Made by a program: the position numbers and the translations under genes
In this document: piece by piece, positions 1-64,000 of the stretch
Numbering within the stretch: the first letter of the stretch is position 1
How the letters are laid out: each line of letters starts with the position of its first letter
The notes under the pieces: generated by a model
Database searches by the model: none
Told to the model about the DNA's origin: nothing
What the model saw: the letters and a program-made list of their open reading frames with translations, nothing else
Virus record (IMG/VR): IMGVR_UViG_3300009171_000001
Span: 9,760 to 73,759 of that record
From: a virus
DNA: 64,000 nucleotides
Direction: 5' to 3' (one strand)

Positions 1-304
1 CTTTTTGTTTCTCAGTAAGATGACCACCTTTATTTGCTCCAGGATGTCCCATAAGCGAATTACTAATTTTCCTTTTCGTCTCATTTGAAGTTATGTGTCC
101 TTTGAGACCTTCACTAATACGCCTCCGCTCATCTACAGATGGTATTCTTCCAAATGTTTTACTTGGGGGCATAGTTTGAAATCGAATTTTCTGGGCCTTA
201 CTCATTTTTCTTTTCTGTTCTGGAGTTCTCTTTTTACCCCGTAAAGAGGCTGCCCTTCTTGCTATCCAAATATCAGTATGATGTTTTATATGATTGTTGG
301 CCAT
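1..304 (-). CDS. NUMOD3-motif homing endonuclease-like protein (N-terminal part; runs off window)
   Basis: Own translation: MANNHIKHHTDIWIARRAASLRGKKRTPEQKRKMSKAQK...VDERRRISEGLKGHITSNETKRKISNSLMG. Repeated (T/S)xExKRK(M/I)S NUMOD3 motifs. ATG overlaps the upstream stop (TAATG). Confidence 0.7.
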   Translation of the reverse strand, partial: MANNHIKHHTDIWIARRAASLRGKKRTPEQKRKMSKAQKIRFQTMPPSKTFGRIPSVDERRRISEGLKGHITSNETKRKISNSLMGHPGANKGGHLTEKQK

Positions 305-462
305 TAAAATCCTATTAATTCCAGCCGCGTAGCATCATAATCATCTGTACTACAATGTTCGGTAACTAAAGCATTAGCTACTTCAATAAATGGAGTTAAA
401 CTTATTGTGGCATCCACCTCAATAATTCCACCCACAGCTTCAGCCGTTGTTCTCACTGCCAT
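304..462 (-). CDS. Truncated N-terminus of a head-completion/head-tail adaptor protein (52 aa)
   Basis: Own translation: MAVRTTAEAVGGIIEVDATISLTPFIEVANALVTEHCSTDDYDATRLELIGF*. Resembles phage adaptor N-termini; lies downstream of the capsid genes; RBS GAGG upstream. Confidence 0.55.
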   Translation of the reverse strand: MAVRTTAEAVGGIIEVDATISLTPFIEVANALVTEHCSTDDYDATRLELIGF

Positions 463-474
463 AATAATTTCCTC

Positions 475-1104
475 TTACATTAACTTGCGGACAGATTCCC
501 TCACACCCGATGTTTCCTGTGATTCCTGGAGAATCGCTTTTGCTACCACCACATCAGTTACAACCGGATTGGCCAACAGAGTATTTACAGAATGAACAAG
601 GCCGGAGCTCACTTTCTTTGCCCGCTTGGCAAGAATAGTCCCTATTGTTCCAGCAAGAATACCCCCCAGCGTTATCAAAGGGCCAACGGGAGCTGGTATC
701 AGGGGACCAACCTGAGAAGCCGCTTGACCATACAGAATTAACTCATCGGCATAGGTTACGTCTTTGTCTTTAAGTTCAAGGAGTTTGGCTTGCCATATAT
801 TTATCTGGGCATCAATCTGTGCCTTCTTCTCGGCCACAACCGTAGCCTGAGCTATAGCATTAGTAAGTAATGCTTGAATCTTCTCCCGTTCAGGCAAGGC
901 CAAATTTGGGTCTGCCAATACCGTCTGCATTTCAATCATCCCTTGCCGCAAGGTTGTCAACTGCTCAGTCATCGCGGTCGAGGCTTCGTTAGCTTTTGCC
1001 ACAATACCTTCAAGCAAGTCCAACCGTTCTCTACTGTCTGTACCACAACCACCAATAAGCAGAGAAATCATAAGTATAACCATCATTAAATAACAACGCC
1101 GCAT
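475..1104 (-). CDS. Lipoprotein with coiled coil and C-proximal hydrophobic segment
   Basis: Signal peptide with lipobox LIGG-C, long heptad region, hydrophobic PLITLGGILAGTIGTILA followed by KRAKK. Confidence 0.6.
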   Translation of the reverse strand: MRRCYLMMVILMISLLIGGCGTDSRERLDLLEGIVAKANEASTAMTEQLTTLRQGMIEMQTVLADPNLALPEREKIQALLTNAIAQATVVAEKKAQIDAQINIWQAKLLELKDKDVTYADELILYGQAASQVGPLIPAPVGPLITLGGILAGTIGTILAKRAKKVSSGLVHSVNTLLANPVVTDVVVAKAILQESQETSGVRESVRKLM

Positions 1105-1796
1105 AATTCACTTCCTTTCTGTGCATCTTTAGGTTCGTCATCTTTTACAACCCTTTGATGCTTAGCCCAAAATTCTTTTGTTCCAATTTTTGGAAATACA
1201 ATCAAACTACTATCATCTGTCACATTTACTACTGAACAATTTGGAAACTTTTCCTTCAAATCCCTATTAACATAACCAAACGCTACCAACATTCTGGCAT
1301 ATACATCTTTAGATGGTTTGTCTATCTGAAAATTGTGCCAGTTAGGATTATTATTATCGTCAAGGTGCATATCAAAACCAAGCAGATATATGTTATTTGC
1401 ACCGAACAATAAAGCCAAATTGATAGCCGTGGCACCAGAGCTGGCATTATATCCTAAAGCATCACGATGAAGGCCACGTGTTTGTCGTTGCATAATCTTA
1501 ATCCACGGTTCATTGCATCCTATCAACTGGTTGCAATTAGTAACAACAGGACCAGTAAATTTGGCAAGCTCTTCATATACACCAACTCTTGGCTTTTTAC
1601 CATCGTATAGAAATTTGCGGTCAACAAAAACACATACCTTGCAAATCTCAGGCCCCAAACGAAAGGCGTTGTTGCAACCTATCGTATTCTCATCCCGTAA
1701 CAATTCCCAATCAAAGTTACGAAGTGATGGGCCACCACCTATGATAAAAGCATCTTGACCTTGCCAAATTGGCTCTGGATTCCACCAATTGACCAT
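1086..1796 (-). CDS. MptE/Maf (DUF115)-like putative glycosyltransferase
   Basis: IIGGGPSL, IGCNNAF, SSGATAINLA, IYLLGFDM motifs; paralogous to the N-half of 57929-59218. Confidence 0.65.
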   Translation of the reverse strand: MVNWWNPEPIWQGQDAFIIGGGPSLRNFDWELLRDENTIGCNNAFRLGPEICKVCVFVDRKFLYDGKKPRVGVYEELAKFTGPVVTNCNQLIGCNEPWIKIMQRQTRGLHRDALGYNASSGATAINLALLFGANNIYLLGFDMHLDDNNNPNWHNFQIDKPSKDVYARMLVAFGYVNRDLKEKFPNCSVVNVTDDSSLIVFPKIGTKEFWAKHQRVVKDDEPKDAQKGSELCGVVI

Positions 1797-1799
1797 ATT

Positions 1800-2270
1800 T
1801 CACTCCAGACGCTCGGTAATAAAATCATTCACCTGAGACCGTAATATAGGCCCATTTGTGGTCAAGACTTTCCCTTCCTTATCAGTAATAGTGTACTTGT
1901 GGTCTTTATACAGTATATGCAAACCCAATGCACGAGCACGTGTAAATTTCAGAGTGACATCCTTGCCAGGAAGATTAATAATATCCACAGCACCTTGCTT
2001 AACTGCTTCCGCAACGGCGGATTCCTTGGGACACGCTCCCGTGAGGGCCGTTTGTCCCAAGGTTGTATCCGCTTTCGGGAGGAGGCTTTCTGCTTCCTTA
2101 TCTGTCAAACGCCGAAATTTATTAGAACCAAACAAGGCTACCAAATCCTGTTTTGATTCAACTACAGGCTGCTCAAGGTAAATCCTTTCGCCCTGTTCGT
2201 TTCTACCCATCACTGTTTGGTATTTTTTTCCCAACTCAGTATGGATTCCATGTAGTAACTGAAAATACAT
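1800..2270 (-). CDS. Hypothetical virion-module protein
   Basis: 156-aa ORF with RBS directly after the major capsid gene. Confidence 0.6.
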   Translation of the reverse strand: MYFQLLHGIHTELGKKYQTVMGRNEQGERIYLEQPVVESKQDLVALFGSNKFRRLTDKEAESLLPKADTTLGQTALTGACPKESAVAEAVKQGAVDIINLPGKDVTLKFTRARALGLHILYKDHKYTITDKEGKVLTTNGPILRSQVNDFITERLE

Positions 2271-2337
2271 AATTTGTCCTTTCCTATTTTTTCATAGGTT
2301 AAAAACCAATCCAACCTAACAATACTTAGCCCTATTT

Positions 2338-3420
2338 TTAGCTGGTGCTACCGTGGACGATGCCAGTATTACCATCAATGTCTGCCCGAAGTTGCGGGAT
2401 GATAATACACATCACCTTGAAATTCTTCAACAAACCACCATGGGTGTCCCATTCCAAGGTCATTATATCCATCCCAATAACCATACGGATGGTGCTACTA
2501 TCCATTTCAAGCAAAATCACATTGTATGTGCTGTCTGCTGTATCCAGATAATCCAGTGTACGAACATCGGAAATACCGTCGATTTCCTTAATTCTATTCC
2601 GCAATGTCTTGTTGGGATAATTGGTGTTGAAATCATCATCCAAATACTTATCCCACGCTGAGGAATAATACAGGACAAATGGCCCATAATGTTTAGCATC
2701 TTGAGCGGTCTGCTTCATTGCCAGGATTTCAACCAGATGTGTAGCAGCCGTCCAACCAGTAGCAGTGGGGGATGTAATAGTGTCTGTGAGTCTGCTTGTA
2801 AAATTAGCCATCCCATAAATCGTCCCACCACCATAAGCATAGGAAGATAGACGGCCCAACGTGAGCTTTTCAACCATCTCAGCAACCTTACGACCAGCCA
2901 ATTCACCCATCGTAGTATCGAGCGGAGCGCCAGACTGACGCGAGGTTTGAATCTGTCGCAGCGAGAATTGGAAATCCTTATGGATGATTGGAAGGGGCAA
3001 GAAAGCCGATTCAAAGACCGGCCTATCATCCGCACCCAACCGCAAACCATCCATACTAATGGTGGCATCGTTGATGTCACTCATCTTTTGATATTCCAAT
3101 ACGGTTGTACCCATACCATTAGGCACACCATAAGTCAATCCAGACCCACGCAAATCAGCTACAACCCGCAGACGATTTCTGGCTGCCCGAAGAACCTGGG
3201 TGTCCAAATGTAGCCATGCTTCTTTTGTCAATGTGGCCTGTGTATTGGTGCGGATTGCTTCCAATTTACCGTTTCGATAAACGGTAACATAGGATTGTCC
3301 ATTCTCCGCAATATACGGACGCAGTACACCTGGGTCCATATTACATGCCATCAATTTAGATGCCATGTCTGGATTGCTGGACATGCCATTGAGGATAAAA
3401 TCTATTTGAGCATTTTGCAT
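2338..3420 (-). CDS. Major capsid protein (HK97 fold, encapsulin/linocin-like)
   Basis: 360 aa; LPLPIIHKDF.FSLRQ and YGMAN motifs typical of encapsulin-related phage capsids; strong RBS AAAGGAG; follows the protease and decoration genes. Confidence 0.85.
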   Translation of the reverse strand: MQNAQIDFILNGMSSNPDMASKLMACNMDPGVLRPYIAENGQSYVTVYRNGKLEAIRTNTQATLTKEAWLHLDTQVLRAARNRLRVVADLRGSGLTYGVPNGMGTTVLEYQKMSDINDATISMDGLRLGADDRPVFESAFLPLPIIHKDFQFSLRQIQTSRQSGAPLDTTMGELAGRKVAEMVEKLTLGRLSSYAYGGGTIYGMANFTSRLTDTITSPTATGWTAATHLVEILAMKQTAQDAKHYGPFVLYYSSAWDKYLDDDFNTNYPNKTLRNRIKEIDGISDVRTLDYLDTADSTYNVILLEMDSSTIRMVIGMDIMTLEWDTHGGLLKNFKVMCIIIPQLRADIDGNTGIVHGSTS

Positions 3421-3494
3421 TCTAAAGCTCCTTTCAATTAGTTTTTATTATTTTTTGTTATTTTTTCTGTTGATATCCTTTTGTACAATCTGAT

Positions 3495-3938
3495 TTATGC
3501 AATCTGGATGGCCTTGAGTGTGTCTTCTTCCAATGCATCAAATTCTGCTTCAGAGGCATCAATGTGACCAACTATATTGTCCAATTCAGTTGAAGTGGAC
3601 AAATTGGACACAAGAATAACATGTCCTGTACCATCACTGGCCACCTCTTGCCCAGGGCTACCAGTCTCTCCCGCAAGCATCAACAGGTTAAAAACTGAAC
3701 CTGGTGACATCACGGCAATGGAAACGATGTCATCTTCAGAATAATCTGTATCAACCCCATTACCCTGCAAAGCATCTTCCACAGCTACCATACGCCCGTG
3801 TCGGCCACCTTCATTGGAATGAGCTTGTACTTCGCCATCTGTAGTCATTTCCAAAATCATTCCAGGCTTAATGGTACCAGCAGCCACCGCCTCTTCATGT
3901 CGCCAATCACCTTTGTTATGTATTCTACGATATGCCAT
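3495..3938 (-). CDS. Capsid decoration/cement protein
   Basis: 147 aa between protease/scaffold and MCP; EAVAAGTIKPG...VAVEDALQG pattern. Confidence 0.65.
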   Translation of the reverse strand: MAYRRIHNKGDWRHEEAVAAGTIKPGMILEMTTDGEVQAHSNEGGRHGRMVAVEDALQGNGVDTDYSEDDIVSIAVMSPGSVFNLLMLAGETGSPGQEVASDGTGHVILVSNLSTSTELDNIVGHIDASEAEFDALEEDTLKAIQIA

Positions 3939-4011
3939 TCTGCTATCCTTTCAACAAGTATATTTACTGATTTTTATTTACTTTTTCTACTCAGATGAAT
4001 AAATGAAAGAA

Positions 4012-5841
4012 TTAACTTGCTTTCTTGTCAAAATTCATCGTGGGCAAAGCCAATGGTTCAACCGGCTTATCATCTGTCCCCGCACCATTCTGACCGAGGA
4101 AAATGGGAATCGTTCTGGGTGCTATATTTTCCTCAGTAGCCAGGTTTGCAATACCCCGCAAATCTTCAACACTTTTCGTTGCCAAATACTCTTTGGTAAA
4201 TATGTTGCGTTTGTTCGCTGTGATGGCTTCAATGAGATTCTTACGAACCTCTGCCGCCGTCCTTTTCGCCTCAAGCATCCCTTCCCTCAATGTAAGGGGA
4301 GCATTGGCAATATACTCATCTTCAGTCATTGCCTTCGGAGCGGCTGCCGGTTGAGCATTAGCTACGGGCAGCGGGGCAGCCGGATTTGGTTTGTCTTCCG
4401 GCTTGTTGACATCGGGGGACTTGGTCAACTCGGCCACATCTGCGTGCATATTCGTTAGCACCACTTCATCGAGAGCCATCAACACTGACCGATGCTCCTC
4501 AGTCCACGATGTCCTTTCGTTTTCTATGAGTTCATTTACAATTTTCTCTTTGTCCATCTTCTTACCTTTCAAAATAGGATTTTCTTTGTTTGTTGACAAT
4601 GTTATTTCTTTATATGTAACCTGACGCTCAACACTTACCGACAAACCTTCCAACCGCACCTGACCTTTATCTATCTTGTAATTTTGTCGGTACAATTTAC
4701 CATCCTTTTCATAGATGAAATAAGTATCAAACACATCAGTTATCCACGCATTATCCTCTTTAGCTATTAAAGCCCCCCGCAACAAGGTTTGTACAGAATC
4801 ATAACTTATCTCATTCATTATGATAGTTGAAACATTAGTTACACCCTTGTACTTAGCCACCCAAGTTTGGGCTTTGCCAAAATCCCACTTATCCCTCTTA
4901 AACAAATAGGCTTGCACAATGGTATTACCCTCCCCCTTCACATTTCCTATCACAACTTTGATGCCTTTGAGCTTATTAAGCCAAATCGTTTTGAAACTAC
5001 CCTCAACAAAAGGACCTGGTTCTTTTTGTTGCATACGGATGTATTCTTCCGTAACATCCACATCATTCTCTATAATAATCAAATCATCCCCAGATTGATT
5101 CATCCTCAATAATCCTGCCCCATCTGCTATCGAGCAAGCACCCTTCAAATCTGGCAACACAGCCAAATGGTCTGGTTGTATATTACGGGCTGTCCCGATG
5201 TAACTCTCCCCATTCCATTCGCCTGGTGTCCGCTCCAAATCCATAAACAAGCCGGTTGAGACTTCCATCACCTCATTATTCTCTATCGCCTCAGCCACCC
5301 TATTATCCACTGTTCTTATACGGGATGGGTCCAACCATGCTTCTGCCCCCAACTTTTTACTTTCATCATTGAAAGTAGTTTTCATCAACACCCCAATTTT
5401 CCGTGCAGTCAATTCTACAGGGTCACAAGCCGACACACCTATCCCATTCCGTTGTGGATGATAAACCACTACAGGTTTGTGATTCCATACAGCTGTCATT
5501 TTAGCCAATTCAGCAGCTGGATAGAATATGGGCCCATCACTACCATTATGAACCCCTTCCGTTATCATTTGTACCGGCCCCACCAACCAATCCCTATCCT
5601 CCATCGAATCATGCCGCACAACAGGTTTCAAATTAGTGACAATGTATTGAAACATTTTATTCGCTCCTTGTTGCAGATTCCCTACATAACCCGCTGCATG
5701 AGCAGCACGACCTTGAGCATTAGCTTTTTTAGTAGCTCTACTACGGGCGGCATCATCTCCACAAGTATAATAATACTTTTTGCCGTGCCCACCCCACTGC
5801 TGGAAGCAACCCTTTGCATCTTTACCCGAATGAGTTGGCAT
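4012..5841 (-). CDS. DUF2213-type prohead protease/scaffold
   Basis: WNHKPVVVYHP, EVSTG, NIQPDHLAVLP...GACS..DGAG motifs; Ala/Pro-rich scaffold-like C-terminus. Possible internal start (MFQYIV) with its own RBS near 5656. Confidence 0.8.
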   Translation of the reverse strand: MPTHSGKDAKGCFQQWGGHGKKYYYTCGDDAARSRATKKANAQGRAAHAAGYVGNLQQGANKMFQYIVTNLKPVVRHDSMEDRDWLVGPVQMITEGVHNGSDGPIFYPAAELAKMTAVWNHKPVVVYHPQRNGIGVSACDPVELTARKIGVLMKTTFNDESKKLGAEAWLDPSRIRTVDNRVAEAIENNEVMEVSTGLFMDLERTPGEWNGESYIGTARNIQPDHLAVLPDLKGACSIADGAGLLRMNQSGDDLIIIENDVDVTEEYIRMQQKEPGPFVEGSFKTIWLNKLKGIKVVIGNVKGEGNTIVQAYLFKRDKWDFGKAQTWVAKYKGVTNVSTIIMNEISYDSVQTLLRGALIAKEDNAWITDVFDTYFIYEKDGKLYRQNYKIDKGQVRLEGLSVSVERQVTYKEITLSTNKENPILKGKKMDKEKIVNELIENERTSWTEEHRSVLMALDEVVLTNMHADVAELTKSPDVNKPEDKPNPAAPLPVANAQPAAAPKAMTEDEYIANAPLTLREGMLEAKRTAAEVRKNLIEAITANKRNIFTKEYLATKSVEDLRGIANLATEENIAPRTIPIFLGQNGAGTDDKPVEPLALPTMNFDKKAS

Positions 5842-6052
5842 TCAAAAACACCAAAACAAAAACTTATTATCGGGCAATCCCCTTACCCTTGCTATAAAAG
5901 TATATATCAACAAAGATAAAGTCAAGAGAATTTTGAAAAATAGGAATGGAATTTTAGGAAAATAAGGAAGTGAAGTGCTTTATCTCTTTGCCATTATTGA
6001 ACTTACGGGGGAAATAATTAATTAAAAAATTTTCTAATCATTGCAAAAATAT

Positions 6053-6145
6053 CAGTCTGGCGGGCAGGTGCATTATGCGTAGTTTGCGCTAATAGGCTCA
6101 GACCTGCCACTGTCCATCGCCACTGACCACGCCGCCACCAGACTG
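6053..6145 (-). repeat. Hairpin/tRNA-like repeat element, copy 1
   Basis: Closing inverted repeat CAGTCTGG...CCAGACTG with inner GCAGGT/ACCTGC stem; shares GTCTGGYGGGCAGG with the copies at 6336 and 7291. Confidence 0.6.
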
Positions 6146-6149
6146 TTAT

Positions 6150-6311
6150 TTACTTCATAATTTCGAGCATGACTTTTGATGCTTTGCAAACATTTTCAAA
6201 TGCTCGAATTGCATCGGTTTTGGCATCATAATATACAAGAAAACGCCGACGAATCTCTTGTTCGCAGTCTGTACCGGCATCTTTAATAAGCACTATTCTA
6301 ACCTCGTACAT
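6150..6311 (-). CDS. Small hypothetical protein (53 aa)
   Basis: Own translation MYEVRIVLIKDAG...MLEIMK*; RBS AAGGAG; sits between two repeat elements. Confidence 0.5.
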   Translation of the reverse strand: MYEVRIVLIKDAGTDCEQEIRRRFLVYYDAKTDAIRAFENVCKASKVMLEIMK

Positions 6312-6335
6312 TTCATTTTCTCCTTTTCAAAAATA

Positions 6336-6424
6336 AGTCTGGCGGGCAGGATTCGACCGTTTTGACGCTTCATTGGCAGGTCAAAATCCATCGGCAATTT
6401 TCCGGTCTTGCCGCCGCCAGACTG
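6336..6424 (-). repeat. Hairpin/tRNA-like repeat element, copy 2
   Basis: AGTCTGGCGG...CCGCCAGACT closing stem; minus strand has T-arm-like GGTCGAATCCTGCC. Confidence 0.6.
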
Positions 6425-6523
6425 TTATTCTGGTCGAGATGCCAACCACCAGATAATAAATATTACTATACTTATTGCAACACCTATACTTAGGGGCAAC
6501 AACAATATGGTTATGTCGCTCAT
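6425..6523 (-). CDS. Small membrane peptide (32 aa)
   Basis: Own translation MSDITILLLPLSIGVAISIVIFIIWWLASRPE*; RBS AAGGAG. Confidence 0.5.
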   Translation of the reverse strand: MSDITILLLPLSIGVAISIVIFIIWWLASRPE

Positions 6524-6563
6524 TCTATTCTCCTTTTCAAAAAATTCAGCAGGATTTCCTTAT

Positions 6564-7046
6564 TCAATGTACCACTGTAAAATCTTTAATTTTATTAACT
6601 ATTTGATTAACCCGCTTACGAATAGTCTCTTTCGAGACACAATACTTTCGAGTCAACTCTAACACCGACAACTGGCATATGTACTTATCATAAAGAAGAA
6701 CAAAATCCTCTGCTGACACACAATCCCGCAATTCGATAAGAGTAGCATCATCTGTGGTAACTTGTTCTTCAATTTCTTTATGGATTTGTAACTCATTTTC
6801 CTTTTGCCAATATCGTGCCATTGCAAAAGCACAATCTAAATACCCATACTTTTTAGCCTCATCCAAATTTTTAGCATATCGCAACATCTTAAACCAACCA
6901 ACGCCTATCAATTCACCCTTCTCACACTCCTTTCCTACAATTCTACAGGCTTTCTTTTCTGCAGCCTCTAACATCCCCCAACAATCAGGATGCCAAAAAT
7001 TGGACTTATTTCGTAAAGGCCTTCCCTGAGCTCTACGAGTAATCAT
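6564..7046 (-). CDS. Sigma-factor-like/HTH protein
   Basis: C-terminal LSVLELTRKYCVSKETIRKRVNQI resembles a sigma region 4 HTH. Confidence 0.5.
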   Translation of the reverse strand: MITRRAQGRPLRNKSNFWHPDCWGMLEAAEKKACRIVGKECEKGELIGVGWFKMLRYAKNLDEAKKYGYLDCAFAMARYWQKENELQIHKEIEEQVTTDDATLIELRDCVSAEDFVLLYDKYICQLSVLELTRKYCVSKETIRKRVNQIVNKIKDFTVVH

Positions 7047-7050
7047 TTGT

Positions 7051-7263
7051 TCATTTTCCTTTTTTAGTTTTCTTGGCTCTTCTTACGGAGGTAGCCATTT
7101 CATACATAGTTTTTAAGTCTTTGTAATCAACCACCCAACCACCCCTATCCCCGTGTTTCAGTGAAATCCCATCTGTTATACGTCCACATGCATTTGGCCC
7201 AGGACTGAATACCAATCTTGATTCGGAATGACCCGCCACGATAAAAGTTATGTCTTTCATCAT
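7051..7263 (-). CDS. Hypothetical protein
   Basis: 70-aa ORF with AAGGAG RBS. Confidence 0.55.
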   Translation of the reverse strand: MMKDITFIVAGHSESRLVFSPGPNACGRITDGISLKHGDRGGWVVDYKDLKTMYEMATSVRRAKKTKKGK

Positions 7264-7290
7264 AGTCTAATTCTCCTTGCTCTAAAATAT

Positions 7291-7372
7291 CAGTCTGGTG
7301 GGCAGGATTTTATCCCGTTCACTGTGGCCTTTCACAACACGCTCGATTGCACGTCTGCATTCCGCCGCCGAG
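7291..7372 (-). repeat. Hairpin/tRNA-like repeat element, copy 3
   Basis: CAGTCTGGTGGGCAGGATT on +; minus strand reads GGCGGCGGAATGCAGACG (D-arm-like)...AATCCTGCCCACCAGAC. Confidence 0.5.
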
Positions 7373-7384
7373 GGCCGAGATAGC

Positions 7385-7618
7385 CTATTCGGAAACATGT
7401 AACCGAATCGTTAGCACCAACACATTTGGGTCTTCCACTGCCGGATGAATTGTCTGCCCAACAATCTCAATCCGCACCGTTCCCCCATATTGCATCTCAA
7501 CAACATTTGGATCAATGGACGGGACTGACCACACCCCAAACGGACGTGCTATAATTGTACTAACCACCATCAATGCCAAAACGGCCAAAACCATACATAT
7601 CAACCTATTTTTTTTCAT
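7385..7618 (-). CDS. Small exported/membrane protein
   Basis: N-terminal signal-like hydrophobic stretch; RBS AAGGA. Confidence 0.55.
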   Translation of the reverse strand: MKKNRLICMVLAVLALMVVSTIIARPFGVWSVPSIDPNVVEMQYGGTVRIEIVGQTIHPAVEDPNVLVLTIRLHVSE

Positions 7619-7672
7619 TTTTATTTCCTTTCCTAAATAATCAGGCCAAAATACCTCTTTTTATCAAGAAGA

Positions 7673-7870
7673 AGAAGGTAGCAAGTTATCATCCTTGAAT
7701 AGTCTATTAGTCTCGTCCCTGACCACCTTGCTACCTTCTGCTGCATATAAACTTTTAAGGTGTGTGGGGCAAGGGATAGCCCCACACCCATCTTAGAAAA
7801 GGAGACACTTGGTAGAACCCACGGTTCTACTTGTTGTTCCACGCCGGAGTTACTAAGCCACCACCGGCTG
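7673..7870 (-). ncRNA. Putative structured leader/ncRNA (four hairpins)
   Basis: Inverted repeats 7673-7685/7727-7739 (13 bp), 7759-7770/7779-7788, 7812-7819/7823-7830, 7843-7847/7864-7868; lies just downstream of a CAATAATAT motif. Confidence 0.4.
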
Positions 7871-7889
7871 GGCTCGTTCCCATTATACT

Positions 7890-7898
7890 ATATTATTG
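7890..7898 (-). promoter_or_regulatory. CAATAATAT putative phage promoter motif
   Basis: Same 9-mer precedes several gene blocks on the + strand. Confidence 0.45.
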
Positions 7899-8780
7899 CC
7901 TATCGTTTTTCCGTTTTTCCGTTTTTATTTCTGATGGTATCCAACAACAACGACAATTTGGATGAAGTGGTATTGTCCCCCTTGCCTCTTCCACAGTAAA
8001 TGTCTCACCTTCCCTCGCACCACACTCTTCACAAACCAAAGCATCCCCCGCAGTACTCCATTCAGCCATCAATCCCAATTCATCTACTCCCAACATTTGA
8101 AATGAATCCAATTGTCCCTCAGCATGTGCATGAATTATTTCTGTCCTGGCAATCATTCTGGCCCGTGTACGGGACAAACTACCTATGGACTTTCTCATTT
8201 CCCTTGCAATCTGTAATGGGGACGCTCCATGCATCAATCCATTTATTAAATGAGTACTCAATTGTTGACTCATTGAAGCAGTAATACCCTTCAATTGTTC
8301 AAATGAACGTGAACCCAACAATTGCAATTTACTCATCATTTCCGGTTGAGCAAAAGCCGTCCTCAAAAATTGTTCCCTACTCCCCAAATAGAAATCTGGT
8401 TGGGCCGATGCATACAAAATCCTATTAGCATCAATGTATGCCCTGGTCATACCCCGATGATAAGCAGATTCTATATATTCATATGTCCATGGTCGCCCAT
8501 ATATTCCCTTTCCAGACACGGTCAAAATACCAGCATTGACTTGATTGGCCAACCAACTTTGGAAAATCTGTAACTTTTGAGGATTAGTAGCAAAAGCATA
8601 ATGCCCTGTTGCATGAAGGACCAAAGGCTTTTCGGGTTTTTTCAAACCCAATGAATCTTCCTCTACCAACCATTTCAATATCTGAACATACAACCAATTG
8701 AAACGGCGTTTTATTTCCCCCAAGAATTTCCGTTGTAACAAGGTTGTCCTTGTAGGGTCATGTCTTATGGTTGTTGTCAT
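7893..8780 (-). CDS. Minor head/head morphogenesis protein (MuF, SPP1 gp7-like)
   Basis: RARMIARTE and VCEEC...IPLHPNCRC motifs. Confidence 0.9.
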   Translation of the reverse strand: MTTTIRHDPTRTTLLQRKFLGEIKRRFNWLYVQILKWLVEEDSLGLKKPEKPLVLHATGHYAFATNPQKLQIFQSWLANQVNAGILTVSGKGIYGRPWTYEYIESAYHRGMTRAYIDANRILYASAQPDFYLGSREQFLRTAFAQPEMMSKLQLLGSRSFEQLKGITASMSQQLSTHLINGLMHGASPLQIAREMRKSIGSLSRTRARMIARTEIIHAHAEGQLDSFQMLGVDELGLMAEWSTAGDALVCEECGAREGETFTVEEARGTIPLHPNCRCCWIPSEIKTEKRKNDRQ

Positions 8781-8792
8781 ACGTATCCTTTC

Positions 8793-8850
8793 AAAAAGTA
8801 GAAGGCCCGTTGCTTGGGGATTAATTCAAAACGCTTGGCGGGCCTTCTAC
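8793..8850 (-). terminator. Putative intrinsic terminator/hairpin after the portal gene
   Basis: GTAGAAGGCCCG/CGGGCCTTCTAC inverted repeat followed by T5 on the minus strand. Confidence 0.5.
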
Positions 8851-8865
8851 CTAAATTATCTAATC

Positions 8866-10266
8866 TCATTTCTCATTATCACCTTTGTCCTCATCTTCAT
8901 CCTCATCCTCATCCAATAAATCACCTTGATATTGGGTTCGTTCCCCCTCAATCATATTCACCTCAGCCTCAGACATCCGGTGAATAGAGGTTAAATAGGA
9001 GCGTGGGGGGAGTAAAGCATCTACTCCACCAGCCACATATTTAGCAAACGCATCAGTCTTTTTCATTGCTATGTCCGCCACATCCATTTCAGTAGGCGAT
9101 TCCAAATCTGGCCATTTCACCTTATATTCGGTGGGTTTGGGCAAACAACCCAAAGCAATCAACCTATCAAAAAATGGACGTATTACCAAAGGTGTCAAGT
9201 AACTTTCACGACGCCTGGAAATACGGCTGTTATGTACCTTTTTATCCTGCACCCCCGCCAACTTCCCCTCCTCTGTCCCCATAAATATCCGGTACGGTAT
9301 TCCCAAAGCCATTGCTATCAACCGCACATGCCACTCCAAATGTCCTGATGGGTTGACCGCCTGTGGCTGTAAAGATTTAGCCGATACCCCAGTCAACATC
9401 AACCATCGTTGCAAACCCTGCCCCCATAAAAATAATTGGTCCTTCATACTTTCCTCATCTATTGTAGCCCCCGCCTTTTCCGCCTCTGGGGTCAATTCAA
9501 AGGAGTAACCTGGAAAACCACCTTTCCAAAACATTTCACCACTACCGCCACTGATTTTCTTAACATCCAATAAATTATTATATACAGGTTTCATCCTGGG
9601 TACACCTAACACATCACTGACGGTACGATTATCTACAAGATGAATGATGCGGGACCAATGCACTATTTTTTGTTCCGTAGTATTTGTCCCTTCAAACTTG
9701 ATTTCATATCGGGTTGGAAAACCATAACGTGGATTAGTGGCAGTGGTTTCACTTTCTTTTATAGTCACCACAGATTGGTCGAATGTTTGTAAAAACAACA
9801 ACTCCCTTTTTGTATCACCCTTCCCCCCATTAGCCTCAACCTCCATAACAGGTTCACTCAAGGGTTTGCCATCATTCAAACCCAACAGTATTACCCCAAA
9901 TTGACCTATACCACTCAACACATCGGCACGGCTGAGATAATACCAGATGGGTAATCGTTTGAATAAAGCATTCACAGCTTTCTCAAATTCCGTCTCCTCT
10001 TTATCTTCAATTTCATAAATTTCCGGCAACAACTTCCAACATTCCTCCGGCCACACCTCCACCACCCGTTTGGCTAATCCATGTCTATCAAAAAAGCCCT
10101 TGTAATCCTCAATTGTCAAATCTGTAGGATATTGACATTCAGTATCTATATTTCTGGCTGGACTGAGCAAACGCTGTAAAAGCTCCCGCCTCAATGTAAC
10201 CGCCTCATTCCTAAATACTTGCTGTAATTGTTCATTTGATGTAACTGGTTTTTGTTCTTCTGCCAT
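8866..10266 (-). CDS. Portal protein (DUF1073 family)
   Basis: R.GLAKRVVE, NPRYGFP, VHWSRIIH, GIPYRIFMG...GKLA motifs; follows terL. Confidence 0.9.
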   Translation of the reverse strand: MAEEQKPVTSNEQLQQVFRNEAVTLRRELLQRLLSPARNIDTECQYPTDLTIEDYKGFFDRHGLAKRVVEVWPEECWKLLPEIYEIEDKEETEFEKAVNALFKRLPIWYYLSRADVLSGIGQFGVILLGLNDGKPLSEPVMEVEANGGKGDTKRELLFLQTFDQSVVTIKESETTATNPRYGFPTRYEIKFEGTNTTEQKIVHWSRIIHLVDNRTVSDVLGVPRMKPVYNNLLDVKKISGGSGEMFWKGGFPGYSFELTPEAEKAGATIDEESMKDQLFLWGQGLQRWLMLTGVSAKSLQPQAVNPSGHLEWHVRLIAMALGIPYRIFMGTEEGKLAGVQDKKVHNSRISRRRESYLTPLVIRPFFDRLIALGCLPKPTEYKVKWPDLESPTEMDVADIAMKKTDAFAKYVAGGVDALLPPRSYLTSIHRMSEAEVNMIEGERTQYQGDLLDEDEDEDEDKGDNEK

Positions 10267-10277
10267 AATTTAACCTT

Positions 10278-11786
10278 TCAAGAGTACTTTTTGCTTGTCA
10301 ATCCGTGAAAAATCCCTTTTGATGTCTGCCATCCACCACCAGCCCTTACAACTGGTTTGCTCAAAAAATTAAAAGCACCACTACTGGCATCTACTTGATC
10401 TTTATACTTGCTACGTGGAAAATGCCTCAATTCATCCAGATATTCTTTATTCCATCCCCCTGGCACCATATAAACATTTCCAATGTTGACTTGGGATGCA
10501 TATGGTTCAGCCCTCATTTCTTTATTACCAGAGGATTGACCCACTTTATCTACACTTACAGAATACCCAGCCAGATTACGCACAGTCCATACCGCACTAT
10601 CTTTCCCACCACTCCCAGGCTCTTGCTCCACCCTTATCCTCACATCCTTCCCATCCAATTCAGCCACATCCCTAATCTTTCTCTCCCTCTCATCCACCCC
10701 CCACTGTCCTTTCACCACATTCAACACCCAATACCTCCCCTCTTTATCCTTCCCCATCTCCACCCCCGCCGTCCTGGCCCCACCATCTTTAGTACCCGCC
10801 TTATCCCAATAACGTAATCTCGTCACCCATTGTATTTTATCCGGTATTTCAGACAGGACAATCATATTTGTCTTGAACATCATACCACCTTCAGGTATAG
10901 GTTTTTGTAATACCTGGCCGGCATAACCATATTCACCCAACTGTCTCCACAAATCCTCCAAATACCCCCTGGGCATCTTAACAGGGTCAAGTAATCCATC
11001 TTTGTAATATTTTTTCAATTCAGGTGGTTTTACATCATCTGTTATTTCACCAGGCAAACATATATGTTGGATATCATCCCCACCCATATCCAACAAAGTT
11101 TGTGTAGGGTCATCCTGATGCAACCGCTGCATAATGAGGATGATAGGGGCAATACGTTTGTAAGTAGCCACCTTTCGTGTAGGCAACGTCCTGGTCATCC
11201 ATCGGTTCACCGTTTTCAAATCAGCTTCAGATGCACTGCGTTCAGGGTCAATAGGGTCATCCACAAGCAAAAAATGCCCGTGCATGCCTTGAACCTGCCC
11301 CCCCACACCCACCGTGTACCGGCTGCCACCCAATGTATTTTTGAAATAGCTTTTGACATGCTGATCCTGCCTCAACACAATTTCAGGGTAACAAGCCCTA
11401 TATTTCTCACTCCATATCAAATCCCTACTTTTCAAAGCCAAATCCAACCCTACACTGTCAGTATAACTGGCGGTAATAAATTGTGCACTGGGCATCCGTG
11501 TCCACACCCACGCCGGATACATAATACTACAGATGGTACTTTTAGTTGTGCCAGGGGGGATATTCACTACAATATCACCTTTTTTGGGCAACCTGTTAAA
11601 AACCCGCTCAGCAGCAGTTTGTAATACCCCACACAGATATGATATATGCCAGTTGTCAATAAATGGCTCACACAGAAAACTTTCAAAGAATTCCACCACA
11701 AACCGATAAAAACTACTCCGGCATATACTACCCACCACAGTGGCTTCATCCAATTCTAATTCATCCAATACACTCATGTCTATCAT
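10278..11786 (-). CDS. terL: Terminase large subunit
   Basis: NIPPGTTKS Walker A, LLVDDP Walker B, IMQRLH.DD, RYWDKA and DQVDA nuclease motifs. Confidence 0.95.
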   Translation of the reverse strand: MIDMSVLDELELDEATVVGSICRSSFYRFVVEFFESFLCEPFIDNWHISYLCGVLQTAAERVFNRLPKKGDIVVNIPPGTTKSTICSIMYPAWVWTRMPSAQFITASYTDSVGLDLALKSRDLIWSEKYRACYPEIVLRQDQHVKSYFKNTLGGSRYTVGVGGQVQGMHGHFLLVDDPIDPERSASEADLKTVNRWMTRTLPTRKVATYKRIAPIILIMQRLHQDDPTQTLLDMGGDDIQHICLPGEITDDVKPPELKKYYKDGLLDPVKMPRGYLEDLWRQLGEYGYAGQVLQKPIPEGGMMFKTNMIVLSEIPDKIQWVTRLRYWDKAGTKDGGARTAGVEMGKDKEGRYWVLNVVKGQWGVDERERKIRDVAELDGKDVRIRVEQEPGSGGKDSAVWTVRNLAGYSVSVDKVGQSSGNKEMRAEPYASQVNIGNVYMVPGGWNKEYLDELRHFPRSKYKDQVDASSGAFNFLSKPVVRAGGGWQTSKGIFHGLTSKKYS

Positions 11787-11894
11787 ATGACAAATCCCAA
11801 AAATTTATACGGGATAAAAAATACACCCGATAGAAAATATAATAACGGGGTGGGGTAAGCTAAGCTACTGGAAAATATAGGGGATAATAAATGA

Positions 11895-12061
11895 ACGATA
11901 TATAGTCTATAAAGTAAATCCCAAAAATTGGATGAATATGAAAAACCCACCCCGATGAATAATAAATAGGGGGTATAGGGGGATAATATCTGGTTGAAGG
12001 GGAGTATCAGGAATATCAAGAATAGTACGATATATAGTCTATAAAGTAAATCCCAAAAATT
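11895..12061. repeat. 35-bp direct repeat pair
   Basis: ACGATATATAGTCTATAAAGTAAATCCCAAAAATT at 11895-11929 and 12027-12061; partial copy near 11792. Confidence 0.85.
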
Positions 12062-12139
12062 TGGTAATAACCGTGGGATGGCCATTACCCCCCCTTTTAC
12101 CCCCTCCCCCCCTCTATAGCGGGGTCGTCTAAAAATAAA

Positions 12140-12380
12140 TATATACTTTATATCCATAATACATCCTATATATACTATCTATACATCTATACTATATATC
12201 CTATAATAGTATATACTTTATATCCTGAATATACTTTGTATATACTATATATCTATACTATACTTATATCCTATTCTGGTATATACTATCTATACTTTTC
12301 TTATCCATAATACATCCTATATATACTATATATCTATACTATACTTATATCCTATTTTGGTATATACTATATATCCTATT
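12140..12380. repeat. TA-rich degenerate tandem repeats
   Basis: Reiterated TATATACTAT/ATATCCTAT units; TATCCATAATACATCCTATATATACTAT at 12151 and 12302. Confidence 0.75.
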
Positions 12381-12381
12381 T

Positions 12382-13167
12382 CTATTCATTACCTGCACCC
12401 CCCTCATTATCTATTTTATCGGGTAATAGGGCCACGGGATTAGGGGATGGTATATTATCTATAACCGTACTATCGATGGCCCGCCGTCTAATAGTTTCTA
12501 ATATCTTCTCGCGTACATCCATCGGTAACTCGTCTATAACTATCCTTCCTTTTATAGTAGTATTTTTATCTATCTCTATTTTCTCCCCGTACCCTCTATC
12601 CTTACACTTTGTTTTTAGCCCGTATAGAATCGCCGTTGTATCCATCGCTTTTACTAATTTATAAAATTGACTCTCTATAAAATCCTTCTTTATATCCTCT
12701 ATTTCTTTTACTAACTTACCGAAATCGCCATCGTTATTTAACCACTGGTAATACAACCCTCTACTTATCCCGACTTTCCGGCAAGCCTTCGCTATAGAGA
12801 AATTATTAGATATTAGGGCGTAGATAAAAAGATATTGATTAGCTGCTTTCCCCTTATTAGCCAAAAGGCTTTCTATTTTCCCCGTATCCGTCCCCTCTTT
12901 ATCATACTGATTTATCTTTTCCCAAACGGATTTTAGGTTATCGGGTAGCCGATTATAAACATAGTCTTTTATGCTTAGGTTGTTATTAGTTTTTTTCCGT
13001 ATAGACTTAGCTGTCTTTATAGCCATTCTAATCTTTTTATACTTTTTTCTCCATGTTATCAAGGTTGGCTTAGTCACGCCTATAGTTTTGGCTACGGTAT
13101 TTAAGGTGGCACCATCCTTCACCAAATCGTATATCGTAAAAACTAAACTATCGTTCCATTTTGTCAT
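12382..13167 (-). CDS. Terminase small subunit-like protein with two HTH motifs
   Basis: HTHs VAKTIGVTKPTLITW and ACRKVGISRGLYYQW; AILYGLKTKCKDRGY motif; upstream of terL. Confidence 0.75.
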   Translation of the reverse strand: MTKWNDSLVFTIYDLVKDGATLNTVAKTIGVTKPTLITWRKKYKKIRMAIKTAKSIRKKTNNNLSIKDYVYNRLPDNLKSVWEKINQYDKEGTDTGKIESLLANKGKAANQYLFIYALISNNFSIAKACRKVGISRGLYYQWLNNDGDFGKLVKEIEDIKKDFIESQFYKLVKAMDTTAILYGLKTKCKDRGYGEKIEIDKNTTIKGRIVIDELPMDVREKILETIRRRAIDSTVIDNIPSPNPVALLPDKIDNEGGAGNE

Positions 13168-13378
13168 ATATCTAATTATATCCTATATATCCTATATATT
13201 TATACCCTGATTAGGGATTTTTAGAATATACCGTTGAAACCTGAAAAAGTCAATAGGCAGGTATAGATTTATAGACGGAAAAAAGTAAAATTTCTTAAGA
13301 TTTTTTGGCCTTAAAATCTTGGTTTTTAGCGTAAAAACGGGGTTTTCCAAGATTTTTTCGATATACCCTAAAATTTTC

Positions 13379-13406
13379 TAAAGATTTCTCTCGCCTTAGC
13401 CGATAA
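13379..13406 (+). promoter_or_regulatory. Putative early promoter, sigma28-like TAAAG-N15-GCCGATAA
   Basis: TAAAGATT at 13379 and GCCGATAA at 13399-13406, at the head of the rightward early region. Confidence 0.5.
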
Positions 13407-13429
13407 CGTATAGTATAGTATATATAGTA

Positions 13430-13770
13430 TAGGCTATAAAGTATAGCCTAAGCATATTTGACAAGTTTATATCGGAGGCCGGGAAGGGCGGATTTTACTA
13501 CGGGGTAAGATTACGCGGTCGGCCTAAAATACCGGAAGGAATCTAAGTCGATACGCTACGGCTTACCTGGAAGTCCCGCTCCCGAAGAGGGCAGGCGGGT
13601 ATCTAAGGAAACTACGGGTGGACGGCTTCCAGCTCTATTTCAACCACGCTTCGGCCTCAGGCCCGATAGGGGTTAAAATAGTATCAAGGCTGGCGGCGGG
13701 GCAGGGCGATATATCGTAAGGATTTACGGGCAAGCGGGCGATACCAAGCAGATTTATCTGCCGGCAAAAG
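13430..13770 (+). ncRNA. Putative structured leader RNA of the early transcript
   Basis: ORF-free GC-rich island; hairpin 13430-13450; boxA-like GCATATTTGACAA at 13452; pairings GAGGCCG(13475)/CGGCCTC(13652), CTGGAAGTC(13567)/GGCTTCCAG(13624), CCCGC/GCGGG. Confidence 0.55.
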
Positions 13771-13850
13771 TCCACAATATAATATAAGATATATATACTT
13801 TATATATATACTTATATTACCAATTCTCCCTTAGAAAGAAAATTAGATTA

Positions 13851-13913
13851 GGGCCTAATCGGATTACCCGACAAAATATATCGGGTATAGCGGTTCAACT
13901 CCGCTATAGGCTC
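13851..13913 (+). ncRNA. tRNA-mimic element T1 (acceptor stem + T-arm, no D/anticodon arms)
   Basis: GGGCCTA/TAGGCTC stem; T-arm TAGCGG-TTCAACT-CCGCTA; internal TACCCGA/TCGGGTA hairpin. Confidence 0.7.
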
Positions 13914-13926
13914 TTGTGTTTGTAAG

Positions 13927-13969
13927 TAAAATATCTAATAATTATCTTATTTAAGGAGAACAAAAAATG
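13927..13969 (+). promoter_or_regulatory. Conserved early-gene leader/RBS (TAAAATATCTAATAATTATCTTATTTAAGGAGAACAAAAATG)
   Basis: Near-identical copies start at about 13927, 14310, 14684, 15150, 16122, 16474 and 18688; RBS-only copies near 18990 and 19917. Confidence 0.85.
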
Positions 13970-14233
13970 AAAACCGAAACGAAAACCGAAACGAAAATTA
14001 CGAACGCCGAAAAAAGGGTAATCTTATCCGCTATTCGGGAAAAGATAAAAATCGCCTCCGATATTCTTTCCGTCGCCACCGTCGAGGAAAATTACGAGGA
14101 TGAGGTAGTTATCGATGCGATAACGGACGCGGCGTTAATCATCGAAATCGCGTATCTTAATTCGCTCGATGACGGCGGAGCGAGGATTCTTTACCCGCCG
14201 AAAGACGGGGAGGCCTACCGGAACGGGGAATAA
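13967..14233 (+). CDS. Early hypothetical protein
   Basis: 88 aa; conserved leader/RBS. Confidence 0.8.
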   Translation: MKTETKTETKITNAEKRVILSAIREKIKIASDILSVATVEENYEDEVVIDAITDAALIIEIAYLNSLDDGGARILYPPKDGEAYRNGE

Positions 14234-14234
14234 A

Positions 14235-14310
14235 AGTTGAAATACCCGATAATCTATATCGGGTATATATAGGTGAAAAGCGATAACCTATACTGATGAG
14301 ACTAATCGCT
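14235..14310 (+). ncRNA. Hammerhead ribozyme, type II (HH1)
   Basis: AGTT-GAAA-stem III (TACCCGAT/ATCGGGTA)-TA-stem I (TATAGGT/ACCTATA)-CTGATGA-GACT; loop AGCGAT pairs with 3' ATCGCT; predicted cut after 14267. Confidence 0.92.
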
Positions 14311-14347
14311 AAAATATCTATTTAATATCTATTTAAGGAGAACAAAA

Positions 14348-14623
14348 ATGAGAACGTCGAGAAAAGCTCCGATTATTCAAGTCCGAACTTTGGCCGAAAG
14401 GATAATCGAAATTAGCGAAAATCCACTAAGTGAAGCAGATTTTGAAGGGAAGACGGGACGCTCTCGGAGCGAGGTATTACTATTTTTAGCGAAGACTATC
14501 CTAATGGAATTAGAATCCACCGCTAAGTCTCGCCTCTTATATATACCCGCTAAGTCAAGCATTGCCGCTAAGTCAAGCATTGCCGCTAAGTCAAGCATTG
14601 CCGCTAAGTCAAGCATCCGCTAA
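14348..14623 (+). CDS. Early hypothetical protein with C-terminal AAKSSI repeats
   Basis: 91 aa; conserved leader/RBS. Confidence 0.75.
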   Translation: MRTSRKAPIIQVRTLAERIIEISENPLSEADFEGKTGRSRSEVLLFLAKTILMELESTAKSRLLYIPAKSSIAAKSSIAAKSSIAAKSSIR

Positions 14624-14626
14624 GTC
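14547..14626 (+). repeat. 18-bp tandem repeat CCGCTAAGTCAAGCATTG (~4 copies)
   Basis: Directly visible in the sequence. Confidence 0.9.
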
Positions 14627-14676
14627 TCCATCTGAAATAGAGGTCAGATTTATAGGTTCGACTCCTATGGAGACTT
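14622..14676 (+). ncRNA. tRNA-mimic element T2
   Basis: AAGTCTCC/GGAGACTT stem; T-arm ATAGG-TTCGACT-CCTAT; internal ATCTGA/TCAGAT hairpin. Confidence 0.72.
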
Positions 14677-14722
14677 TTGTAAGTAAAATATCTAATAATT
14701 ATCTTATTTAAGGAGAACAAAA

Positions 14723-15058
14723 ATGAAGACCAAAATAAAAGACACATTAAGACCATTCACTAAACAGGATGATCGCGTTTTTTGCAGCACTAAAAAACCT
14801 TCGGATGGCTCAACACCACTTATCGGCAGGGTCAAGATAACAAATTGGCCTGATTCCGATAAAACTGATGGGTGGGATGACTTTGTGACTGTAATAGTGG
14901 ATGGCCTCGGAGTATGTTTGTGTGGGACAGATGGTGTATTAACAAGAGCCATCCCAGATTTTGAAGATGCTAAGGCCATTGCATATTACATTCTCTCCAC
15001 TCCCACAGATTACATCCAACTGGTAAATAGCGGCAAGTGGGAATCCATCAATCTGTAG
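14723..15058 (+). CDS. Early hypothetical protein
   Basis: 111 aa; conserved leader/RBS. Confidence 0.8.
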   Translation: MKTKIKDTLRPFTKQDDRVFCSTKKPSDGSTPLIGRVKITNWPDSDKTDGWDDFVTVIVDGLGVCLCGTDGVLTRAIPDFEDAKAIAYYILSTPTDYIQLVNSGKWESINL

Positions 15059-15074
15059 TAAAAACCGCCCGCTA

Positions 15075-15150
15075 AGTCGAAATACCCGATATAGATTATC
15101 GGGTATATATAGGTCAAAGCGATGAACCTATACTGATGAGACTAATCGCT
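15075..15150 (+). ncRNA. Hammerhead ribozyme, type II (HH2)
   Basis: AGTC-GAAA-stem III-TA-stem I-CTGATGA(15133-15139)-GACT plus pseudoknot; predicted cut after 15107. Confidence 0.94.
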
Positions 15151-15187
15151 AAAATATCTAATAATTATCTTATTAAGGAGAACAAAA

Positions 15188-16048
15188 ATGAAGACAGTAA
15201 AAACAAACCGATTAAGTGAACGTGCTATGCTGGTACACCTGCGCATTTTGAGATATGCCGGTCATACCAAAGACAATGAAGTAGTTTTGGACGTTTGTTC
15301 GCAAAAACAAGCCACTCAGGACAGCGGTGGATGGTACACCTATTTGATTCCAAAAAAGGAATTGAGTGGTGTTAATCACGCTGCTTCCCGATGTCGCGAA
15401 ATCCACAATCACTATACTTTTCCATGGCTGGATGGTGGGATGCGGATATTACCATCTTTGTATTTCTTCAAATACCGCGAAGCCATCGCTACGGCCATCG
15501 CTGAGTATGATGAGGCAGTTGAGATATTTCTAACCAGATACCCAGACATTGTAACTAAGTCCAAGGAACGTCTGGGTCAACTGAACAGAATAATGCCATC
15601 GGTGAAGGAGATTCAAAGCAAGTTTGCAGTTTCACACAGCATATTTCCACTGCCTGAGACGGAGGACTTCCGTGTCAAATTGGCGGATGAGGAAAAGGAG
15701 TCTGTGAAAGCAACAATCACAGACAGTCTCAATGCCACAATGACGGCTGCGGTCAGTGCCGTTTGGGGCAAATTAGCCAAGTCTGTGGAAAAGATTGCTG
15801 CAGCCACAAAGGACAAAGACAAACAATTTCGCAATGTCCTTTTCACAAACTTGGTTCAACTGTGTGAGGATTTGCCTCAACTGAATTTTACTAATGACGT
15901 CAAATTAGAAGAGGTGAGACAGCACATCTTAACTACGCTGGCTAAATTCAATCCAGATGATGTTCGTGAAGACAGTCAAAAACGCAAGGCAGCTGCCAAA
16001 GCAGCCAAAGACGTTTTGAACAAGATGAAAGATTATGCAACTACATAG
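15188..16048 (+). CDS. Conserved phage early protein (DUF3150-like)
   Basis: LSERAMLVHLRI...HYTFPW.DGG.RILP pattern, of the kind often found beside AAA/VWA pairs. Confidence 0.55.
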   Translation: MKTVKTNRLSERAMLVHLRILRYAGHTKDNEVVLDVCSQKQATQDSGGWYTYLIPKKELSGVNHAASRCREIHNHYTFPWLDGGMRILPSLYFFKYREAIATAIAEYDEAVEIFLTRYPDIVTKSKERLGQLNRIMPSVKEIQSKFAVSHSIFPLPETEDFRVKLADEEKESVKATITDSLNATMTAAVSAVWGKLAKSVEKIAAATKDKDKQFRNVLFTNLVQLCEDLPQLNFTNDVKLEEVRQHILTTLAKFNPDDVREDSQKRKAAAKAAKDVLNKMKDYATT

Positions 16049-16058
16049 CGTGTTCTCC

Positions 16059-16108
16059 GACCACCGCAGGTTTCAGGCCGTTAATGGGTTCAAACCCCAT
16101 CGGTGGTC
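16059..16108 (+). ncRNA. tRNA-mimic element T3
   Basis: GACCACCG/CGGTGGTC stem; T-arm ATGGG-TTCAAAC-CCCAT. Confidence 0.72.
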
Positions 16109-16160
16109 TTGTGTTTGTATGTAAAATATCTAATAATTATCTTATTTAAGGAGAACAAAA

Positions 16161-16400
16161 ATGAACCTGCAAGAAATTAAAAGCCGAGTTGAGGCACTAA
16201 AAGCCTCTCTGAAAATTGATGCTGTCGATGCCATTTATGAAGACAGCTTTGCGCTCGGCTATTTTGGCAATCAAATCCAGCATGAAATTGCCGGCCACGA
16301 AGGTTGCTTTGCCTATGCTCGTACATCGAGCAAAGCTCGCATCGAGGCGATTGTAAACATGCTTGTGAATGAAGGAGAATGTTTGGCCAAAAAAGACTAA
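16161..16400 (+). CDS. Early hypothetical protein
   Basis: 79 aa; conserved leader/RBS. Confidence 0.8.
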   Translation: MNLQEIKSRVEALKASLKIDAVDAIYEDSFALGYFGNQIQHEIAGHEGCFAYARTSSKARIEAIVNMLVNEGECLAKKD

Positions 16401-16474
16401 GTCGAAATACCCGATATAGAATATCGGGTATCTACGGATAAAAGCGATAATCCGTATCGAAAAGACTAATCGCT
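16400..16474 (+). ncRNA. Hammerhead ribozyme type II with variant core UCGAAAA (HH3)
   Basis: AGTC-GAAA-stem III-TC-stem I (TACGGAT/ATCCGTA)-TCGAAAA(16457-16463)-GACT plus AGCGAT/ATCGCT pseudoknot; predicted cut after 16432. Confidence 0.8.
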
Positions 16475-16511
16475 AAAATATCTAATAAATATCTTAAAAA
16501 GGAGAACAAAA

Positions 16512-17498
16512 ATGAATGCTAAACAAATGAAAGTTGTACTGACTAAGTGCATCAAAAACGGTTTGCCCGTGCTTATCAAAGGAGCGCCAGGTGTTGGCAA
16601 GTCTGATGTCGTGACGCAAGTAGCTGCTGAATTGAAGATGGATTTAATCATCAGCCATCCAGTGGTAAGTGACCCGACAGACTTCAAAGGTCTGCCAGGG
16701 ATTGTGGATGGCAAAGCTGAATTTTTGCCGTTTGGTGATTTGCGCTCGCTAATTCAAGCCAAAAAGCCAACAATTGCTTTCTTGGATGATTTGGGCCAAG
16801 CACCAGCCGCAGTACAAGCTGCAGCAATGCAACTAATCCTTGCTCGCCGAGTGAATGGACATAAAGTGAGTGACAAGGTGGTATTTATTGCCGCCACTAA
16901 TCGACGGCAAGACAGGGCTGGTGTAACAGGCATCCTTGAACCTGTTAAGTCCAGATTTGCCACCATCATTGAGTTGACACCAGATTTAGACAGCTGGTCT
17001 GAGTGGGCGTTGGCTAATGATGTTCCACCGCAGATTTTGGGCTTTTTGAATTTTCGCCCAAATTTGCTTTGCACCAATGAAGCAACAGCCGATATTGTGA
17101 ACCATCCGTGCCCACGTACTTGGGCTTTTGCAAGCAAATTAATCCAAATTGATTTGACGGATATACAAAGTCTGGCTGGAGCTTTGGGCGAAGGTTGTGC
17201 GGTTGAGTTTGTGGGATTTATGCGAGTGTTCGACAGTTTGCCGAACATTCAAACAATCCTATTAGACCCAGAAAATACCACCATCCCAAATGAACCTGCC
17301 GCTATGTATGCTGTGGTGTCCGCCTTGGTTAATCGAGTGTCCGACAAGACATTCAAAGCCATAGTTACATATGCTGACCGTTTGCCAGCTGATTTTGGCA
17401 CGCTGCTAATCCGTGATTGTGTTAAGTCCAATCCAAACATTCAAAACACTGCTGCTTTTGGTCAATGGGCCATCAAGCACGCTAATTTGCTAATATGA
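16512..17498 (+). CDS. MoxR-like AAA+ ATPase
   Basis: GAPGVGKS Walker A, FLDDLGQA Walker B, AATNR, SRF, PRTW. Confidence 0.9.
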   Translation: MNAKQMKVVLTKCIKNGLPVLIKGAPGVGKSDVVTQVAAELKMDLIISHPVVSDPTDFKGLPGIVDGKAEFLPFGDLRSLIQAKKPTIAFLDDLGQAPAAVQAAAMQLILARRVNGHKVSDKVVFIAATNRRQDRAGVTGILEPVKSRFATIIELTPDLDSWSEWALANDVPPQILGFLNFRPNLLCTNEATADIVNHPCPRTWAFASKLIQIDLTDIQSLAGALGEGCAVEFVGFMRVFDSLPNIQTILLDPENTTIPNEPAAMYAVVSALVNRVSDKTFKAIVTYADRLPADFGTLLIRDCVKSNPNIQNTAAFGQWAIKHANLLI

Positions 17499-17506
17499 GG
17501 TGTACA

Positions 17507-18613
17507 ATGAATGCTATGGAAATTATGACTAAGGCCAGAACTCACTTGTTGCTTGACCATCCATTTTTTGGATGCTTGGCCATGCGATTAAGTCTGGTTG
17601 AGGACAATCAGTTTGAAACAGCGGGGACAGATGGCAAGGAATTGAGATTCAATTCACAATTCATTCAATCATTACGATTGAATCAAGTGGTTGGATTGTT
17701 TGCTCACGAGGTTATGCACTTGGCTTTGGGGCACAACTGGCGGCAAGGCACACGTGAACATGAACGGTGGAACAACGCTGGCGATTACGCCATCAATTCC
17801 AATCTTGTCCGCACTGGGATTCACCTGCCGGATGGTGCTTTGATTGCTTATCAGTTTGACAAAATGAGTGCAGAAGAAATTTACACTTATCTTCCGTCCA
17901 ATCCAAACCAAAATCAAAGCTCCGGCTCAAGCCAAACGTCTGATCCAGGTGGTTGCGGGGCAGTATTACCCACACCCAATGATTCTCAACTGGATGAGAC
18001 TAAGGCAGAGTGGAAGACAGCAGTGGCTCAAGCCATACAATTTGCTGGCATCGGTAATTTGCCTGCGGATTTGGCTCGCCAATTACAATCGGTGATTGAC
18101 CCATCGTTGCCATGGTATGTATTGCTGCGTGATTTTGTAGAACGCTCAGCGCGCAACGATTTCACTTGGCAAAGGCCAAATGCTCGCTACATCAATCAAG
18201 GCATTGTTCTGCCAGGATTGATTAGTGAAGAGTTGCCTGAAGTGATTGTGGCTGTTGATACCAGTGGCTCAATTAGTCAAGCCCAATTGGATTCTTTTGC
18301 GGCTGAGGCCAGTGCGGTGCTTAGTGCTTACAAAACAACAATCCGTGTGATATATTGCGACAACGAAGTACAAGGCGAGCAAATCTATCAAACAGATGAT
18401 TTGCCCATCCACTTATCACCGAAAGGTGGTGGCGGGACAAAGTTTGACCCTGTGTTCCGCTATGTAAACGAGAATGGATATACACCATCCTGCGTGATAT
18501 ATCTGACGGATTTGTTGGGGCCCACACCCCAATGTGAGCCAGAATGCCCTGTACTTTGGGTAAGTACAAAGCCAGGCAAAATGCCCTTTGGTACAGTGAT
18601 TCAACTGAATTGA
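17507..18613 (+). CDS. Metallopeptidase (HEXXH)-VWA domain protein (DUF2201-like)
   Basis: AHEVMH, DYAIN, VAVDTSGS MIDAS, GGGGT.F.PVF, YLTD. Confidence 0.9.
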   Translation: MNAMEIMTKARTHLLLDHPFFGCLAMRLSLVEDNQFETAGTDGKELRFNSQFIQSLRLNQVVGLFAHEVMHLALGHNWRQGTREHERWNNAGDYAINSNLVRTGIHLPDGALIAYQFDKMSAEEIYTYLPSNPNQNQSSGSSQTSDPGGCGAVLPTPNDSQLDETKAEWKTAVAQAIQFAGIGNLPADLARQLQSVIDPSLPWYVLLRDFVERSARNDFTWQRPNARYINQGIVLPGLISEELPEVIVAVDTSGSISQAQLDSFAAEASAVLSAYKTTIRVIYCDNEVQGEQIYQTDDLPIHLSPKGGGGTKFDPVFRYVNENGYTPSCVIYLTDLLGPTPQCEPECPVLWVSTKPGKMPFGTVIQLN

Positions 18614-18614
18614 A

Positions 18615-18688
18615 TGTCGAAATACCCGATAATCTATATCGGGTATATATAGGCTAAGGCGATAACCTATACTGATGAGACAATCGCT
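18615..18688 (+). ncRNA. Hammerhead ribozyme, type II (HH4)
   Basis: TGTC-GAAA-stem III-TA-stem I (TATAGG/CCTATA)-CTGATGA(18672-18678)-GACA with compensatory stem II; predicted cut after 18647. Confidence 0.93.
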
Positions 18689-18724
18689 AAAATATCTAAT
18701 AAATATCTTAAAAGGAGAACAAAA

Positions 18725-18931
18725 ATGGAACTATGGACTAAAACACGATGGACTCGCTTGCGAAAGAAATCGAAAATAATTCAAACGGGTGGGATTGAAG
18801 GTTCACAAATTTACAATCTCATAATCGAAACACCCGAAGGCAAACACCTGGCTGGAGACTTGATATGGGATGGGTGGGCAGAGCTTGTGCAAGTCTGGAC
18901 GCCAACACCACAAGAATACAAGCAAACGTAA
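18725..18931 (+). CDS. Early hypothetical protein
   Basis: 68 aa; conserved leader/RBS. Confidence 0.75.
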   Translation: MELWTKTRWTRLRKKSKIIQTGGIEGSQIYNLIIETPEGKHLAGDLIWDGWAELVQVWTPTPQEYKQT

Positions 18932-18949
18932 GGAGAACCAAAATACATC

Positions 18950-18979
18950 CGCTAAGGCTCGCTAAGGCTCGCTAAGGCT
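18950..18979 (+). repeat. 10-bp tandem repeat CGCTAAGGCT x3
   Basis: Directly visible in the intergenic spacer. Confidence 0.85.
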
Positions 18980-19002
18980 AACATTTTTTAAGGAGAACAA
19001 AA

Positions 19003-19509
19003 ATGAACAACAATAATATAGAAATGACGTATTGTGATTGTGTTGATTTGATACGCAAAACAGTTTGGGATTTCATCGCTAAGTACAACAAACATCCCGA
19101 TGAGTTTGATGAACTGATGAGTCAGGCTAATGAATACTTTATGACCGCATACAACACGCATGATAAAACGCGAAGCTCATTTACCACGTGGTTGAGGGTA
19201 AGGGTATGGTACGGATTAGTGATGGCTAATGGCAAAGAAATGAAACACACTCGCAATCAATCCCGTCCACCACGCCCAACAAATCATCAAGACAACATAG
19301 GATTATTGGATTTGATAGACAGTTTGAATGAGGATGCCAAAAATCTAATCTTGCTGGTACGAAGTGTGCCAGCAGATTTGGACCAGCTGTTTCATCGTGC
19401 ACACCGCAAACCCGCACGCAAGTATGTCTTTCAATACTTGAAAGATTGTGGATGGACGCGGAGTGAGATATTGAATGCTTTTTCAAGTTTGAAATGCCTA
19501 TTACAATAA
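19003..19509 (+). CDS. Phage sigma-70-like factor
   Basis: FDELMSQANEYFMTAYNTHDKTRSSFTTWL resembles sigma region 2. Confidence 0.65.
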   Translation: MNNNNIEMTYCDCVDLIRKTVWDFIAKYNKHPDEFDELMSQANEYFMTAYNTHDKTRSSFTTWLRVRVWYGLVMANGKEMKHTRNQSRPPRPTNHQDNIGLLDLIDSLNEDAKNLILLVRSVPADLDQLFHRAHRKPARKYVFQYLKDCGWTRSEILNAFSSLKCLLQ

Positions 19510-19523
19510 AAAAGGGGGACAAA

Positions 19524-19694
19524 ATGGAAACCGACAAGAAGGAACAAATTGTTTATCTACATATTTGCTTTTTTTGTAACAAACGCTGGTGGACACCTAA
19601 CAAAGTTGCTAATTGTCCCAAATGTTCCCATCAGCATATTTGGTTCAGGGGGACAAGTAAAATAGTTGATGTAAAAATGGAGGTACAAAAATGA
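19524..19694 (+). CDS. Small zinc-ribbon protein
   Basis: CFFC...CPKC; start after GGGGG RBS. Confidence 0.55.
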   Translation: METDKKEQIVYLHICFFCNKRWWTPNKVANCPKCSHQHIWFRGTSKIVDVKMEVQK

Positions 19695-19933
19695 CTTCAT
19701 TAAACCGACCAGTTAAGCGTACAAACGCTGGGATGGTGCGTGAAGGCGGTAAGATGAGGGCCATTATCATTACCATCCGGCCACCTAATATTATTGGATT
19801 CAGGGCAAAGGGATGTCACAAGGAGTATCAACTGACTACAGAGGCTTGTTACATTATGGCTGTACGAGCCCAGGTATTGGATTTACAAAAACAAAAGAAA
19901 CTCAAAAGAAGACACAAAGGAGAACAAAAATGA
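19691..19933 (+). CDS. Hypothetical protein
   Basis: 80 aa; GGAGG RBS. Confidence 0.65.
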   Translation: MTSLNRPVKRTNAGMVREGGKMRAIIITIRPPNIIGFRAKGCHKEYQLTTEACYIMAVRAQVLDLQKQKKLKRRHKGEQK

Positions 19934-20487
19934 AAAACATATCAAAAAATTGTAAACAGGAGGGGACAATAATCTCCAAAGCACTCGAACCTTTGGCAGT
20001 AGAAGCAAGGAAATATAAGACAGTAGAGGAATTTGAGGAAAAATTATGGGAGATAAAACAATGGGGCGAACAAAGACATAGAACGTCCGGTTTTCCTCAA
20101 TTAAGCGCAATGCCTGGAGAAGAGGAACGATACAATAAGTGGTATGAAAATTTATCACCAGAAAAGAAGGCATTAGAAGATTTATACGTTTCTTATAGAA
20201 ACGTTCCCAATAGGGGAATTACCATATCAGATTTTTACAAGCAAGCCAAGCAAGCCCCTGCGCCAGAGGGGATAATTAAAGTAGGTGATACAATCACAAA
20301 TGGAATGGTACGTGGCAAGGTTATTGGTGAAGGCTCTATCAAATTTGGCAAAAGTCCATTGCCTGCCTACAAAGTCAAAATCCTCACCGGCCATGAAAAA
20401 GGTACAATTTCATTGATGATTAAAACCGACTCAAAGTTAGTATCAAATGATGCCTTTGTACAGCAGTACGGCAGAAAGAAGAAATGA
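19930..20487 (+). CDS. Hypothetical protein
   Basis: Start reassigned to the ATG after AAGGAGAACAAAA. Confidence 0.6.
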   Translation: MKNISKNCKQEGTIISKALEPLAVEARKYKTVEEFEEKLWEIKQWGEQRHRTSGFPQLSAMPGEEERYNKWYENLSPEKKALEDLYVSYRNVPNRGITISDFYKQAKQAPAPEGIIKVGDTITNGMVRGKVIGEGSIKFGKSPLPAYKVKILTGHEKGTISLMIKTDSKLVSNDAFVQQYGRKKK

Positions 20488-20600
20488 CCAAACTATATCC
20501 ATTTCAAAAACGTGGTGTCCGCCAAATAATCCGATTTGGTGGACGTGTGTTGTTGATAAAATATAAAATATCTCTTGACCTTTTCCTATACCCATTATAG
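20484..20600 (+). pseudogene. Orphaned N-terminal fragment of the SNF2 helicase
   Basis: Own translation MTKLYPFQKRGVRQIIRFGGRVLL..., versus helicase start MTKLFSYQKESVRQIIRFKGRTLL. Confidence 0.8.
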
Positions 20601-20649
20601 TATTGGGTTTTGGTAAAAAGAACATTCATTATTAGAAAGGAACAAAAAG

Positions 20650-21180
20650 ATGCCAAGAGGTATTTATCCAAGGACAAAAAATCAATTGAAAAATGCGAAG
20701 AAAAATCTTGCAATGGGTCGTACTCCCAAAGCACGAGAAAAAGCAAGACAAAAAATGATTGAGAAGGCAAAAAATATAGAATGGAGAAAGTTAGTATCAG
20801 AACAAACTAAAAAGGCCATGCATCAACCAAACATACGAAAAAACCACCTGAGAGGACTGTTCAAAGCAAGAGCAAAATATGGTATCAATTTTAAGGGAGG
20901 TAATGGACAAAAGCCAACCCCTATTATAGAATTAGCTAACAAATTATTTAGTCAATGTGGATTTGAAAGAGAATATGTAATAGAAACAAAAATAATAAAA
21001 CAAAACTTTGAAAATATACCAGATTCATATAAAGCTGATTTTTGTAATCCCAAACAAAAGTTGATAATAGAAATGGATGGACCTTGCCATCGGCCCAGGA
21101 AACAAAGAAAACTGGATAGAAAAAAGACAAAAGTATTAAAAGCTCTTGGTTGGCGGGTTGTGAGGTTGAAACATCAATGA
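20650..21180 (+). CDS. Endonuclease with basic NUMOD-like N-terminus and DUF559/Vsr-like nuclease domain
   Basis: YKADF...KLIIEMDG..H...DRKKTKVLKALGWRVVRL; preceded by TTGACC-N17-TAGTAT. Confidence 0.8.
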   Translation: MPRGIYPRTKNQLKNAKKNLAMGRTPKAREKARQKMIEKAKNIEWRKLVSEQTKKAMHQPNIRKNHLRGLFKARAKYGINFKGGNGQKPTPIIELANKLFSQCGFEREYVIETKIIKQNFENIPDSYKADFCNPKQKLIIEMDGPCHRPRKQRKLDRKKTKVLKALGWRVVRLKHQ

Positions 21181-22529
21181 CAAAATTATTTTCGTACCAA
21201 AAAGAATCTGTAAGACAGATCATACGGTTCAAAGGAAGAACTTTACTTGCGTTAGAAATGGGTTTGGGTAAGACTTTAGTGGCTCTGTCTTATCTTCGAC
21301 AACAAACGGGGACAATCCCTGCGATGGTTGTCTGTCCTGCATCGGCTAAGTGGGTATGGAAAAACGAAATCAAGAAACATACCCACTTCAAAAGTCAGAT
21401 TCTAAATGGCAAATCGCCCAGGCCCATCCAATGCAAAGACATAACCATTATAAACTATGATATTTTACCACAATGGAAAGATGTTTTGAAAGGGATGAAT
21501 CATCCTACAATGATATTAGATGAGTGCCAATACATCAAATCCTGGCAGGCCAAGCGCACTAAGGCTGTGATAAGTCTGGGCCGAAACAAACCTCACATCC
21601 TTGCGTTAAGTGGTACACCTTTGACTAATAGGCCAAAGGAATTATATAATGTATTACATTTGTTGTTGCCTGAAAGGTTCACCTCATTTGTCCCATATGC
21701 TTGGCGGTTTTGTAACAGACGGATAACACCTTGGGGATGGGATGATAATGGGGCAAGCCATTTGGATGAGTTGCATAATATACTCAAAGAGACATGTATG
21801 ATTAGGCGTTGCAAAAAACAAGTGTTGTCTGAATTACCGGACAAACAACGCAGTGTAATTTTGTTGCCTGTTAATCTGACCGAATATCGTAGGGCTGAAG
21901 ATGATTTTATCAACTGGTTAGCTGAGCAGGATGTCGCTAAGGCTGAAAAAGCTAAGCAAGCAGAGGCTTTGGTCCAATTGGGTTATTTGAAACGATTGGC
22001 CGCTAAGTTGAAGATGAAAGCAGTGATGGAATGGATGGATGACTATTTTGAATCAACTGACGCTAAGTTGGTTGTTTTTGCATATCATAAATCCATAATC
22101 CAAACTTTGCATCAACAATACAAAAAATTCAGTGTGGTATTAGATGGGAGGACATCTCAGGCGGGAAGGATACAAAGCATCCAAAAATTTCAAGAGGATA
22201 AACAAACCCGTTTGTTTATAGGTCAGTTAATTGCAGCAGGCACAGCTATTACCCTGACCGCAGCATCGACAGCCGCGTTTGTAGAATTAGATTGGGTGCC
22301 AAGCAACCATATACAAGCAGAGGACAGGTTGCATCGTATAGGTCAAAAAGCCCATACCCAAATATATTATATAGTTAGTAAAGATACTATTGAAGAAGAT
22401 TTGTGTAATATAATTCAAAAGAAAGCAAAAACGATTACATCTGTATTAGATGGTCGAAAAAGAAAAGATGAATTAAATATCTTTGATAAATTGAAGAACA
22501 TTATTTATGAAAGGAAAAACAATGGATAA
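21177..22529 (+). CDS. SNF2-family helicase
   Basis: EMGLGKT, ILDECQ, LSGTP, QAEDRLHRIGQ. Confidence 0.93.
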   Translation: MTKLFSYQKESVRQIIRFKGRTLLALEMGLGKTLVALSYLRQQTGTIPAMVVCPASAKWVWKNEIKKHTHFKSQILNGKSPRPIQCKDITIINYDILPQWKDVLKGMNHPTMILDECQYIKSWQAKRTKAVISLGRNKPHILALSGTPLTNRPKELYNVLHLLLPERFTSFVPYAWRFCNRRITPWGWDDNGASHLDELHNILKETCMIRRCKKQVLSELPDKQRSVILLPVNLTEYRRAEDDFINWLAEQDVAKAEKAKQAEALVQLGYLKRLAAKLKMKAVMEWMDDYFESTDAKLVVFAYHKSIIQTLHQQYKKFSVVLDGRTSQAGRIQSIQKFQEDKQTRLFIGQLIAAGTAITLTAASTAAFVELDWVPSNHIQAEDRLHRIGQKAHTQIYYIVSKDTIEEDLCNIIQKKAKTITSVLDGRKRKDELNIFDKLKNIIYERKNNG

Positions 22530-22701
22530 CAAGCCAAAAAAATCAGACCAGACAATGTCAACTATTTTCATCAAGAGCATCCCACGTACACTAAAAAGTA
22601 GTTTCAAAGCATACTGTGCCAGACGGGATAAATCGATGACACAAGTCTTGCTCCGGTTTATGCGGGATAGTGTGACCAAGAATGAACCTGCAAGTAAATA
22701 A
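22522..22701 (+). CDS. Ribbon-helix-helix DNA-binding protein
   Basis: TIFIKSIPRTLKSSFKAYCARRDKSMTQVL. Confidence 0.7.
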   Translation: MDNKPKKSDQTMSTIFIKSIPRTLKSSFKAYCARRDKSMTQVLLRFMRDSVTKNEPASK

Positions 22702-22748
22702 GCTCCGGAGCGGTCTTTGTTTTTGCCGAGGCTAAAAAGGCGTCCAAG

Positions 22749-23618
22749 ATGAAATTCATCGATATACTTGAAGAAAATAATATCCCTACAGCACCACAGG
22801 GACATCATCATCGGACACAAGGATGGATACAATTTGATTGTCCATTTTGTGGGCGGGATAGTGGACGATTCCATATGGGATATAATCTGGGTGGGGGGTT
22901 TGCTAATTGCTGGCGGTGTGGCCCCCATTCACTTTATCAAATCCTGCAGGAATTGACAGGGTTACACCACAACAAAATAAAATCCATAATCTCACAATTG
23001 GATGAAGTTGTAATGGAGGATGAGGAGAAAATACATCACACCCTCATCCTCCCCTCCCACTTAGGCCCACTTGGTACAACCCATATAAGATATATCAACA
23101 AACGCCATCTACATCATCTTGACTTGGAACGATTATGGCAAGTGCAGGGCATAGGGTTTTTTGGCAGATTGAAATGGCGGTTGTTCATACCTATAATCTA
23201 CAAAGGACGGATGGTCAGTTGGACTACACGTACCATTGGTGAAACAGGATTGAGATATATTAGTGCTCAACCTGGACAAGAATTAATGCCACACAAGACC
23301 TTGTTGTATGGACAAGATTATGTAAGGCATACCGTCATTGTTGTGGAAGGGCCGATGGATGTTTGGGCTATTGGACCTGGGGCTGTGGCTACATTTGGGA
23401 CGGCTTATACCAAAAGTCAGGTGGCTAAGTTGATAGAAATTCCACGCCGTATTGTTTGTTATGACAATGAACCAGAGGCTCAAAAACAGGCCCAAAAACT
23501 CTGCAACGAATTGGGGGGATTTGGGGGTGAAACTATCAATGTTGTTTTGAATAGCAAAGACCCAGGTGAAGCAAAACCGGCTGAATTAAATCTATTAAGA
23601 ACATTTTTAGAAAGATGA
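22749..23618 (+). CDS. DNA primase (Zn finger + TOPRIM)
   Basis: CPFC...CWRC zinc finger; VVEGPMD and YDNE...KDPG TOPRIM motifs. Confidence 0.85.
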   Translation: MKFIDILEENNIPTAPQGHHHRTQGWIQFDCPFCGRDSGRFHMGYNLGGGFANCWRCGPHSLYQILQELTGLHHNKIKSIISQLDEVVMEDEEKIHHTLILPSHLGPLGTTHIRYINKRHLHHLDLERLWQVQGIGFFGRLKWRLFIPIIYKGRMVSWTTRTIGETGLRYISAQPGQELMPHKTLLYGQDYVRHTVIVVEGPMDVWAIGPGAVATFGTAYTKSQVAKLIEIPRRIVCYDNEPEAQKQAQKLCNELGGFGGETINVVLNSKDPGEAKPAELNLLRTFLER

Positions 23619-23872
23619 ACAAACAAAGACACAATGTTTTGAAAGGAGAACAACAAATGAACGAAGCACCAGAAAGAATATGGCGACCGGCGAAGAGTCA
23701 ACGATTTAAGGGCAAACTGCTTGATACTGATATTGAGTACATCCGAGTCGATATAGCCAAAGCCGAGAGCGAGCGATTGAGAGGATTACTATTACAATGT
23801 ATTCCAGCCTTACGAGAATCCAAAAGAGACGTAACGCTTTTACCGGAAGTTGAAATAGCTACAATGTTTTGA
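23615..23872 (+). CDS. Hypothetical protein
   Basis: ORF with probable start at MNEAPERIW after AAGGAG. Confidence 0.55.
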   Translation: MNKQRHNVLKGEQQMNEAPERIWRPAKSQRFKGKLLDTDIEYIRVDIAKAESERLRGLLLQCIPALRESKRDVTLLPEVEIATMF

Positions 23873-23886
23873 AAGGAAAATGAAAA

Positions 23887-24561
23887 ATGTTTATCTGTCG
23901 AGAATGTTGGGGCGTGAAACGCGATGGTTTTTCCACCACGATTTATGCGACTTGCGATTTATGCAACAAAGAAACAGTGTGCAACGACATAGCTTACGGT
24001 TTGGTCCCTTCAGATATTTTGGTCAGATACCGTACTGTGGTAAGAGACGAACTCGTATGTAAACTTCAAGCTGAGAACGCGCGGCTCAAAGAGAAACTCG
24101 TCCAGAAGATGAAAATCATATGTTTGTTAAGTATTATTGGACTTTGTTTAAGTATTATTGGACTTTGTTTGATGGGTGGATGTACCAAAGCTCAATGGGA
24201 AAGATGGAATGACCCTTTTGCTACTCAGAGGGAATGGGAAAATAGCCGGATGATGGAAACATTCCGGATAAGAGCGATGGAAGAAGAGGCACGGGATTTG
24301 AAATGTAGCAAACCCTATTTGAACATAGAAAAGGCCATTCAAAATAGTGAAATCAAAGTAGGAATGTCCCAAAGGGAAGTTTTCAACCTATATGGAAGGC
24401 CCATCGGGGATAGTTATACTGGAGATTGCATAAATAGTAGTGTTGGGGTTTGGGGTGTATATGAACAAGTCACATACACCAGATATCAAGGCCCAGACTA
24501 TAATCGTAAATACATCTATCTGTATTTTGACAATTATGCACTCACCGGATGGCAAGATTGA
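23887..24561 (+). CDS. Hypothetical protein; C-terminal part (from about 24109) looks like a lipoprotein with a SmpA/BamE-like repeat
   Basis: N-terminal CxxC pairs; MKIICLL...LMGG-C lipobox; IKVGMSQREVFNLYGRP. Confidence 0.5.
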   Translation: MFICRECWGVKRDGFSTTIYATCDLCNKETVCNDIAYGLVPSDILVRYRTVVRDELVCKLQAENARLKEKLVQKMKIICLLSIIGLCLSIIGLCLMGGCTKAQWERWNDPFATQREWENSRMMETFRIRAMEEEARDLKCSKPYLNIEKAIQNSEIKVGMSQREVFNLYGRPIGDSYTGDCINSSVGVWGVYEQVTYTRYQGPDYNRKYIYLYFDNYALTGWQD

Positions 24562-24704
24562 AAAAGAAAAATTTTTAGAAAATTAAAAGATTTTTCTTTA
24601 CCTAAAACCGTATGGGCAATAATATATACGGCGTTCGCAGTACAAAAACAAAGTTAGAATAGAAGCAAAAAGGTAAAAGTGGTATCTTATTATTTTTGAC
24701 TATG

Positions 24705-24760
24705 GCCGCCCATTGTAGCTTCTATTTTAATAGGCGAACTACAATGGGCGGCGTTTTTAT
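24705..24760 (+). terminator. Terminator/attenuator hairpin upstream of replication genes
   Basis: 14-bp stem GCCGCCCATTGTAG/CTACAATGGGCGGC followed by GTTTTTAT. Confidence 0.7.
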
Positions 24761-24777
24761 TGGAAAAGGTATATAGG

Positions 24778-25623
24778 ATGACAAAACAAAAACCCTACCA
24801 GACAAAAGACTACAAAAAGCATCCCCCTGTTATTAACATAACCAAAACAACTATGGATATTTTGAAGGAGAGAGAAAAAAGTGGGGAATTAATGGGATTA
24901 TATATATGGTATTGTTATGTAACTATTTGGCAGAATACCACGACCATTTGGGCTGGAGTAAAATATATGAGTGCCTTGACCAAATGGTCTATGGAAAAGA
25001 TACGACAATTGAGGAAAATTTTGTTAGATATTGGTTTGATTGAAGATGTACAAAATCGAGAGGAAGGCGGAAATTTTGGCAGACGATATGTACGTGTGCA
25101 TTACATATCCGCACTCTCAACCACCGTCGTACCGAAAACCCGTAGTACGGCAAACCGTAGTGCTAAGTACTTAGTAAGAGATAAGAAGTGCTTAGGAATA
25201 AATAACTATCGTCAGCCACAAAAAGTGGCTGGTATAAATAATAAAAATTCTTTGGTAGGAAAAGACAACTCATTCATTACCCGCCATGCTGAGAAATTAC
25301 AAAGATTACTTAATATCCGTAGTAGATACCACCCTGTTACAATAGCCACCTGGTCCAAACAAATATCTTATTTACTTCATCATGATAATATATCACCCAA
25401 ACGATATGCCCGTGTAATTCGATGGTACTTGAAAAACAAAGATACCTATGACTATTGTCCCCAAATTCGTAAGGCCACCGATTTGGTGGACAAATTCTTA
25501 ACCATAGAACAAATGATGAAAAAACAAACCAAAGTCAAGCATAAAGAAGACAACATACATTACCATGATGATCCAGACCCACGTAAGGCAGGATATTTTG
25601 ATGATAGTTTGGGGGATGACTAA
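24778..25623 (+). CDS. Putative replication initiator/helicase-loader-like protein
   Basis: N-terminal wHTH-like segment, Ser/Thr/Lys-rich linker, C-terminal helical domain; directly upstream of the DnaB-like gene. Confidence 0.45.
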   Translation: MTKQKPYQTKDYKKHPPVINITKTTMDILKEREKSGELMGLYIWYCYVTIWQNTTTIWAGVKYMSALTKWSMEKIRQLRKILLDIGLIEDVQNREEGGNFGRRYVRVHYISALSTTVVPKTRSTANRSAKYLVRDKKCLGINNYRQPQKVAGINNKNSLVGKDNSFITRHAEKLQRLLNIRSRYHPVTIATWSKQISYLLHHDNISPKRYARVIRWYLKNKDTYDYCPQIRKATDLVDKFLTIEQMMKKQTKVKHKEDNIHYHDDPDPRKAGYFDDSLGDD

Positions 25624-25625
25624 TC

Positions 25626-27011
25626 GTGAAGATACAGCACCAAACATTTGATGAGGAGCGGGTGGTGTTGATAGGCATGATAGTAGATAAAACTGTTTTG
25701 GGTAGAATATCAACCAAATGGCAGCCACCCATGTTTTTATCACCACATGCTAACAAGGTGGGTCAATGGTGTATAGATTATTTTCATCAATATGAAAAAG
25801 CCCCAGGCCGACACATTCAATCCCTATATGAAAGTTGGGCTGTTGATAGTCGAAACAAAGACAGTACAGAAATAATAGGTTCATTTCTTGACAGTCTAAA
25901 CAAACAATATAAAAGGCTGTCCCAAGATAGCAATAGTCAATATGTAGTGGATTTGGCTGCCAAGCATTTTAATCGGGTGAAGTTGAATCAACTGACAGAT
26001 GCTATAAGTGGGGATTTAATTCAAGGTAAGACAGACAAAGCTGTAAGCAGAGCTTTGAATTACCATAAGGTGGAAATGGGTGTGGGTGAGGGGATTAAGG
26101 TTTTTCAAGATAAGGATGTTATATGTGAGGCGTTTGAAGAGAGTCATGAACCATTGATAAAGTACACAGATGGATTGGGTAAGTTTTTTGGGGATACATT
26201 AGAGCGGGATGGATTCATAGCATTTCAAGGCCCAGAAAAACGCGGCAAATCTTTTTGGTTGTTAGATGTGGCATTTCGAGCGGTGATTCAAAAACGCCGT
26301 GTAGCCTTTTTTGAGTGTGGGGATTTAAGCCGCAATCAAATAATGAGACGATTTATGGTACGAGTATCACGCCAACCGCTATATCCTTGCGATGTACGTT
26401 ACCCATTGTCTATCAAACACAAACCCAAACGACCACCAATTATCCGTACAAAACATAAACATTACAAAAAGGGATTGACTTGGCGGGCATCCTATAAAGC
26501 GTGTAGGATGATTACCAAACACCGCAAACTCAAGGATGCTTTACGATTATCCGTTCATTTTAATGATACTTTGAATGTTGAAGGTATTAGGGGGATGTTG
26601 GAGGAGTGGGAGAGGGATGGGTGGATACCGGATGTGATTGTGATAGATTATGCCGATATTCTCAATATGGACCATACGGGTTTGGAGGGGCGGGATAGGA
26701 TAGATTACACGTGGAAACAATTGAGACGGTTGAGCCAGGAAAGACACTGCCTTGTGGTAACAGCCACCCAAACAGCTGCACGTGGATATGATGTATTGAC
26801 ACAAAGCCAAAAACATTTTAGTGAAGACAAGCGTAAAAATGCCCACGTGACTGGGATGGTGGGATTGAATCAGACGGTGAAGGAGAAAGAAAAGGGTATT
26901 ATGAGGCTCAATTGGATTGAGTTGCGTGAAGGGTGGTATAGCGAACGGCAATGTTGTTATGTAGCCACTTGTTTTGAGTTAGCTAATATGGCTGTGAAAA
27001 GTTGTTTCTAA
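25626..27011 (+). CDS. Replicative DnaB-like helicase
   Basis: GPEKRGKS Walker A, VIVIDYADIL, VTATQ, SED.RK. Confidence 0.88.
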   Translation: MKIQHQTFDEERVVLIGMIVDKTVLGRISTKWQPPMFLSPHANKVGQWCIDYFHQYEKAPGRHIQSLYESWAVDSRNKDSTEIIGSFLDSLNKQYKRLSQDSNSQYVVDLAAKHFNRVKLNQLTDAISGDLIQGKTDKAVSRALNYHKVEMGVGEGIKVFQDKDVICEAFEESHEPLIKYTDGLGKFFGDTLERDGFIAFQGPEKRGKSFWLLDVAFRAVIQKRRVAFFECGDLSRNQIMRRFMVRVSRQPLYPCDVRYPLSIKHKPKRPPIIRTKHKHYKKGLTWRASYKACRMITKHRKLKDALRLSVHFNDTLNVEGIRGMLEEWERDGWIPDVIVIDYADILNMDHTGLEGRDRIDYTWKQLRRLSQERHCLVVTATQTAARGYDVLTQSQKHFSEDKRKNAHVTGMVGLNQTVKEKEKGIMRLNWIELREGWYSERQCCYVATCFELANMAVKSCF

Positions 27012-27094
27012 AATGAGATGAACAATAATATAGTGAAGAAAGGTGATTAAGTGCTATTAGATTACCCTATAAAACCGTCGAATCTATTGCTACC

Positions 27095-27180
27095 GCAAGC
27101 TACAGCCTGCGAAGTACTTGCGGGAGGTATAAAACCCCGTACTTTTAATAATCGCCTGTCTAATCGTCGCACGGTAGTAG
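27095..27180 (+). repeat. Dispersed repeat, copy 1
   Basis: 31-bp identity CCCGTACTTTTAATAATCGCCTGTCTAATCG (27136-27166) with 50965-50995, plus shared GCTACAGCCTG. Confidence 0.85.
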
Positions 27181-27214
27181 ATTCACAAATAGAATTGATG
27201 AAAGGAGATTGAAA

Positions 27215-27376
27215 ATGAGAACGTGGGAAGATTTTGTTGAAGATATGATAAGTCAAGGCCGGTCATTGAGACAAATATATGCAGTTTGTTTGGGTACGCA
27301 TTGGTGGGATAATTGTCAGGAGATAATGGATAGGGCCAGACAGTTGAGAAAATTTTTCAAAAAACCGAAAAAATAA
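27215..27376 (+). CDS. Small hypothetical protein (53 aa)
   Basis: Own translation MRTWEDFVEDMISQG...; RBS AAAGGAG. Confidence 0.55.
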   Translation: MRTWEDFVEDMISQGRSLRQIYAVCLGTHWWDNCQEIMDRARQLRKFFKKPKK

Positions 27377-27457
27377 TCATTGAATTACAAGATGATTAGC
27401 AATAATATAACAGTGAAACATATTTATCAACTTTTTATGATATGAAAGGACAAGAAA

Positions 27458-28009
27458 ATGGCAAAGGTAATGAAAGTAGAAAAGAGTAAGGCTGTGGCTT
27501 TGTTTGTGGCGATGGGCTTCAAGACTGCCGGAAAGTGGGATGCTGAAAAGCTGACCGAAAAGATTAACCTGATTGAGGATGCCCCAGAAAAGCCGCTGGA
27601 GGATGAGGCTTTGGATGGCCTTTTGGATGAAATCCTGGGGGCAGCGGGGGACATCGTGGTTGTGGACGACGAGGCCGAGGGTGACGAAGAGGAAGAGCCT
27701 GAGGCCGATGATGAGGATGAAAAGCCCAAAAAGGGCAAAAAGGACAAAAAGGCAAAGGCAACCAAAAAGCCTGTGAAGAAGAACCTGAACCGAATCCACG
27801 CCGTCACGGACATTTTGAGAAAGCTGAAGAAGAGTGGTGCTACAGCTGAGGACATCATCAAAGCAGCGGATGATGCCTATGTTGCAGATGGTGGCAACAG
27901 CAATCTGAAAGAAGCCGGATACAGCACTCACAGGGTCATTCAGGTAATGGAACGGCTTGGGATGGTGTCTGTGGAAGATGGTAAAGTCCGTCCGGTCAAT
28001 CCTGTCTAA
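27458..28009 (+). CDS. Acidic/basic low-complexity protein, possibly DNA-binding
   Basis: 183 aa; D/E-rich then K-rich linker; wHTH-like C-terminus. Confidence 0.7.
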   Translation: MAKVMKVEKSKAVALFVAMGFKTAGKWDAEKLTEKINLIEDAPEKPLEDEALDGLLDEILGAAGDIVVVDDEAEGDEEEEPEADDEDEKPKKGKKDKKAKATKKPVKKNLNRIHAVTDILRKLKKSGATAEDIIKAADDAYVADGGNSNLKEAGYSTHRVIQVMERLGMVSVEDGKVRPVNPV

Positions 28010-28026
28010 ACAGCACAGCGGGGATT

Positions 28027-29085
28027 TTGATGAAACGATACCAAAGTGCAATTGGGGTAAGGGGTGATTGTTTATATTGCCCCTTGCCTTTGTCTATTGA
28101 TACCTATTGGAATTGTGAACCTGATTGTTATCATTGTTATAGCCGCCGCCTTAATCGGATATGGGGGATGGATTTGCGGCCTGCTGACCCTGATGCTATC
28201 GCCCACAAATTACATAATGGATTGAAATGCAAAAATCCACGTAGTAGTTTGGCTTGGGCTTTATATCATAAGAAAACCTTGCGGGTGGGAAATCGTACAG
28301 ACCCATATCAACCAGCTGAATTGAAACATCAAGTTACTCATCAGGTATTAAATATCTTGATTGATTTGAAATGGACGTTTGTTATTCAAACGCGATTTAC
28401 AAATAATATGTCTAATGATGAAGAGGCCATACTCAAAGCAAAGGATAAACAACTCATTACTTTGCTGCCCATTATTAGTCCAGGGGGGGAGTGGGATAGG
28501 ACTGTTTTGGAAAAAGGGGCAACACCATCAATTCATAGCCGATTACAAATCATCCGTCGATATATCAAAAAAGGTGTGCCTGTAGGTGTGGGGGGTGAAC
28601 CTTTCATTCCTGGTTTGCATACGCCTAAAATGTTTGAAGATACTTTGAAGTCATTAAAATCAGTAGGGGTAAAAAGTTATAATACATATAATTTGCATTT
28701 CAACGACCATGTAGCCAAACAACTGGTTGGTATTGGATTAGATATTGAAAGGATTTGGCATTATAATCAGGACAAACAATGGCGTCCAATTTTGCATAGG
28801 TTGTGCGAAATGGCTGATAGGCTGGGGATAGTATTGGGTTGCCCGGACTTTGTCAACGTACCGTACAGTTATACAACAAAATCTAACACTTGCTGCGGTA
28901 TATCGGTAACAAACCCCAGCCGATTTAACACAGACACTTGGCGAAGGTTGTTGATGGATGGGAAAAAACCAGGATGGGTGTTGAAAAAGACGTGGGAGGG
29001 GATTGGGAATAAGGAGATGGGATGGAAAATCTTGTTTGGCAAACCGTGTGAATTTTATACGATGAAAGATGCAGGGATTATATGA
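28027..29085 (+). CDS. Radical SAM enzyme (SPL-like)
   Basis: CEPDCYHC motif, TDPYQPAE, C-terminal NTCCG. Confidence 0.88.
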   Translation: MMKRYQSAIGVRGDCLYCPLPLSIDTYWNCEPDCYHCYSRRLNRIWGMDLRPADPDAIAHKLHNGLKCKNPRSSLAWALYHKKTLRVGNRTDPYQPAELKHQVTHQVLNILIDLKWTFVIQTRFTNNMSNDEEAILKAKDKQLITLLPIISPGGEWDRTVLEKGATPSIHSRLQIIRRYIKKGVPVGVGGEPFIPGLHTPKMFEDTLKSLKSVGVKSYNTYNLHFNDHVAKQLVGIGLDIERIWHYNQDKQWRPILHRLCEMADRLGIVLGCPDFVNVPYSYTTKSNTCCGISVTNPSRFNTDTWRRLLMDGKKPGWVLKKTWEGIGNKEMGWKILFGKPCEFYTMKDAGII

Positions 29086-29801
29086 AAAGAAGAAAAGACC
29101 GGATATTACCAAAAGATAAATGGAAATTTGATGATGCTGTTGCTAATTGTTTTGATAATATGTTGGAACGTAGCATACCTCAATATGAAGTAATGAGGAA
29201 GGCGGTTGTTGATATTGCTTGTGAATTTCAATCGGATAATACTTGCATTATGGATTTGGGAACGTCTTTGGGGGGGAGTTTATCTCCTCTGATAGAAAAG
29301 TTTGGAAATAGAAATCATTATGTAGGGATGGAAATGTCTATTCCCATGATTGAAAAAGCGAATCGAAGATTTGAAAAAGAGGTAAAAGAGGGGTATGTAA
29401 TAATAAAAGAACATGATTTAAGAAAAGGGGTGCCCCAATCCCCCACGTGCATTGCTATGTCTATATTGACAATTCAATTTACACCAATAGAATATCGTCC
29501 TCATATCATTAGTTCTGTTTTTGAAACACTAATATCTGGTGGGGTTTTCATTTTGGTAGAGAAGATATTGGGTCAGACAAGTCATATAGATAAGTTGATG
29601 ACCAAATTGTACTATAATATGAAAGGCAAGGCTGGGTATTCTCAAAAACAGATAGAGAGAAAACGATTGAGTTTAGAAGGAGTGTTGGTGCCTGTGACGG
29701 CTAAGTGGAATGAAGAGCTTTTGTGTTGGGCTGGATTCAAAGAGGTGGAATGTTTCTGGCGATGGATGAACTTTGCGGGATGGGTGGGGATAAAAAGATG
29801 A
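29082..29801 (+). CDS. cmoA: CmoA-like carboxy-SAM synthase/SAM-dependent methyltransferase
   Basis: WKFDDAVANCFDNMLERSIPQY, DLGTSLG, LTIQF, LVEK, KRLSLEGVLVP, FWRWMNFAG. Confidence 0.75.
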   Translation: MKRRKDRILPKDKWKFDDAVANCFDNMLERSIPQYEVMRKAVVDIACEFQSDNTCIMDLGTSLGGSLSPLIEKFGNRNHYVGMEMSIPMIEKANRRFEKEVKEGYVIIKEHDLRKGVPQSPTCIAMSILTIQFTPIEYRPHIISSVFETLISGGVFILVEKILGQTSHIDKLMTKLYYNMKGKAGYSQKQIERKRLSLEGVLVPVTAKWNEELLCWAGFKEVECFWRWMNFAGWVGIKR

Positions 29802-30541
29802 AAGATTTATGGATATGTCAAAAATGGAAGATGAAAAATGTGGGGAGCACTTTGTCGGAAATTATCGAAGTGGGAGGAAAGAGGACTGTCTGGCATGAAC
29901 ATAGAATTAAACACCTAAGTGAAAATGTATGGTGTTTATATCAAGCACTTCAAATAGTGGGGGGTGTAAAATCAGTGATAGACCTTTGTGCTGGAATAGG
30001 ATTGTGGGCGAAGGTGATAGAACAGGAAATAAAACCTTTGCGATTGACTTTGATAGATTTGGATTATGCTTGTTGTGAAAGATTGAAAACACAATTTCCA
30101 ACAGCTGATGTTCTCTCAGATAATTATTGGAACATATCTTGTAGAGGTTATGATTTAGTTTGTATGGATGTTACTATTAGCACGGCTCATAGGATATTTG
30201 ATAATAATCCTGATATTCCATTAATGAAAGTGTTGGGGGAAGGAGTTACTTGGATCATAATATCGGATTGTGCTGCCCCTAAATTACACCTCAACAAAAA
30301 ATCTTATGAAAATGTACTTAAAGGTGAAATTGATTCTTATGAAGACTACATAAGATTATATTCAAAAAGACTTTTGAACAAAACAGGAAAATCCATTCAT
30401 ACCGTTTTTCTAAGTGGCGGTTCTAAACGTCCACATTCAAGTTACTTTTTAATCAAAAATGATGCGAGAGATTTTGAGATTAAAAGGGTAGAGAATGTTC
30501 CTGAATCTTCTTTTTATCGGGGGGATTTATTGAATGATTAA
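29798..30541 (+). CDS. Class I SAM-dependent methyltransferase-like protein
   Basis: VIDLCAGIG motif I; LIDLD. Confidence 0.65.
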   Translation: MKDLWICQKWKMKNVGSTLSEIIEVGGKRTVWHEHRIKHLSENVWCLYQALQIVGGVKSVIDLCAGIGLWAKVIEQEIKPLRLTLIDLDYACCERLKTQFPTADVLSDNYWNISCRGYDLVCMDVTISTAHRIFDNNPDIPLMKVLGEGVTWIIISDCAAPKLHLNKKSYENVLKGEIDSYEDYIRLYSKRLLNKTGKSIHTVFLSGGSKRPHSSYFLIKNDARDFEIKRVENVPESSFYRGDLLND

Positions 30542-31385
30542 AATTGATACTCCCGTAGAAAGTCACTATATAAAGGGGAGGGAGATTTGGGTGAAAAGAG
30601 AAGATTTATGCACCCAAATCCCAGGCCCACCTTTTAGCAAATGTCGGGGATTGTATCCTCATATGAAAAGGTTGCGGGATGAAGAGAAAGTACATATAGT
30701 GGGTTATGTTGAAACACCCATATCAATGGCTGGATGGGGTGTGGCTTGGTGTGCTAAGGCTTTGGGAATGACTGCGGTAATATATGAACCCCAATATAAA
30801 CATGGCGCACCAAAAATGTTGATTAAGCATAAACAACATTGGGAAAAGTTTGGAGTGATAATCGAACATATCCCAGCAGGCATGACTTGTATTAATCAAC
30901 ACATAGCCAAAAAACATTTGTTGAAAAAATACGGTGCCAAAACACATTTGTTACCCATAGGGATACCTTCAATAGAAACGGTGGAAGAAACAGCTGCCGA
31001 ATGGCGGAGGACAATATACCAATATGGTAAATTTGAAAATGTTATCGTTCCTGTAGGCAGTGGTACCATTTGTGCAGGTGTATTAAAGGGGATGTTACCT
31101 GAAGATGGGTGTTTGACTGGAGTAATGGTTTATTCTAAAAACATTCCAAAAAAATTCAAATCCATTTGTAATAAAGCGGGCAAACAAAATCTTCCCTTGT
31201 TAGAAAACAATCTTAATTTTAGATTGATTGATCCTGGATGGAGTTATACAGAAATGGCAACCATACAAGCACCATTCCCTTGCCACCGATATTATGATTT
31301 GAAAGGCTGGCAGTGGTTATTAGAAATGTTGCCTACAATGAAAGATAGAGTGTTGTTTTGGAATATAGGCTCAGAAGGTCAATAA
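30534..31385 (+). CDS. PLP-dependent enzyme (fold type II, ACC deaminase/D-cysteine desulfhydrase-like)
   Basis: WVKREDL, FSK.RG, VPVGSGT, YYDLK, LFWNIG. Confidence 0.8.
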   Translation: MIKIDTPVESHYIKGREIWVKREDLCTQIPGPPFSKCRGLYPHMKRLRDEEKVHIVGYVETPISMAGWGVAWCAKALGMTAVIYEPQYKHGAPKMLIKHKQHWEKFGVIIEHIPAGMTCINQHIAKKHLLKKYGAKTHLLPIGIPSIETVEETAAEWRRTIYQYGKFENVIVPVGSGTICAGVLKGMLPEDGCLTGVMVYSKNIPKKFKSICNKAGKQNLPLLENNLNFRLIDPGWSYTEMATIQAPFPCHRYYDLKGWQWLLEMLPTMKDRVLFWNIGSEGQ

Positions 31386-31428
31386 GCAATAATATCTTAT
31401 ACGGTTAAGTTAATAGGATTTTATTTTA

Positions 31429-32856
31429 ATGAATTACTACGAGTTGAGAAAAGCTGTGGCTCAAGTCATCCCGCATAGTCACCGGATTACGGGGGAGAGG
31501 ATGAGAGTACGGGCGGTGAAAGAAAAGGGACGCAAAAGTGGATATGCTGAGTACAAATTGTCTCAACAGGAGTGGGTAAAACAAGAGCGGTTGTTAAATG
31601 TAGATGAAGTGAGTAGTTTTATTGAAGTTAGTTGCAGGGCACAGGCTTGCCCAATGCCATTAAACATCGACATTTGGGATGGATTGATTTGTCCCTACAA
31701 TTGTTGTTATTGTTTTGCTAATAGTTTTAGGGCATCTTTGTACACAGCATTTTTTGATAATAGCAAAACTATGGGTATGCGGCATTGTAACACTGCTAAG
31801 TACAAAAAGGATTTGGACAAACTATTCCTTCAATATCGTGGTAAAAATTCTCATGACATAAACAATCCTGTTGCTAAGGCTATAGCTATAGGAATACCTA
31901 TACGATTTGGCATCCGGTTTGAGGATTTTTTGAAGCAAGAGGAGAAAAGCGGGGTGAGTTTGGAAATGTTGAAATACCTTGCTAAGTGCAAATATCCTTT
32001 GATGGTCAATACCAAGTCTGTATTGATAGGTCATGAAGAATATGTTCATGCATTAAGTCATAACAAAGGCAAAACGGCAGTACATATCACTTTAATAAGT
32101 AGTAACAATGGTTTGTTGAAGGCTTTAGAACCTGGGGCACCATCCTATGAGGATAGAATAGGGGCTATGAAAAATTTGGTGTCTGCTGGGGTGAGGGTAG
32201 TAGCCAGGATTGAACCGTGGATGCCTTTTGTGAATGACGACCCTGACCATACCGAAAAATATATGCAAGATTTGAAAGATATTGGGGTAAAACATTTGAC
32301 CTTTGATACATACTCCTACAGCGCCAACAATCCAGGTATTGCCCAGGCTTTCCGAAATCTCAATATGGATTGGGATAGGATTTTCTCCATGGGTTGTGAA
32401 AGTCAAGGTTTTGGCAGCATCCTGTTAGGTTACTATATGAAATTGTGGCAAGACAAAGGATTTCATTGTTCAACTTTCGATATGGGTAATATGCCCACTA
32501 ATTCTCAATCTATCTGTTGTGAAGTGGGGGATTTGTTTGAAACTACGGGTGGCTTTAATTACGGTTGTACTGTGATGGCTGCCAGATATATCATTGGTAA
32601 AAAAGGTTCATCGGTAAGTTGGGGGGAATTTTGTGCCCATGTAAATAAACATGGTGGATTTTTGTCCAAAGCCTTAAAAGATGAAGTATTATTGTTATGG
32701 GACTTTTTGGGTAAAGATGCTTATAGTCATGGTTGGAGTGCGGGGATGGAAATAGATGGGTGTGATGAAAATGGACATATGGTGTGGAAATATAATTCCG
32801 ATTTAGATTTTCGTCAAGATTTGTTAAAAGGAGTAGGCATTGAGTTACAAAGCTAA
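31429..32856 (+). CDS. Radical SAM enzyme (second; paralogue of 28027)
   Basis: CPYNCCYC motif; LEPGAPS...R; C-terminal SICCE. Confidence 0.88.
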   Translation: MNYYELRKAVAQVIPHSHRITGERMRVRAVKEKGRKSGYAEYKLSQQEWVKQERLLNVDEVSSFIEVSCRAQACPMPLNIDIWDGLICPYNCCYCFANSFRASLYTAFFDNSKTMGMRHCNTAKYKKDLDKLFLQYRGKNSHDINNPVAKAIAIGIPIRFGIRFEDFLKQEEKSGVSLEMLKYLAKCKYPLMVNTKSVLIGHEEYVHALSHNKGKTAVHITLISSNNGLLKALEPGAPSYEDRIGAMKNLVSAGVRVVARIEPWMPFVNDDPDHTEKYMQDLKDIGVKHLTFDTYSYSANNPGIAQAFRNLNMDWDRIFSMGCESQGFGSILLGYYMKLWQDKGFHCSTFDMGNMPTNSQSICCEVGDLFETTGGFNYGCTVMAARYIIGKKGSSVSWGEFCAHVNKHGGFLSKALKDEVLLLWDFLGKDAYSHGWSAGMEIDGCDENGHMVWKYNSDLDFRQDLLKGVGIELQS

Positions 32857-33550
32857 TAAACGCATTGAAGATATATTTGCTCATGCGGTAGCATTACAAC
32901 AAAATGGACGTATGCGCAATACTATATATTGTAGAAAAAATTATATTTATATCTTGAATCAAGATGATACAATTTTGCTACGATTTTGTTTAAGGCTCAG
33001 TGAGGTAGTATTTGCTCATCCAGTATCTTTTTATGCTAATGATTATGATAGCAACAAGTTTTATGAAGAGGATGGAAAAATCCATTTTGTAATTGAAAAT
33101 GAATTTCATCAAAGAATCAAACAATGTGGGACACCTAAGCGAAATCCCTTGCAGGTTCATAAATTATTTCAACAAATAAAACCGTTGATGGAAAATGCTG
33201 TGGATATAGGGGAATCTCTATTAGGATTTCTTGATGAGGATTTGACCCATATAGAATTTTCTGCTTCAAAAGGCAAACTCAAGATTGTCCAACGTAATAT
33301 CTATACAGGTTCAATAATAACCATCCAGGAAAAAACAGGGCAAGAACAAGGATTGGTACAAATATCCCCCCATCTAAAAGATTTTGTCCCAATAGCTATT
33401 CGTACCAAAGATTTTTTAGCCTTGTTTAGTTTTGCCAATATTGTATCCTTTTGTTTTGGTGATCATTATATATGGGTAGAAAATAAAGACCATAAAATAC
33501 CTTTTATGGGTATAATAGGATTATGTAGATATAATGAGTTGCAAGGATGA
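32840..33550 (+). CDS. Hypothetical protein in the modification cluster
   Basis: 236-aa ORF overlapping both neighbours. Confidence 0.6.
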   Translation: MSYKANKRIEDIFAHAVALQQNGRMRNTIYCRKNYIYILNQDDTILLRFCLRLSEVVFAHPVSFYANDYDSNKFYEEDGKIHFVIENEFHQRIKQCGTPKRNPLQVHKLFQQIKPLMENAVDIGESLLGFLDEDLTHIEFSASKGKLKIVQRNIYTGSIITIQEKTGQEQGLVQISPHLKDFVPIAIRTKDFLALFSFANIVSFCFGDHYIWVENKDHKIPFMGIIGLCRYNELQG

Positions 33551-34422
33551 AAGATTTGTTGGGACAACCCATTTCTCTTAAATTGCGTGAGAGGTATGTT
33601 GAACCACCTTTCACAGTTTTATCCACTTACTCTTCCTTTTGGATAAATCGACGGCGACAATGGTTGCGTTTGGGCATTCAAAGTGAATTGGGACGGACAA
33701 GTTCTACATTTAGTGGAGGATTGCCTAATTTCATAACCAAAACCAAAAAATCAAAAAGTTTGAAACAACGTACTTCTATTTTTGATCCAGTTTTGTGTGA
33801 ATTAATATATCAGTGGTTTTGTTTTGAAAATGGAAAAGTGTTGGACCCATTTGCGGGTGGAAGTGTGCGGGGGATTGTAGCGGGATATTTGGGTTATCCC
33901 TATGTTGGGATAGAATTGAGTGAACCCCAAGTAAAAGCTAATGAGAAACAGGCCCATCATATTCTATCATCAAACATAAAAACATATCCACAATGGATAG
34001 TGGGGGATGCTGAAACCGTTTTGCCCACATTAAAAGAAAAAGTATCACTAATTTTTTCCTGTCCACCTTATATGAATTTGGAAAAGTTTAGTAATCATCC
34101 AGAGGATTTGAGTAATATGGATGATGAGCATTTTATTGCTAAATATAACCGGATTATACAATATGCCTGCAAATTGTTAAAACCAAATGGTTTTGCTTGT
34201 TTTGTGGTGGGGGATTTGCGAGATAAAAAAGGATATTTCAAAGATTTCCCCATGATAACTAAGCAGGCTTTTTATGGGTGTGGTTTGAAATTGTACAATG
34301 AAGCTATTTTGTTAAACAGTTTGGGTAGTGCTGCTATACGGGCTAAGTGTCAGTTTGATAGAGGGAGAAAGTTGGTGAAGGTACATCAAACAGTTCTGGT
34401 TTTCAAAAAGGTAAAGGATTGA
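33547..34422 (+). CDS. DNA amino-methyltransferase-like protein
   Basis: SIFDPVLCE, VLDPFAGGSVRG, SCPPY. Confidence 0.85.
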   Translation: MKDLLGQPISLKLRERYVEPPFTVLSTYSSFWINRRRQWLRLGIQSELGRTSSTFSGGLPNFITKTKKSKSLKQRTSIFDPVLCELIYQWFCFENGKVLDPFAGGSVRGIVAGYLGYPYVGIELSEPQVKANEKQAHHILSSNIKTYPQWIVGDAETVLPTLKEKVSLIFSCPPYMNLEKFSNHPEDLSNMDDEHFIAKYNRIIQYACKLLKPNGFACFVVGDLRDKKGYFKDFPMITKQAFYGCGLKLYNEAILLNSLGSAAIRAKCQFDRGRKLVKVHQTVLVFKKVKD

Positions 34423-34518
34423 TTATGGGTGGCAAAAGTCGCAAATCAGGCGGTATTAGTAAAACACTGGTTCAACGTCTATCCCGTGAACATCGACAAA
34501 ATCAAAAGGTGAAAAAAG

Positions 34519-35295
34519 ATGAACGAATATCTACAAGCAGTGGAAAAAGCCGGTCAAAACCCCAACTTTTGGATGAGTGAAGAATACATCCAAAAAGCTA
34601 ATTTGGTTTGGGTATATGAAAATGAACTTTTAGGATATAAAATGAATCCAAAAGATGATGAATGGTTTTTTCCACCTATTGATAAAGATAGACAATTTGA
34701 TTTGAAAAGGAACATTTTCTGCGGATTTGTTTTATCAGATTCAGATTGTGAGGAAGGTTCATTTTTGGATTTTCAATTTTTCTACAATCCCCCAGCATTT
34801 CTATCAATGCAAGGTAGTCATTGGGATGTGTTTCGTAAAAACATTCGCAAAATTCCCAAACGTACCAAAGGTGAATTAATATATAAACCAATTTGTGGAA
34901 AAAGTTATTCTCAAGAAATATCCCAACTGATAATTGAGTGGTCTGACAGAATGGGAGAAGTGCAAGACCATATAGTTTGTATCAAATATGCTTTGAGTGG
35001 ATGCAATCGTTGGGGTTTGTTTTTGGAAAACCAATTGATAGGATTAAATGTTTGGGATGAAAATTTTAAGTATATCAATTTTCGTTATTGTATAGATAAT
35101 GGGATGCCTTTTCTACAAGAATATCTCCGTTATCGTTTTTATCTTCGTATTATGCATATTCAAAAGTGGGTAAATGATGGTGGTGTTTTAGATAATGCTG
35201 GATTAAAACGGTTCAAAGAAAAACTGAACCCTATAACTATAGGAAAAGTTTGTCAATATAAAGGAAAGGATATGATTTATGCAAGTAGTACGTGA
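34519..35295 (+). CDS. DUF2156/GNAT-fold aminoacyl-transferase-like protein
   Basis: QG.HW.VFRKNI and VNDGG.LDN.GL..FK.KLNP resemble the MprF C-terminal/DUF2156 fold. Confidence 0.5.
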   Translation: MNEYLQAVEKAGQNPNFWMSEEYIQKANLVWVYENELLGYKMNPKDDEWFFPPIDKDRQFDLKRNIFCGFVLSDSDCEEGSFLDFQFFYNPPAFLSMQGSHWDVFRKNIRKIPKRTKGELIYKPICGKSYSQEISQLIIEWSDRMGEVQDHIVCIKYALSGCNRWGLFLENQLIGLNVWDENFKYINFRYCIDNGMPFLQEYLRYRFYLRIMHIQKWVNDGGVLDNAGLKRFKEKLNPITIGKVCQYKGKDMIYASST

Positions 35296-36301
35296 ACAAT
35301 TAAACAAAGAATTGAAAGCTGTTATGGCCGGATTATCCCCACAAGAAACAATTGAACAAAGTGATTGTTTTGTTTTTCAAGATGGTAAGGTGATAACATT
35401 TAACGATGAGATTGCTTGTCATTCACCTTGTTGCTTACCCATCACAGGGGCCATAAAAGCTACCAAGTTGTTGGGGATGATAGAACAATGGCCGGAAGAT
35501 AATATCGAATTTGAAGTGGAAAAGGACAAACTCAAATTCCAAGGGAGAAATCGGCATGGTTATTTTGTTATGCAAAAACAAATTACTTTGCCTATTAAGG
35601 ATATTGAAGTGGCGGGTAAATGGAATAAACTGCCTGAAGATTTTCTAACAGCCGTATCTCTAATAGAAAAGAGCGCCAGTCATGATGAAACCAAGTTGCA
35701 ATTTACCTGTTTGCATTTATCCAGCCAATGGATAGAATCCAGTGATGGTTTTCAAGCTGGACGATATTCTATGAAGTTGCCTTTTTGTAAATCCCTTTTA
35801 CTTCATAAAAAAATAGTCAGATGGTTAGGTGAAATAAATGCCAATCAAATGAATGAAACCTTACATTGGATTCATTTTCGCAACAGTGAAGAAAAGGATA
35901 TGATAATCAGTTGTCGCAAACGGGACCAAGGTCAAAATTATCCCAGTGATGCATTGACGGATATATTCAAAACAAAAGGTACACCTATAAAACTACCCAA
36001 AAACTTGAAAAATCTGACAAACCGTCTTAAAGTATTTTTGGATGAGGCGAATGTAATTCAATCATCTTTGATTATTCAATTGAACAAAAACCGCATATAT
36101 ATTACAGGTAGTGGAACGTATGGTGCTCAAACGGAGAGAGCTAAAATTTGTTATGATGGAAAGCCCTTCAAATTTAATATCAATCCTGAATTATTACAGG
36201 AATTTAGTACACAACATGATGAATGTATGATTTCTGACAAAAATATAAAAATACGAAAAGGGAATTATCAATTTGTATCTTGTTTGTGGCTGACTGAATG
36301 A
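35279..36301 (+). CDS. DNA polymerase III beta-like sliding clamp
   Basis: 340 aa; TFNDEI, ESSDGFQ, FNINPELL match clamp-like patterns. Confidence 0.7.
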   Translation: MQVVREQLNKELKAVMAGLSPQETIEQSDCFVFQDGKVITFNDEIACHSPCCLPITGAIKATKLLGMIEQWPEDNIEFEVEKDKLKFQGRNRHGYFVMQKQITLPIKDIEVAGKWNKLPEDFLTAVSLIEKSASHDETKLQFTCLHLSSQWIESSDGFQAGRYSMKLPFCKSLLLHKKIVRWLGEINANQMNETLHWIHFRNSEEKDMIISCRKRDQGQNYPSDALTDIFKTKGTPIKLPKNLKNLTNRLKVFLDEANVIQSSLIIQLNKNRIYITGSGTYGAQTERAKICYDGKPFKFNINPELLQEFSTQHDECMISDKNIKIRKGNYQFVSCLWLTE

Positions 36302-37515
36302 TGCACGGTTTTCTTCTCAATACTAATACAGATAACCGAATAGGTTTGGCTCATAATCCACAATGTGGTAGTTGTGGTTTGGCCCGCAAGTGCAAATCCC
36401 CTAAGATGAAATATACTGGTAAGGGGGAGAGGAAAATACTCATTGTGGGGGAGGCTCCTGGGGTGGAAGAAGATAAAGTCAATGAACAATTTGTGGGTAA
36501 GGCTGGCAAACGATTGAAGCAAGAGTTGAAAAGGCAGGGTGTAGATTTATTTAGGGATTGTTGGAAAACCAACGCCATACGTTGCCGCCCACCAGAAAAC
36601 AAAAAGCCCGATAACAAGCAAATTGCCTATTGTCGGCCAGCTTTGTTTTCCGAAATAGAACAACTCAAGCCTATTTCTATCTTGTTATTTGGTAATGTGG
36701 CGGCTAAGTCTGTGCTTGGTCATTTGTGGGATAATAGTGAAGGTTATGAAATGTCCACTTGGACAGATTGGTTGATACCTAATCGCAAACCCAATAGTTG
36801 GATTAGTGTTCACTATCATCCATCGTATTTAGAGCGACAGGGGGATGGTTTGTTGGATTTATTGTTTCAGCGGCATTTGAAACGGGCGTTGAAAAAGACA
36901 GAACGCCCGTGGGATAAAATCCCTAATTATGAAAATGATATTGATATATTATATACACCCAAAACAATTATCCCTTGCATTCAGGGATTGATAAATTGGG
37001 GGGAACCAATTGCTTTTGATTATGAAACCAATTGTCTCAAACCAGAATATGAGGGGGCAGAAATTGTTAGTTGTTCTATTTGTTGGGGGGAAGATGGGGA
37101 AGATAAGGTAATAGCCTTCCCCTGGATGAAAGAAATCCTAAAAGCAATGGATTTGTTGCTCAAAAGTCCTGTCCCAAAAATAGCCAGCAATATGAAATTT
37201 GAGGAGCGGTGGACAAAATATGTATTTGGACATCCTGTAAAGAATTGGGCGTGGGATACAATGCTGGCTGCCCATACTTTGAATAATAATGGCGGTGTAA
37301 CTGGTTTGAAATTCCAAGCATTTACCCGTTTGGGTCAACCCCCATATGATAAACACATTGAATCTTATTTGAAACCTGCCCGCAAGCAATACTTGAATAG
37401 AATACGAGAAATACCATTGAAGGATTTGCTCTTGTATAATGGGATGGATTCATTATGTGAGTACCTTGTAATGCAAAAACAAAAGAAAATCGTAATGAAA
37501 GGACACAATCCTTGA
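36298..37515 (+). CDS. Uracil-DNA glycosylase (family 4) fused to PolA 3'-5' exonuclease
   Basis: CGSCGL, VGEAPG.EED...FVGKAG, CRPP.N, YHPSY; then FDYET, NMKFE, DTMLA, YNGMD exonuclease motifs. Confidence 0.9.
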   Translation: MMHGFLLNTNTDNRIGLAHNPQCGSCGLARKCKSPKMKYTGKGERKILIVGEAPGVEEDKVNEQFVGKAGKRLKQELKRQGVDLFRDCWKTNAIRCRPPENKKPDNKQIAYCRPALFSEIEQLKPISILLFGNVAAKSVLGHLWDNSEGYEMSTWTDWLIPNRKPNSWISVHYHPSYLERQGDGLLDLLFQRHLKRALKKTERPWDKIPNYENDIDILYTPKTIIPCIQGLINWGEPIAFDYETNCLKPEYEGAEIVSCSICWGEDGEDKVIAFPWMKEILKAMDLLLKSPVPKIASNMKFEERWTKYVFGHPVKNWAWDTMLAAHTLNNNGGVTGLKFQAFTRLGQPPYDKHIESYLKPARKQYLNRIREIPLKDLLLYNGMDSLCEYLVMQKQKKIVMKGHNP

Positions 37516-37841
37516 AGGTATTAAAAGTTCAAGATTGTGAAGTGTTATTAGATGATTATGATTGGTTACGATTATGTCGAATCAAATGGAAAATCCGAAC
37601 ACCCAAAGATGGGGCTAAGTATATTTGTTGTAACAAATGGGTTACTTTACAAGATGGTTGTAGGGCAAAAAAAACTATCTATCTACACCGAGCTATTTCT
37701 TGTCCGCCGTATGGATTAGATTTGCCACCTGATATTGAAGTACATCATAAAAATAGTAATCCCTTGGATAATCAACAATGTAATTTGGAACGGTTAAATC
37801 GAGTTGCTCATGGTAAAATGACACGGAATAATCATCAATGA
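37512..37841 (+). CDS. HNH endonuclease
   Basis: YLHRAI...VHHKNSNPLDNQQCNL. Confidence 0.88.
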   Translation: MKVLKVQDCEVLLDDYDWLRLCRIKWKIRTPKDGAKYICCNKWVTLQDGCRAKKTIYLHRAISCPPYGLDLPPDIEVHHKNSNPLDNQQCNLERLNRVAHGKMTRNNHQ

Positions 37842-39223
37842 TAAAAGCCACCACACAAGATGCTTATAGATTGCTTCATGAAGGCTTATTAGTTATGGCT
37901 GAAATGGAGGCGAACGGAATCTGTGTAGATGTAGATTATATAAAACGGACACAAAGAAAAATAGATGTTCGTATTAAGTATCTTACTGAACAGTTGCAAG
38001 AAGATAAGATATACAGGGTATGGAAAAAGACATTTGGTTGGAAGACGAAACTTGGCAGCCGAGCGCAATTAGCTAATGTATTGTTTGATAAAATGGGAAT
38101 ACGTTCGGAGAGACAAACTAATACACGACAGGCGGCTGATGCAGAGGCTTTAGAGGGATTGAACATACCATTTGTTAAACAATATCTACATATCGAAAAG
38201 TTGAAGAAAGCCCGCAGTACATATCTTGCTAATATCCTGTATGAAACGGTAAATGGATTTATTCATCCCAATTTTAATTTGCATATTGCAAGAACTTTTA
38301 GAGGTTCATCTGACCATCCCAATTTTCAGAATATACCTATGCGGGATGTTCTCATCAAAAAGTTAATAAGACGTAGTTTTATTGCTCGGCCAGGACATTG
38401 CTTGGTTGACTTGGACTTCAAGGGCAGTGAAGTCAACGCAGCCAGTTGGTATCATAAAGACCCAGTGATGCTAAAATATATTGCTACTAATCCAGGCAAG
38501 ATGCATTTTGATGCCGCTAAACAAATCTACAAGTTGCCCAGCAAATTGATGACGCCAGAAATACGATATTGTGCAAAGAATAAGTTTGTATTCCCTCAAT
38601 TTTATGGTGATTGGTGGTTAAGTTGTGCACACAATTTATGGAATGCTATTGATAGGATGAAATTGAAAACCGCTAATGGCATCCCATTGAAAGAATGGCT
38701 TGAAAGAAAGGGCATAGTATGTTTGGGGACAGGTGATACAAAAAATATAAATCCTAAATCTTTTGAAGCCCATTTGAAGGAGGTAGAATATGACTTTTGG
38801 CATAATCGTTTTGCTGTATATCAAGAATGGAAAGAAGAGTGGTGGGAACAATATCAAGAACGTGGGTGGTTTCAAATGTTATCGGGTTTTAGGGTGTCGG
38901 GATATTTGAATCGTAAAGAGGTCATCAATTATCCAGTACAAGGTACAGCATTTCATGCTTTGCTTTGGTGTCTCATTCGTATTAGCCAATTGTTAAAAAA
39001 GTATAATATGAAAACAAAACTGGTTGGGCAAATCCATGATGATGCTGTGAGTGATGTACCGGAAAAGGAGTTAAGCAATTATATAGAAATAGCATTAGAT
39101 GTAATTATGGTACAGTTGAAAAAACATTGGCATTGGATAATCACGCCCATGCAAGTGGAGATTGAGACAACTGAAATAGGTGGTTCGTGGTATGGTAAAA
39201 AGGAATACAAAATTACCAATTAA
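37838..39223 (+). CDS. polA: DNA polymerase family A, polymerase domain
   Basis: RTFRGSS..PNFQNIP, DLDFKGSE, R..AK...F..FYG, NYPVQGTA, QIHD. Confidence 0.93.
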   Translation: MIKATTQDAYRLLHEGLLVMAEMEANGICVDVDYIKRTQRKIDVRIKYLTEQLQEDKIYRVWKKTFGWKTKLGSRAQLANVLFDKMGIRSERQTNTRQAADAEALEGLNIPFVKQYLHIEKLKKARSTYLANILYETVNGFIHPNFNLHIARTFRGSSDHPNFQNIPMRDVLIKKLIRRSFIARPGHCLVDLDFKGSEVNAASWYHKDPVMLKYIATNPGKMHFDAAKQIYKLPSKLMTPEIRYCAKNKFVFPQFYGDWWLSCAHNLWNAIDRMKLKTANGIPLKEWLERKGIVCLGTGDTKNINPKSFEAHLKEVEYDFWHNRFAVYQEWKEEWWEQYQERGWFQMLSGFRVSGYLNRKEVINYPVQGTAFHALLWCLIRISQLLKKYNMKTKLVGQIHDDAVSDVPEKELSNYIEIALDVIMVQLKKHWHWIITPMQVEIETTEIGGSWYGKKEYKITN

Positions 39224-39857
39224 TCAAATCATCTGCGGTGATTGTAGAGAAATCATCAAGGATTGGCCAGATGGATGTATTGACTTAATCCTTACTGACC
39301 CACCGTATGGTATTGATTATGCAAAGATTCAAGGGACAAGGCCCAATGAGAAAAAGAGAAAAGTGTTTGAAGGTGATAAAATTCCAATAGATATGACCTT
39401 TTTGTTTAATCGGCCCGAACCTAAAATCATTTTTGGTGCAAACAACTTTTGGAAACAAATACCTACACGTGGTCGATGGTTATGTTGGGACAAAAGAACA
39501 AAAATAAGTGCTGATAAGACTCTGGGCTCGCCATTTGAATTAGCTTGGATAAATCGAGAACACGGTTATAATAGAATCTATCGTGTGATGCATGGAGGTG
39601 TTATTAATAATGACCAGTATTATGGCGAAAGAAAAAGATGGCATCCAACACAAAAGCCCATCAATTTAATGAGATTGATATTGGAAGATTTTAGCAAACC
39701 CAACGACATAATCCTTGACCCATTTTGTGGTAGTGGTACTACCTGTATAGCCGCCGCCTTAATAGGCCGTCGATACATTGGTATTGATATTGATGAACAG
39801 TATTGTGAAATAAGTAGGAAAAGAATTAAACGAATAACAAGTGGGATGTTAATATGA
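39192..39857 (+). CDS. DNA methyltransferase (N6/N4, beta class)
   Basis: TDPPY, HPTQKP, LDPFCGSGTT. Confidence 0.92.
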   Translation: MVKRNTKLPINQIICGDCREIIKDWPDGCIDLILTDPPYGIDYAKIQGTRPNEKKRKVFEGDKIPIDMTFLFNRPEPKIIFGANNFWKQIPTRGRWLCWDKRTKISADKTLGSPFELAWINREHGYNRIYRVMHGGVINNDQYYGERKRWHPTQKPINLMRLILEDFSKPNDIILDPFCGSGTTCIAAALIGRRYIGIDIDEQYCEISRKRIKRITSGMLI

Positions 39858-40198
39858 GTTGGTGGATTAGTCTAAGAGATTCTCAAGGTGATTATCTGGA
39901 AACAGATACTATTTGTTGCGAAGGTGGTACGCAAGTTGTAGGTGGTACGAGTGAAGCAGTATTGAATGTTACCTACAACTATGGCAAACATTTTTGCTTT
40001 CCAAAACTTCAAGGATTGACAGCCATAGAAGCCAAACCCATTTTATCTGAAGCAATTAAACAACTTAAAGATGACACCGATGAAGATTATTGGAAAGCTA
40101 CGGAAGGCAATGCCAAGCGAGCTATACAAACTCTGTTGGATTTTTGCGAATTTGCTATCCGTACCAACCGGACAGATGCAAAGTTTGTAGTGAACTAA
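39854..40198 (+). CDS. Hypothetical phage protein
   Basis: LNVTYNY...YWKATEGNA pattern. Confidence 0.65.
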   Translation: MSWWISLRDSQGDYLETDTICCEGGTQVVGGTSEAVLNVTYNYGKHFCFPKLQGLTAIEAKPILSEAIKQLKDDTDEDYWKATEGNAKRAIQTLLDFCEFAIRTNRTDAKFVVN

Positions 40199-40212
40199 AA
40201 GGAGATGATGCA

Positions 40213-41130
40213 ATGATGGAATTGTACCGTAAATATCGCCCGACACGTTTGAAGGATGTTTTGGGACAACCTGAAGCTGTAAACATTCTTCGCAAGAAAA
40301 TCAAAAGTGAATCCGTACCCCACGCCATCTTATTTCATGGCCCCCCAGGTACGGGCAAAACCACCTTAGCACGTATAATAGCTAAGCACGTTAAGTGTAG
40401 TGATTATGATTTGCAAGAAAAGAATACTGCCGATTATAGGGGGATTGATAGTATTAGGGAAATCCGCAATAGTGTAAATCAAGCACCTATGAGTGGTGAA
40501 TCCCGCGTATGGATATTAGATGAAGTACATAAGGCTACTAATGATGCCCAAAATGCAATGCTCAAATTATTAGAAGAGCCACCTGACCATGTTTATTTTA
40601 TCTTGTGCACTACTGACCCCCAAAAACTACTTTCAACCATCCTACAGCGGTGTACTGTTATCCGTTTGTTACCCATCCCGTTTGAAGATATTAGGGATAT
40701 AGTAAAGAATGTTTGTCATCAAGAAAATATCAAATTATCGAAAAAGGTTTTTGAGCGGCTGATAGAATATGCGGAAGGTTCTGCCCGTGAAGCCCTACAA
40801 ATCCTGGACAAAATATATCAATTGGAAGATGAACGGGAACAATTAGATGCTATTGAAAAAGCATCTGTCAAAACTCAAGCTATCACTATTGCCAGGATGT
40901 TGTTGAATACAAAAACAAAATGGAAACAAATATCCCCTATTTTGAAAGAATTAGAAAATGAGGATGCTGAACAAATCCGATATATGATATTGGGTTATGG
41001 ACGGGCAGTTTTGTTAAGTAAAGATACCCCACGGGCATTCAGAATGATTGAATCATTCCGTGATAATTTTTATGATAGCAAATTTAGTGGTGTGGTGGCA
41101 GCTTGTTATGAGGTGATTCAAGGTGGATAA
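40213..41130 (+). CDS. Clamp loader, DNA pol III gamma/tau-like
   Basis: LYRKYRP, GPPGTGKTT, LDEVH, AQNAMLKLLEEPP, QRC. Confidence 0.92.
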   Translation: MMELYRKYRPTRLKDVLGQPEAVNILRKKIKSESVPHAILFHGPPGTGKTTLARIIAKHVKCSDYDLQEKNTADYRGIDSIREIRNSVNQAPMSGESRVWILDEVHKATNDAQNAMLKLLEEPPDHVYFILCTTDPQKLLSTILQRCTVIRLLPIPFEDIRDIVKNVCHQENIKLSKKVFERLIEYAEGSAREALQILDKIYQLEDEREQLDAIEKASVKTQAITIARMLLNTKTKWKQISPILKELENEDAEQIRYMILGYGRAVLLSKDTPRAFRMIESFRDNFYDSKFSGVVAACYEVIQGG

Positions 41131-41190
41131 ATTAACGGGTTGTTAGAAAACAATGGGCAATAATATAGTAAAAGGAAAGGTTTATTTTTT

Positions 41191-41661
41191 ATGAATAAAA
41201 GTGAACAAAAAGAATTTGAAGGTTTGTTAGATATTGATAAGACACGATTGGATGAGGAATGTGAAAGACAACCATATCTTGTTTGGGAATATGGCCGTAT
41301 GTCAGCTAAGGCTCTGCGGGATGTAGATGATGCTTTGTCTAATCTCAAATTGGTTGAAGCTGATGTAGATGCGGCTGTAAGGGATGCCCCTGCTAAATTT
41401 GGGCTGGACAAGATAAATGAAACTGCTATCAAACGTGCTATTTTACGCAGCGAGGAGTTTCAGGAGGCTCAAGAACAATTGAATAAGGCAAAATACCGAG
41501 TGAATGTTCTTGAAGCAGCTAATAGGTCATTGGATCATCGTAGAACATCCTTAACAATGTTGGACAAACAAGATGAACGTGGTTACTTTGCCCGCCCCAC
41601 ACAAAAGGTACGGACAGATACCGGCAAATCACCTCATCGCAAAACTTTGAAAAAGCAATAA
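41191..41661 (+). CDS. UvsY-like recombination mediator
   Basis: Helical 156-aa protein, LDIDKTRLDEE...; upstream of SSB/RecA. Confidence 0.55.
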   Translation: MNKSEQKEFEGLLDIDKTRLDEECERQPYLVWEYGRMSAKALRDVDDALSNLKLVEADVDAAVRDAPAKFGLDKINETAIKRAILRSEEFQEAQEQLNKAKYRVNVLEAANRSLDHRRTSLTMLDKQDERGYFARPTQKVRTDTGKSPHRKTLKKQ

Positions 41662-41662
41662 T

Positions 41663-41836
41663 ATGAACAACCCAGTAAATGATATTATTACTTTTGGAAT
41701 AATTGTAGTAGTATTACCTATTTTGACTTATTTCATAGTCAAATTTGGTGCGGCAGGTTATTATAGTGCTAAGCGTATATGGGATAAATCATCCCAAAAT
41801 GATAGTAAAGATGAACAAGATGAAATAAAGGAGTAG
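41663..41836 (+). CDS. Small membrane protein (57 aa)
   Basis: Own translation MNNPVNDIITFGIIVVVLPILTYFIVKFGAAG... Confidence 0.5.
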   Translation: MNNPVNDIITFGIIVVVLPILTYFIVKFGAAGYYSAKRIWDKSSQNDSKDEQDEIKE

Positions 41837-41840
41837 TAGT

Positions 41841-42986
41841 ATGAGCAGACAAAGTAAGAAACGTGAAAAGAGAAGTGTGGCCGGAGCAACGGCTAAAAGG
41901 AGGGAGAAGGCTGGACAGGGATTTTCTGATATGTTCAACTTTCCCAAAGGGACGGAAACCTTTGGTATAGATTCCTCCGGTGTCAAACGTATCGACATTG
42001 TGCCTTACGTGGTAGGCAAAGGCAACCCCAATGCGGAAGATGGGGCTTTTTATTGGGAGAGGACGTTCTTTGCTCATCGTGGCATCGGGGTGAACAACGA
42101 TTGGGTTGTGTGTCCTGCCCGCACGGTTAAAAAGCCTTGTCCAATTTGTGAGTTGGCTGCCAAGATGCAAAAGGATGCTGATGCTGATGAGGATGCAGTC
42201 AAAGCTCTCTCCCCCAGCAAACGCATGCTTGTAAATGTACGCGACCTCAAGAAAGACCCTGACAAAGTAAAAGTCTGGCATGTATCTCATTGGTACTTTG
42301 GCAAGGCTCTTGATGAAGCACTCGCATCGGCGTATGAAGACCACGAAGACAACATGGACAATTTCTGCGACCCTGAAGGTGGTCATTATCTCAAGTGTAT
42401 GGCTGAGACTGGTTGGGAGGGGCAAGGTTATCAAATTGCCCGTGTGGACTTCGTTCCGCGTAAAGAGGATTTGACTGATGAAATCCTTGAAAAAGCAGTA
42501 TGCCTCGATGACGCACTCAATATCAAGAGCTATGAGGAAATAAAAGAAATGCTTTATGCGGGGGAAGATGAAGATGAAAAGCCGGCAAAAAAGTCCAAAT
42601 CTAAATCGGACGATGATGATGAGGACGATGAGGATGAGGATGAAAAGCCGGCAAAAAAGTCCAAATCTAAATCCAAATCAAAGGATGATGATGATGAAGA
42701 TGATGACGAAGAGGCCGATGATGATGATGATGATGATGATGAAGATGATGATGATGATGATGATGAAGAGGCCGATGATGATGATGAAGAGGCCGATGAC
42801 GAGGACGATGAGGATGAAAAGCCGGCAAAAAAGCCCAAGCCCAAGCCCAAATCCAAATCCAAATCTAAATCTAAATTAGATGATGATGAGGAGGAGGAGG
42901 AAGACGAGGAGGACGACGATACCGAAGACGAGGACGATGATTGGGATGATGATGAGGATGAAAAGCCCAAAAAGGGCAAAAAGTAA
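41841..42986 (+). CDS. Single-stranded DNA-binding protein (gp32-like) with very long acidic tail
   Basis: H...VCP...CPICE zinc motif; about 140-aa D/E tail with KPAKKSK repeats. Confidence 0.8.
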   Translation: MSRQSKKREKRSVAGATAKRREKAGQGFSDMFNFPKGTETFGIDSSGVKRIDIVPYVVGKGNPNAEDGAFYWERTFFAHRGIGVNNDWVVCPARTVKKPCPICELAAKMQKDADADEDAVKALSPSKRMLVNVRDLKKDPDKVKVWHVSHWYFGKALDEALASAYEDHEDNMDNFCDPEGGHYLKCMAETGWEGQGYQIARVDFVPRKEDLTDEILEKAVCLDDALNIKSYEEIKEMLYAGEDEDEKPAKKSKSKSDDDDEDDEDEDEKPAKKSKSKSKSKDDDDEDDDEEADDDDDDDDEDDDDDDDEEADDDDEEADDEDDEDEKPAKKPKPKPKSKSKSKSKLDDDEEEEEDEEDDDTEDEDDDWDDDEDEKPKKGKK

Positions 42987-43001
42987 ATTCTCTTAAATTT
43001 T

Positions 43002-43072
43002 GGTGGGCAGGTACATTAAACAGTAACTATTGGGTCTGGTTTGATTGCCTAAAAATCCTGCCCACCTATTTT
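43002..43072 (+). terminator. Long hairpin after SSB
   Basis: GGTGGGCAGG/CCTGCCCACC followed by TATTTTT. Confidence 0.5.
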
Positions 43073-43088
43073 TGACTTCCAGGTAAAT

Positions 43089-44135
43089 ATGAAAACTGAA
43101 GAAATAAAACGACGCTTGAAACATCGTAAAGAAAACAAAGAATTGACTGCCGGTGATTTTGTAAGTACCGGCAGTTCAATGCTCAATCTTGCCTGTACAG
43201 ACAACCCAAACAAAGGCTTTGCTAAGGGATATTACTACCTATTAGTTGGCACAAGCCAATCGGGCAAAACCTTTTTATCGTTGACCTGTTTGGCAGAGGC
43301 TACACGTAATCCCTGTTTTCAGAATCATCAATTCATTTATGATGATGTGGAACGGGGAGCTTTAATGGACATCGAAAAGTTTTTTGGCAAGGCGGTAAAA
43401 GAAAGGTTGAAGGTCATTCATTCTCATACTATAGAGGAGTTTTATTATCGGTTGGACAATCTTGCCAAAAAGGGCAAACCATTTATTTATATATTGGATT
43501 CTATGGATGGTTTGACCAGCCAGGCAGAGCTCAAGAAATTTGGTCAGCAAAAGAAAGCATATCGAGAGGAGCGTGAAGCACCTGGTAGTTATGGGGATGG
43601 CAAGGCAAAAATCAATAGTCAAAATTTGCGATGTGTCCTCAATCCACTTCAAGAAACAGGTAGCATACTCATCATTATAAATCAAACACGGGACAAATTG
43701 ACGGGTTTTGGGGGTAAGACACGGAGTGGGGGGAATGCCTTACAATTCTATGCTTGTTTAGAAATATGGAGTGATGTTAAGAAACATATCACCAAAGTGT
43801 ACAAAGGCAAACCACGGGCTCAGGGTGTATTGTGTACTTTGCGGGTGAAAAAGAACCGATTCAAAGGCAAAGACAGGATGATTGAAATACCCATCTATTA
43901 TAGTTATGGTATAGATGATGTGGGTTCCTGCATAGATTATTTGGTGAGTGAAAAACATTGGAAAAAACGGGATGGGAGTATCATAGCCCCTGAATTTGAT
44001 TTCAAAGGCAAACGTAATAGCCTCATTCAACATATAATCAATAATAATATGGAAAAAGATTTGGGGGAGGTGGTGATGGATGCTTGGCAGGAAATAGAGA
44101 GGGCAATTGATATAAAAAGAAAACCAAGATATTGA
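43089..44135 (+). CDS. RecA/UvsX-like recombinase
   Basis: STGS, GTSQSGKT, ILDS, INQTRD, SGGNALQFYA, VKKNR. Confidence 0.92.
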   Translation: MKTEEIKRRLKHRKENKELTAGDFVSTGSSMLNLACTDNPNKGFAKGYYYLLVGTSQSGKTFLSLTCLAEATRNPCFQNHQFIYDDVERGALMDIEKFFGKAVKERLKVIHSHTIEEFYYRLDNLAKKGKPFIYILDSMDGLTSQAELKKFGQQKKAYREEREAPGSYGDGKAKINSQNLRCVLNPLQETGSILIIINQTRDKLTGFGGKTRSGGNALQFYACLEIWSDVKKHITKVYKGKPRAQGVLCTLRVKKNRFKGKDRMIEIPIYYSYGIDDVGSCIDYLVSEKHWKKRDGSIIAPEFDFKGKRNSLIQHIINNNMEKDLGEVVMDAWQEIERAIDIKRKPRY

Positions 44136-44323
44136 CGGATAGTAAAAAGGATTTTTTGATGGACAAGGATAGAATTATCAGGATATTAGAATGGATGATA
44201 TATTCCCTCAAAGTATATTATACCAACGCTTTTGGGGATGAGGATTTACCAGACGATCAAATCAACTGGAGTCCTGAAATGAAAGAGGCTATGGATGTAT
44301 TGGAGGAGTTGAAAAGGGAATGA
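44132..44323 (+). CDS. Hypothetical protein
   Basis: Short coupled ORF. Confidence 0.5.
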   Translation: MTDSKKDFLMDKDRIIRILEWMIYSLKVYYTNAFGDEDLPDDQINWSPEMKEAMDVLEELKRE

Positions 44324-45162
44324 ACCAACGTCATCTCATTCTTGATAGTAACTACCTGGCCCATCGTGCTAAGTATGTGTTTGGTAATTTGTCTGACAAA
44401 GGCTCTGCTACGGGTGTTATATATGGATTTCTAAAAGATTTGTTGATATTAAGAGATAAGTTTCAAACCAACCATTTTGTGTTTTGTTGGGACCATCCAT
44501 TTTCCAAACGCCAAAATTTGTTACCTGCATATAAACAGCATCGAGAGAAAGAGTTTGATAGTAAAGAGGAGCAGGAGTTTGAATTAGAATTTCAAAGACA
44601 AATTATTGCATTGCGAGATACTTATTTACCTATCATCGGATTTTGTAATATCTTTTGGCAAGTGGGATATGAAGCTGATGATATAATTGCTATGGTTTGT
44701 AAAAATCTCAATCCTGCTACAGAAGAAGGAATTATAGTAACAGCAGACCAGGATTTATATCAACTCCTTCGGATAAATATCACTTGGTATAATCCGAGAA
44801 CAAAAGAACATTTGAATGTTTCTAAATTCAAAAAGAAATATGGTATCAAACCTAAACAATGGATAAAAGTCAAAGCTATTGCTGGTTGTCATAGTGATAA
44901 TGTACCTGGTGTGCCAGGTGTGGGTGAGAAAACTGCTATCAAGTATTTGCGGGGTGAATTGAATCCCTCTTACAAAACATATCAAGCCATTAAAAATCAT
45001 TGGCAAGATATTGTGCTACGAAATCGGCCTTTGGTAGAATTACCTTTGAATGGTACAATATCCCGTAGTCTAAAAGAAGCAGACAATGTGACACAAGAGG
45101 GTTGGAACGAAGTTACTAAAGCATTGGGAATGAAAAGCATACGGTACAAAAATATAATGTGA
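44320..45162 (+). CDS. 5'-3' exonuclease/flap endonuclease
   Basis: LILDSN, YK..R, EADD, DQDLYQ, SDNVPGVPGVGEKTA. Confidence 0.92.
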   Translation: MNQRHLILDSNYLAHRAKYVFGNLSDKGSATGVIYGFLKDLLILRDKFQTNHFVFCWDHPFSKRQNLLPAYKQHREKEFDSKEEQEFELEFQRQIIALRDTYLPIIGFCNIFWQVGYEADDIIAMVCKNLNPATEEGIIVTADQDLYQLLRINITWYNPRTKEHLNVSKFKKKYGIKPKQWIKVKAIAGCHSDNVPGVPGVGEKTAIKYLRGELNPSYKTYQAIKNHWQDIVLRNRPLVELPLNGTISRSLKEADNVTQEGWNEVTKALGMKSIRYKNIM

Positions 45163-45172
45163 AAGGAAAAAG

Positions 45173-45469
45173 ATGTTTATCACAAAGATGCCCATCACAG
45201 GTAATTTCAAAATCAGTTTTCAAAGACAGGATAGTCACATTAGAGGGAAAGTAGATACTTTGTGTGAAATTCGTCGGATCAATTCAGAAAATTCACTCAT
45301 TTCGTCTGCAACAGCACATCTTCATCCTAAAGATAAATATGACAAAGTTAAGGGTAAGAAAGTTGCTTTAACCAAAGCACTTGCCAAATGTCTTCTTTTT
45401 GACAAGATAGACCGAGGATGTTTTTGGCTGGATTTTCGGCATTGGGTAAATAGTTGGAAGGCAAAATAA
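45173..45469 (+). CDS. Hypothetical phage protein
   Basis: HPKDKYDK..GKKVALTKAL. Confidence 0.65.
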   Translation: MFITKMPITGNFKISFQRQDSHIRGKVDTLCEIRRINSENSLISSATAHLHPKDKYDKVKGKKVALTKALAKCLLFDKIDRGCFWLDFRHWVNSWKAK

Positions 45470-46065
45470 TGAAAACCAAGCGTAAAGGCAGAGGAATGAA
45501 AAAAGGCTCTGCATTTGAAAGAGAGATTTGCAAACAACTAAGTTTGTGGTGGACGGGTAGTGAACGAGATGATGTGTTTTGGCGGACCAGTGGTAGTGGG
45601 GCCAGGGCCAAAACCAGGGCTAAGACTGGCGGACAAACCTTTGGTCAATACGGGGATGTTCAAGCTACTGACCCAATAGGCCAACCACTTTTGGATTTAT
45701 TCTCTATTGAAATCAAACGTGGTTATAGTAAAGCAACCTTGTCTGATTTTGTGGATAGCAAACAAAAAGCCAAACCCCAACTACAAAAGTTTTTGGAGCA
45801 GACAATAAAAGACAGCCAGCTAAAAGGGGGAATGTGTAGTTGGATGTTATTAGTAAAACGGGATTACAAAAACACTCTTCTTTTTACCCCCTACAACCCC
45901 TTCAAAATAATGACCTCCTATCAAGATAAACAAAAAACCGAAATGGGGTGTGTGTTATTAAAATGTAAATTATTAGGTATAAAACAAACCATACTCATTT
46001 GTAGTTTGGACTGGTTTTTCAAACGGATAACTTCAAAGGATATTAAACATTATGAAAAAGGGTAG
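45469..46065 (+). CDS. Holliday junction resolvase (PD-(D/E)XK)
   Basis: KGSAFEREIC, SGSG, GDV, IEIKR. Confidence 0.8.
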   Translation: MKTKRKGRGMKKGSAFEREICKQLSLWWTGSERDDVFWRTSGSGARAKTRAKTGGQTFGQYGDVQATDPIGQPLLDLFSIEIKRGYSKATLSDFVDSKQKAKPQLQKFLEQTIKDSQLKGGMCSWMLLVKRDYKNTLLFTPYNPFKIMTSYQDKQKTEMGCVLLKCKLLGIKQTILICSLDWFFKRITSKDIKHYEKG

Positions 46066-46189
46066 ATACAAAGGTAATGAATTTGATACTTTATTGCTGT
46101 GTCCTAATTGTGGGGAGCGTACATTGCGACGGAAAAGAAAAAAGCGAACCTGGATTTGTCCACTTTGTAAATATAGGGAAGAGAGATAA
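46052..46189 (+). CDS. Small zinc-ribbon protein (45 aa)
   Basis: Own translation containing CPNC...WICPLC. Confidence 0.5.
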   Translation: MKKGRYKGNEFDTLLLCPNCGERTLRRKRKKRTWICPLCKYREER

Positions 46190-46248
46190 CAATGAAAATT
46201 CCAATTCAAACTGAAAGGTTCGAGGCCAACCGATAAAGGACTGACTGA

Positions 46249-46434
46249 ATGACAGATAAAGATTATCGCAATATGATGGAGGAATTACTTGCACAAGATT
46301 CCGGTTTGACGGCTTGGGAAATAGATTTTCTCGATAGTTTGTGCAACAAGGGCTTTCAGAACGAAGAATACTGGCATTTTACCGAGAAACAGTTGGCTTG
46401 CTTTGAAAAGATTTACAATAGGATTTTCAGATGA
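46249..46434 (+). CDS. Hypothetical protein
   Basis: LTAWEIDFLDSL...TEKQ pattern; flanked by 21-bp imperfect direct repeats. Confidence 0.6.
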   Translation: MTDKDYRNMMEELLAQDSGLTAWEIDFLDSLCNKGFQNEEYWHFTEKQLACFEKIYNRIFR

Positions 46435-46547
46435 CAGATAAAGGAATGACTGAATGAAGCGTATCTGCATATCAAAAACTAACACAATGTCCCCCAGCGA
46501 CAAAATCAGATATAAAGAATAAATTTAACAAAACGATGTAAACCATT

Positions 46548-46772
46548 ATGATATCATCAGATAATATATCCCGCAAACAAGCCCGCAAACTTGTCAAATT
46601 ATTAGAACGATGGACCAGAGCAGATGTAATGAGCCGTCTGGGACAGTTTGACAATTTGGAATATCTGGATTATGCCCAACATAAAATAGATTATGAAGAT
46701 AAAATACGAAAAATGTTATTTGATACTTCAAACTTTGCAGAGTTAGCAAAACTGTGGGGTATTAGAAAATAG
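46548..46772 (+). CDS. Hypothetical protein
   Basis: 74-aa ORF. Confidence 0.55.
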   Translation: MISSDNISRKQARKLVKLLERWTRADVMSRLGQFDNLEYLDYAQHKIDYEDKIRKMLFDTSNFAELAKLWGIRK

Positions 46773-46843
46773 CCAGGAATGAACCTTGCCCTTGTGGTAG
46801 CGGTAAAAAGTTCAAAAAGTATTATTGGCTTGAAGCAATATAA
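46766..46843 (+). pseudogene. Degenerate SEC-C motif remnant
   Basis: Reads KIARNEPCPCGSGKKFKKYYWLEAI*; no start codon; terminal CC has become YY. Confidence 0.6.
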
Positions 46844-46889
46844 TGAAAAAATGGATAAGCAATAATATATAGAAAGGATTAATCGAAAA

Positions 46890-47429
46890 ATGAAAAACGA
46901 ATCGCCCATACATATAACCATCCCATTTTGGGGTTTGTTACTTTCTTTGGTTGTATTTTTCTTTGTAGGATTAGGCATTCCCGTAGTTATTAATACGAGC
47001 AAACCACTCTTGACCGGAATCGAGACCGAACCCAATCTTCTCTCCACTCCTCCTTTTCATCAAAAAGGGCAAAGTCTCGATTCCATTATTACTAATCCCA
47101 ACCCTATCAACATAAAATCCCTGGGCAAATATACAGTAACCGCCTATTGTCCTTGTGAGAAATGTTGTGGGGTTTGGGCCACTAAACCAGGCCCAAGAGT
47201 TACTGCTAATGGACATAGTATTGAACCTAATGACCGTTTTGTAGCAGCACCAAAAAACATGCCTTTCAAAACAAAGTTGATTATTGAAGGGTACACAGAT
47301 GGTTTGGTTTTTGTATATGACAGGGGAGGGGCCATCAAAAACAAAAAACTTGATGTATTTTTTCCTACTCATCAAGAGGCATTAAATTGGGGTGTCAAAG
47401 AGATTGAAGTGTTTGAGGTGAAAGAATAA
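46890..47429 (+). CDS. Membrane-anchored 3D-domain protein
   Basis: N-terminal TM helix; VTAYC, DRGGAIK..KLDVF. Confidence 0.85.
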   Translation: MKNESPIHITIPFWGLLLSLVVFFFVGLGIPVVINTSKPLLTGIETEPNLLSTPPFHQKGQSLDSIITNPNPINIKSLGKYTVTAYCPCEKCCGVWATKPGPRVTANGHSIEPNDRFVAAPKNMPFKTKLIIEGYTDGLVFVYDRGGAIKNKKLDVFFPTHQEALNWGVKEIEVFEVKE

Positions 47430-47893
47430 TGTGGCCATATAGGGGAAGACGATTAGATAACGGTGAGTGGGCCTATGGCTATTATCTGGTGGTAGAAAGC
47501 CGTAGTTTTATTTGGAATGGTTATCATGAGGCAAGTAGATGTGGTGAAGATTCTTGCATACACCTGTCTTTCTATAACAGCCTTATTGAGGTTGACCCTG
47601 CCACAGTGGGCCAGTCCACCGGCAAGAGGGACTGCAAGCGGACGGCGGAATATCCAGAGGGGCAGGAGATATATAAGGGAGATAAACTTAGAGACGACAC
47701 GGGCGAAATCGGGATTGTTCGGTTCGGAGAGTTGCCCCTGGATAAATCAGGTGATTGTGTGTGTCGTTATTTGACGTTTTATGTCGAATGTCTTGGCAAA
47801 TTAGGCCAAGCACCGTTTTATGCTTGTGTAGATATAGGCGATTGGATGGAGGTTATCGGCACAATCCACGACAAGGAGAAGGAACAATACTAA
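47429..47893 (+). CDS. YopX-family protein
   Basis: YRG.R.DNGEW.YG, VDP.TVGQ.TG, EIYKGD, EVIGTIHD. Confidence 0.85.
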   Translation: MWPYRGRRLDNGEWAYGYYLVVESRSFIWNGYHEASRCGEDSCIHLSFYNSLIEVDPATVGQSTGKRDCKRTAEYPEGQEIYKGDKLRDDTGEIGIVRFGELPLDKSGDCVCRYLTFYVECLGKLGQAPFYACVDIGDWMEVIGTIHDKEKEQY

Positions 47894-48777
47894 CCAAACT
47901 TCAAATCCGCAACTTTCGCAAACATAAGCGATTAGATGTCCCCTTGTCCCGTATTACTACTATACGTGGGGCAAGTGGGGCGGGCAAGAGTGCTTTGATA
48001 GGAGCATTCAAATGGTTAGCCCTCAATCAACCGGCTGGTGATGGATTCATCAATTGGGAGGCAAGACAAGCAGCAATCCGCTTACATGTAGATGGTCATG
48101 ACATCCGCCGCAAACGTGGCCCCACAGACAATAAATATCAACTAGATGGGAAAACTTTCAAAGCATTTGGTCCAAATGTACCTGCCCCCATAATAGATAT
48201 ATTAAACATAAACCATCTAAATTTTCAACAGCAACATATAGGCCCATTTTGGTTCAGAGAAACAGCTGGTGAAGTATCCCGTCAATTAAATACCATTATC
48301 AATTTAGACTTGATAGACAGCACCTTAGCCAACTTAGGCAAACGTCAACGACAAGCCCAATATCAAATCAAAGATACTCAACAACGAATATCTACTGCAA
48401 CTCAACAAAAGGCTTCCTTACGATTCATTTTGATATTAGATAAAAAGCTGATTGCTCTGGAAGATCAACAAACTCAACTTGTTGAGGATAATCATACAAT
48501 AAATGTATTATCCGGTTTGATTGAACAAGGTAAATTATATGAAATAGCAAGCAGTCAAACCATCCCCAATATCCAACCATTATTAACCCTTCATGAGCAA
48601 TGGAAAGTTCAACAAACATCCTATAAACGATTGAACCAACTATATGAACAGGCAAAAGATTATGAAGAAAGTTTTATTCAATTGGGCAATAATATAGATA
48701 AGGATGAACAAAAACTGAAACATATGTTGGGTAAACAATGTCCTTTGTGTGGTAGTATTTTAGGAAAAGCAAAATGA
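47887..48777 (+). CDS. SbcC/Rad50-like ATPase, N-terminal half (apparent ATA start)
   Basis: LQIRNF, GASGAGKS Walker A, Q-loop FQQQH, coiled coil, CPLC hook. Confidence 0.8.
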   Translation: MLTKLQIRNFRKHKRLDVPLSRITTIRGASGAGKSALIGAFKWLALNQPAGDGFINWEARQAAIRLHVDGHDIRRKRGPTDNKYQLDGKTFKAFGPNVPAPIIDILNINHLNFQQQHIGPFWFRETAGEVSRQLNTIINLDLIDSTLANLGKRQRQAQYQIKDTQQRISTATQQKASLRFILILDKKLIALEDQQTQLVEDNHTINVLSGLIEQGKLYEIASSQTIPNIQPLLTLHEQWKVQQTSYKRLNQLYEQAKDYEESFIQLGNNIDKDEQKLKHMLGKQCPLCGSILGKAK

Positions 48778-49757
48778 AAATGGCCTCAGCACAACAAATC
48801 TATCCCATAGCCATATGTACTGCGGACTGGCATCTATCTCACAATCCCCCTATTTTCCGTTCTGCCGAACCAAATTGGTATGCTGCTATGCAAAGAGTCT
48901 TGGAGGAAATAGTCAAGTTATCTGTAACTTTTGATGGCCCAATTTTGTGTGCTGGGGATATGTTTCACAAATGGAATAGCCCCCCAGAATTGATAAATTT
49001 TGCTATGAGAAGGCCCAATCGGGGCAAAACATTGGCGATAGCAGGTCAACATGATTTACCCAATCATAATTTTAATGAGATAGAACGGAGTGCTTATTGG
49101 ACTTTGTGTTATGGAAATGCCATCCATCATATAGATGCTAAAATACCATCAAATTGGGGGGAGATGAAAATTTATGGATTCTCATATGGCTCTCCTTTGA
49201 AACCCTTACCAAAAGAGAAAGTATCTAATAAATTGATAAATGTAGCCCTTGTTCATGATTATGTATGGACAGCAGCAGCTGGATGCTCTTATCCCCATGC
49301 TCCAAAGAACAAGGAAATCAAAAATCAATCACATAGCAAACATCTTATTAATGGTAAGTATTATGGATATGATGTAATTGTCTATGGGGATAATCACCGA
49401 GGATTCAAAAGGCAAATAGGTGAAACTGTCATTTTTAATTGTGGTACTTTAATGCGCCGCAATTCGGACGAAATAAATTATTGTCCACAAGTGGGTTTGC
49501 TTATGTCTGACGGTTCGGTGGAAATTCATCTTTTAGATATATCTCAAGACAAATGTTTGCCAGTGGAGGAGGCTAAAGTTGCTGAACGAGAAGATGAATT
49601 AAATATGGAGAAATTGGCAGCGGAGCTACACCAGTTGGGCTCATCTGCTTTAGATTTTGCCGCCGCCCTTGAATCCTATTGTGAGGCTAATAGTATAAAG
49701 GAATCAGTGAAAAAGATTTTGCTTGAGGCTATGAATACAGATGAAAGACCTGACTGA
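48774..49757 (+). CDS. SbcD/Mre11-like metallophosphoesterase nuclease
   Basis: ADWH, AGDMF, GQHD, GDNH. Confidence 0.88.
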   Translation: MKMASAQQIYPIAICTADWHLSHNPPIFRSAEPNWYAAMQRVLEEIVKLSVTFDGPILCAGDMFHKWNSPPELINFAMRRPNRGKTLAIAGQHDLPNHNFNEIERSAYWTLCYGNAIHHIDAKIPSNWGEMKIYGFSYGSPLKPLPKEKVSNKLINVALVHDYVWTAAAGCSYPHAPKNKEIKNQSHSKHLINGKYYGYDVIVYGDNHRGFKRQIGETVIFNCGTLMRRNSDEINYCPQVGLLMSDGSVEIHLLDISQDKCLPVEEAKVAEREDELNMEKLAAELHQLGSSALDFAAALESYCEANSIKESVKKILLEAMNTDERPD

Positions 49758-49989
49758 CCAACTGCTGGAAATCAAACGTAATGTTGAGCGGATGAAACAA
49801 AATAAGGAACAAGCCTGTGGTGCTTTGAGCCAGGTGATGAAACAAATACGGGCAGAATTCAAATGTGAAAATTTGGATGATGCGGAAGAACTATTATCCA
49901 AAATGAAAAAACAATTGAAACAAGACAAAGAACAATTGGAAAAATCGGTTATTGTATTAAAACGGGAGTTGGATGAACATGCTTCTTGA
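49741..49989 (+). CDS. Short coiled-coil protein
   Basis: 82-aa heptad-rich ORF inside the SbcCD block. Confidence 0.65.
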   Translation: MKDLTDQLLEIKRNVERMKQNKEQACGALSQVMKQIRAEFKCENLDDAEELLSKMKKQLKQDKEQLEKSVIVLKRELDEHAS

Positions 49990-50551
49990 TGCCTTACGCT
50001 CCAAAATCAACACTATCAAAGGGCAATACATCACAGCCAAATCCCTGTTGCAAAGTGAGACTGAAAATTTACAAAGGATAGAACAGGAACAAGGTTACAT
50101 AGAGCATGCCTTACAAATAGCTCAAAGTGTAGCCCAAACTATACAACAACAAGCCCATGAGAAGATTGCCCGCGTAGTATCTGCCTGTTTACAAACGGTC
50201 TTTTATGACCAGGATTATACATTTAAGATACGGTTTGAACGCAAACGTAAAAAGACAGAGGCCAAGTTGTTACTTATCAAGGATGGCCACGAAATAGAAA
50301 ATCCAATGGAAGAAGATAGTGGTGGGGTGGTAGATGTATCTGCTTTCGCTTTGCAATTATCGGCCTTAATGCTGAGCAAACCACCTGTCCGCCGTCTATT
50401 TGTTATGGATGAACCGTTCAAATATGTTAGTGCCGAATATCGGGATAATGTACGACAAATGTTAGAAAAACTGGCTGAGGATTTTGATGTGCAATTTTTG
50501 ATGGTTACGCATATTGAAGAATTGATGACAGGAGAGGAAATACAATTATGA
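49973..50551 (+). CDS. SbcC/Rad50-like ATPase, C-terminal half
   Basis: DSGG signature, VMDEP Walker B, MVTH switch. Confidence 0.85.
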   Translation: MNMLLDALRSKINTIKGQYITAKSLLQSETENLQRIEQEQGYIEHALQIAQSVAQTIQQQAHEKIARVVSACLQTVFYDQDYTFKIRFERKRKKTEAKLLLIKDGHEIENPMEEDSGGVVDVSAFALQLSALMLSKPPVRRLFVMDEPFKYVSAEYRDNVRQMLEKLAEDFDVQFLMVTHIEELMTGEEIQL

Positions 50552-50796
50552 AAAAACCATTTGTACCTGATGAATATGCTCATATTGTGAAATTGATACT
50601 TCCTACTGTGATAGAATTAGCTGAAGAACGGGATGGTTTGGTTGCTGATGAGGAGACTTGTAGAATAATATATTACTGTTTGGGTACTGGATTTTCGTTG
50701 GGTATGGCCTATAATCAAACAGATAAAACCAAACCTTGGGAGCTGAGAGTGTATGAAGCCTTAGAGATAGTCAAATCAGGAAAATTGAATTCATAA
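50548..50796 (+). CDS. Hypothetical protein
   Basis: 82 aa; coupled start. Confidence 0.55.
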   Translation: MKKPFVPDEYAHIVKLILPTVIELAEERDGLVADEETCRIIYYCLGTGFSLGMAYNQTDKTKPWELRVYEALEIVKSGKLNS

Positions 50797-50800
50797 AAGG

Positions 50801-50859
50801 TGGGGTGTGTCATTGGTTGGGCTAAGGTCTTTTCGGAAAGGACACCAAAACACACCCCA
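50801..50859. terminator. Hairpin at the convergence of the two gene arms
   Basis: TGGGGTGTGT/ACACACCCCA enclosing GTCTTT-TCG-GAAAGGAC. Confidence 0.55.
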
Positions 50860-50919
50860 TTACGCATACCACTGGAGAAACACACCTAAAGTAATCTATA
50901 TAGCCGTTAAATTCGTTTC

Positions 50920-51005
50920 TACGCACGCTACAGCCTGTGTATTTCCCCCGAGTAGGGGGGGAAACCCGTACTTTTAATAATCGCCTGTCTAATCGCACGG
51001 TGGTG
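50920..51005 (+). repeat. Dispersed repeat, copy 2
   Basis: 31-bp identity with 27136-27166. Confidence 0.85.
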
Positions 51006-51029
51006 GTTTTTTGCAATTCCATAGAAATA

Positions 51030-51629
51030 TCACGTTTTCCTTTTCATACCTACCCGCAAATTACCATTATGAATCCTAACTGTGCGGGATGCCTGGTAAT
51101 GTACGATGATTGGACTTTTTATATATTTCATCTTATCCATAATCTTACAGTATTCGCCTGGCAACAATTCAAAATCCTTTTTCAACACAGCCTCCAAATG
51201 TTTTTGGTCCCATATTTTAGGTTGCTCTTTACACAGCTTCTCCCATTGTTCTACAATAGCAAAAACTTTTGGACTATTACGAAAATAAACCGTGCCACTC
51301 AATAATTCTGGTATCCAATCAGCCTTATTATATTCCTTACCATCATATACATAAGCAGCAACATCACAGGATAGATTATCAAACAAAATAGGATATGCAA
51401 AGAACTCAGCATCACAATCCACCCAAACAATGTTTGTTTCAGGAAATTTTAATAACATATTCTTTACGAAGGTTGGCTTATATCCAGTATTTTTCTGCCA
51501 ATTCCCCAAACTTTCAATCCCCTCTACATGATAAGGTATATTGAATTTTTGAAGGGATTGAACAAATTTTTGGGCCTTCCCTTCATATATGGTATTGTGG
51601 GTGTAATAAGAGACAATTAGATAACTCAT
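51030..51629 (-). CDS. GT-A fold nucleotide-diphospho-sugar transferase
   Basis: KP.F, WVDCDA DxD motif, LSGT, WDQ, HYQAS. Confidence 0.75.
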   Translation of the reverse strand: MSYLIVSYYTHNTIYEGKAQKFVQSLQKFNIPYHVEGIESLGNWQKNTGYKPTFVKNMLLKFPETNIVWVDCDAEFFAYPILFDNLSCDVAAYVYDGKEYNKADWIPELLSGTVYFRNSPKVFAIVEQWEKLCKEQPKIWDQKHLEAVLKKDFELLPGEYCKIMDKMKYIKSPIIVHYQASRTVRIHNGNLRVGMKRKT

Positions 51630-52504
51630 ACAACCTCAAAAATCTCTGCATATTTTTTTGCTACTTTGGTTATATCATGATTTTGAACAGCAAATTCCCT
51701 CGCCTCTTTTTTCATCCGTTCATATAATTCTTTATCCTTGCTCATCCATATCATTCTCTCCTGTACCTCCCGTATATTTTTCTCTACAAGGAATCCTTGT
51801 TTCCCATCTATTAGGGCGTGACTATGAAATCCAACTTTTGTAATAATAACGGGAATGCCGCAGGCCAAAGCCTCTGTCACGACATTAGAACATCCCTCAC
51901 CATCACTCAATAAGATGAGACAGTGGATTTTGTTATAGAATTCACTAACCATCTTATCTGCTGATAATTGGTTCACCCCATATATTACATTGAATTGAGC
52001 AACTTCATTAAGAAGTTCTTTGATGGCTGCCTGATACACATTCCATCCCTTGTAAATAGAGTACGCACCAGATATGTTACCCGCAAACCCAAATGTGAAT
52101 ATGTTGGATTGTTTGCTATAATCCGGCTTATAGTATTCCAAATCAACTCCATTTGTCTGCATGATGACATTCTGATTGTATTTTGAAGCCTTATCAAAAA
52201 GCATCTTATTTGTACAGATAATCCCAGACACCTGAGACAATTTACTTTTGTCTGAATCAGTCAATGCCCGCATGCTATCCAGGACGGATATGACTTTATG
52301 AAAATCTGAATACATATAAAAACTCAAAGGATTCATTGCCACAATAATATCCATTTTTGGAGTGATCAAATCGGCCTGTTCCCGATTAGTAGAAACGGTA
52401 TAAATAAAATGATGTTCATATTGTGGCATTTGAGTAGCCAAGGCTTTTGCATTCACATCATATGCCCATCCAGGCTCATCACTAATCCATAAAACCTTTT
52501 TCAT
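51626..52504 (-). CDS. Glycosyltransferase family 4
   Basis: NGVD, KG, EGCSNVVTEALACGIPVI. Confidence 0.9.
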   Translation of the reverse strand: MKKVLWISDEPGWAYDVNAKALATQMPQYEHHFIYTVSTNREQADLITPKMDIIVAMNPLSFYMYSDFHKVISVLDSMRALTDSDKSKLSQVSGIICTNKMLFDKASKYNQNVIMQTNGVDLEYYKPDYSKQSNIFTFGFAGNISGAYSIYKGWNVYQAAIKELLNEVAQFNVIYGVNQLSADKMVSEFYNKIHCLILLSDGEGCSNVVTEALACGIPVIITKVGFHSHALIDGKQGFLVEKNIREVQERMIWMSKDKELYERMKKEAREFAVQNHDITKVAKKYAEIFEVV

Positions 52505-53208
52505 AATCTCTTTTCCTTAATAATTGTATGAGATAATGCTCTTTGATTGGCAAGAGCAAAAATATCAATTCCATCTTGTCTTGGGGCAATACTTGACCCT
52601 ACACGCCGAGTGTACAAAACTTCACAACACACCCATCCTTTGTAAAATTGTTGAATCCGCCGACAGTAATTATATGACTCCCCATGAAACGTGCCAAGGT
52701 CATAATATCCTATTTTATTAAAAACCTCACGGGTGAACATTATAGAGGCATCTATCATACAATGAGTATAAGGATAAATCTTCTCCAAATCCTCATTAGT
52801 ACATCTACAATGGGTATCGACATAGTGAATTATTGGATTGCCTTTGATATCAATAGAATTACCCCAACAACCCACAAAACCAACTCCCTTTTCAAACAAA
52901 TGTAATTGTTTTTCCAACCGCATCGGATGACTTATATCATCACCATCCATCCTAACAATAAAATCACCCCTAACTAAGTCAAGACAATCATTCAATCGGG
53001 TAGTTAATCCCTCATTTTTATCACTTCGATATGCCCTTATCCGAGAGTCTTGGCATGATTGTATTTTACCAAGTACGGGCTCAGTCGAACCATCATCCAT
53101 AATAATGAATTCAAAATCCGTCTCCGTTTGATTAAGAATACTTTCAATAGCTTCTCCCAAAAAACGGATTCCATTATACACAGGCATTATCACGGATATT
53201 TTAGGCAT
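52501..53208 (-). CDS. Glycosyltransferase family 2
   Basis: ISVIMPVYN, DDGST, RMDGDD. Confidence 0.92.
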   Translation of the reverse strand: MPKISVIMPVYNGIRFLGEAIESILNQTETDFEFIIMDDGSTEPVLGKIQSCQDSRIRAYRSDKNEGLTTRLNDCLDLVRGDFIVRMDGDDISHPMRLEKQLHLFEKGVGFVGCWGNSIDIKGNPIIHYVDTHCRCTNEDLEKIYPYTHCMIDASIMFTREVFNKIGYYDLGTFHGESYNYCRRIQQFYKGWVCCEVLYTRRVGSSIAPRQDGIDIFALANQRALSHTIIKEKRL

Positions 53209-53211
53209 ATA

Positions 53212-54696
53212 TTATCTCATATAATAAACTGTTGATTTTCTCAGAATCGCCCGATTGTTATGTAATAACTCATAAGCATTTGGTTCCGCCATACCAACAG
53301 CCATAGCACTCAGATATTCTACATTTTCATTTTGGATATTGATAGATTTCAAAAACTCTTGCATATCCGGTATAAAATAAGACAACCAACAACAAGACAA
53401 TCCGATTGATTCACAATAGAGCAACATATTTTGAATAGTTGCAGCAATATCTTGAAACTTCAACACTTCCCATGCAGGATTTTTATGCTGAAAATTAACC
53501 GTCTGCGGTTCACCAAAATCATAACCAACAAAAATAATAGCTGGTGGAAAGCACGATGTGTACTTATGCTTGGCATAAATACTTGCTAATATCTTTTTGT
53601 CTGTAACTATCTTAAATCTTATACATTGTGAATTTGCACCGGAGGGGGCATCTATCCCAATTTGAATGATATCATTCAAAACATTATTTGGGATTATAGT
53701 TGGCCTCCATTTTCTAATTGTTCTCCTATGATAAATAACATCTTTAACCATATTCAGATTTGGAACAACCCCAGTATGAATTACGGATGAAATTGTTTGG
53801 TAGTATAATGCAATAGCTTTGGACGGATTATAGGTGAAGGGTTTTGAAATGTTTTGAAGACTTTTAGAAAAAGAGGAAACATCCATACATATGGAAGTAT
53901 TTGTATCCAGATATTTGTACCAATAGGTTGAACTGATGATTTTATGATTTATGGTAGGAAATGCTATACAAGGTGTCCCCGCTACACCAGCAAATACCGT
54001 ACCATGAAATCTATCAGTTACCACCAACCGATAGTGGGAGATATGGTCCAATAATTCTGGCAACTTTTTGTCGATGTTAAGAATTGGTTTTCGATTACCA
54101 TCAACATGCCCCTCAGTATCTATAATATCAACCTTTGAATCTATATCCTTACATTGTTTGATAACATCTTGTTTTTGCATTTTCAGCCAATCTTCTTTGT
54201 CCTCACGGAAAATACAAAGGATACCTTGTCTATCATACTTTCGATTGTGAGATAAAGTGAACACTGGGTCAGGTAATTGAAATATGTGATTATTTGGGAA
54301 CAAAGTTTTAGCCAAAATATAACTTTCTGGATCACGTGTAGAAATATACAAGCGTGGATGTGATTGATATGCTTGACAACTTTGTTCCGCCTCTTTCTGG
54401 GAATAAAAAGACACTGTTTGGGGGAATGAAATGATTATGTTATTTGTACATCTCCTAATTATTTCTCTCCTCAACAATTCTCCCCTAATCCACAAATCGC
54501 CAAGATAACCGCCACTACCAAGAAAAATAACATCATTCTTTTGAACCTGCCGAATGCCTTCCTCTGTTTCGGGAAGTTGAAACTTAATAACATTTCCCTC
54601 TCCAAAAAAGGATAACAACATATTAAAAATACAATATGCTTGAGCATTATCCCCAATGTTATCATGATGTGGTGTCAAAAATTGTATTGCTCTCAT
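53212..54696 (-). CDS. Polysaccharide pyruvyl transferase fused to nitroreductase domain
   Basis: HDNIGD, GGYLGD, FPQT, RD, PDPVF, TDRFHG; then RRTIRKW...APSG.N.Q...QNMLL...GLSCCW. Confidence 0.85.
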   Translation of the reverse strand: MRAIQFLTPHHDNIGDNAQAYCIFNMLLSFFGEGNVIKFQLPETEEGIRQVQKNDVIFLGSGGYLGDLWIRGELLRREIIRRCTNNIIISFPQTVSFYSQKEAEQSCQAYQSHPRLYISTRDPESYILAKTLFPNNHIFQLPDPVFTLSHNRKYDRQGILCIFREDKEDWLKMQKQDVIKQCKDIDSKVDIIDTEGHVDGNRKPILNIDKKLPELLDHISHYRLVVTDRFHGTVFAGVAGTPCIAFPTINHKIISSTYWYKYLDTNTSICMDVSSFSKSLQNISKPFTYNPSKAIALYYQTISSVIHTGVVPNLNMVKDVIYHRRTIRKWRPTIIPNNVLNDIIQIGIDAPSGANSQCIRFKIVTDKKILASIYAKHKYTSCFPPAIIFVGYDFGEPQTVNFQHKNPAWEVLKFQDIAATIQNMLLYCESIGLSCCWLSYFIPDMQEFLKSINIQNENVEYLSAMAVGMAEPNAYELLHNNRAILRKSTVYYMR

Positions 54697-54718
54697 TATT
54701 TATCCTGTTCTATTAACA

Positions 54719-55429
54719 TCAAATTTGCCTTGTACCACCTTCAATAACAAACGGTATCTTTGATAAATCTTTGATGGATTTACGTTGTTCATACCAAGCA
54801 TAATATGAAAATAAAGAATTGTTTTCCTGCATTTTCAAACCATATTTCTTCATCAATATCGAACCAACTACCATATCATGTCTATGACCAAGCACTCGCT
54901 TATCTATTGATACACGTCGATGTCCATTACTCCACTCACCCCGAAAGGCTATACCTATTTTGGCTTGTTGATAAAACTCCTCAAAAAATGTTTTTGCAAT
55001 AGGATTATTGAAATCAATCCCGATTAATCCCCCAGCAAACATCGGCATATGAAAGGCATCCTCCCTTAATATACCAAAGTGATTCAAGGATATATCTGAG
55101 CTCCATTGTCCCAAAGGATAACCAGAATCTTGTACAAGCACCCCATTATTTTTTTGAATCAAATCAAATAAACTATCCACAGGATGAACAGCCCAAAAGG
55201 ATGCATCAACCCATATAGCCATATCATATTCGGTTAATTGGGCTTTTTTCAAAGCATACAATTTGAAGGCGTATGGTATTTTATGATGAGGCGGGCTTTC
55301 CAAAGTTGTTGGGTCATATCCAAATACATCCCCCTTAAATCCAACTCGATGCAAACTTTGTATAAGTCGCTGCTGTCCAAAAGGATGCCAATCATTACGT
55401 GTTATATAATTTACTATGCAATATCTCAT
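54719..55429 (-). CDS. Glycosyltransferase-like protein
   Basis: PYAFK, WVDAS, HRHD. Confidence 0.65.
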   Translation of the reverse strand: MRYCIVNYITRNDWHPFGQQRLIQSLHRVGFKGDVFGYDPTTLESPPHHKIPYAFKLYALKKAQLTEYDMAIWVDASFWAVHPVDSLFDLIQKNNGVLVQDSGYPLGQWSSDISLNHFGILREDAFHMPMFAGGLIGIDFNNPIAKTFFEEFYQQAKIGIAFRGEWSNGHRRVSIDKRVLGHRHDMVVGSILMKKYGLKMQENNSLFSYYAWYEQRKSIKDLSKIPFVIEGGTRQI

Positions 55430-56175
55430 TAAAAATCTACCATTTGCCAATCCGAGGCATTACCATCAAAAGGCTTATTTTCTATGATATGCGGCAAACC
55501 AAAAGTATTGTGAAAATCTTTGCCTTGATAACTATTATAATTATGTTGTACAATACAACCTTCACGTGGATTATCTGCAACAAAAATCTTGTCCTCATCC
55601 GTATTTATTTCTTTCACTTTCACCCCAGATTTCTTGACAGCACATGCAAGGCACGGCATCTCCCTCCCTCTTCCCGATTTCTCCCAATACTCATTCCACA
55701 AAGCAAAAAAATCCTGAACTCGTTCATTTCTTTTCCAAATGATAAAAGCCCCATTAAAAACACGCAACGGTAATTCCACACCAGTAATATTCATTACCTT
55801 TTTATATAATCGAAGAACCTGTTCACCGGATTTCCAGGCAAGACAAAGATTCAAAACCATATCATAACCATCTAATAAATCAAAGGTCTTTTCAATCCCA
55901 AATCTTTGAATCACTGAATCACAATCAAGACACAATGTCTCATCAAATGGGGTATAATTTATCATATTCGTTTTAATATGACGATTATCATCTTGCGGCA
56001 GATTAAACTCCACAAAGGACACATCTTTAATCTTATCCCACTTTTTGTTTCTCTCGTGGGTATTTGTCAATATACAAATAGGTAAATTTGTAAATTGTCT
56101 GGAGTATGATACAGTATGTGCCGCAAGTTTGTCATACCCTTGACCAAACACTACATAAATAATACCACGATTCAT
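55429..56175 (-). CDS. GT-A fold glycosyltransferase
   Basis: TPFDETLCLDCDS, FNGAF. Confidence 0.75.
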   Translation of the reverse strand: MNRGIIYVVFGQGYDKLAAHTVSYSRQFTNLPICILTNTHERNKKWDKIKDVSFVEFNLPQDDNRHIKTNMINYTPFDETLCLDCDSVIQRFGIEKTFDLLDGYDMVLNLCLAWKSGEQVLRLYKKVMNITGVELPLRVFNGAFIIWKRNERVQDFFALWNEYWEKSGRGREMPCLACAVKKSGVKVKEINTDEDKIFVADNPREGCIVQHNYNSYQGKDFHNTFGLPHIIENKPFDGNASDWQMVDF

Positions 56176-56777
56176 AATTTCACCATAATCACATTCTCAG
56201 CAGATGTATATAGATGGGTGTATCCATAAGTTTTCAAAAATGTCACAACCTCATTTTCTTTTCCATCAAATTCTACACAAATCATCTTGAGTTTTGGAAA
56301 TTTGTTAAAAGGAAATAATTTCAAAACCTGAAAACTCCATCCTTCAATATCAAGATTTAGAAAATCGAAATCGTACCCTACTTGTTCCAATAAATCCTTT
56401 ACCGTAATAACACTGACTGGGATTACTTCATACTCACAACTTCCTTTCTTCTCCCAAAGTAAAGCATGTTTCTTATCAAAAGTCCCTATAGCATCACCAT
56501 AAAAATCATAGAACGGAAGAATACCTCTTTTCATCCCTATACCAATTTCAACAATCTGTATTTTTGGATTACTATCATAAAGATTATGCAATGATTGGTA
56601 TAAAGATGGTGATGCTTCCACACACACACCTCCCCATCCTTGCAAAGCAAGCTGATGAGTATTACTAAAAGTCTTACCATCATATGCCCCAATATCAAGA
56701 AACCGTCCTTGGGGTAAGCCTTGCAGGTTTTTGAAAAATTGTAGAATATATTTTTCTTCATTTCTTTGTGAAAACAT
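56172..56777 (-). CDS. FkbM-family methyltransferase
   Basis: SQ.NEE, FLDIGAYDG...SNT, LNLDIEG. Confidence 0.9.
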   Translation of the reverse strand: MFSQRNEEKYILQFFKNLQGLPQGRFLDIGAYDGKTFSNTHQLALQGWGGVCVEASPSLYQSLHNLYDSNPKIQIVEIGIGMKRGILPFYDFYGDAIGTFDKKHALLWEKKGSCEYEVIPVSVITVKDLLEQVGYDFDFLNLDIEGWSFQVLKLFPFNKFPKLKMICVEFDGKENEVVTFLKTYGYTHLYTSAENVIMVKL

Positions 56778-56781
56778 AAAT

Positions 56782-57264
56782 TTATACCACCACAAAATTA
56801 CTCAAGATTACTGTTTCTGGGATTGTGCTGTATCGATGGATGTGCTTAAACATTTGTACCGCATTTTCCGAAAAATGCTCTTTGTTATCAAAATCATGAC
56901 ACACAATAATCCTTGCTCTATCTTTCAATAAAATTAAATCTTTCATGCGCCTATCATAAAAATTATGGTCCAAAAAAGCCATCCCAATAAATACATCCTT
57001 CAAAATGTTATTATATACCTGTTCAAACCCGTCTGAACAAGTAACAAATATATGCAAATCAGAGGCGAGATGAAGAAAAACATTCACCCAATCTAAATCA
57101 TCCTCAAGGGAAATTAATTGTCTTCTTTGATGCTCGCATATTTCATGTAGCAACGGTGTCGAATAATATCCACAACCAAACTCAATTACTGCCCCACCTA
57201 TTGGTATTAGGCAAGCCCTAATCAATGCCTGCTGATGTGTAGTATATGAATCTTGTTCTATCAT
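56782..57264 (-). CDS. SAM-dependent methyltransferase-like protein
   Basis: VIEFGCGYYST, SLEDD..W, FLD, HD. Confidence 0.75.
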   Translation of the reverse strand: MIEQDSYTTHQQALIRACLIPIGGAVIEFGCGYYSTPLLHEICEHQRRQLISLEDDLDWVNVFLHLASDLHIFVTCSDGFEQVYNNILKDVFIGMAFLDHNFYDRRMKDLILLKDRARIIVCHDFDNKEHFSENAVQMFKHIHRYSTIPETVILSNFVVV

Positions 57265-57932
57265 TTCGGAAATCCCAATGCCTTTCTCCGGTTATATATA
57301 TTCTCATCTAAAGCACCCATCTCAGAATTTCGGCAGTATAATTCATCCGCACTTCGTGGGCCACCTGTCCATAGATGTTTTATAATAATTTGTGGGTTAT
57401 ATATAACCTTTTTCATCCGATAAACTTCATCCGTGAATTCATTATCACAATAGAAACTTTTGTAATCTGGATGATAAATATAACCAAATTGTTCATACAA
57501 TTTCCTCCCCAAAATAGACAAGGTAATAGTCCTGTCCCCTCCATACAAACCATCATTGAAATGTAATGCCCCATCCGTATTGGGAAAATACAACTCCATC
57601 ATCTCAACAACAATCTTGTCAAAATCCTTCACTATTGGAATCATATCATCCGATACTAAGACTAAAATGTCCCAATCAGAAACCAAATCCATCCCCGCAT
57701 TGACAGCATCTATTTTACTGTGATGAACACCAAAATGATATTTGAGTCTGGGTTTGCTATTAAGATAATTCAACATTTCCAAATTATTCATACTACCATC
57801 ATCTTCATCTAATGTGATGAGAAATTGATGAGCAATATCATTACACATCATATCATAATATGTCCCTAAAGTTTTCTTAAACCATCCTGGACGATTTCGT
57901 GTTGGGTACTTGAAAAGTATGTTCATAATCAA
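57261..57932 (-). CDS. GT2-like glycosyltransferase
   Basis: YPTRNRP, SKI.AVN, VSDDM, YHPDYKS.YCDNE. Confidence 0.8.
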   Translation of the reverse strand: MIMNILFKYPTRNRPGWFKKTLGTYYDMMCNDIAHQFLITLDEDDGSMNNLEMLNYLNSKPRLKYHFGVHHSKIDAVNAGMDLVSDWDILVLVSDDMIPIVKDFDKIVVEMMELYFPNTDGALHFNDGLYGGDRTITLSILGRKLYEQFGYIYHPDYKSFYCDNEFTDEVYRMKKVIYNPQIIIKHLWTGGPRSADELYCRNSEMGALDENIYNRRKALGFPK

Positions 57933-59218
57933 TTAGTCTCATAAAAGTAAATTGTACCTTCTATTTTTGCTTCTGTCCTCAAAATCATACGTAATCGCAT
58001 AGAAAAATCCAAATCCTCCCCCTTACTTATATTTTTGAATCCGATTTGAATAGCTAAATCTCTACGAACAGGATTCAAATGATTTGGACATCGGAGATAT
58101 ACCTCACCCTGTTTCTCCCATTTATAATAATCCATAGAATGTATAAATTTTCTCCTTATATTTTTTGACCTAAAATAAATCTCTCCAATGAGGCTACAGC
58201 AATCTGGTTTGGTTTTAATCGCCTCCAAAATCTTTTTGACATAATCAGCAGACACCACATCATCATCATCTATAAAAACAACATATTCCCCTTTTGCCAC
58301 TTTCAATAACCTATTTCTTTTCTCTCCAATACTCATCTTCCTATTATCCGTCTCAAAAAGTATTTCAACCTCATCCGTCTTTTGGGGGGTAAGAATTTGC
58401 AATAATCTTTGCAATTGTTTTTTACGTTCATAAATATGACAAATCAAAATAGATAAGGATTTTGATGCTTCATCTGTGATGTTTTGAATAGGTTCTTCTA
58501 ACACAACATCTTGCTCCACTACATCTTCATTTATGGATTCAACCGTATCAACCACATCTATTTCTTCTATTGGTGGCGGTTCTTTAATAATATCTTCAAA
58601 AGACACAAAAGGGATAACCGTGTTCAATCGACTGCCCTGACTGCAAGAAAAAACTTTAATATCTGTCTCACGTGCTATTGAATCCAAACCCAAAACAAAG
58701 TTGTTAAAAAACATATCAACATCTTTTTTATTAGTTTTTCCTGCCCCATATCTATTATGATAATGACCTTCATTTGGATGTAAATCAAACCCCAACAAAT
58801 ATATTTTCTTATATCGTAGAAGCACGGCCAATTGTAAGGCACAAAAGCCACTATTATATCCCGTGCGAAAATCCTTAAATGAAAAACCTATACCTTCCAC
58901 CCCCGCATTCCGGATTAGTATATTTGTAGCAAATGGATTATATACAAAACCAGACTTATGTTGAAATTTACCATCCTTAAATTTCATAGTGCTGTGATTT
59001 GGATTTGTCACAACCACCCAAGTTGTATCAACATCCTTGAAATATCCCTGCTGTAATCTTCTAAAAGTCCCCGAATCTGCGGTAATAGAATATGTTGGAT
59101 TTGGTACATCCAGAGCTGCCACGTTCACAGCAATCGTGTTCTTGTTAGCAAGACGGCTGAAATCAAAACCTTTTAGGCTTGGTCCCCCACCCACTATAAA
59201 AATTTCATCATTCTTCAT
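57929..59218 (-). CDS. MptE/Maf-like domain fused to GT2 glycosyltransferase
   Basis: IVGGGPSL, NSGFCALQLA, LLGFD; C-half IGEKRN, FIDDDD, GEDLDF. Confidence 0.8.
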   Translation of the reverse strand: MKNDEIFIVGGGPSLKGFDFSRLANKNTIAVNVAALDVPNPTYSITADSGTFRRLQQGYFKDVDTTWVVVTNPNHSTMKFKDGKFQHKSGFVYNPFATNILIRNAGVEGIGFSFKDFRTGYNSGFCALQLAVLLRYKKIYLLGFDLHPNEGHYHNRYGAGKTNKKDVDMFFNNFVLGLDSIARETDIKVFSCSQGSRLNTVIPFVSFEDIIKEPPPIEEIDVVDTVESINEDVVEQDVVLEEPIQNITDEASKSLSILICHIYERKKQLQRLLQILTPQKTDEVEILFETDNRKMSIGEKRNRLLKVAKGEYVVFIDDDDVVSADYVKKILEAIKTKPDCCSLIGEIYFRSKNIRRKFIHSMDYYKWEKQGEVYLRCPNHLNPVRRDLAIQIGFKNISKGEDLDFSMRLRMILRTEAKIEGTIYFYETN

Positions 59219-59271
59219 TTTAGCCCATTACCTTTCCGTTCAATCATCCTCATATACTTACCAAAATCGCA

Positions 59272-59577
59272 TCATCCTATACCCCGCTTTTCCAAATTAG
59301 CTAATCGTCCAAGGAGGGTTTGATATTGTTCATTTGTAATACTTGCCGGCTGTTCTTTATATGGTATCGGTTCGGGTATTGGCGGTTTTTGTGCTTCTAT
59401 TTCTTCCGGAGTTTTGTCAACAACTTTACCGTCAACAACTTTCTGTATTATGTCACTAGCCGTACCTTCCAAAACATCCTCTCCTACTCCCGCCTGGGCG
59501 GAGAACATAGTATTTGTACATTGACCTGTTCGTACAATTTTACCAGTATCTGTTTCATATACAATATAATTCTTCAT
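59272..59577 (-). CDS. Small tail-associated protein
   Basis: YIVYE..TGKI.RTG; directly after the tip protein gene. Confidence 0.55.
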   Translation of the reverse strand: MKNYIVYETDTGKIVRTGQCTNTMFSAQAGVGEDVLEGTASDIIQKVVDGKVVDKTPEEIEAQKPPIPEPIPYKEQPASITNEQYQTLLGRLANLEKRGIG

Positions 59578-59579
59578 CG

Positions 59580-62500
59580 TTATTTACCTTTTGACTCATC
59601 AAACACAATTACTCTTGCACTTACCTTGTGATCTTCGGGTGTTCCAGTATTTTGATCACGGATTTTCAGATAGTATGTTACAGAACCCGAACCAGGTGCA
59701 TCAGCAATAGCCTGTGTCCAAATTATCGTACTCCCCGCAGCAATAGTTGGCGTATTAACAGGCCCATAAATTTTTGTAACCCCTCTATACACATCCACAA
59801 CACAATAGTGACTCGATGCATCATAGTTCTTTATAGACATAGAAAAGAACAATTGGATTAAACCACCTGCTGATGTTTCCGTAACTTCTTGTGCAATTTG
59901 CGGTGTCTGATCATATCCTGGCACCCAAGAGGCACTTTCGCCTGCTGTTTGTGCCGTAGTATAAATTCGCGTTGCATCATCAGCAATCATTGCGGTAACA
60001 ATTTGCCCCGCAGTAAGGATGTCAGCATACATCTTGACCGTGCCACTATCATTCTTGATTACCTGTGACCAAGCCCCACCCGCATTGTTACTTACATAAA
60101 TACCACTTGAATCAATTCTGAGGCGAGTATCACCACCCAAACTCAACGTGATAGTACCACTGGTGATTGTACCAAGATTTGCCGATATGGCTGAAAGTGT
60201 ATCTGCTTGTAAAAGTCCCACATGCATTACTCGGAAAGGCGTTCGCCAATCAGCTGTACCCCCATCATTGTAGCACATCACCCATTTACCCGCACCAATG
60301 GCAGTGGTTAGGGTGTTGGTTTTTTGTAAAGCTGTTGGACTGGCTACATCCCAATAAATGTAAGTGTTATTACCATTACCCACCGCCACTTCATAAGTAG
60401 TGCCCTTGTATCGAATTAAAATTGGATTGACCCCATCTGTTTTCGACCAGGATACATAACCTGCCGATGGTGTATCACTATTCCATTGCAAATTTGTGGT
60501 AAGAGGAATATCTATTGTCAAACCATTCTCAATTATGCTGGGCGGATAATAAGCATGCAAATCGTTCAGCGTAGGTGGCAAAACGAGTTGTTGTGCTGAA
60601 GGTGGGGCTGTATAACCTGTTATTGGGTTGTTTGGGGTTGTACCATCGTAAGCATAAATAGCTTCATTGTAATCAATTGCCGTAATAGTAGCTGCTTGTT
60701 CCCCATTGCGGGAAATATGAATCACCCTGAATTTTCGCAAATCCGTATTCAATATACCAAAGTGAAATTTATCATCCTCAACAGGTGAGGATTCCACCAA
60801 ATTAGCATCTTTGAATACAGATGTTACCACTACACGACGAAGATTAAACACACCCCCATCTTCCACCGCACTGGATAAAATACCTTCAATTGCAATTGTG
60901 GTTGAATTTGAATCCCCAACAGAATCCCCGCTGACCACATAATCCCCATCGTTGTTAGTTGAATTAGTTATCCGTATTGTGTCCCCATCTTTATATTCAT
61001 CCGTATAATCCCCTGCAATGATTATTTCATTCAATGCACTATTGATTGAAGATATATTATTATAACAAGATGACACAGTTCGTTCATTCAAAGCATCATC
61101 AGCAGACTTTTGAACCAATATGGAATAGCTTTGACCACTTTCATAAGTCAAATCTCTGTCTGTTATGACATGCAAACTTGAAGCAGATACTACCCGCCCA
61201 CCAATACCCCACTGTGGCACATCGTGTTGAACATAGATAACATCCCCCACATTACAAGCAAGGGCATCTATATCCACATCAAATTTCACGGTTGTTTTCA
61301 GATATTCATTTTGGCCCAGACGGAACATTGCTGCACGCCATGCTTCACTTTGTTTGGTAATGCCAAACAATTCAAGTGTAGTTTTAATGCCTGTAGTGAT
61401 ATTGGGATTGTCCACAGAAAATGGTACTCGCTCATAATCTTGTAATTCATCCCTATATTGTACTTCAATCTCACTAATGAGCTCGCTTTGTGGCAAGTAT
61501 ATTTTTTGAAATGAATCGGCTATTATATTAGAAACATTGAAAGCTAACACAGCTGTGTCGGCTTTATCTATTGCCAGGGTATAGGTAGTGCCTTGTAAGA
61601 TTACGGAACAGCGTGCAATTTCACAAATCTTTTGCATTGCCCCCCACACCGTAGTCCCTGTATCAAACCCGCCATTGAATCGGATGCGCCGCTCCAAACC
61701 ACCTTCACCATCTGGTACATCATCATCATCACAAAATTGGGCAAGCTCATAGAATTTTACCAAATCCAATCTATTTGGATCAACCCCATCATATCTTGAT
61801 ATAACATATGGATTTGCTGAATCACCACCCCCACTAATAACTGGACGGGTGATAATATCCCACAAAACCCAAGCTGGATTATCACTCCATTCCAAATTCC
61901 AACTTACCCCATCATAAACATTGACAATCAAACCCTTTTGAATGCAAGATGCACTAACAGAACCTGATATTTGGTCTGTAGCCAAAGCCTCAATTCCAAG
62001 TAAAGCAATACCAGGATAGATGAATTGGTCATCTAAAACCTCCCTCAAACTACCCAATCTCAATTCATCTGCATATCGACTGGACGTTGAATCTGCTGAG
62101 GTCTTTGTCACCTTTATATCATATTTATTACCTCTTGTTACAGTAGGGGATGAACCGCCTGTATAAGCCTCACCCGAAACATACTTTTTTCGTTTCGGTG
62201 AAGTAGTTGTATCTGTTATGGTTTCTGCTACAAGTGTGCTATAACTTTCCTCTCCTGACACACTAATTTCAATTTTAATACCCACAGAATGTTCGGATAA
62301 ACTACCTTGATCATTAGCATAATATAACCCACGGGCAAATATCAATTCTATTTCCAAGTCATCAAAATCATTATCTGGTGTGGTATAAATGACTGGCCCA
62401 TTATCATTAGTTATTACACGATTAGGACGAAATTCAGCTTTTGTATTCTCAAAGAAACTAACAGCAGTTTGATTCAACGTACCAAATTTCTCCTCAGTAA

Positions 62501-63218
62501 TCACCTCACTATAATTAGCAGCTGGTTGGTCATTGATTTGAATACTGCCCGCTACAATACCTTCAACTGGGCCTTGACCCAGAGCCACAAGCATTTGTAC
62601 AATTTCTTTGGTATCATCGGCATCATCCGGTTGCGTGTGGACTGCTATTATGTTACCCCACAATTTATTGGTGCCATAAAATCGTGGCACTACAATTCCC
62701 TGCTGTTGGGCGGAATGAGGGGACCACCCATAAACTTGGGAGTTGCCTGTATCTGAAGTGTCCATCTTTGGTGAAGGTGTCAAAGCTGAAAGCAAGAGGC
62801 CTGTGCCAATAATCATCCCAACACCAACTACAAAGGCAGCAGTAGAACCCGCAGTGAGCCCAAGTGTCCCTGTTACAAAAGGCCCACTCGGTCCAATAAC
62901 TACCATAGCTGCTATCATTATGACCATGTTAAGTATTTGTTTTGTATCTCCGCCTTTAGCAACAATGGGCATAATAACTATACAATCTTTCTCCCTCACT
63001 TTATACGAATCCCAAAAACTTGGTGGAATTATAAGGCCATTTACCGTAACTTGTAATGAATCTATAGCATCCGGAAAGGGCATAACCAAACCATATTTTT
63101 TCTCAATTATGGTTAGATGCTCCCGTATTATTTCACTAAGGGGTTGATTAGCAAATGGGATTTCTCTCACTTCACGCAAGTGTCGTTGAAATGGATTGTT
63201 TATATTAACTATCTGCAT
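59580..63218 (-). CDS. Tail tip/central tail fibre protein (lambda J-like, with N-terminal I-like domain)
   Basis: VPRFYG, LGQGPV, YPG.ALLG, WSDNPAW, VGDVI.VQH, LSAISANLG. Confidence 0.9.
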   Translation of the reverse strand: MQIVNINNPFQRHLREVREIPFANQPLSEIIREHLTIIEKKYGLVMPFPDAIDSLQVTVNGLIIPPSFWDSYKVREKDCIVIMPIVAKGGDTKQILNMVIMIAAMVVIGPSGPFVTGTLGLTAGSTAAFVVGVGMIIGTGLLLSALTPSPKMDTSDTGNSQVYGWSPHSAQQQGIVVPRFYGTNKLWGNIIAVHTQPDDADDTKEIVQMLVALGQGPVEGIVAGSIQINDQPAANYSEVITEEKFGTLNQTAVSFFENTKAEFRPNRVITNDNGPVIYTTPDNDFDDLEIELIFARGLYYANDQGSLSEHSVGIKIEISVSGEESYSTLVAETITDTTTSPKRKKYVSGEAYTGGSSPTVTRGNKYDIKVTKTSADSTSSRYADELRLGSLREVLDDQFIYPGIALLGIEALATDQISGSVSASCIQKGLIVNVYDGVSWNLEWSDNPAWVLWDIITRPVISGGGDSANPYVISRYDGVDPNRLDLVKFYELAQFCDDDDVPDGEGGLERRIRFNGGFDTGTTVWGAMQKICEIARCSVILQGTTYTLAIDKADTAVLAFNVSNIIADSFQKIYLPQSELISEIEVQYRDELQDYERVPFSVDNPNITTGIKTTLELFGITKQSEAWRAAMFRLGQNEYLKTTVKFDVDIDALACNVGDVIYVQHDVPQWGIGGRVVSASSLHVITDRDLTYESGQSYSILVQKSADDALNERTVSSCYNNISSINSALNEIIIAGDYTDEYKDGDTIRITNSTNNDGDYVVSGDSVGDSNSTTIAIEGILSSAVEDGGVFNLRRVVVTSVFKDANLVESSPVEDDKFHFGILNTDLRKFRVIHISRNGEQAATITAIDYNEAIYAYDGTTPNNPITGYTAPPSAQQLVLPPTLNDLHAYYPPSIIENGLTIDIPLTTNLQWNSDTPSAGYVSWSKTDGVNPILIRYKGTTYEVAVGNGNNTYIYWDVASPTALQKTNTLTTAIGAGKWVMCYNDGGTADWRTPFRVMHVGLLQADTLSAISANLGTITSGTITLSLGGDTRLRIDSSGIYVSNNAGGAWSQVIKNDSGTVKMYADILTAGQIVTAMIADDATRIYTTAQTAGESASWVPGYDQTPQIAQEVTETSAGGLIQLFFSMSIKNYDASSHYCVVDVYRGVTKIYGPVNTPTIAAGSTIIWTQAIADAPGSGSVTYYLKIRDQNTGTPEDHKVSARVIVFDESKGK

Positions 63219-63622
63219 ATCAGCCGATAAAATCCTTCCCGTTTTGGACCTAAAATTCGATGGTCCATTCTTTGTTTCATTACGTTGTGCCCCCACATCG
63301 TATGAAGAAAATAATTAACATCAGGTAATACAAAGCCACAATGGTCAACATATGGTTGATTGATACGAAAAGTGACAACACAAAATGGTTCAGGTTTTTC
63401 TAATCGTTCAAAATCCTCATCCGCATGTAATCGGATTAAAGCATCTTGATCACATACTTTGCTGGGTGTGAAATCGTTTGGAAAAGCTAAACCCACACGT
63501 CTGCCCAATTCCAAACATAATCCCCAACAATCATAATCATTAGGCCCACGACCACCTAATCGAAAGGGTTTGCCTAACAAATCATCAAATACCAAATCGC
63601 TTTTTATATTTTTATCATACAA
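63209..63622 (-). CDS. NlpC/P60 tail assembly protein
   Basis: LLGKPF..GGRGP..YDCWGL, HCG, H. Confidence 0.85.
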   Translation of the reverse strand: MYDKNIKSDLVFDDLLGKPFRLGGRGPNDYDCWGLCLELGRRVGLAFPNDFTPSKVCDQDALIRLHADEDFERLEKPEPFCVVTFRINQPYVDHCGFVLPDVNYFLHTMWGHNVMKQRMDHRILGPKREGFYRLICR

Positions 63623-64000
63623 TCCGCACCGTCCCTGACCGCATCCCTGGAAAGCCGCCGAAGCGGGTGGTGTTGCCGTAATCGCGGCACGCCGCCAGCG
63701 TTTTCTCACAAGTTGCTTGTGTACCTTCATACCCACATTCCACACCTTGAAATATGAATGCACAATGAAGAGCCGTAAATTTACGTGATGGAAATTGTTG
63801 CCGTAACAAACTGGGTGAACCCAAACCAAAGGAGACACGAGAGTTAGTAGTAATGCAACTAAGCACCTCATACTCCATCTCCAATTCAGTATAATCTTCA
63901 TCCAATAAATCACTGTTTACAATAGTAATTTTGACCATACTTCCTATACCACCATCAAATTCCTCCAACTTAGACTCAAGTAATCTTGTTACATTAGTCA
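63615..64000 (-). CDS. Minor tail protein L-like (partial)
   Basis: C...F...ECGY...C.KTL.AC....N..RFGGFPG four-Cys C-terminus; frame is open to the window edge. Confidence 0.85.
   Translation of the reverse strand, partial: TNVTRLLESKLEEFDGGIGSMVKITIVNSDLLDEDYTELEMEYEVLSCITTNSRVSFGLGSPSLLRQQFPSRKFTALHCAFIFQGVECGYEGTQATCEKTLAACRDYGNTTRFGGFPGMRSGTVRIV

Follow-up and report, generated by a model that had tools for sequence, protein, structure and literature searches.

Multiple hammerhead ribozymes flanking single genes were described in prophages by Perreault et al. (2011), who proposed that they process transcripts to gene-length mRNAs and reported that clustered phage hammerheads cleave in vitro and in vivo (PMC3088659). 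Type II hammerheads beside phage-like genes of Desulfovibrio vulgaris are also active (PMC8782182), and PeSL elements provide a precedent for cassette swapping in T4-type phages (PMC2839356, PMC4122927). The 64,000-nucleotide stretch analysed here (the window) comes from a complete, tailed, 73.8-kb phage from freshwater sediment, and features seven successive gene junctions on the + strand (13850-18730), at each of which an RNA module precedes a standard leader. Three of the modules are full-consensus type II hammerheads (HH1, HH2 and HH4), one is a hammerhead fold with a variant core (HH3) and three are tRNA-like (T1-T3). An earlier note on this DNA had listed seven RNA elements, all of which were located at the positions given, on the + strand.

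The array begins at a divergent region (~13.2-13.9 kb) from which replication genes run rightward and structural genes leftward, and the first 5 kb of the rightward operon consists of small phage-specific ORFan cassettes and three conserved anchor genes. The best sigma-70-like promoter candidate before the array, TCCACA-17-TATACT (13771..13799, + strand), is a consensus match only (9/12 in the promoter scan) and overlaps an AT-rich palindrome found by inverted-repeat search (13780-13819). A GC-rich stretch 5' of T1 (13455..13775, + strand; fold z = -2.5) has no + strand ORF of at least 40 aa and no Rfam match; it could represent a transcribed 5' leader RNA that may or may not belong to the operon. 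An analogous structured leader of ~300 nt follows a TTTACA-17-TATTAT promoter in two related uncultured phages, L001 and L015, but has zero nucleotide homology to the window's stretch.

All genes of the array are encoded on the + strand. Cassette ORF 1 (13967..14233, 88 aa) matches no family and is a singleton among related arrays, while ORF 2 (14348..14623, 91 aa; ORF call) has a C-terminus coded by an 18-nt unit in 4.6 tandem copies (14547-14626). ORF 3 (14723..15058, 111 aa) and ORF 5 (16161..16400, 79 aa) match no known family, and the last cassette is ORF 8 (18725..18931, 68 aa; ORF call). Anchor gene A (15188..16048, 286 aa) is clade-conserved, being present in 15 loci with 41-44% identity (alignment A4). 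Anchor gene B (16512..17498) encodes a MoxR-like AAA+ ATPase (Pfam AAA_5 and AAA; phrog_1297 at 3e-78) and anchor gene C (17495..18613, with a start at 17495 or 17508) a DUF2201 metallopeptidase-like and VWA-like protein (DUF2201_N 1e-48, DUF2201 9e-30); there is no RNA module at the B-C junction. Further downstream, the final complete copy of the leader region precedes a gene for a small sigma-factor-like protein (19003..19509; weak Sigma70_r2 and sigma70-ECF matches, below cut-offs).

The leader forms a family of eight copies, the first of which, UUGUGUUUGUAAG + UAAAAUAUCUAAUAAUUAUCUUAUUU + AAGGAGAAC, directly follows T1 (13915..13966, + strand; repeat families D1, D6 and D10). The exact start region AAGGAGAACAAAAATG occurs eight times against 0.12 expected, always on the + strand between 14335 and 19932 and nowhere else. 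The same leader follows each element, as observed earlier. The start region is also present at the next junction, which has a tandem repeat, CGCTAAGGCT x 3 (18950..18979, + strand; tandem-repeat search), and no hammerhead or tRNA-like element. The elements start between -2 and +16 nt relative to the preceding stop codon, in agreement with the ~16 nt noted previously, and their ends are separated from the next ATG by 36-37 nt for the window's hammerheads and 46-52 nt for its tRNA-like elements. The leaders had been described as promoter-free; a sigma-70 scan found no excess of promoter-like sites (16 against 15.5 expected), with a weak site, ATGAGA-18-AATAAT (15136-15165), in one leader.

HH1 (14235..14310), HH2 (15075..15150) and HH4 (18615..18688), all on the + strand, have a complete core comprising GAA, the closing pair A15.1-U16.1, H17 = A and CUGAUGA. 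Their loop I (AGCGAU) pairs with AUCGCU directly 3' of stem II to give a 6-bp pseudoknot, the defining trait of the common type II form (PMC3088659). The core analysis predicts cuts after A14267, A15107 and A18647, the same positions as proposed before. Such a descriptor is expected to match 0.23 times by chance in 249 kb on both strands; its matches all lie on the coding strand at gene junctions, where they frequently overlap the stop codon (TAA/TAG + GACC), with a ribosome-binding site within ~20-40 nt downstream. HH3 (16400..16474, + strand) is a member of this family, scoring 104.5 bits against model R1, and retains the stems and pseudoknot, with three compensatory pair changes in stem I, but its core is UCGAAAA (16457-16463) with H17 = C, and it was the sole convincing non-canonical match in a relaxed-core search. 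Given that core, and because a deep mutational scan found core pair 3-8 to be rescued only by a C3G/G8C swap (PMC9901934), HH3 is probably slow or inactive and the cut once predicted after 16432 is doubtful, leaving three of the four type II hammerheads claimed with full consensus.

An Rfam Hammerhead_II search, proposed earlier as a check, matched no window copy at any threshold, while the hammerheads of related phages scored 29.6-36.2, just below the cut-off of 37. Model R2, built solely from relatives' hammerheads, recovered HH2 (29.7 bits, E = 2.4e-5) and HH4 (26.7 bits). For 24 distinct hammerheads, taken from the window plus 10 further contigs, pairing holds in 99.5% of cells, and compensatory changes on both sides occur in 14 of the 16 stem pairs; none of 500 shuffles matched this, and only 30-41% of cells pair in slid controls.

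The tRNA-like elements share a plan in which an acceptor stem of 7-8 bp is stacked on a T stem of 5-6 bp with a UUCRANN loop. Descriptor searching of the whole window gave three distinct elements, all in junction gaps, against 0.54 expected. T1 (13850..13914, + strand) is Y-shaped and combines an acceptor stem of 8 bp with an internal hairpin and a T stem of 6 bp bearing loop UUCAACU, while T2 (14622..14676, + strand) has an acceptor stem, a hairpin and a T stem with loop UUCGACU, and overlaps the ORF 2 stop; for both, the Y shape is the minimum-energy fold (z = -4.7 and -2.8, respectively). T3 (16059..16108, + strand) has an 8-bp acceptor stem, T stem AUGGG/CCCAU and loop UUCAAAC; its tRNA-like fold (-18.6 kcal/mol) lies 2.9 kcal/mol above the predicted minimum (-21.5 kcal/mol), and it matches the mascRNA model weakly (19.6 bits). 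A G-C pair, which the descriptor did not demand, closes the UUCRANN loop in all seven tRNA-like elements from the window and its relatives.

Comparison with related uncultured phages indicated that different modules occupy the same junctions. The junction that follows gene A holds a tRNA-like element in the window and in both L019 and L023, a tRNA-family element in L017 (44.5 bits with the Rfam tRNA model, cut-off 29), a hammerhead in L001 and long hairpins in L004, L005, L012, L020 and L021, which fits a shared processing or insulating role. The hammerheads before gene A and after gene C correspond between the window and L001, which carries a hammerhead-like element at the junction orthologous to HH4, and orthologous junctions of one related phage carry four to five hammerheads. 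One L001 copy has GAGA in place of GAAA; since both it and HH3 have non-consensus cores, cutting would not be required of every module. Likewise, L015 has no module where L017 has a hammerhead and L002 lacks any module, so the modules are dispensable for expression. Alternation, previously viewed as a feature of the system, is not conserved, as L017 has a row of seven hammerheads before its tRNA-family element and the L001 array has hammerheads only. The window's own order, T-H-T-H-T-H-H, is within chance: 10 of the 35 arrangements of three T and four H have no adjacent T, which is not significant.

Based on these comparisons, we consider it reasonably probable that the array consists of exchangeable RNA modules with processing and insulating roles, set among hypervariable early ORFan cassettes, and the distribution of these modules suggests a common job of dividing a single long message into gene-sized pieces that are handled separately. 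Since the elements lie on the same strand as the genes and start at or inside the preceding stop codon, we infer that they are co-transcribed. The 5 kb of the rightward operon nearest the promoter would be made as one RNA, in which each junction is a plug-in module followed by the standard AU-rich leader and start region. HH1, HH2 and HH4 are predicted to self-cleave after H17, which would give the upstream mRNA a 3' end made up of the 10-bp stem III hairpin and a 2',3'-cyclic phosphate and leave the 5'-OH of the downstream mRNA buried within the stem I hairpin and pseudoknot; owing to the type II topology, both products would keep a protective, presumably stabilising, hairpin. T1-T3 would display an acceptor/T-arm minihelix for RNase P to cut on its 5' side, and RNase Z may cut the 3' side, as there is no CCA. 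The outcome would be mRNAs of gene size whose ends are defined and which all share a uniform 5' UTR, so that translation and decay of each cassette could be independent of its neighbours, while the repeated modules could double as homology for cassette swapping. From the earlier reading of a cutting array, co-transcription and a shared processing role are retained, by comparison only, whereas the alternation, the HH3 cut and the novelty of the hammerhead half are not; the term 'early' was overstated, having been taken from position only.

It is unlikely, though compatible with a processing role, that the modules are mainly recombination joints, namely mobile regulatory cassettes for swapping, gaining or losing early ORFan genes, with cleavage secondary or a leftover. 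When related phages were checked for differing ORFs, as had been advised, the small ORFs between anchors were nearly all singletons and anchors A-B-C were conserved; modules also come and go at orthologous junctions with the flanking genes unchanged (L015 versus L017). T1 is mosaic, its internal hairpin being a homologue of hammerhead stem III (31 nt at 77-84% identity; repeat family D17), variants of stems I and III are found in differing combinations in L017, and the stem III loop is inverted between hammerhead copies. Additionally, dinucleotide composition shifts sharply exactly at T2, tandem repeats adjoin modules in the window, L005 and L017, and the PeSLs set a precedent. However, plain repeats would suffice for recombination, making a catalytic core, three covarying stems, a pseudoknot and a G-C-closed T loop superfluous, and the occurrence of modules of unrelated sequence at the same junction argues that RNA structure, not homology, is conserved. 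PeSLs, moreover, carry a promoter, and none was seen here.

Even less probable is that the tRNA-like elements are decayed remnants of phage tRNA genes, or attachment or decoy sequences of tRNA origin, and play no part in mRNA processing, such that only the hammerheads are functional. tRNA genes are common among phage early genes, and the L017 element, which passes the Rfam tRNA cut-off with an abnormal anticodon region, resembles a step toward decay. T1-T3 themselves have no D arm, no CCA and no normal anticodon arm and are rejected by tRNA finders, with none of the window's elements called by Rfam or ARAGORN. Yet in each of these three different mini-elements the acceptor stem, T stem and T loop remain perfect and all else has been lost, which points to selection on the part recognised by RNase P. 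Each also stands at a fixed distance from the common leader that adjoins it, such elements replace hammerheads at orthologous junctions, T1 and the L022 element stand at the very start of their arrays, and no integrase was seen beside them in this partly annotated genome.

Very improbable is an arrangement in which every cassette is its own transcription unit, with a leader promoter read by a host or phage-directed polymerase and the elements as terminators or attenuators. In its favour, the AT-rich leader includes TAAAAT and AATAAT besides the weak site above, TTGTGT lies by eye at a proper distance from AATAAT after T1 and T3, the stem III hairpin and U-rich stem I strand of GC-rich relatives are also flagged as terminator-like and the phage encodes a sigma-like protein. 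Against it, there is no enrichment of promoter-like sites, and the -35 positions match poorly and lie within the ribozyme core or tRNA-like stem. The hammerhead-ATG distance of only ~20-40 nt in L017, L027 and L030 is too short to fit a promoter, and the one strong promoter of L001 precedes the entire array, within which the + strand shows no promoter-like site. No terminator-like site was called at the window's junctions, and a terminator leaves CUGAUGA, GAAA, the stem II complement and the pseudoknot, all 3' of the hairpin, unexplained.

Clustered hammerheads flanking phage genes, and the idea that they process transcripts, were already published in 2011 (PMC3088659), so the hammerhead half is already described, whereas the earlier note was aware of no described system with this alternation. 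New features are the combination of hammerheads with tRNA mimics, the standardised leader, and the way one module type stands in for another at orthologous junctions. The likeness to the synthetic RiboJ insulator lies in the proposed uncoupling of each cassette from its neighbours.

At seven gene junctions between 13850 and 18730 on the plus strand, four hammerhead elements (HH1–HH4) and three tRNA-like elements (T1–T3) precede a standard leader, which confirms on the coding strand the arrangement described in the earlier note. The type II core requires C3-U4-G5-A6-N7-G8-A9, G12-A13-A14, an A15.1-U16.1 pair and a base other than G at H17, and HH1, HH2 and HH4 carry all of these, with CUGAUGA as the core and A at H17. 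The 5' part of each runs from the 3' strand of stem II (AGUY) through G12-A13-A14 into a 10-bp stem III opened by the A15.1-U16.1 pair, and the 3' part continues from H17 through a 7-bp stem I and CUGAUGA to the 5' strand of stem II (GACU). One or two bases 3' of GACU, AUCGCU pairs with AGCGAU in loop I. This pseudoknot between loop I and the 3' tail comprises 6 bp, one of them G-U, in all four window copies, where type II calls for at least 4 bp, and it is a hallmark of the common type II form, though not universal (PMC3088659). The window copies also share the type II topology: helices I, II and III surround the core, loops cap stems I and III, and stem II is left open. Across the four copies, 99.1% of cells are paired with three compensatory pairs, three stem I pairs of HH3 being changed on both sides relative to the other copies. 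A plain descriptor applied to the whole genome returned exactly HH1, HH2 and HH4 as canonical copies, all on the plus strand, and CTGATGAGNC alone occurs four times against 0.30 expected. The covariance model built from the four copies scores them at 99.7–104.8 bits and finds nothing in the rest of the window beyond a hairpin of T1. The stem III loops of HH1 and HH4 (14257–14261 and 18637–18641) read ATCTA, the reverse complement of the HH2 loop TAGAT (15097–15101), while that of HH3 (16422–16426) is TAGAA; such inverted loops between paralogous copies look like a hairpin flip at the DNA level.

In core, topology and pseudoknot position, the window copies are like the published type II consensus and the Rfam family Hammerhead_II (RF02276), but they differ from RF02276 in their AT-rich stems, 10-bp stem III and 4-bp stem II. 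The Infernal search against this family, put forward earlier as a check, came out negative: RF02276 (cut-off 37 bits) gave the window copies no score even at E values up to 10, and HH2 was unmatched as a 101-nt query, so we do not claim membership by the Rfam criterion. Rfam at gathering thresholds returned nothing on the window or on the comparison contigs L001–L009, and at E up to 10 on the window it gave sub-threshold matches only. The exact stem III pattern of the window was likewise absent from the viral contigs searched. Hammerheads of related phages align end to end with RF02276, and seven copies in one relative, L017, score 29.6–36.2 bits. A model built solely from GC-rich copies of the relatives finds window copies HH2 (E = 2e-5) and HH4 (E = 2e-4). 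When 24 distinct hammerheads were aligned, 99.5% of cells were paired, 14 of the 16 pairs were changed on both sides and 0 of 500 shuffles reached as high a value; because this alignment was fitted to the model, slid controls, which were 30–41% paired, are a fairer comparison than the shuffles.

HH3 departs from the consensus core. Its core reads UCGAAAA, with C3/G8 replaced by U3/A8, which could still pair, and U4 replaced by C; the pseudoknot and all three stems are kept, stem I through compensatory changes. In a complete double-mutant scan of a hammerhead, the C3/G8 pair was rescued only by the swap from C-G to G-C, while every other change in the motif left activity low (PMC9901934). Because only this swap rescued the core pair, we rate HH3 as probably slow or inactive, with a fold that is probably still selected. 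A relaxed-core search returned HH3 as the only convincing non-canonical copy in the data set. A hammerhead-like element at 8511–8565 of L001, which follows the DUF2201 gene and is orthologous to HH4, has GAGA where GAAA is expected and is a second core variant in the clade.

The tRNA-like elements T1–T3 consist of a 7–8 bp acceptor stem continuous with a 5–6 bp T stem, a T loop of UUCAACU, UUCGACU or UUCAAAC, and one short hairpin in place of the D and anticodon arms; the 5' strand of the acceptor and the T stem lie 17–31 nt apart. This Y shape is the predicted minimum for T1 (z = -4.7) and T2 (z = -2.8) and lies 2.9 kcal/mol above it for T3. A strict descriptor found three distinct elements in the window against 0.54 expected, all in junction gaps and on the coding strand. 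T1, T2 and T3, like elements of L017, L019, L022 and L023, stack a 7–8 bp acceptor stem on an approximately 5-bp T stem whose UUCRANN loop of 7 nt is closed by G53-C61; this closing G-C pair occurs in all seven, though the descriptor did not impose it. Neither ARAGORN nor Rfam RF00005 called a tRNA in the window, and T1–T3 do not form a cloverleaf with D and anticodon arms. The L017 element, directly after gene A (which encodes a conserved 286-aa protein), passes the Rfam tRNA cut-off at 44.5 bits and is reported by ARAGORN as 'tRNA-???', its anticodon region being abnormal. CCA is encoded by none of T1–T3, which is compatible with cutting by RNase Z. The inner hairpin of T1 is 77–84% identical to the hammerhead segment comprising GAAA and stem III, making T1 a mosaic.

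Every module of the window is followed by the leader UAAAAUAUCUAAUAA(U/A)UAUCUUA...AAGGAGAACAAAAAUG. Its 16-nt start region has eight exact copies against 0.12 expected, all on the plus strand between 14335 and 19932; in viral contigs the pattern gave only single, chance-level matches. Modules start -2 to +16 nt from the preceding stop codon, and from module end to the next ATG there are 36–37 nt for hammerheads and 46–52 nt for tRNA-like elements. The overlapping genes for the MoxR-like ATPase and the DUF2201 protein have no module between them, and the junction at 18931–19003 carries the start region and a threefold repeat of CGCTAAGGCT without a module. Tandem repeats at 14547–14626 and 18950–18979 share the motif CGCTAAG(T/G)C, which recurs in the 5' flank of HH2. 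With 4.6 copies of an 18-nt unit, the first of these arrays supplies the C-terminal codons of ORF 2 and continues into T2; long tandem repeats adjoin junction modules in L005 and L017 too. The Rfam family freshwater-2 (RF02980, cut-off 49.9 bits) matched HH3 plus leader (16410–16514, 26.5 bits) and T1 plus leader (13867–13969, 25.2 bits) end to end but weakly. Its consensus ends in AAGGAGAAAAcAAAUG, very like the window start region, and has no hammerhead core; as a lead, freshwater-2 may be a further type of junction module from related freshwater phages.

An unlikely alternative is that the modules are mainly terminators. A terminator-like signal is flagged in the GC-rich relatives where the U-rich strand of stem I follows the stem III hairpin, and partial termination may occur there; at the window junctions no terminator-like site was called, and a terminator role leaves unexplained why the core, stem II and stem I, all downstream of that hairpin, are conserved. 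For independent promoters within the leaders, which the earlier note had judged absent, the scan shows no enrichment: region 12900–19600 holds 16 sigma-70-like sites against 15.5 expected, and only one leader contains a weak site. In L001 a single good promoter (TTTACA-17-TATTAT) precedes a structured leader of about 300 nt, and promoter-like sites are absent from the plus strand of its array. In L017, L027 and L030 the hammerhead lies too near the next ATG to leave space for a promoter and a 5' UTR. For circular or spliced RNA from hammerhead-flanked segments there is no evidence, and none was detected in the 2011 study of phage hammerheads (PMC3088659).

The virus record, of which the window covers 64 kb, is 73,759 bp long, has direct terminal repeats and is rated complete. 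Its minus strand encodes the small and large terminases, portal and a lambda-J-like tail protein, and its plus strand, from about 13.95 kb rightward, encodes small ORFs, the MoxR-like ATPase, the DUF2201 protein, a sigma-like protein, helicases, a primase-like protein and DNA polymerase. The module array forms the promoter-proximal end of this rightward gene set and adjoins a divergent AT-rich control region, so it can reasonably be inferred that its genes are early genes. DNA of the phage was found in DNA sequencing runs from freshwater sediment and wetland. A nucleotide search of a phage collection with the window gave no match, a search of a genome collection with gene A gave no prophage relatives, and the phage encodes no RtcB. 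An N4-like affinity, suggested by ATPase matches, was ruled out by the absence of a giant virion RNA polymerase and by the lambda-J-like tail protein, portal and terminase.

Several features mark the control region upstream of T1. A perfect 9-bp hairpin with a 3-nt loop (TAGGCTATA-AAG-TATAGCCTA) lies inside GTATA-type repeats at 13430–13450, and an AT-only palindrome of about 40 nt (13780–13819) overlaps the best promoter candidate before T1. Between them, at 13455–13775, is a GC-rich stretch of 320 nt without an ORF (fold z = -2.5, no Rfam match), which may be an undescribed leader or a small RNA released by T1. Analogous structured leaders of about 300 nt follow strong promoters in L001 (3890–4190) and L015 (3800–4100), their first 100 nt or so being conserved between these two by eye; the upstream leader of the window showed no homology when 13170–14700 was compared with all related loci by blastn. 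TG and CA dinucleotides are strongly depleted at the divergent control region (window 11900–14500, L005 1200–3600, L022 4350–5000), over the small terminase gene, intergenic DNA and the first two early ORFs. Observed/expected values are 0.23–0.5 in the window and 0.0–0.15 over 2.4 kb in L005, and in the window they rise above 1 again near 14600, precisely at T2.

The ATPase and the gene A protein retrieved 20 distinct contigs of related uncultured phages, whose common gene order is small terminase, divergent region, small ORFs, gene A, ATPase (gene B) and DUF2201 (gene C). The anchor genes A-B-C are shared, and nearly every small ORF is specific to a single phage. In L001, type II hammerheads precede the second ORF and gene A, another separates A from B, and one with the variant core follows C; all of them lead into the standard leader of that phage, ...UUUUGAAAGG(G/A)CAAUACCAUG. 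L017 has seven hammerheads at seven consecutive junctions, L015 and L020 have one each, and one to three are present in each of L027, L029, L030, L031 and L032; a stop codon invariably comes before the hammerhead, and a ribosome-binding site and ATG come after it. Arrays hold four hammerheads in 4.5 kb in the window, seven in 2.3 kb in L017, four to five in L001 and three in L027. Canonical copies number 15 in 249 kb against 0.23 expected, and a collection scan found the GC-rich subtype in seven contigs; the loop I pseudoknot is not evident in the minimal 52–54-nt copies of the relatives. A meaningful alternation of ribozymes and tRNA mimics, as had been suggested for the window, is rejected, since the order in the window is within chance and is not conserved, as the uninterrupted row of seven hammerheads in L017 illustrates.

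The gap after gene A is occupied differently from phage to phage. In L001 it is filled by a hammerhead; the window (T3), L019 and L023 have a Y-shaped tRNA-like element there, and L017 has its tRNA-family element. Long hairpins, in some cases with an internal loop, take this place in L004, L005, L012, L020 and L021, and L002 has nothing structured. Two ORFs of L015 have no hammerhead between them, whereas one lies between their orthologues in L017. Modules are thus discrete units that a junction can lack or exchange. In L022 a tRNA-like element comes first in the array, like T1 in the window. Junction hairpins with similar G-G-U-U-(A/G)-A-A-A loops (e.g. GGCAGGTTAAAAACTGTC) recur in L001 (about 4160–4185), in L020 just after gene A and in L011 after an extra ORF, and may represent a fourth, protein-bound type of junction module.

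We tentatively propose, at somewhat less than even confidence, that this freshwater-sediment phage clade uses a general modular mRNA punctuation, in which a ribozyme, an RNase P/Z substrate or a nuclease-sensitive hairpin is interchangeable, at any junction of early genes, before a standard start region specific to the phage. For the window itself, it is more likely than not that a single transcript is divided by the modules, a reading already offered and now partly supported, its cleavage steps being predicted from sequence. After type II cleavage, the upstream mRNA would end in the stem III hairpin, and the downstream mRNA would start with a 5'-OH, with stem I and the pseudoknot as 5' structure. 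Hairpin 3' ends and structured 5'-OH ends should be poor substrates for end-dependent decay, given the properties of RNase E/J and 3' exonucleases. T1–T3 would present a minihelix recognised by RNase P and, without CCA, may also be cut by RNase Z. After cutting, every cistron would begin with the same leader, and its expression would thus be independent of the neighbouring cassette. The module repeats would also supply homology for cassette exchange, likely a second function that does not compete with processing.

To our knowledge, the role of self-cleaving ribozymes in bacteria and phages is largely unproven more than 10 years after thousands were catalogued. Because one junction carries a hammerhead, a tRNA mimic or a hairpin depending on the phage, always before the standard leader, the comparison argues that the selected function is the cutting or insulating of mRNA where cistrons meet. 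If the modular punctuation holds for the clade, these swaps would be natural genetic evidence on a long-debated question, namely that phage and bacterial hammerheads simply cut mRNA between cistrons, and core variants like HH3 would be deliberately non-cutting or conditional, keeping neighbouring genes on one mRNA. Newly acquired ORFan genes would be immediately expressible and independently tunable. The array would also link RNA processing modules to the turnover of early ORFan genes; such genes often include host-takeover and anti-defence functions. With seven junctions in 5 kb, the array would be a compact test system.

In RiboJ insulators and in guide RNA arrays flanked by tRNAs or ribozymes, engineered cutting gives the downstream RNA a fixed, context-independent 5' end; the window array would be a natural counterpart of these devices and a source of short orthogonal parts. 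In T7, RNase III cuts the early polycistronic RNA between genes, which yields stable separate mRNAs that end in hairpins. The long, internally looped hairpins that L004 and L005 have at the same junctions as the window modules look like this type of site, whereas for the window self-cleavage and tRNA mimicry are proposed in place of double-stranded RNase III sites. In the tRNA punctuation model of mitochondria and in MALAT1/mascRNA, tRNA-shaped signals for RNase P and RNase Z lie beside coding regions. Plant mitochondrial t-elements are similarly tRNA-like structures that create mRNA ends (Forner et al. 2007, PMC1920247). In all three, as proposed for T1–T3, the acceptor and T-arm part suffices as a cutting signal; they are organellar or nuclear systems, whereas T1–T3 would be cutting signals of a phage operon. 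The PeSLs of T4-type phages are short conserved intergenic units that flank hypervariable early ORFans and are thought to mediate shuffling (PMC2839356, PMC4122927). They join an early promoter to a terminator-like stem-loop, whereas the window modules have catalytic or tRNA-like folds and no evident promoter, promoter-like sites being neither enriched nor consistently placed in the leaders.

A close parallel is with the hammerheads of prophages and phages. In Desulfovibrio, in vivo cleavage is known for type II hammerheads close to phage-like genes (PMC8782182). Perreault et al. (2011) described prophages in which a few kb of one strand hold several hammerheads that flank single genes or short gene blocks, demonstrated cleavage for three arrays, with assays in vitro and in E. 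coli, and had already proposed processing into gene-length mRNAs (PMC3088659). The window array follows this pattern of clustered one-strand hammerheads flanking genes of varying identity (PMC3088659), and the earlier view that the system is undescribed does not hold for its hammerhead half. Unlike those arrays, each window module is tied to a standard leader and start region at a fixed distance, hammerheads are mixed with tRNA-like elements, and orthologous junctions of relatives hold other kinds of module. The literature searched contained no description of a phage operon in which tRNA mimics fill the slots of ribozymes, nor of a fixed unit of module and leader, nor of orthologous junctions that exchange one module for another. 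Clustered, gene-flanking phage hammerheads are thus known (PMC3088659), and what the window and its relatives add is the mixing of tRNA mimics with ribozymes, the module-leader unit and the interchange of modules at orthologous junctions.

Follow-up and report, generated by a model that had tools for sequence, protein, structure and literature searches.

What are the small structured RNAs found at the early-gene junctions of an uncultured phage from freshwater sediment, and what might they do there? The genome of this phage is 73.8 kb long, and we analysed a 64,000-nucleotide stretch of it, referred to here as the window. An original prediction, made from the letters of the sequence, had proposed three mimics of the top half of a tRNA, each with an acceptor-like stem of 7-8 bp stacked on a 5-6-bp stem with a T-loop, a single small hairpin replacing the D and anticodon arms, and no CCA. 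We found all three elements where they had been proposed, on the + strand, each directly between ORFs of the early operon that run in the same orientation:

13850..13914, + strand: T1, tRNA top-half mimic (minimum-energy fold, descriptor, T2-only model, kept in the related metagenome contig L133)
14622..14676, + strand: T2, tRNA top-half mimic (minimum-energy fold, descriptor, kept in L133)
16059..16108, + strand: T3, tRNA top-half mimic (descriptor, T2-only model, near-identical in L133)

The T1 acceptor pairs 13850-13857 with 13907-13914 (8 bp, including one G-U), and its 5′ strand is followed by a 7-nt spacer, a hairpin at 13865-13887 and a 6-bp T arm at 13888-13906 with the loop UUCAACU (13894-13900). 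The T2 acceptor is also 8 bp (14622-14629 with 14669-14676) and is followed by a hairpin at 14630-14649 and a 5-bp T arm at 14652-14668 with the loop UUCGACU (14657-14663); the first bases of this element overlap the stop codon (14621-14623) that closes the ORF upstream. For both, the proposed structure is the minimum-energy fold (z = -4.3 for T1 and -2.4 for T2). T3 combines an 8-bp acceptor (16059-16066 with 16101-16108) with a T arm at 16084-16100 and the loop UUCAAAC (16089-16095). Its minimum-energy fold (-21.5 kcal/mol, versus -18.6 kcal/mol for the tRNA-like fold) contains the acceptor and lacks the T arm. The predicted single hairpin is clear in T1 and T2 and weak in T3, because the middle of T3 is 17 nt long and forms at best a weak 4-bp hairpin. 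The rest of the predicted architecture held: every acceptor is 8 bp, every T arm reads GGTTCRANYCC and no CCA lies 3′ of any of the three. T1-T3 share with canonical tRNAs an acceptor stem adjoining a T arm whose UUCRANY loop is closed by G53-C61, and differ from them in having no D arm, no anticodon arm and one side hairpin or none. The coaxial acceptor/T stack, capped by the T-loop, measures 13 bp in T2 and T3 and 14 bp in T1 (canonical, 12 bp). A 3′ RCCA is absent, the trailers reading UUGU..., and nucleotide -1 is U in two of the three elements.

ARAGORN, expected to call no full tRNA, called 0 genes in the window. No Rfam model matched T1-T3 at its gathering score, and tRNA-clan Rfam models gave no match over 13700-16600 at E values up to 10. 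A strict descriptor (7-bp acceptor, 5- or 6-bp T stem, TTCRANY, acceptor 3′ strand adjoining the T stem) matched T1-T3 and nothing else on either strand of the whole 73.8-kb genome, against a mean of 0.085 and a maximum of 2 in 200 dinucleotide shuffles. The T-arm motif GGTTCRANYCC occurs three times in the window, exactly at T1-T3, against 0.51 expected. Because MAFFT gave no structural alignment of the three elements, we took only T2 and its copy in L133 to build a covariance model, to which the rest were aligned with Infernal. Over 64 kb and both strands, this T2-only model returned T1 (29.6 bits, E = 4e-6) and T3 (19.7 bits, E = 3e-3) as its best other matches, with the next best at 10.5 bits; their retrieval bears out the claim that the geometry is fixed while the stem sequences diverge. 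Pairing holds in 99.2% of cells of the model-matched alignment, which is fitted to the model, with both sides changed in 15 of 19 pairs; slid controls pair in 31-44%. A broader model, R2, returned no match exceeding 20 bits when run on 0.8 Mb of unrelated contigs and scored only 14.3 bits on a tRNA-like element in the relative L151, so the T-element family as modelled is narrow. We regard it as confirmed that the structures of T1-T3 are real and that they occur beyond chance.

Loss of the T-loop from homologous loci had been named as an outcome that would speak against such elements. Instead, L133 keeps all three elements and their T-loops, with two compensatory stem changes. The T1 copy (3122-3184, - strand) carries a compensatory C:G to U:A change in the hairpin and an uncompensated C-A mismatch in the acceptor; the T2 copy (2463-2514, - strand) carries a compensatory A:U to G:C change in the T stem and a G57 to A change in the loop; and the T3 copy (1198-1247, - strand) is near-identical. 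Because the exact T family occurs in two genomes only, this covariation rests on few independent events. The T2 module (14616-14730) is 94% identical to that of L133, yet neither flanking gene is related between the two genomes, and gene cassettes are shuffled between them at the module joints. T elements are portable between gene contexts and are placed exclusively at junctions on the coding strand. Beyond L133, a phage collection searched with the region gave zero DNA matches, a sequencing-run search for the stretch returned no RNA run and two DNA runs from freshwater sediment, of which one is probably the source sample, and the closest cultured phages by ATPase are N4-like, at about 35% identity.

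Along the early operon, the T elements alternate with hammerheads in the order T/HH/T/HH/T/HH. The hammerheads are:

14236..14310, + strand: HH-a, type II hammerhead with a loop I / 3′-tail pseudoknot, GCGAU/AUCGC (descriptor; fold z = -4.0)
15076..15150, + strand: HH-b, type II hammerhead (descriptor, fold)
16400..16474, + strand: HH-c, hammerhead-like, with the core UCGAAAA replacing CUGAUGA (variant kept in L133)
18616..18688, + strand: HH-d, type II hammerhead (descriptor)

The hammerhead descriptor matched HH-a, HH-b and HH-d only, and T1-T3 lack the CUGANGA and GAAA core strands. It had been noticed that the inner hairpin of T1 equals hammerhead stem III, and we found TACCCGA...TCGGGTA five times, in T1 and the four hammerheads. 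The shared ancestry suggested on this basis is supported and extends further. Homology between T1 and the hammerheads continues past the hairpin into a CUAA(G)UCG-A-A box (83% over 36 nt). T2 shares the CCGCUAAGUC box with the hammerheads; its acceptor is hammerhead stem II (AGUC/GACU) with 3 bp added, and its T stem is identical to hammerhead stem I (UAUAGG/CCUAU). The three-way junction of T1 and T2 also follows the type II strand order: open stem 5′, hairpin, hairpin, open stem 3′. T3, which has one clear hairpin only and not this full strand order, shows no sequence similarity to hammerheads, yet its geometry equals that of T1 and T2.

Every T and hammerhead module starts at a stop codon, continues with the structured element and then with an AU-rich leader that contains a Shine-Dalgarno sequence, and ends at the ATG of the following gene; the leader is shared by all of them. 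A trailer directly 3′ of the element is common to T1, T2 and T3 only:

13915..13966, + strand: T1 trailer (UUGUGUUUGUAAGU) and shared AU-rich leader with Shine-Dalgarno sequence, ending at the ATG of ORF 13967-14233
14677..14722, + strand: T2 trailer and shared leader, ending at the ATG of ORF 14723-15058
16109..16160, + strand: T3 trailer and shared leader, ending at the ATG of ORF 16161-16400
14547..14626, + strand: tandem array of the CGCTAAGTC junction box (18 nt x 4.6), which enters the T2 acceptor

The T trailers resemble U-rich terminator tails and weak -35 boxes. Searching viral contigs for the leader pattern gave chance matches and one near-identical fragment, which starts 3′ of the T region.

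More distant relatives show what else can stand at these junctions. The slot downstream of the gene for a DUF3150 protein, for which we found 30 further homologues, is occupied by T3 in this phage and its relative L133. L006 has a canonical type II hammerhead there, and L151 has a tRNA-like cloverleaf whose 'anticodon' loop is 4 nt long. The L151 element is degenerate and scored 24.9 bits over its full length with a tRNA-Sec model; this contig also carries T-loop-like minihelices. L153 has a type II hammerhead at the corresponding gene junctions, L146 has a real tRNA-Met within the corresponding operon, upstream of the ATPase gene, and other relatives have plain hairpins or nothing there. One slot is thus filled by different devices among relatives: a T element, a hammerhead, a tRNA-like element or a true tRNA. 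A T-like fold at 3385-3440 of L149 was rejected as a candidate (z = -0.4, short stems), and a scan of genome contigs found no prophage relatives of the DUF3150 protein.

On balance, and with moderate confidence, we favour the explanation that T1-T3 are portable stop-to-start junction modules that serve as intercistronic RNA-processing signals via host RNase P and/or RNase Z. The early + strand operon would be transcribed as one long RNA, which would cut itself at the hammerhead modules. For bacterial RNase P and for RNase Z, the minimal determinant is a coaxial stack of acceptor and T stem with a T-loop; a 3′ RCCA, which pairs with P15 in type A enzymes, is dispensable in bacteria with tRNA genes that do not encode CCA. 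At the T modules, the acceptor/T stack would recruit host RNase P, which would cut 5′ of the acceptor; alternatively or additionally, RNase Z or another nuclease could cut in the U-rich trailer. Neighbouring cistrons would thereby be separated, with an identical leader on each downstream gene. A search of the gene content found no integrase, CCA-adding enzyme or RNase Z-fold protein encoded by the phage, and without the latter two, host enzymes would be used. We infer co-transcription, cleavage, the acting enzyme and what becomes of the 50-65-nt RNAs once excised. Cleavage of this kind has precedents: RNase P cleaves acceptor-stem/T-stem/T-loop hairpin models as well as several phage RNAs and mRNAs (PMC11143913), and in prophage-like polycistronic RNAs, genes are flanked by tandem hammerheads that cleave the transcript (PMC3088659).

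We also raise, tentatively, the possibility that one scaffold has been converted between two RNA-cutting modes, T1 and T2 being former hammerheads that belong, with T3 and the present hammerheads, to one cassette system. In such a conversion, the catalytic core would have been lost, stem II lengthened into an acceptor and loop I replaced by a T-loop, so that self-cleavage would be exchanged for cutting by host tRNA-processing enzymes. The resulting plug-and-play cassettes of stop codon, cut signal, leader and ATG would allow early genes to be shuffled while each message is separately processed and translated. A system of this kind may be widespread in phages.

Each module could instead be a terminator and promoter junction, in which the 8-bp closing stem and U-rich tail stop transcription, a weak sigma-70 promoter restarts it and the T-loop is incidental or secondary. 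The tails 3′ of the T closing stems do contain 5-6 U in 8 nt, and the trailers carry the hexamer TTGTAA or TTGTAT in this phage, while in L133 all three copies read TTGTCA. Each of these hexamers lies 17 nt upstream of TATCTT, and the hammerhead modules have no such hexamer. However, the hammerheads, which have no -35, are followed by a leader that is just as well conserved, TATCT included. A promoter scan passed over the trailer sites of this phage (8 of 12 matches), nor does the region have an excess of promoter-like sites. The strands of the closing stem lie 35-48 nt apart, which would make a poor intrinsic terminator, and the scan made no call there. Transcriptional punctuation also leaves unexplained the invariant GGTTCRANYCC arm with its compensatory changes, as well as the hammerheads, the tRNA-like cloverleaf or the tRNA in the slots of relatives. 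We therefore consider it unlikely.

That the elements are functionless relics, decayed hammerheads and/or tRNA genes marking old recombination joints of gene cassettes, seems to us improbable. T1 and T2 do look like hammerheads without a core, the core of HH-c is non-consensus and cassettes have been shuffled between the window and L133 at the module joints. Decay, however, gives no reason for a hammerhead to gain a consensus T-loop with G53-C61, three separate times, or for T3 to arrive at the same geometry without hammerhead similarity. Nor does it fit with stem pairing maintained through two compensatory changes, or with T2 staying 94% conserved though its neighbours were replaced.

We give very little credence to the excised mini-tRNAs being decoys or sponges for tRNA-directed defence toxins or tRNA-binding factors: the acceptor/T-arm surface that the top halves bear is recognised by some enzymes, and the elements lie among small early genes swapped between relatives, as is typical of host-takeover genes, but the three acceptor sequences are unrelated and show no visible identity set, and the hammerheads in relatives' slots favour a cis-processing role. 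The specific suggestion of decoys for anticodon nucleases was not upheld, since the arm that those enzymes cut is absent and T1-T3 could be neither substrates nor decoys. Two other candidates were rejected outright: an attP carrying a partial tRNA gene (both stem strands are present, the three elements differ and there is no integrase) and VIPR guide-RNA arrays (the spacers between elements are protein-coding ORFs, and there are no GGY/NN repeats).

The RNA-processing reading that we favour places T1-T3 beside several known systems, although our literature search found no published description of such elements for phages. Among these, the plant mitochondrial t-elements (Forner et al. 2007, PMC1920247) are likewise non-decoding tRNA-like folds at mRNA boundaries, with a GGTTCRANYCC T arm (three of three in T1-T3) and an acceptor-like stem outside tRNA genes; they have been proposed, and in part demonstrated, to guide the cutting of mRNA ends by RNase P and RNase Z. 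The t-elements are organellar and mostly near-complete, odd cloverleaves, whereas T1-T3 are phage-borne top halves whose acceptor measures 8 bp; each is joined to a portable translation leader, and ribozymes alternate with them. The tandem type II hammerheads of prophage-like operons (Perreault et al. 2011, PMC3088659) follow the same genomic logic, with small structured cleavage elements at successive gene boundaries, and the hammerheads of this phage match their architecture, including the loop I / 3′-tail pseudoknot; T1-T3 have a T-loop instead of the CUGANGA/GAAA core, and cutting would need a host enzyme. The minimal RNase P substrates of McClain, Guerrier-Takada and Altman (1987), as cited in PMC11143913, share the coaxial acceptor/T stack and T-loop and show the D and anticodon arms to be dispensable; as described there, they are synthetic, 12 bp long and end in RCCA, whereas T1-T3 are natural, 13-14 bp long, with an extra side hairpin and no CCA. 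In mascRNA/MEN-beta (RF01684) and the tRNA-like/pre-miRNA units of murine gammaherpesvirus 68, a tRNA mimic within a longer transcript is also an RNase P/Z signal. These are eukaryotic or animal-virus RNAs and cloverleaf-like, and the full-length match of T3 to the mascRNA-menRNA model (19.6 bits, E = 1.2) is far under its threshold of 42.5 bits. Finally, the Rfam family freshwater-2 (RF02980) consists of hairpins upstream of a AAGGAGAA...AUG leader like the one found here; the matches over T1, T2 and HH-c with their leaders gave three scores, from 20.4 through 25.2 to 26.5 bits, all below the gathering score of 49.9, and these elements are not members.

Why hammerheads cluster between phage and prophage genes has been a standing question since 2011 (PMC3088659). 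If the slots at gene boundaries can be filled alike by hammerheads, stripped-down tRNA mimics, a degenerate tRNA or a real one, their common denominator is RNA cutting, which would suggest that these ribozymes punctuate operons, an idea that can be tested directly. If the processing role is true, these modules would be the bacterial-virus counterpart of mitochondrial tRNA punctuation and plant t-elements, and would include a ribozyme scaffold re-tooled into a substrate for host enzymes. They would also be natural, compact insulator parts, like those that synthetic biology has made from ribozymes and tRNAs.

The gene junctions of the early operon in this phage carry three tRNA top-half mimics (T1, T2 and T3, each an acceptor-like stem joined to a T arm) and four hammerhead or hammerhead-like elements (HH-a to HH-d), in the order T1, HH-a, T2, HH-b, T3, HH-c and, after two larger genes, HH-d. 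The window covers bases 9760-73759 of an IMG/VR phage genome that is complete at 73,759 bp and has direct terminal repeats; the sequencing runs containing it come only from freshwater-sediment metagenomes. Genes left of about 13,350 lie on the minus strand, and a 600-nt non-coding divergence region separates them from the plus-strand operon, which starts at 13967 with small genes mostly lacking known function. The phage encodes no integrase, CCA-adding enzyme or RNase Z-like gene.

Genes and structured elements around the start of the early operon (window positions)
12382-13167, minus-strand block, small terminase subunit
13850-13914, plus, T1, tRNA top-half mimic
13967-14233, plus, ORF, early operon
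14236-14310, plus, HH-a, hammerhead
14348-14623, plus, ORF, early operon
14622-14676, plus, T2, tRNA top-half mimic
14723-15058, plus, ORF, early operon
15076-15150, plus, HH-b, hammerhead
15188-16048, plus, D, DUF3150 protein, early operon
16059-16108, plus, T3, tRNA top-half mimic
16161-16400, plus, ORF, early operon
16400-16474, plus, HH-c, hammerhead-like, variant core
16512-17498, plus, MoxR-like AAA ATPase, after the small early ORFs
17495-18613, plus, DUF2201 metallopeptidase/VWA protein, after the ATPase gene
18616-18688, plus, HH-d, hammerhead, after two larger genes

As we read the sequence, every junction of this early stretch is built alike. A stop codon, often within a CGCUAAGUC box, is followed by a structured element and then by an AU-rich leader terminating in AAGGAGAACAAAAAUG (copies at 13929, 14686 and 16124; variants at 14310, 15150, 16474 and 18690). 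The box CGCTAAGKC occurs 11 times, exclusively on the plus strand, compared with 0.17 expected (14521-14626, 15070, 18950-18979 and 21935). It forms a tandem array (18 nt x 4.6) in the 3′ end of the ORF at 14348-14623, translated as AAKSSI repeats, and a second array (10 nt x 3) ahead of ORF 19003; it also serves as the 5′ strand of stem II in the hammerheads and as the beginning of T2, and is frequently the source of the stop codon. The T1 junction is preceded by a 300-nt GC-rich non-coding stretch (13455-13765) that is 88% conserved in L133, a related metagenome contig (3260-3560, minus strand), has no Rfam match and is no more stable than its shuffles (z -0.55). Two other contigs, L006 (~3905-4000) and L007 (~4625-4715), have at this position a common but different conserved 5′ RNA-like segment.

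In each T element, the 3′ strand of an 8-bp closing stem directly adjoins a 5-6-bp stem carrying a 7-nt loop (UUCAACU in T1, UUCGACU in T2 and UUCAAAC in T3). The T-arm closing pairs G52-C62 and G53-C61 form, together with the loop, the GGTTCRANYCC motif known from tRNA T arms. For T1 (z -4.3) and T2 (z -2.4), the minimum-energy fold is exactly the proposed structure plus one side hairpin. The original description of one small hairpin per element thus holds for these two and only weakly for T3, the middle of which forms a weak 4-bp hairpin at most; the T3 closing stem is predicted, and its T arm is 2.9 kcal/mol worse than an alternative fold. As anticipated, ARAGORN calls no tRNA at T1, T2 or T3 and no CCA follows any of them; Rfam does not call them either. 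A strict descriptor applied to both strands of the whole genome found T1, T2 and T3 only, compared with 0.085 loci expected from 200 dinucleotide shuffles, and the only three occurrences of GGTTCRANYCC (0.51 expected) are the same elements. As a cross-check, a covariance model was built from T2 and its L133 copy only and run with filters off over both strands of the full window; its best independent matches were T1 (29.6 bits, E 4e-6) and T3 (19.7 bits, E 3e-3), and the next scored 10.5 bits. In the alignment of all matches, which was fitted to the model and has the T2 reverse strand among its rows, 99.2% of cells were paired and 15 of 19 pairs changed on both sides, compared with 31-44% of cells paired in control structures shifted by 1-3 columns. 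A second model, made from this alignment, gave no match above 20 bits in unrelated viral and metagenomic contigs totalling 0.8 Mb.

L133, a 3650-nt metagenome contig, contains the same operon start on its minus strand and retains all three T elements. The T loops of T1 and T3 are identical there and that of T2 becomes UUCAACU, so that position 57 is still a purine, bearing out the T-loop conservation predicted for homologous loci. Compensatory changes occur in the T2 T stem (A:U to G:C) and the T1 side hairpin (C:G to U:A); a U-to-C change in the T1 acceptor is uncompensated, giving a C-A mismatch. Compared with L133, the small early ORFs of 13967-16400 have been shuffled or replaced, and the junction modules remain 84-98% identical. 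The two phages have unrelated ORFs after T1, and their T2 modules (14616-14730 in the window) are 94% identical despite different ORFs on both sides. The junction modules therefore behave as portable units, conserved independently of their cargo genes. In sequence, their boundaries look like recombination joints, and a role as recombination linkers could go together with RNA processing and does not compete with it.

Searches with the ATPase and D led to more distant relatives, which keep the operon layout and have different junction contents. Three canonical type II hammerheads occur in L006 (ATPase 69% identical), each followed by the conserved leader of that contig, and one of them occupies exactly the slot downstream of D that holds T3 in our phage. 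In L153, a hammerhead precedes D. In L151 (D 43% identical), an 89-nt tRNA-like cloverleaf directly follows D, with an 8-bp acceptor, a D-like arm (GG in the loop), a variable arm, a GGGUUCGACUCC T arm and only a 4-nt loop at the anticodon position; it matches the tRNA-Sec model over its full length (24.9 bits, E 0.11) and is rejected by ARAGORN. The other five L151 junctions (345-375, 676-706, 1361-1393, 3459-3489 and 4669-4699) each have one fully paired 12-13-bp hairpin with UGCAAUU or UGUAAUU as its loop, followed by the L151 leader. This heptaloop matches the U54...A58 T-loop pattern, so by length and loop the hairpin is an acceptor/T-stem 'minihelix'. In L146, a genuine tRNA-Met (64.9 bits) and, after it, two additional free-standing T-arm hairpins (GGUUCGAUUCC) lie within the operon immediately ahead of the ATPase gene (region 5663-5830). 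Other hairpins lie at the junctions of L009, L010, L149 and L150, and L007 has no junction element. The L010 junctions at 3520-3725 and 4110-4160 have long tandem repeats (21-nt and 15-nt units) beside conserved hairpins, and no ribozymes. Self-cleaving ribozymes, real and broken tRNAs, top-half mimics, minihelices and plain hairpins are thus alternative occupants of the same slots.

The junctions could instead combine a terminator with a promoter. U-rich tails follow the closing stems, and the trailers (TTGTAA/TTGTAT in the window, TTGTCA in all three L133 copies) each lie 17 nt before TATCTT. However, the promoter scan does not call the trailer sites, promoter-like sites are not enriched and the closing stems enclose 35-48 nt; nor does this explanation account for the T arm, or for ribozymes and tRNAs in the same slots. 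That the T elements are dead relics is contradicted by their conserved T loops, compensated stems and, in T2, 94% conservation between unrelated genes. A decoy role against anticodon nucleases is impossible, as they have no anticodon arm; one against acceptor-directed toxins would be speculative.

Of the hammerheads, HH-a, HH-b and HH-d match the type II consensus (4-bp stem II, GAAA, stem III, AUA cleavage triplet, stem I and CUGAUGA) and also carry the loop I/3′-tail pseudoknot, which is necessary for fast cleavage (Perreault et al., PMC3088659). HH-c has a full hammerhead fold with the core UCGAAAA in place of CUGAUGA, a variant also present in L133 (~320-395, minus strand) directly upstream of the ATPase gene. 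No Rfam hammerhead model reached threshold on the hammerheads of the window (14236-18688) or L006 (4483-5956), the textbook-like L006 ones included; such arrays are therefore under-counted in database scans.

T1 was described as sharing its hairpin with hammerhead stem III, and TACCCGA...TCGGGTA is indeed present in five copies, in T1 and the four hammerheads. The proposal that the element types recombined or share ancestry gains from a kinship that extends further. In a BLAST alignment of 36 nt, T1 (13855-13889) and the 5′ half of a hammerhead match at 83%; this covers the CUAA(G)UCG box and the GAAA position, where T1 reads GGAU. T2 starts in the same CCGCUAAGUC box, its acceptor (AGUCUCC/GGAGACU) is hammerhead stem II (AGUC/GACU) plus three more pairs, and its T stem (UAUAGG/CCUAU) is the sequence of stem I. 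T2 lacks the CUGAUGA strand and GAAA, and has its T-loop where hammerhead loop I holds the pseudoknot partner GCGAU. T1, T2 and the hammerheads are all three-way junctions with the strand order open stem 5′ strand, hairpin, hairpin, open stem 3′ strand. T3 has no similarity to hammerheads; the only sequence it has in common with T1 and T2 is the trailer and leader. On the basis of two genomes, we interpret T1 and T2 as hybrids, or as conversions in one or the other direction, between a hammerhead scaffold and a tRNA-type T arm. This scaffold kinship is specific to this locus.

The closest known counterparts are plant mitochondrial t-elements, mascRNA-type tRNA mimics, minimal RNase P substrates and the tandem hammerheads that flank genes in prophage-like operons. 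In sequence and structure T1-T3 fit the definition of t-elements, which also includes cleavage; by the criteria applied, they are not tRNAs, mascRNA, freshwater-2 or hammerheads. The literature searched contained no account of top-half tRNA mimics at the junctions of phage operons, or of such mimics and hammerheads replacing one another.

For RNase P, which also processes phage RNAs and mRNAs, a stack of acceptor stem, T stem and T loop suffices as a model substrate (PMC11143913), and in plant mitochondria t-elements bearing GGTTCRANYCC mark mRNA ends produced by RNase P/Z (PMC1920247). Because the T fold is what RNase P needs, t-elements provide a precedent and the hammerheads match their consensus, we propose that the early genes are co-transcribed and that the transcript is cut at each junction. 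The sequences themselves show the structures, where they lie, their conservation and portability, the equivalence of the slots and the scaffold kinship, whereas co-transcription, cleavage, the enzyme and the cut positions are inferred. Weak points of this proposal are that the T elements lack RCCA, that their stack is 13-14 bp, the length seen in tRNA-Sec and tRNA-His, rather than 12, that the proposed T3 fold is not thermodynamically favoured and that the exact family has two carriers only. The transcript would cut itself at the hammerheads, in HH-a, HH-b and HH-d between stem III and stem I, and host RNase P and/or RNase Z would cut at the T elements. The products would be monocistronic messages, each beginning with or shortly before the same leader, and processing may influence their stability or translation. 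The 8-bp acceptor of T2 starts within the UAA stop codon (14621-14623) of the upstream ORF, an overlap absent in L133; in our phage, an RNase P cut at the 5′ edge of this acceptor would deprive the upstream message of a complete stop codon.

What the first reader, a model, noticed from the sequence alone, without database searches (positions are those of the whole stretch)
14235..18688. Four paralogous type II hammerheads with internal covariation
Stem II varies AGTT/GACT, AGTC/GACT and TGTC/GACA; stem I varies TATAGGT/ACCTATA versus TACGGAT/ATCCGTA. Loops diverge while the GAAA, the UH site and the loop I/3'-tail pseudoknot (AGCGAT:ATCGCT) are kept. Compensatory changes inside one genome indicate selection on RNA structure. 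After cleavage, stem I and the pseudoknot would stay on the 5' end of the downstream mRNA as a protective cap (inference).
Basis: partly seen in the sequence, partly recalled or inferred. Interest (0 to 1): 0.8.

Follow-up and report, generated by a model that had tools for sequence, protein, structure and literature searches.

The report
Phage hammerhead ribozymes between early genes
Four self-cutting "hammerhead" RNA motifs, three textbook and one with an unusual core, sit between the first genes of an uncultured phage and most likely chop one long message into single-gene pieces; this layout has been known in phages since 2011, so these are new examples, set in an unusually regular arrangement.

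Summary
Four type II hammerheads lie on the + strand at 14235-14310, 15075-15150, 16400-16474 and 18615-18688. Each has open stem II, GAAA, a 10-11 bp stem III, a UH cleavage site, a 6-7 bp stem I and a 6-bp loop I/3'-tail pseudoknot. Three carry the CUGAUGA core. The third (HH3) carries UCGAAAA (U3-A8, C4), so its activity is uncertain.

A lenient descriptor expects 0.007 such motifs per window and finds 3. Rfam finds none. A model built only from 68 other phage hammerheads scores them at 55-72 bits.

Within this genome the covariation is thinner than claimed. All three double compensations are in HH3's stem I. The stem II "covariation" is a wobble plus a deletion-dependent pair. Two metagenome relatives add a compensated stem III pair and a re-paired pseudoknot.

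This is the class of Perreault et al. 2011, and this scan has met such phage arrays before on other DNA. Three features are less ordinary:
- The hammerheads alternate with three tRNA-like mini-helices.
- Every element precedes one near-identical leader.
- A relative keeps the elements but has swapped the genes between them.

No RNA data were available, so cleavage is untested.

The parts
14235..14310 (+). HH1. Type II hammerhead with canonical core CUGAUGA (14293-14299). Predicted cut 14267|14268. Stem II closes with a G10.1-U11.1 wobble. Pseudoknot 14279-14284 with 14305-14310.
   Evidence: (66.7 bits with R2)
15075..15150 (+). HH2. Type II hammerhead with canonical core (15133-15139). Predicted cut 15107|15108. 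Its stem III hairpin is the exact reverse complement of the HH1/HH4 hairpin.
   Evidence: the lowest-energy fold is the three-way junction, z -4.2; 71.5 bits; 52.6 bits without the tail
16400..16474 (+). HH3. Hammerhead-shaped element with variant core UCGAAAA (16457-16463; U3, C4, A7, A8). H17 is C16432. Stem I is fully compensated (UACGGAU/AUCCGUA). All stems and the pseudoknot are intact. Activity is uncertain.
   Evidence: 54.6 bits; 35.7 bits without the tail
18615..18688 (+). HH4. Type II hammerhead with canonical core (18672-18678). Predicted cut 18647|18648. Stem I is 6 bp. The pseudoknot GGCGAU/AUCGCU has one G-U pair.
   Evidence: (65.6 bits)
14311..14350 (+). Conserved AU-rich leader plus Shine-Dalgarno sequence and start codon (AAAAUAUCU..AAGGAGAACAAAAAUG). 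It follows every hammerhead and every tRNA-like element. Other copies end at 13969, 14725, 15190, 16163, 16514 and 18727.
   Evidence: 10 matches against 0.12 expected; families D3, D5, D9; SD-AUG region 0.67-0.78 unpaired
13850..13914 (+). TL1 (context). tRNA-like mini-helix with an acceptor-like stem, a middle hairpin that shares the hammerhead stem III sequence, and a T arm GG-UUCAACU-CC.
   Evidence: (z -3.8)
14622..14676 (+). TL2 (context). tRNA-like mini-helix with T arm AUAGG-UUCGACU-CCUAU. One T-stem pair is compensated in L210.
16059..16108 (+). TL3 (context). tRNA-like mini-helix with T arm AUGGG-UUCAAAC-CCCAU. In L209 three T-stem pairs and two acceptor pairs are changed on both sides.
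   Evidence: (mascRNA-like shape, not significant)

Best explanation
These are genuine type II hammerhead self-cleaving ribozymes of the phage class that is stabilised by a loop I/3'-tail pseudoknot. They sit in the gaps between the first genes of the rightward early/replication operon of a 73.8-kb phage with direct terminal repeats.

Inferred mechanism:
- The operon is transcribed as one long RNA. No terminator-like site lies at any of the elements, and no promoter match recurs at the leaders.
- As each hammerhead emerges it folds and cuts itself between stem III and stem I.
- The upstream message then ends in the 10-11 bp stem III hairpin with a 2',3'-cyclic phosphate.
- The downstream message begins with a 5'-OH on the first paired base of stem I, with the pseudoknot still formed. 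Next comes a standard unstructured AU-rich leader and a strong ribosome binding site.

The net effect would be to separate and insulate the cistrons. Each would get the same 5' UTR and hairpin-protected ends, whatever gene lies upstream.

HH3 has two core deviations, and each is separately seen in natural hammerheads. It is either a slow cutter or a non-cutting structural copy, at about even odds.

My sub-probabilities:
- HH2 and HH4 self-cleave: about 0.9.
- HH1 self-cleaves: about 0.8.
- HH3 cleaves at a useful rate: about 0.5.
- Separating and insulating the cistrons is the selected function: about 0.6.
For: Shown by the sequence and by computation:
- Every defining hammerhead feature is in register in HH1, HH2 and HH4.
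- The lowest-energy folds of HH2 and HH3 give the three-way junction. Across the four copies z is -2.7 to -4.2.
- 99% of cells are paired, against 22-40% when partners are slid.
- The descriptor finds 3, against 0.007 expected.
- Model R1, built from the window and L210 copies, recovers 68 hammerheads in other phage contigs.
- Model R2, built only from those 68, scores the window copies at 54.6-71.5 bits and hits nothing else in 64 kb. Without the 3' tail the scores are 52.6 bits for HH2 and 35.7 bits for HH3.

From relatives:
- L210 keeps the array.
- L209 has the pseudoknot re-paired as UAGCAG/CUGCUA.
- In 141 distinct phage type II hammerheads, 55% have a pseudoknot of at least 5 bp. The swapped-tail control gives 17%.

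Geometry of the products:
- The 5' end of the 3' product is paired, and the ribosome binding region is 0.67-0.78 unpaired.
- The stem III hairpin is -14 to -16 kcal/mol.

Operon context:
- The neighbouring genes are an AAA ATPase, DUF2201, a sigma-like protein, an SNF2 helicase, a primase and a DnaB-like protein. They run divergently from the terminase and portal genes.
- No terminator-like site lies at the elements.

Established knowledge (Perreault et al. 2011, PMC3088659):
- Type II hammerheads use this pseudoknot for fast cleavage.
- Tandem prophage hammerheads cut about 2-kb polycistronic transcripts in vitro.
- U3-A8 covaries in natural hammerheads.

On C4: CCGAUGA cores occur in 20 well-formed phage hammerheads of several lineages.
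Against: - No cleavage was observed here.
- No Rfam hammerhead model reports any copy, even at E <= 10 on a 106-nt query.
- R2 is not fully independent, because its training hits were selected and aligned with a window-derived model.
- HH1 has a wobble at the most conserved stem II pair.
- The HH3 core combination was found in none of 99 pattern matches elsewhere.
- The ten stem III pairs are invariant among the four window copies, and the loop flips orientation. That would also fit a DNA palindrome.
- More distant relatives of the operon (about 40-45% protein identity) have no hammerheads at the equivalent gaps. The elements are therefore dispensable for this gene module.
- The stabilising or insulating role is an inference. 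The biological role of phage hammerheads is still called unresolved in the 2019 review PMC6765202.
Confidence: 0.7

Rival explanations
1. The hammerheads do cut, but they are selected as parts of a portable intergenic cassette (processing element plus leader). The cassette's sequence identity would provide homology for swapping genes between related phages. The effect on mRNA fate would be secondary.
For: Between the window and L210 the elements and leaders are 88-99% identical. Most ORFs between them have no detectable DNA similarity or only 66% (gene 5 is the exception, at about 94%), and L210 has two extra genes inserted between the same elements. Stem III hairpin types and stem I/loop I types recombine in different combinations. 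The same hairpin occurs in TL1 and in the hammerheads.
Against: Homology for recombination does not need an intact catalytic core, three helices or a pseudoknot. The compensated pseudoknot in L209 and the compensated stems point to selection on RNA function. The two roles are not exclusive.
Confidence: 0.12
2. Cleavage is used for differential decay, not protection. Cutting would uncouple neighbouring cistrons so that some fragments are rapidly degraded. That would set unequal or timed expression levels, with HH3 as a deliberately weak cutter that keeps gene 5 and the ATPase/DUF2201 pair partly linked.
For: Core strength is graded across the array: two canonical copies, one with a G-U at 10.1-11.1, and one with a U3-A8/C4 core. 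Stop codons lie within 0-2 nt of stem II, or overlap it, in three of four copies, so terminating ribosomes could interfere with folding. Perreault 2011 and PMC6765202 both raise different stabilities or regulated cleavage as possibilities.
Against: Both products carry strong terminal hairpins, and all downstream messages get the same leader. That looks like equalising, not differentiating. No ligand-binding or switch-like extension is present.
Confidence: 0.13
3. The repeats act at the DNA level, with the palindrome TACCCGAT..ATCGGGTA as an operator or other protein site. On this view the hammerhead likeness is incidental or vestigial.
For: The stem III arms are invariant in five places (four hammerheads plus TL1). 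The loop is found in both orientations, as expected for a palindromic DNA site.
Against: A palindrome does not explain several features being in exact register: GAAA, the UH site, stem I with three compensated pairs, CUGAUGA, stem II and a 6-bp pseudoknot. Chance expectation is 0.007 per window. L210 shows compensated changes inside the hairpin. All copies are on the coding strand.
Confidence: 0.03
4. RNA released between two hammerhead cuts carries a 5'-OH and a 2',3'-cyclic phosphate, plus the two halves of a hammerhead. It could be ligated into circular mRNA.
For: The end chemistry suits RtcB-type or ribozyme-mediated ligation. The copies are nearly identical, so the halves of neighbouring hammerheads could pair.
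Against: tRNA-like elements lie between successive hammerheads and would probably be cut as well. Perreault 2011 looked for circular or spliced products from tandem prophage hammerheads and found none. Nothing in the sequence calls for circles.
Confidence: 0.02

Closest known systems
Type II hammerhead ribozymes with a loop I/3'-tail pseudoknot (Perreault et al. 2011, PLoS Comput Biol, PMC3088659; Rfam Hammerhead_II RF02276)
   Same: The topology is the same: stems I and III are capped and stem II is open. The core, the A15.1-U16.1 pair, the short 3-4 bp stem II and the 6-bp pseudoknot just 3' of stem II also match. So does the position directly upstream of a ribosome binding site in phage DNA. 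More than 119 viral contigs carry the same skeleton.
   Different: These copies are AU-rich, with a long (10-11 bp) stem III and a UA cleavage dinucleotide. A 45-nt conserved leader lies before the start codon, where many others have 10-25 nt. The Rfam model does not report them at any threshold tried.
Tandem hammerheads flanking single genes in prophages (Clostridium scindens, Azorhizobium caulinodans, Agrobacterium tumefaciens; Perreault et al. 2011)
   Same: Several hammerheads lie in successive intergenic gaps of one phage transcription unit. The proposed role is cutting a long transcript into gene-length mRNAs, and cleavage was shown in vitro for those arrays.
   Different: Here the hammerheads alternate with tRNA-like mini-helices in equivalent positions, and every element is followed by the same leader. 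I found no paper describing that combination. That was a limited library search, not proof of absence.
Natural core variants of hammerheads: U3-A8 covariation (Perreault et al. 2011) and C4 cores in phage hammerheads
   Same: HH3 carries U3-A8, which keeps the C3-G8 tertiary pair. It also carries C4, which occurs in 20 well-formed phage hammerheads of several lineages.
   Different: The combination U3+C4+A8 was found only in this phage and its relative L210.
Engineered ribozyme insulators and tRNA-based transcript processing (RiboJ; polycistronic tRNA-gRNA arrays).
   Same: The logic is the same. A self-cleaving hammerhead or a tRNA removes the upstream context, so that each downstream unit starts with a defined 5' end and a standard ribosome binding region.
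   Different: Those are synthetic designs. This would be a natural phage counterpart, and its function is untested.
tRNA punctuation and plant mitochondrial t-elements (PMC1920247); mascRNA
   Same: tRNA-shaped structures inside longer transcripts serve as RNase P/Z cutting signals. The three TL elements share the acceptor/T-arm stack and the GG-UUCRANN-CC T loop.
   Different: The TL elements have no D arm and no CCA. ARAGORN does not call them and the Rfam tRNA model does not report them. Processing by RNase P is an inference.

Membership tests
Hammerhead ribozyme (catalytic core) | C3 U4 G5 A6 N7 G8 A9 between stems I and II | tested here: met
   CUGAUGA is present in HH1, HH2 and HH4. It is NOT met in HH3, which reads UCGAAAA: U3-A8 keeps the tertiary pair, and C4 deviates.
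Hammerhead ribozyme (catalytic core) | G12 A13 A14 between stems II and III, A15.1-U16.1 closing stem III, and H17 (not G) at the cleavage site | tested here: met
   GAAA and U16.1 are invariant in all four copies. H17 is A, A, C and A.
Hammerhead ribozyme (catalytic core) | Three helices meeting at the core, with paired N10.1-N11.1 and N1.1-N2.1 | tested here: met
   Stems are 6-7 bp (I), 3-4 bp (II) and 10-11 bp (III). 99% of cells are paired, against 22-40% when slid. The 10.1-11.1 pair is G-C in three copies and G-U in HH1. The 1.1-2.1 pair is U-A.
Hammerhead ribozyme (catalytic core) | Mg-dependent self-cleavage giving 2',3'-cyclic phosphate and 5'-OH ends | not testable with these tools
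   No RNA-holding sequencing run was listed. A bench assay is needed.
Type II hammerhead with pseudoknot (Perreault 2011 class) | Stems I and III closed by loops, stem II open | tested here: met
Type II hammerhead with pseudoknot (Perreault 2011 class) | Pseudoknot of at least 4 bp between loop I and the nucleotides just 3' of stem II | tested here: met
   The pseudoknot is 6 bp in all four copies. In L209 it is re-paired with a different sequence. The feature is class-wide: 55% against 17% in the control.
Rfam Hammerhead_II (RF02276) | Score at or above the family's gathering threshold (37 bits) | tested here: not met
   There was no match at the gathering threshold or at E <= 10, even on a 106-nt query. 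A model built from 68 other phage type II hammerheads does score the window copies at 55-72 bits. The miss therefore reflects the Rfam model's reach, not a missing feature.
tRNA (for the neighbouring TL elements) | Cloverleaf with D arm, anticodon arm, T arm and acceptor stem, detectable by ARAGORN or Rfam RF00005 | tested here: not met
   ARAGORN reports 0 genes. There was no RF00005 match at E <= 10 or E <= 5. Only the acceptor/T-arm stack and the T-loop motif are present.

The most novel reading that the evidence does not exclude
The hammerheads are half of a two-mode punctuation system. In the order TL1-HH1-TL2-HH2-TL3-HH3-HH4, every early cistron would be freed either by a self-cleaving ribozyme or by a tRNA mimic cut by host RNase P/Z. 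Each cistron is then handed the same leader. That would be a natural counterpart of engineered ribozyme or tRNA insulators. The conserved element-plus-leader cassettes would also act as joints for swapping genes between phages. HH3 (U3-A8, C4) would be a tuned weak cutter or a non-cutter.
Probability: 0.35. Interest if true: 0.75.

Novelty: new member of a known kind. Interest (0 to 1): 0.5.

Why it matters
What bacterial and phage hammerheads are for has been open since 2011. A 2019 review still calls most genome-encoded ribozymes functional orphans (PMC6765202).

This array is a clean test bed for that question, for three reasons:
- Seven processing elements of two kinds sit in equivalent positions.
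- Each is followed by the same leader.
- One natural core variant serves as a built-in comparison.

Dead-core and pseudoknot mutants in a reporter operon could directly measure whether cleavage insulates translation and protects mRNA ends.

The case also shows that current Rfam hammerhead models miss AU-rich phage members completely. Counts of phage hammerheads are therefore underestimates.

Tried and rejected
- Rfam at the gathering threshold and at E-value thresholds gave no hammerhead match. The only near-threshold hits were freshwater-2 (26.5 and 31.8 bits, against a gathering score of 49.9) and mascRNA (19.6 bits). Neither is significant.
- blastn of 13800-19000 against GenBank phages found no match.
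- The search for related loci with the DUF2201 protein found no match.
- A stem III pattern in viral contigs found only unrelated terminator hairpins.
- The leader pattern in viral contigs gave single, scattered hits with no related array.
- The large protein alignment A2 was too divergent to search with.
- The protein scan of genome contigs found nothing, so no host was identified.
- No RNA holder was listed by the look-up of sequencing runs, so no reads were laid.
- The idea that each leader is a promoter was rejected. No sigma-70-like match recurs at the leaders, and the hammerhead-type leaders lack a -35 element.
- The upstream GC-rich region 13455-13780 as a structured RNA: the fold z-score is only -1.2 and there is no Rfam hit.
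- I first read HH3 as a dead copy. I softened that after checking U3-A8 in the literature and C4 by pattern scans.
- CGCTAAG enrichment (14 against 2.1 expected, all on the + strand) is largely explained by two tandem repeats and in-frame Ala-Lys codons.

Full report
**Where this is.** The window is bases 9760-73759 of a 73,759-bp IMG/VR virus record with 123-bp direct terminal repeats. Portal, large terminase and small terminase genes run leftward up to 13167. From about 13850 a rightward block begins. It encodes small proteins of unknown function, a DUF3150-like protein, an AAA ATPase, a DUF2201 metallopeptidase/VWA protein, a sigma-like protein, an SNF2 helicase, a Toprim primase and a DnaB-like helicase. 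The finding lies in the first 5 kb of this rightward early/replication block.

**The observation.** Reading the sequence and aligning the four copies shows the full type II hammerhead plan in each:
- a 5' strand of stem II
- G12-A13-A14
- a 10-11 bp stem III closed by a 3-5 nt loop and starting with A15.1-U16.1
- an unpaired H17
- a 6-7 bp stem I closed by a 10-12 nt loop
- seven core nucleotides
- the 3' strand of stem II
- after 0-1 nt, a hexamer (AUCGCU) complementary to AGCGAU (GGCGAU in HH4) in loop I

Coordinates are given under 'parts' and were checked by script. The lowest-energy folds of HH2 and HH3 are exactly the three-way junction. HH4's lowest-energy fold shows the pseudoknot helix instead. 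Across the four copies z is -2.7 to -4.2 against shuffles.

A deliberately lenient descriptor finds three canonical copies, where 300 simulated sequences average 0.007. A descriptor that ignores the core sequence finds exactly the four copies on the + strand, plus one weak hit on the other strand. The motifs are real and not due to chance.

**What the covariation shows.** Within the window, 99% of cells pair, against 22-40% when partners are slid. Only three pairs change on both sides, and all three are in HH3's stem I.

The stem II claim is weak. HH1 has a C-to-U change that gives a G10.1-U11.1 wobble. HH4's outer U-A pair exists only because one U is deleted after GAC. The HH4-type copies of the relative L210 have A opposite A at that place.

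The case for selection on structure gets better with relatives. I found them through the DUF3150-like gene that lies between HH2 and TL3.
- Metagenome contig L210 (3650 nt) carries the same array. It adds a U-A to C-G compensation in stem III.
- Contig L209 carries a hammerhead cut off by the contig end. Its loop I and tail read UAGCAG/CUGCUA in place of AGCGAU/AUCGCU, again 6 bp. Two pairs are changed on both sides and one new pair is added.

**Membership.** No Rfam hammerhead model reports these elements, not even at E <= 10 on a 106-nt query. I therefore tested membership in other ways.
Nearly all of these have the same plan, and many have a pseudoknot followed by a ribosome binding site.
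- Model R1, built from the window and L210 copies, recovers 68 hammerheads in those contigs, including ones the pattern had not selected.
- Model R2, built only from those 68, scores HH2, HH1 and HH4 at 71.5, 66.7 and 65.6 bits and HH3 at 54.6 bits. It hits nothing else in the window.
- The training hits were chosen with a window-derived model, so the 3' tail columns are biased. Without the tail, HH2 still scores 52.6 bits and HH3 35.7 bits.
- Among 141 distinct phage type II hammerheads, 55% have a loop I/tail helix of at least 5 bp. When tails are swapped the figure is 17%.

These elements are therefore AU-rich members of the class described by Perreault et al. 2011 (PMC3088659). That paper reports three things that bear on this case:
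- a pseudoknot needed for fast cleavage
- tandem hammerheads flanking single prophage genes, which cut about 2-kb transcripts in vitro
- natural U3-A8 covariation

**HH3.** Its core UCGAAAA differs from CUGAUGA at C3U, U4C, U7A (a free position) and G8A. U3-A8 preserves the C3-G8 tertiary pair and is a published natural variant.

I tested C4 myself. The skeleton with a CCGANGA core gave 100 distinct pattern matches. Twenty of them pass the stem test and look like ordinary pseudoknotted phage hammerheads of several unrelated sequence lineages. The skeleton with UCGANAA gave 99 matches, none of them well formed.

So each deviation is tolerated in nature, but the combination is so far private to this phage and L210. 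In both, it precedes the ATPase gene. That segment is 98.5% identical between the two, so its conservation says little.

All changes in HH3 fall in the core (4), in stem I (6, all compensated), at H17 (1) or in the stem III loop. No helix is broken. That pattern looks maintained, not decaying. I put active cleavage at about even odds.

**Surroundings.** The hammerheads are not alone. Three 50-65 nt elements at 13850-13914, 14622-14676 and 16059-16108 have three parts:
- an 8-bp acceptor-like stem
- a middle hairpin (weak in TL3)
- a T arm with the invariant GG-UUCRANN-CC motif, running straight into the 3' acceptor strand

Three of the four matches to that motif in the window are these elements. 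They are not tRNA genes. Relatives show compensated T-stem and acceptor pairs. The middle hairpin of TL1 shares the stem III arms of the hammerheads, and differs at one base from the reverse complement of L210's stem III hairpin.

The order is TL1, HH1, TL2, HH2, TL3, HH3, HH4, and L210 keeps that order. Every element is followed by a near-identical AU-rich leader ending in AAGGAGAACAAAAAUG (10 matches against 0.12 expected). No terminator-like site lies at the elements, and no promoter-like site recurs at the leaders.

Other first-stage notes on this genome describe the same alternation. I had reached it independently and only partly tested it.

**How it most likely works.** The early block is transcribed as one RNA, and each hammerhead cuts between stem III and stem I.

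The geometry is computed. The upstream product ends in the stem III hairpin, at -14 to -16 kcal/mol, with a one-nucleotide overhang. The downstream product starts with a paired nucleotide and keeps both pseudoknot strands. Its ribosome binding region is 67-78% unpaired.

The end chemistry (2',3'-cyclic phosphate and 5'-OH) follows from hammerhead chemistry. The claim that these ends slow exonucleases and 5'-end-dependent endonucleases, and that the standard leader equalises translation, is inference.

**Mosaic exchange.** Between the window and L210 the elements and leaders are 88-99% identical. Most ORFs between them are unrelated or only 66% identical, and two extra genes are inserted in L210. 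The cassettes may therefore also serve as recombination joints. More distant relatives (40-45% protein identity) have other hairpins, or a true tRNA gene, and no hammerheads. Hammerheads occur in only 3 of 33 metagenome relatives.

**Verdict.** The class and its tandem layout are already known, and this scan has met phage hammerhead arrays several times on other DNA. The added value has three parts:
- the regular alternation with tRNA mimics in front of one shared leader
- the U3-A8/C4 variant
- the complete miss by Rfam

Cleavage itself remains untested.

Noticed in passing
window 13850-13914, 14622-14676, 16059-16108: Three tRNA-like mini-helices (acceptor stem, hairpin, T arm with GG-UUCRANN-CC; no D arm, no CCA) alternate with the hammerheads. 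Each precedes the same leader. T-stem and acceptor pairs are compensated in L209 and L210.
   Followed up: partly
window 14243-14265, 15083-15105, 18623-18645, 13865-13887: The stem III hairpin of HH1 and HH4 is the exact reverse complement of HH2's: same arms, loop flipped. The same arms form the middle hairpin of TL1. TL1's 5' half (UCGGAUUACCCGA..) resembles the hammerhead 5' half (UCGAAAUACCCGA..). This hints that TL1 and the hammerhead cassettes share ancestry.
   Followed up: partly
window 13376-13972 versus L210 1-588; window 14616-14730, 15072-15238, 15991-16367, 16397-16790 versus L210: Cassette mosaicism. Processing elements and leaders are 88-99% identical between this phage and metagenome contig L210. 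Most genes between them are unrelated or much more diverged, and L210 has two extra genes.
   Followed up: partly
window 13455-13780: A GC-rich stretch of about 320 nt without a convincing ORF lies just upstream of TL1. It is about 88% conserved in L210. It has no Rfam match and its fold is no more stable than shuffles (z -1.2). Its function is unknown.
   Followed up: partly
window 14547-14616 and 18948-18978: Two tandem repeats share the word CGCTAAG: CCGCTAAGTCAAGCATTG x4 inside or at the end of gene 2, and CGCTAAGGCT x3 in the gap before the sigma-like gene. The word also precedes HH2 and TL2. There are 14 copies, all on the + strand, against 2.1 expected. The excess is partly explained by the repeats and by Ala-Lys codons.
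   Followed up: partly
window 16410-16514; L210 483-584: Rfam freshwater-2 (RF02980) gives sub-threshold matches (26.5 and 31.8 bits, gathering score 49.9) over HH3+leader and TL1+leader. Its consensus ends in the same AAGGAGAAAACAAAUG. That motif may be a related phage leader cassette.
   Followed up: no
L204 5664-5736: A distant relative of the operon carries a genuine tRNA gene (64.9 bits) about 1.4 kb downstream of the DUF3150-like gene. It lies in the region where this phage has tRNA mimics.
   Followed up: no
window 27665-27751 and 42556-42983: Two long acidic/lysine-rich coding repeats (GAT/GAG-rich followed by AAAAAG-rich) lie in two separate genes.
   Followed up: no
L027, L089, L028, L104 (other viral contigs): Other uncultured phages carry 3-6 type II hammerheads within 1-3 kb, each just before a ribosome binding site. 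Dense arrays are therefore common in IMG/VR.
   Followed up: no
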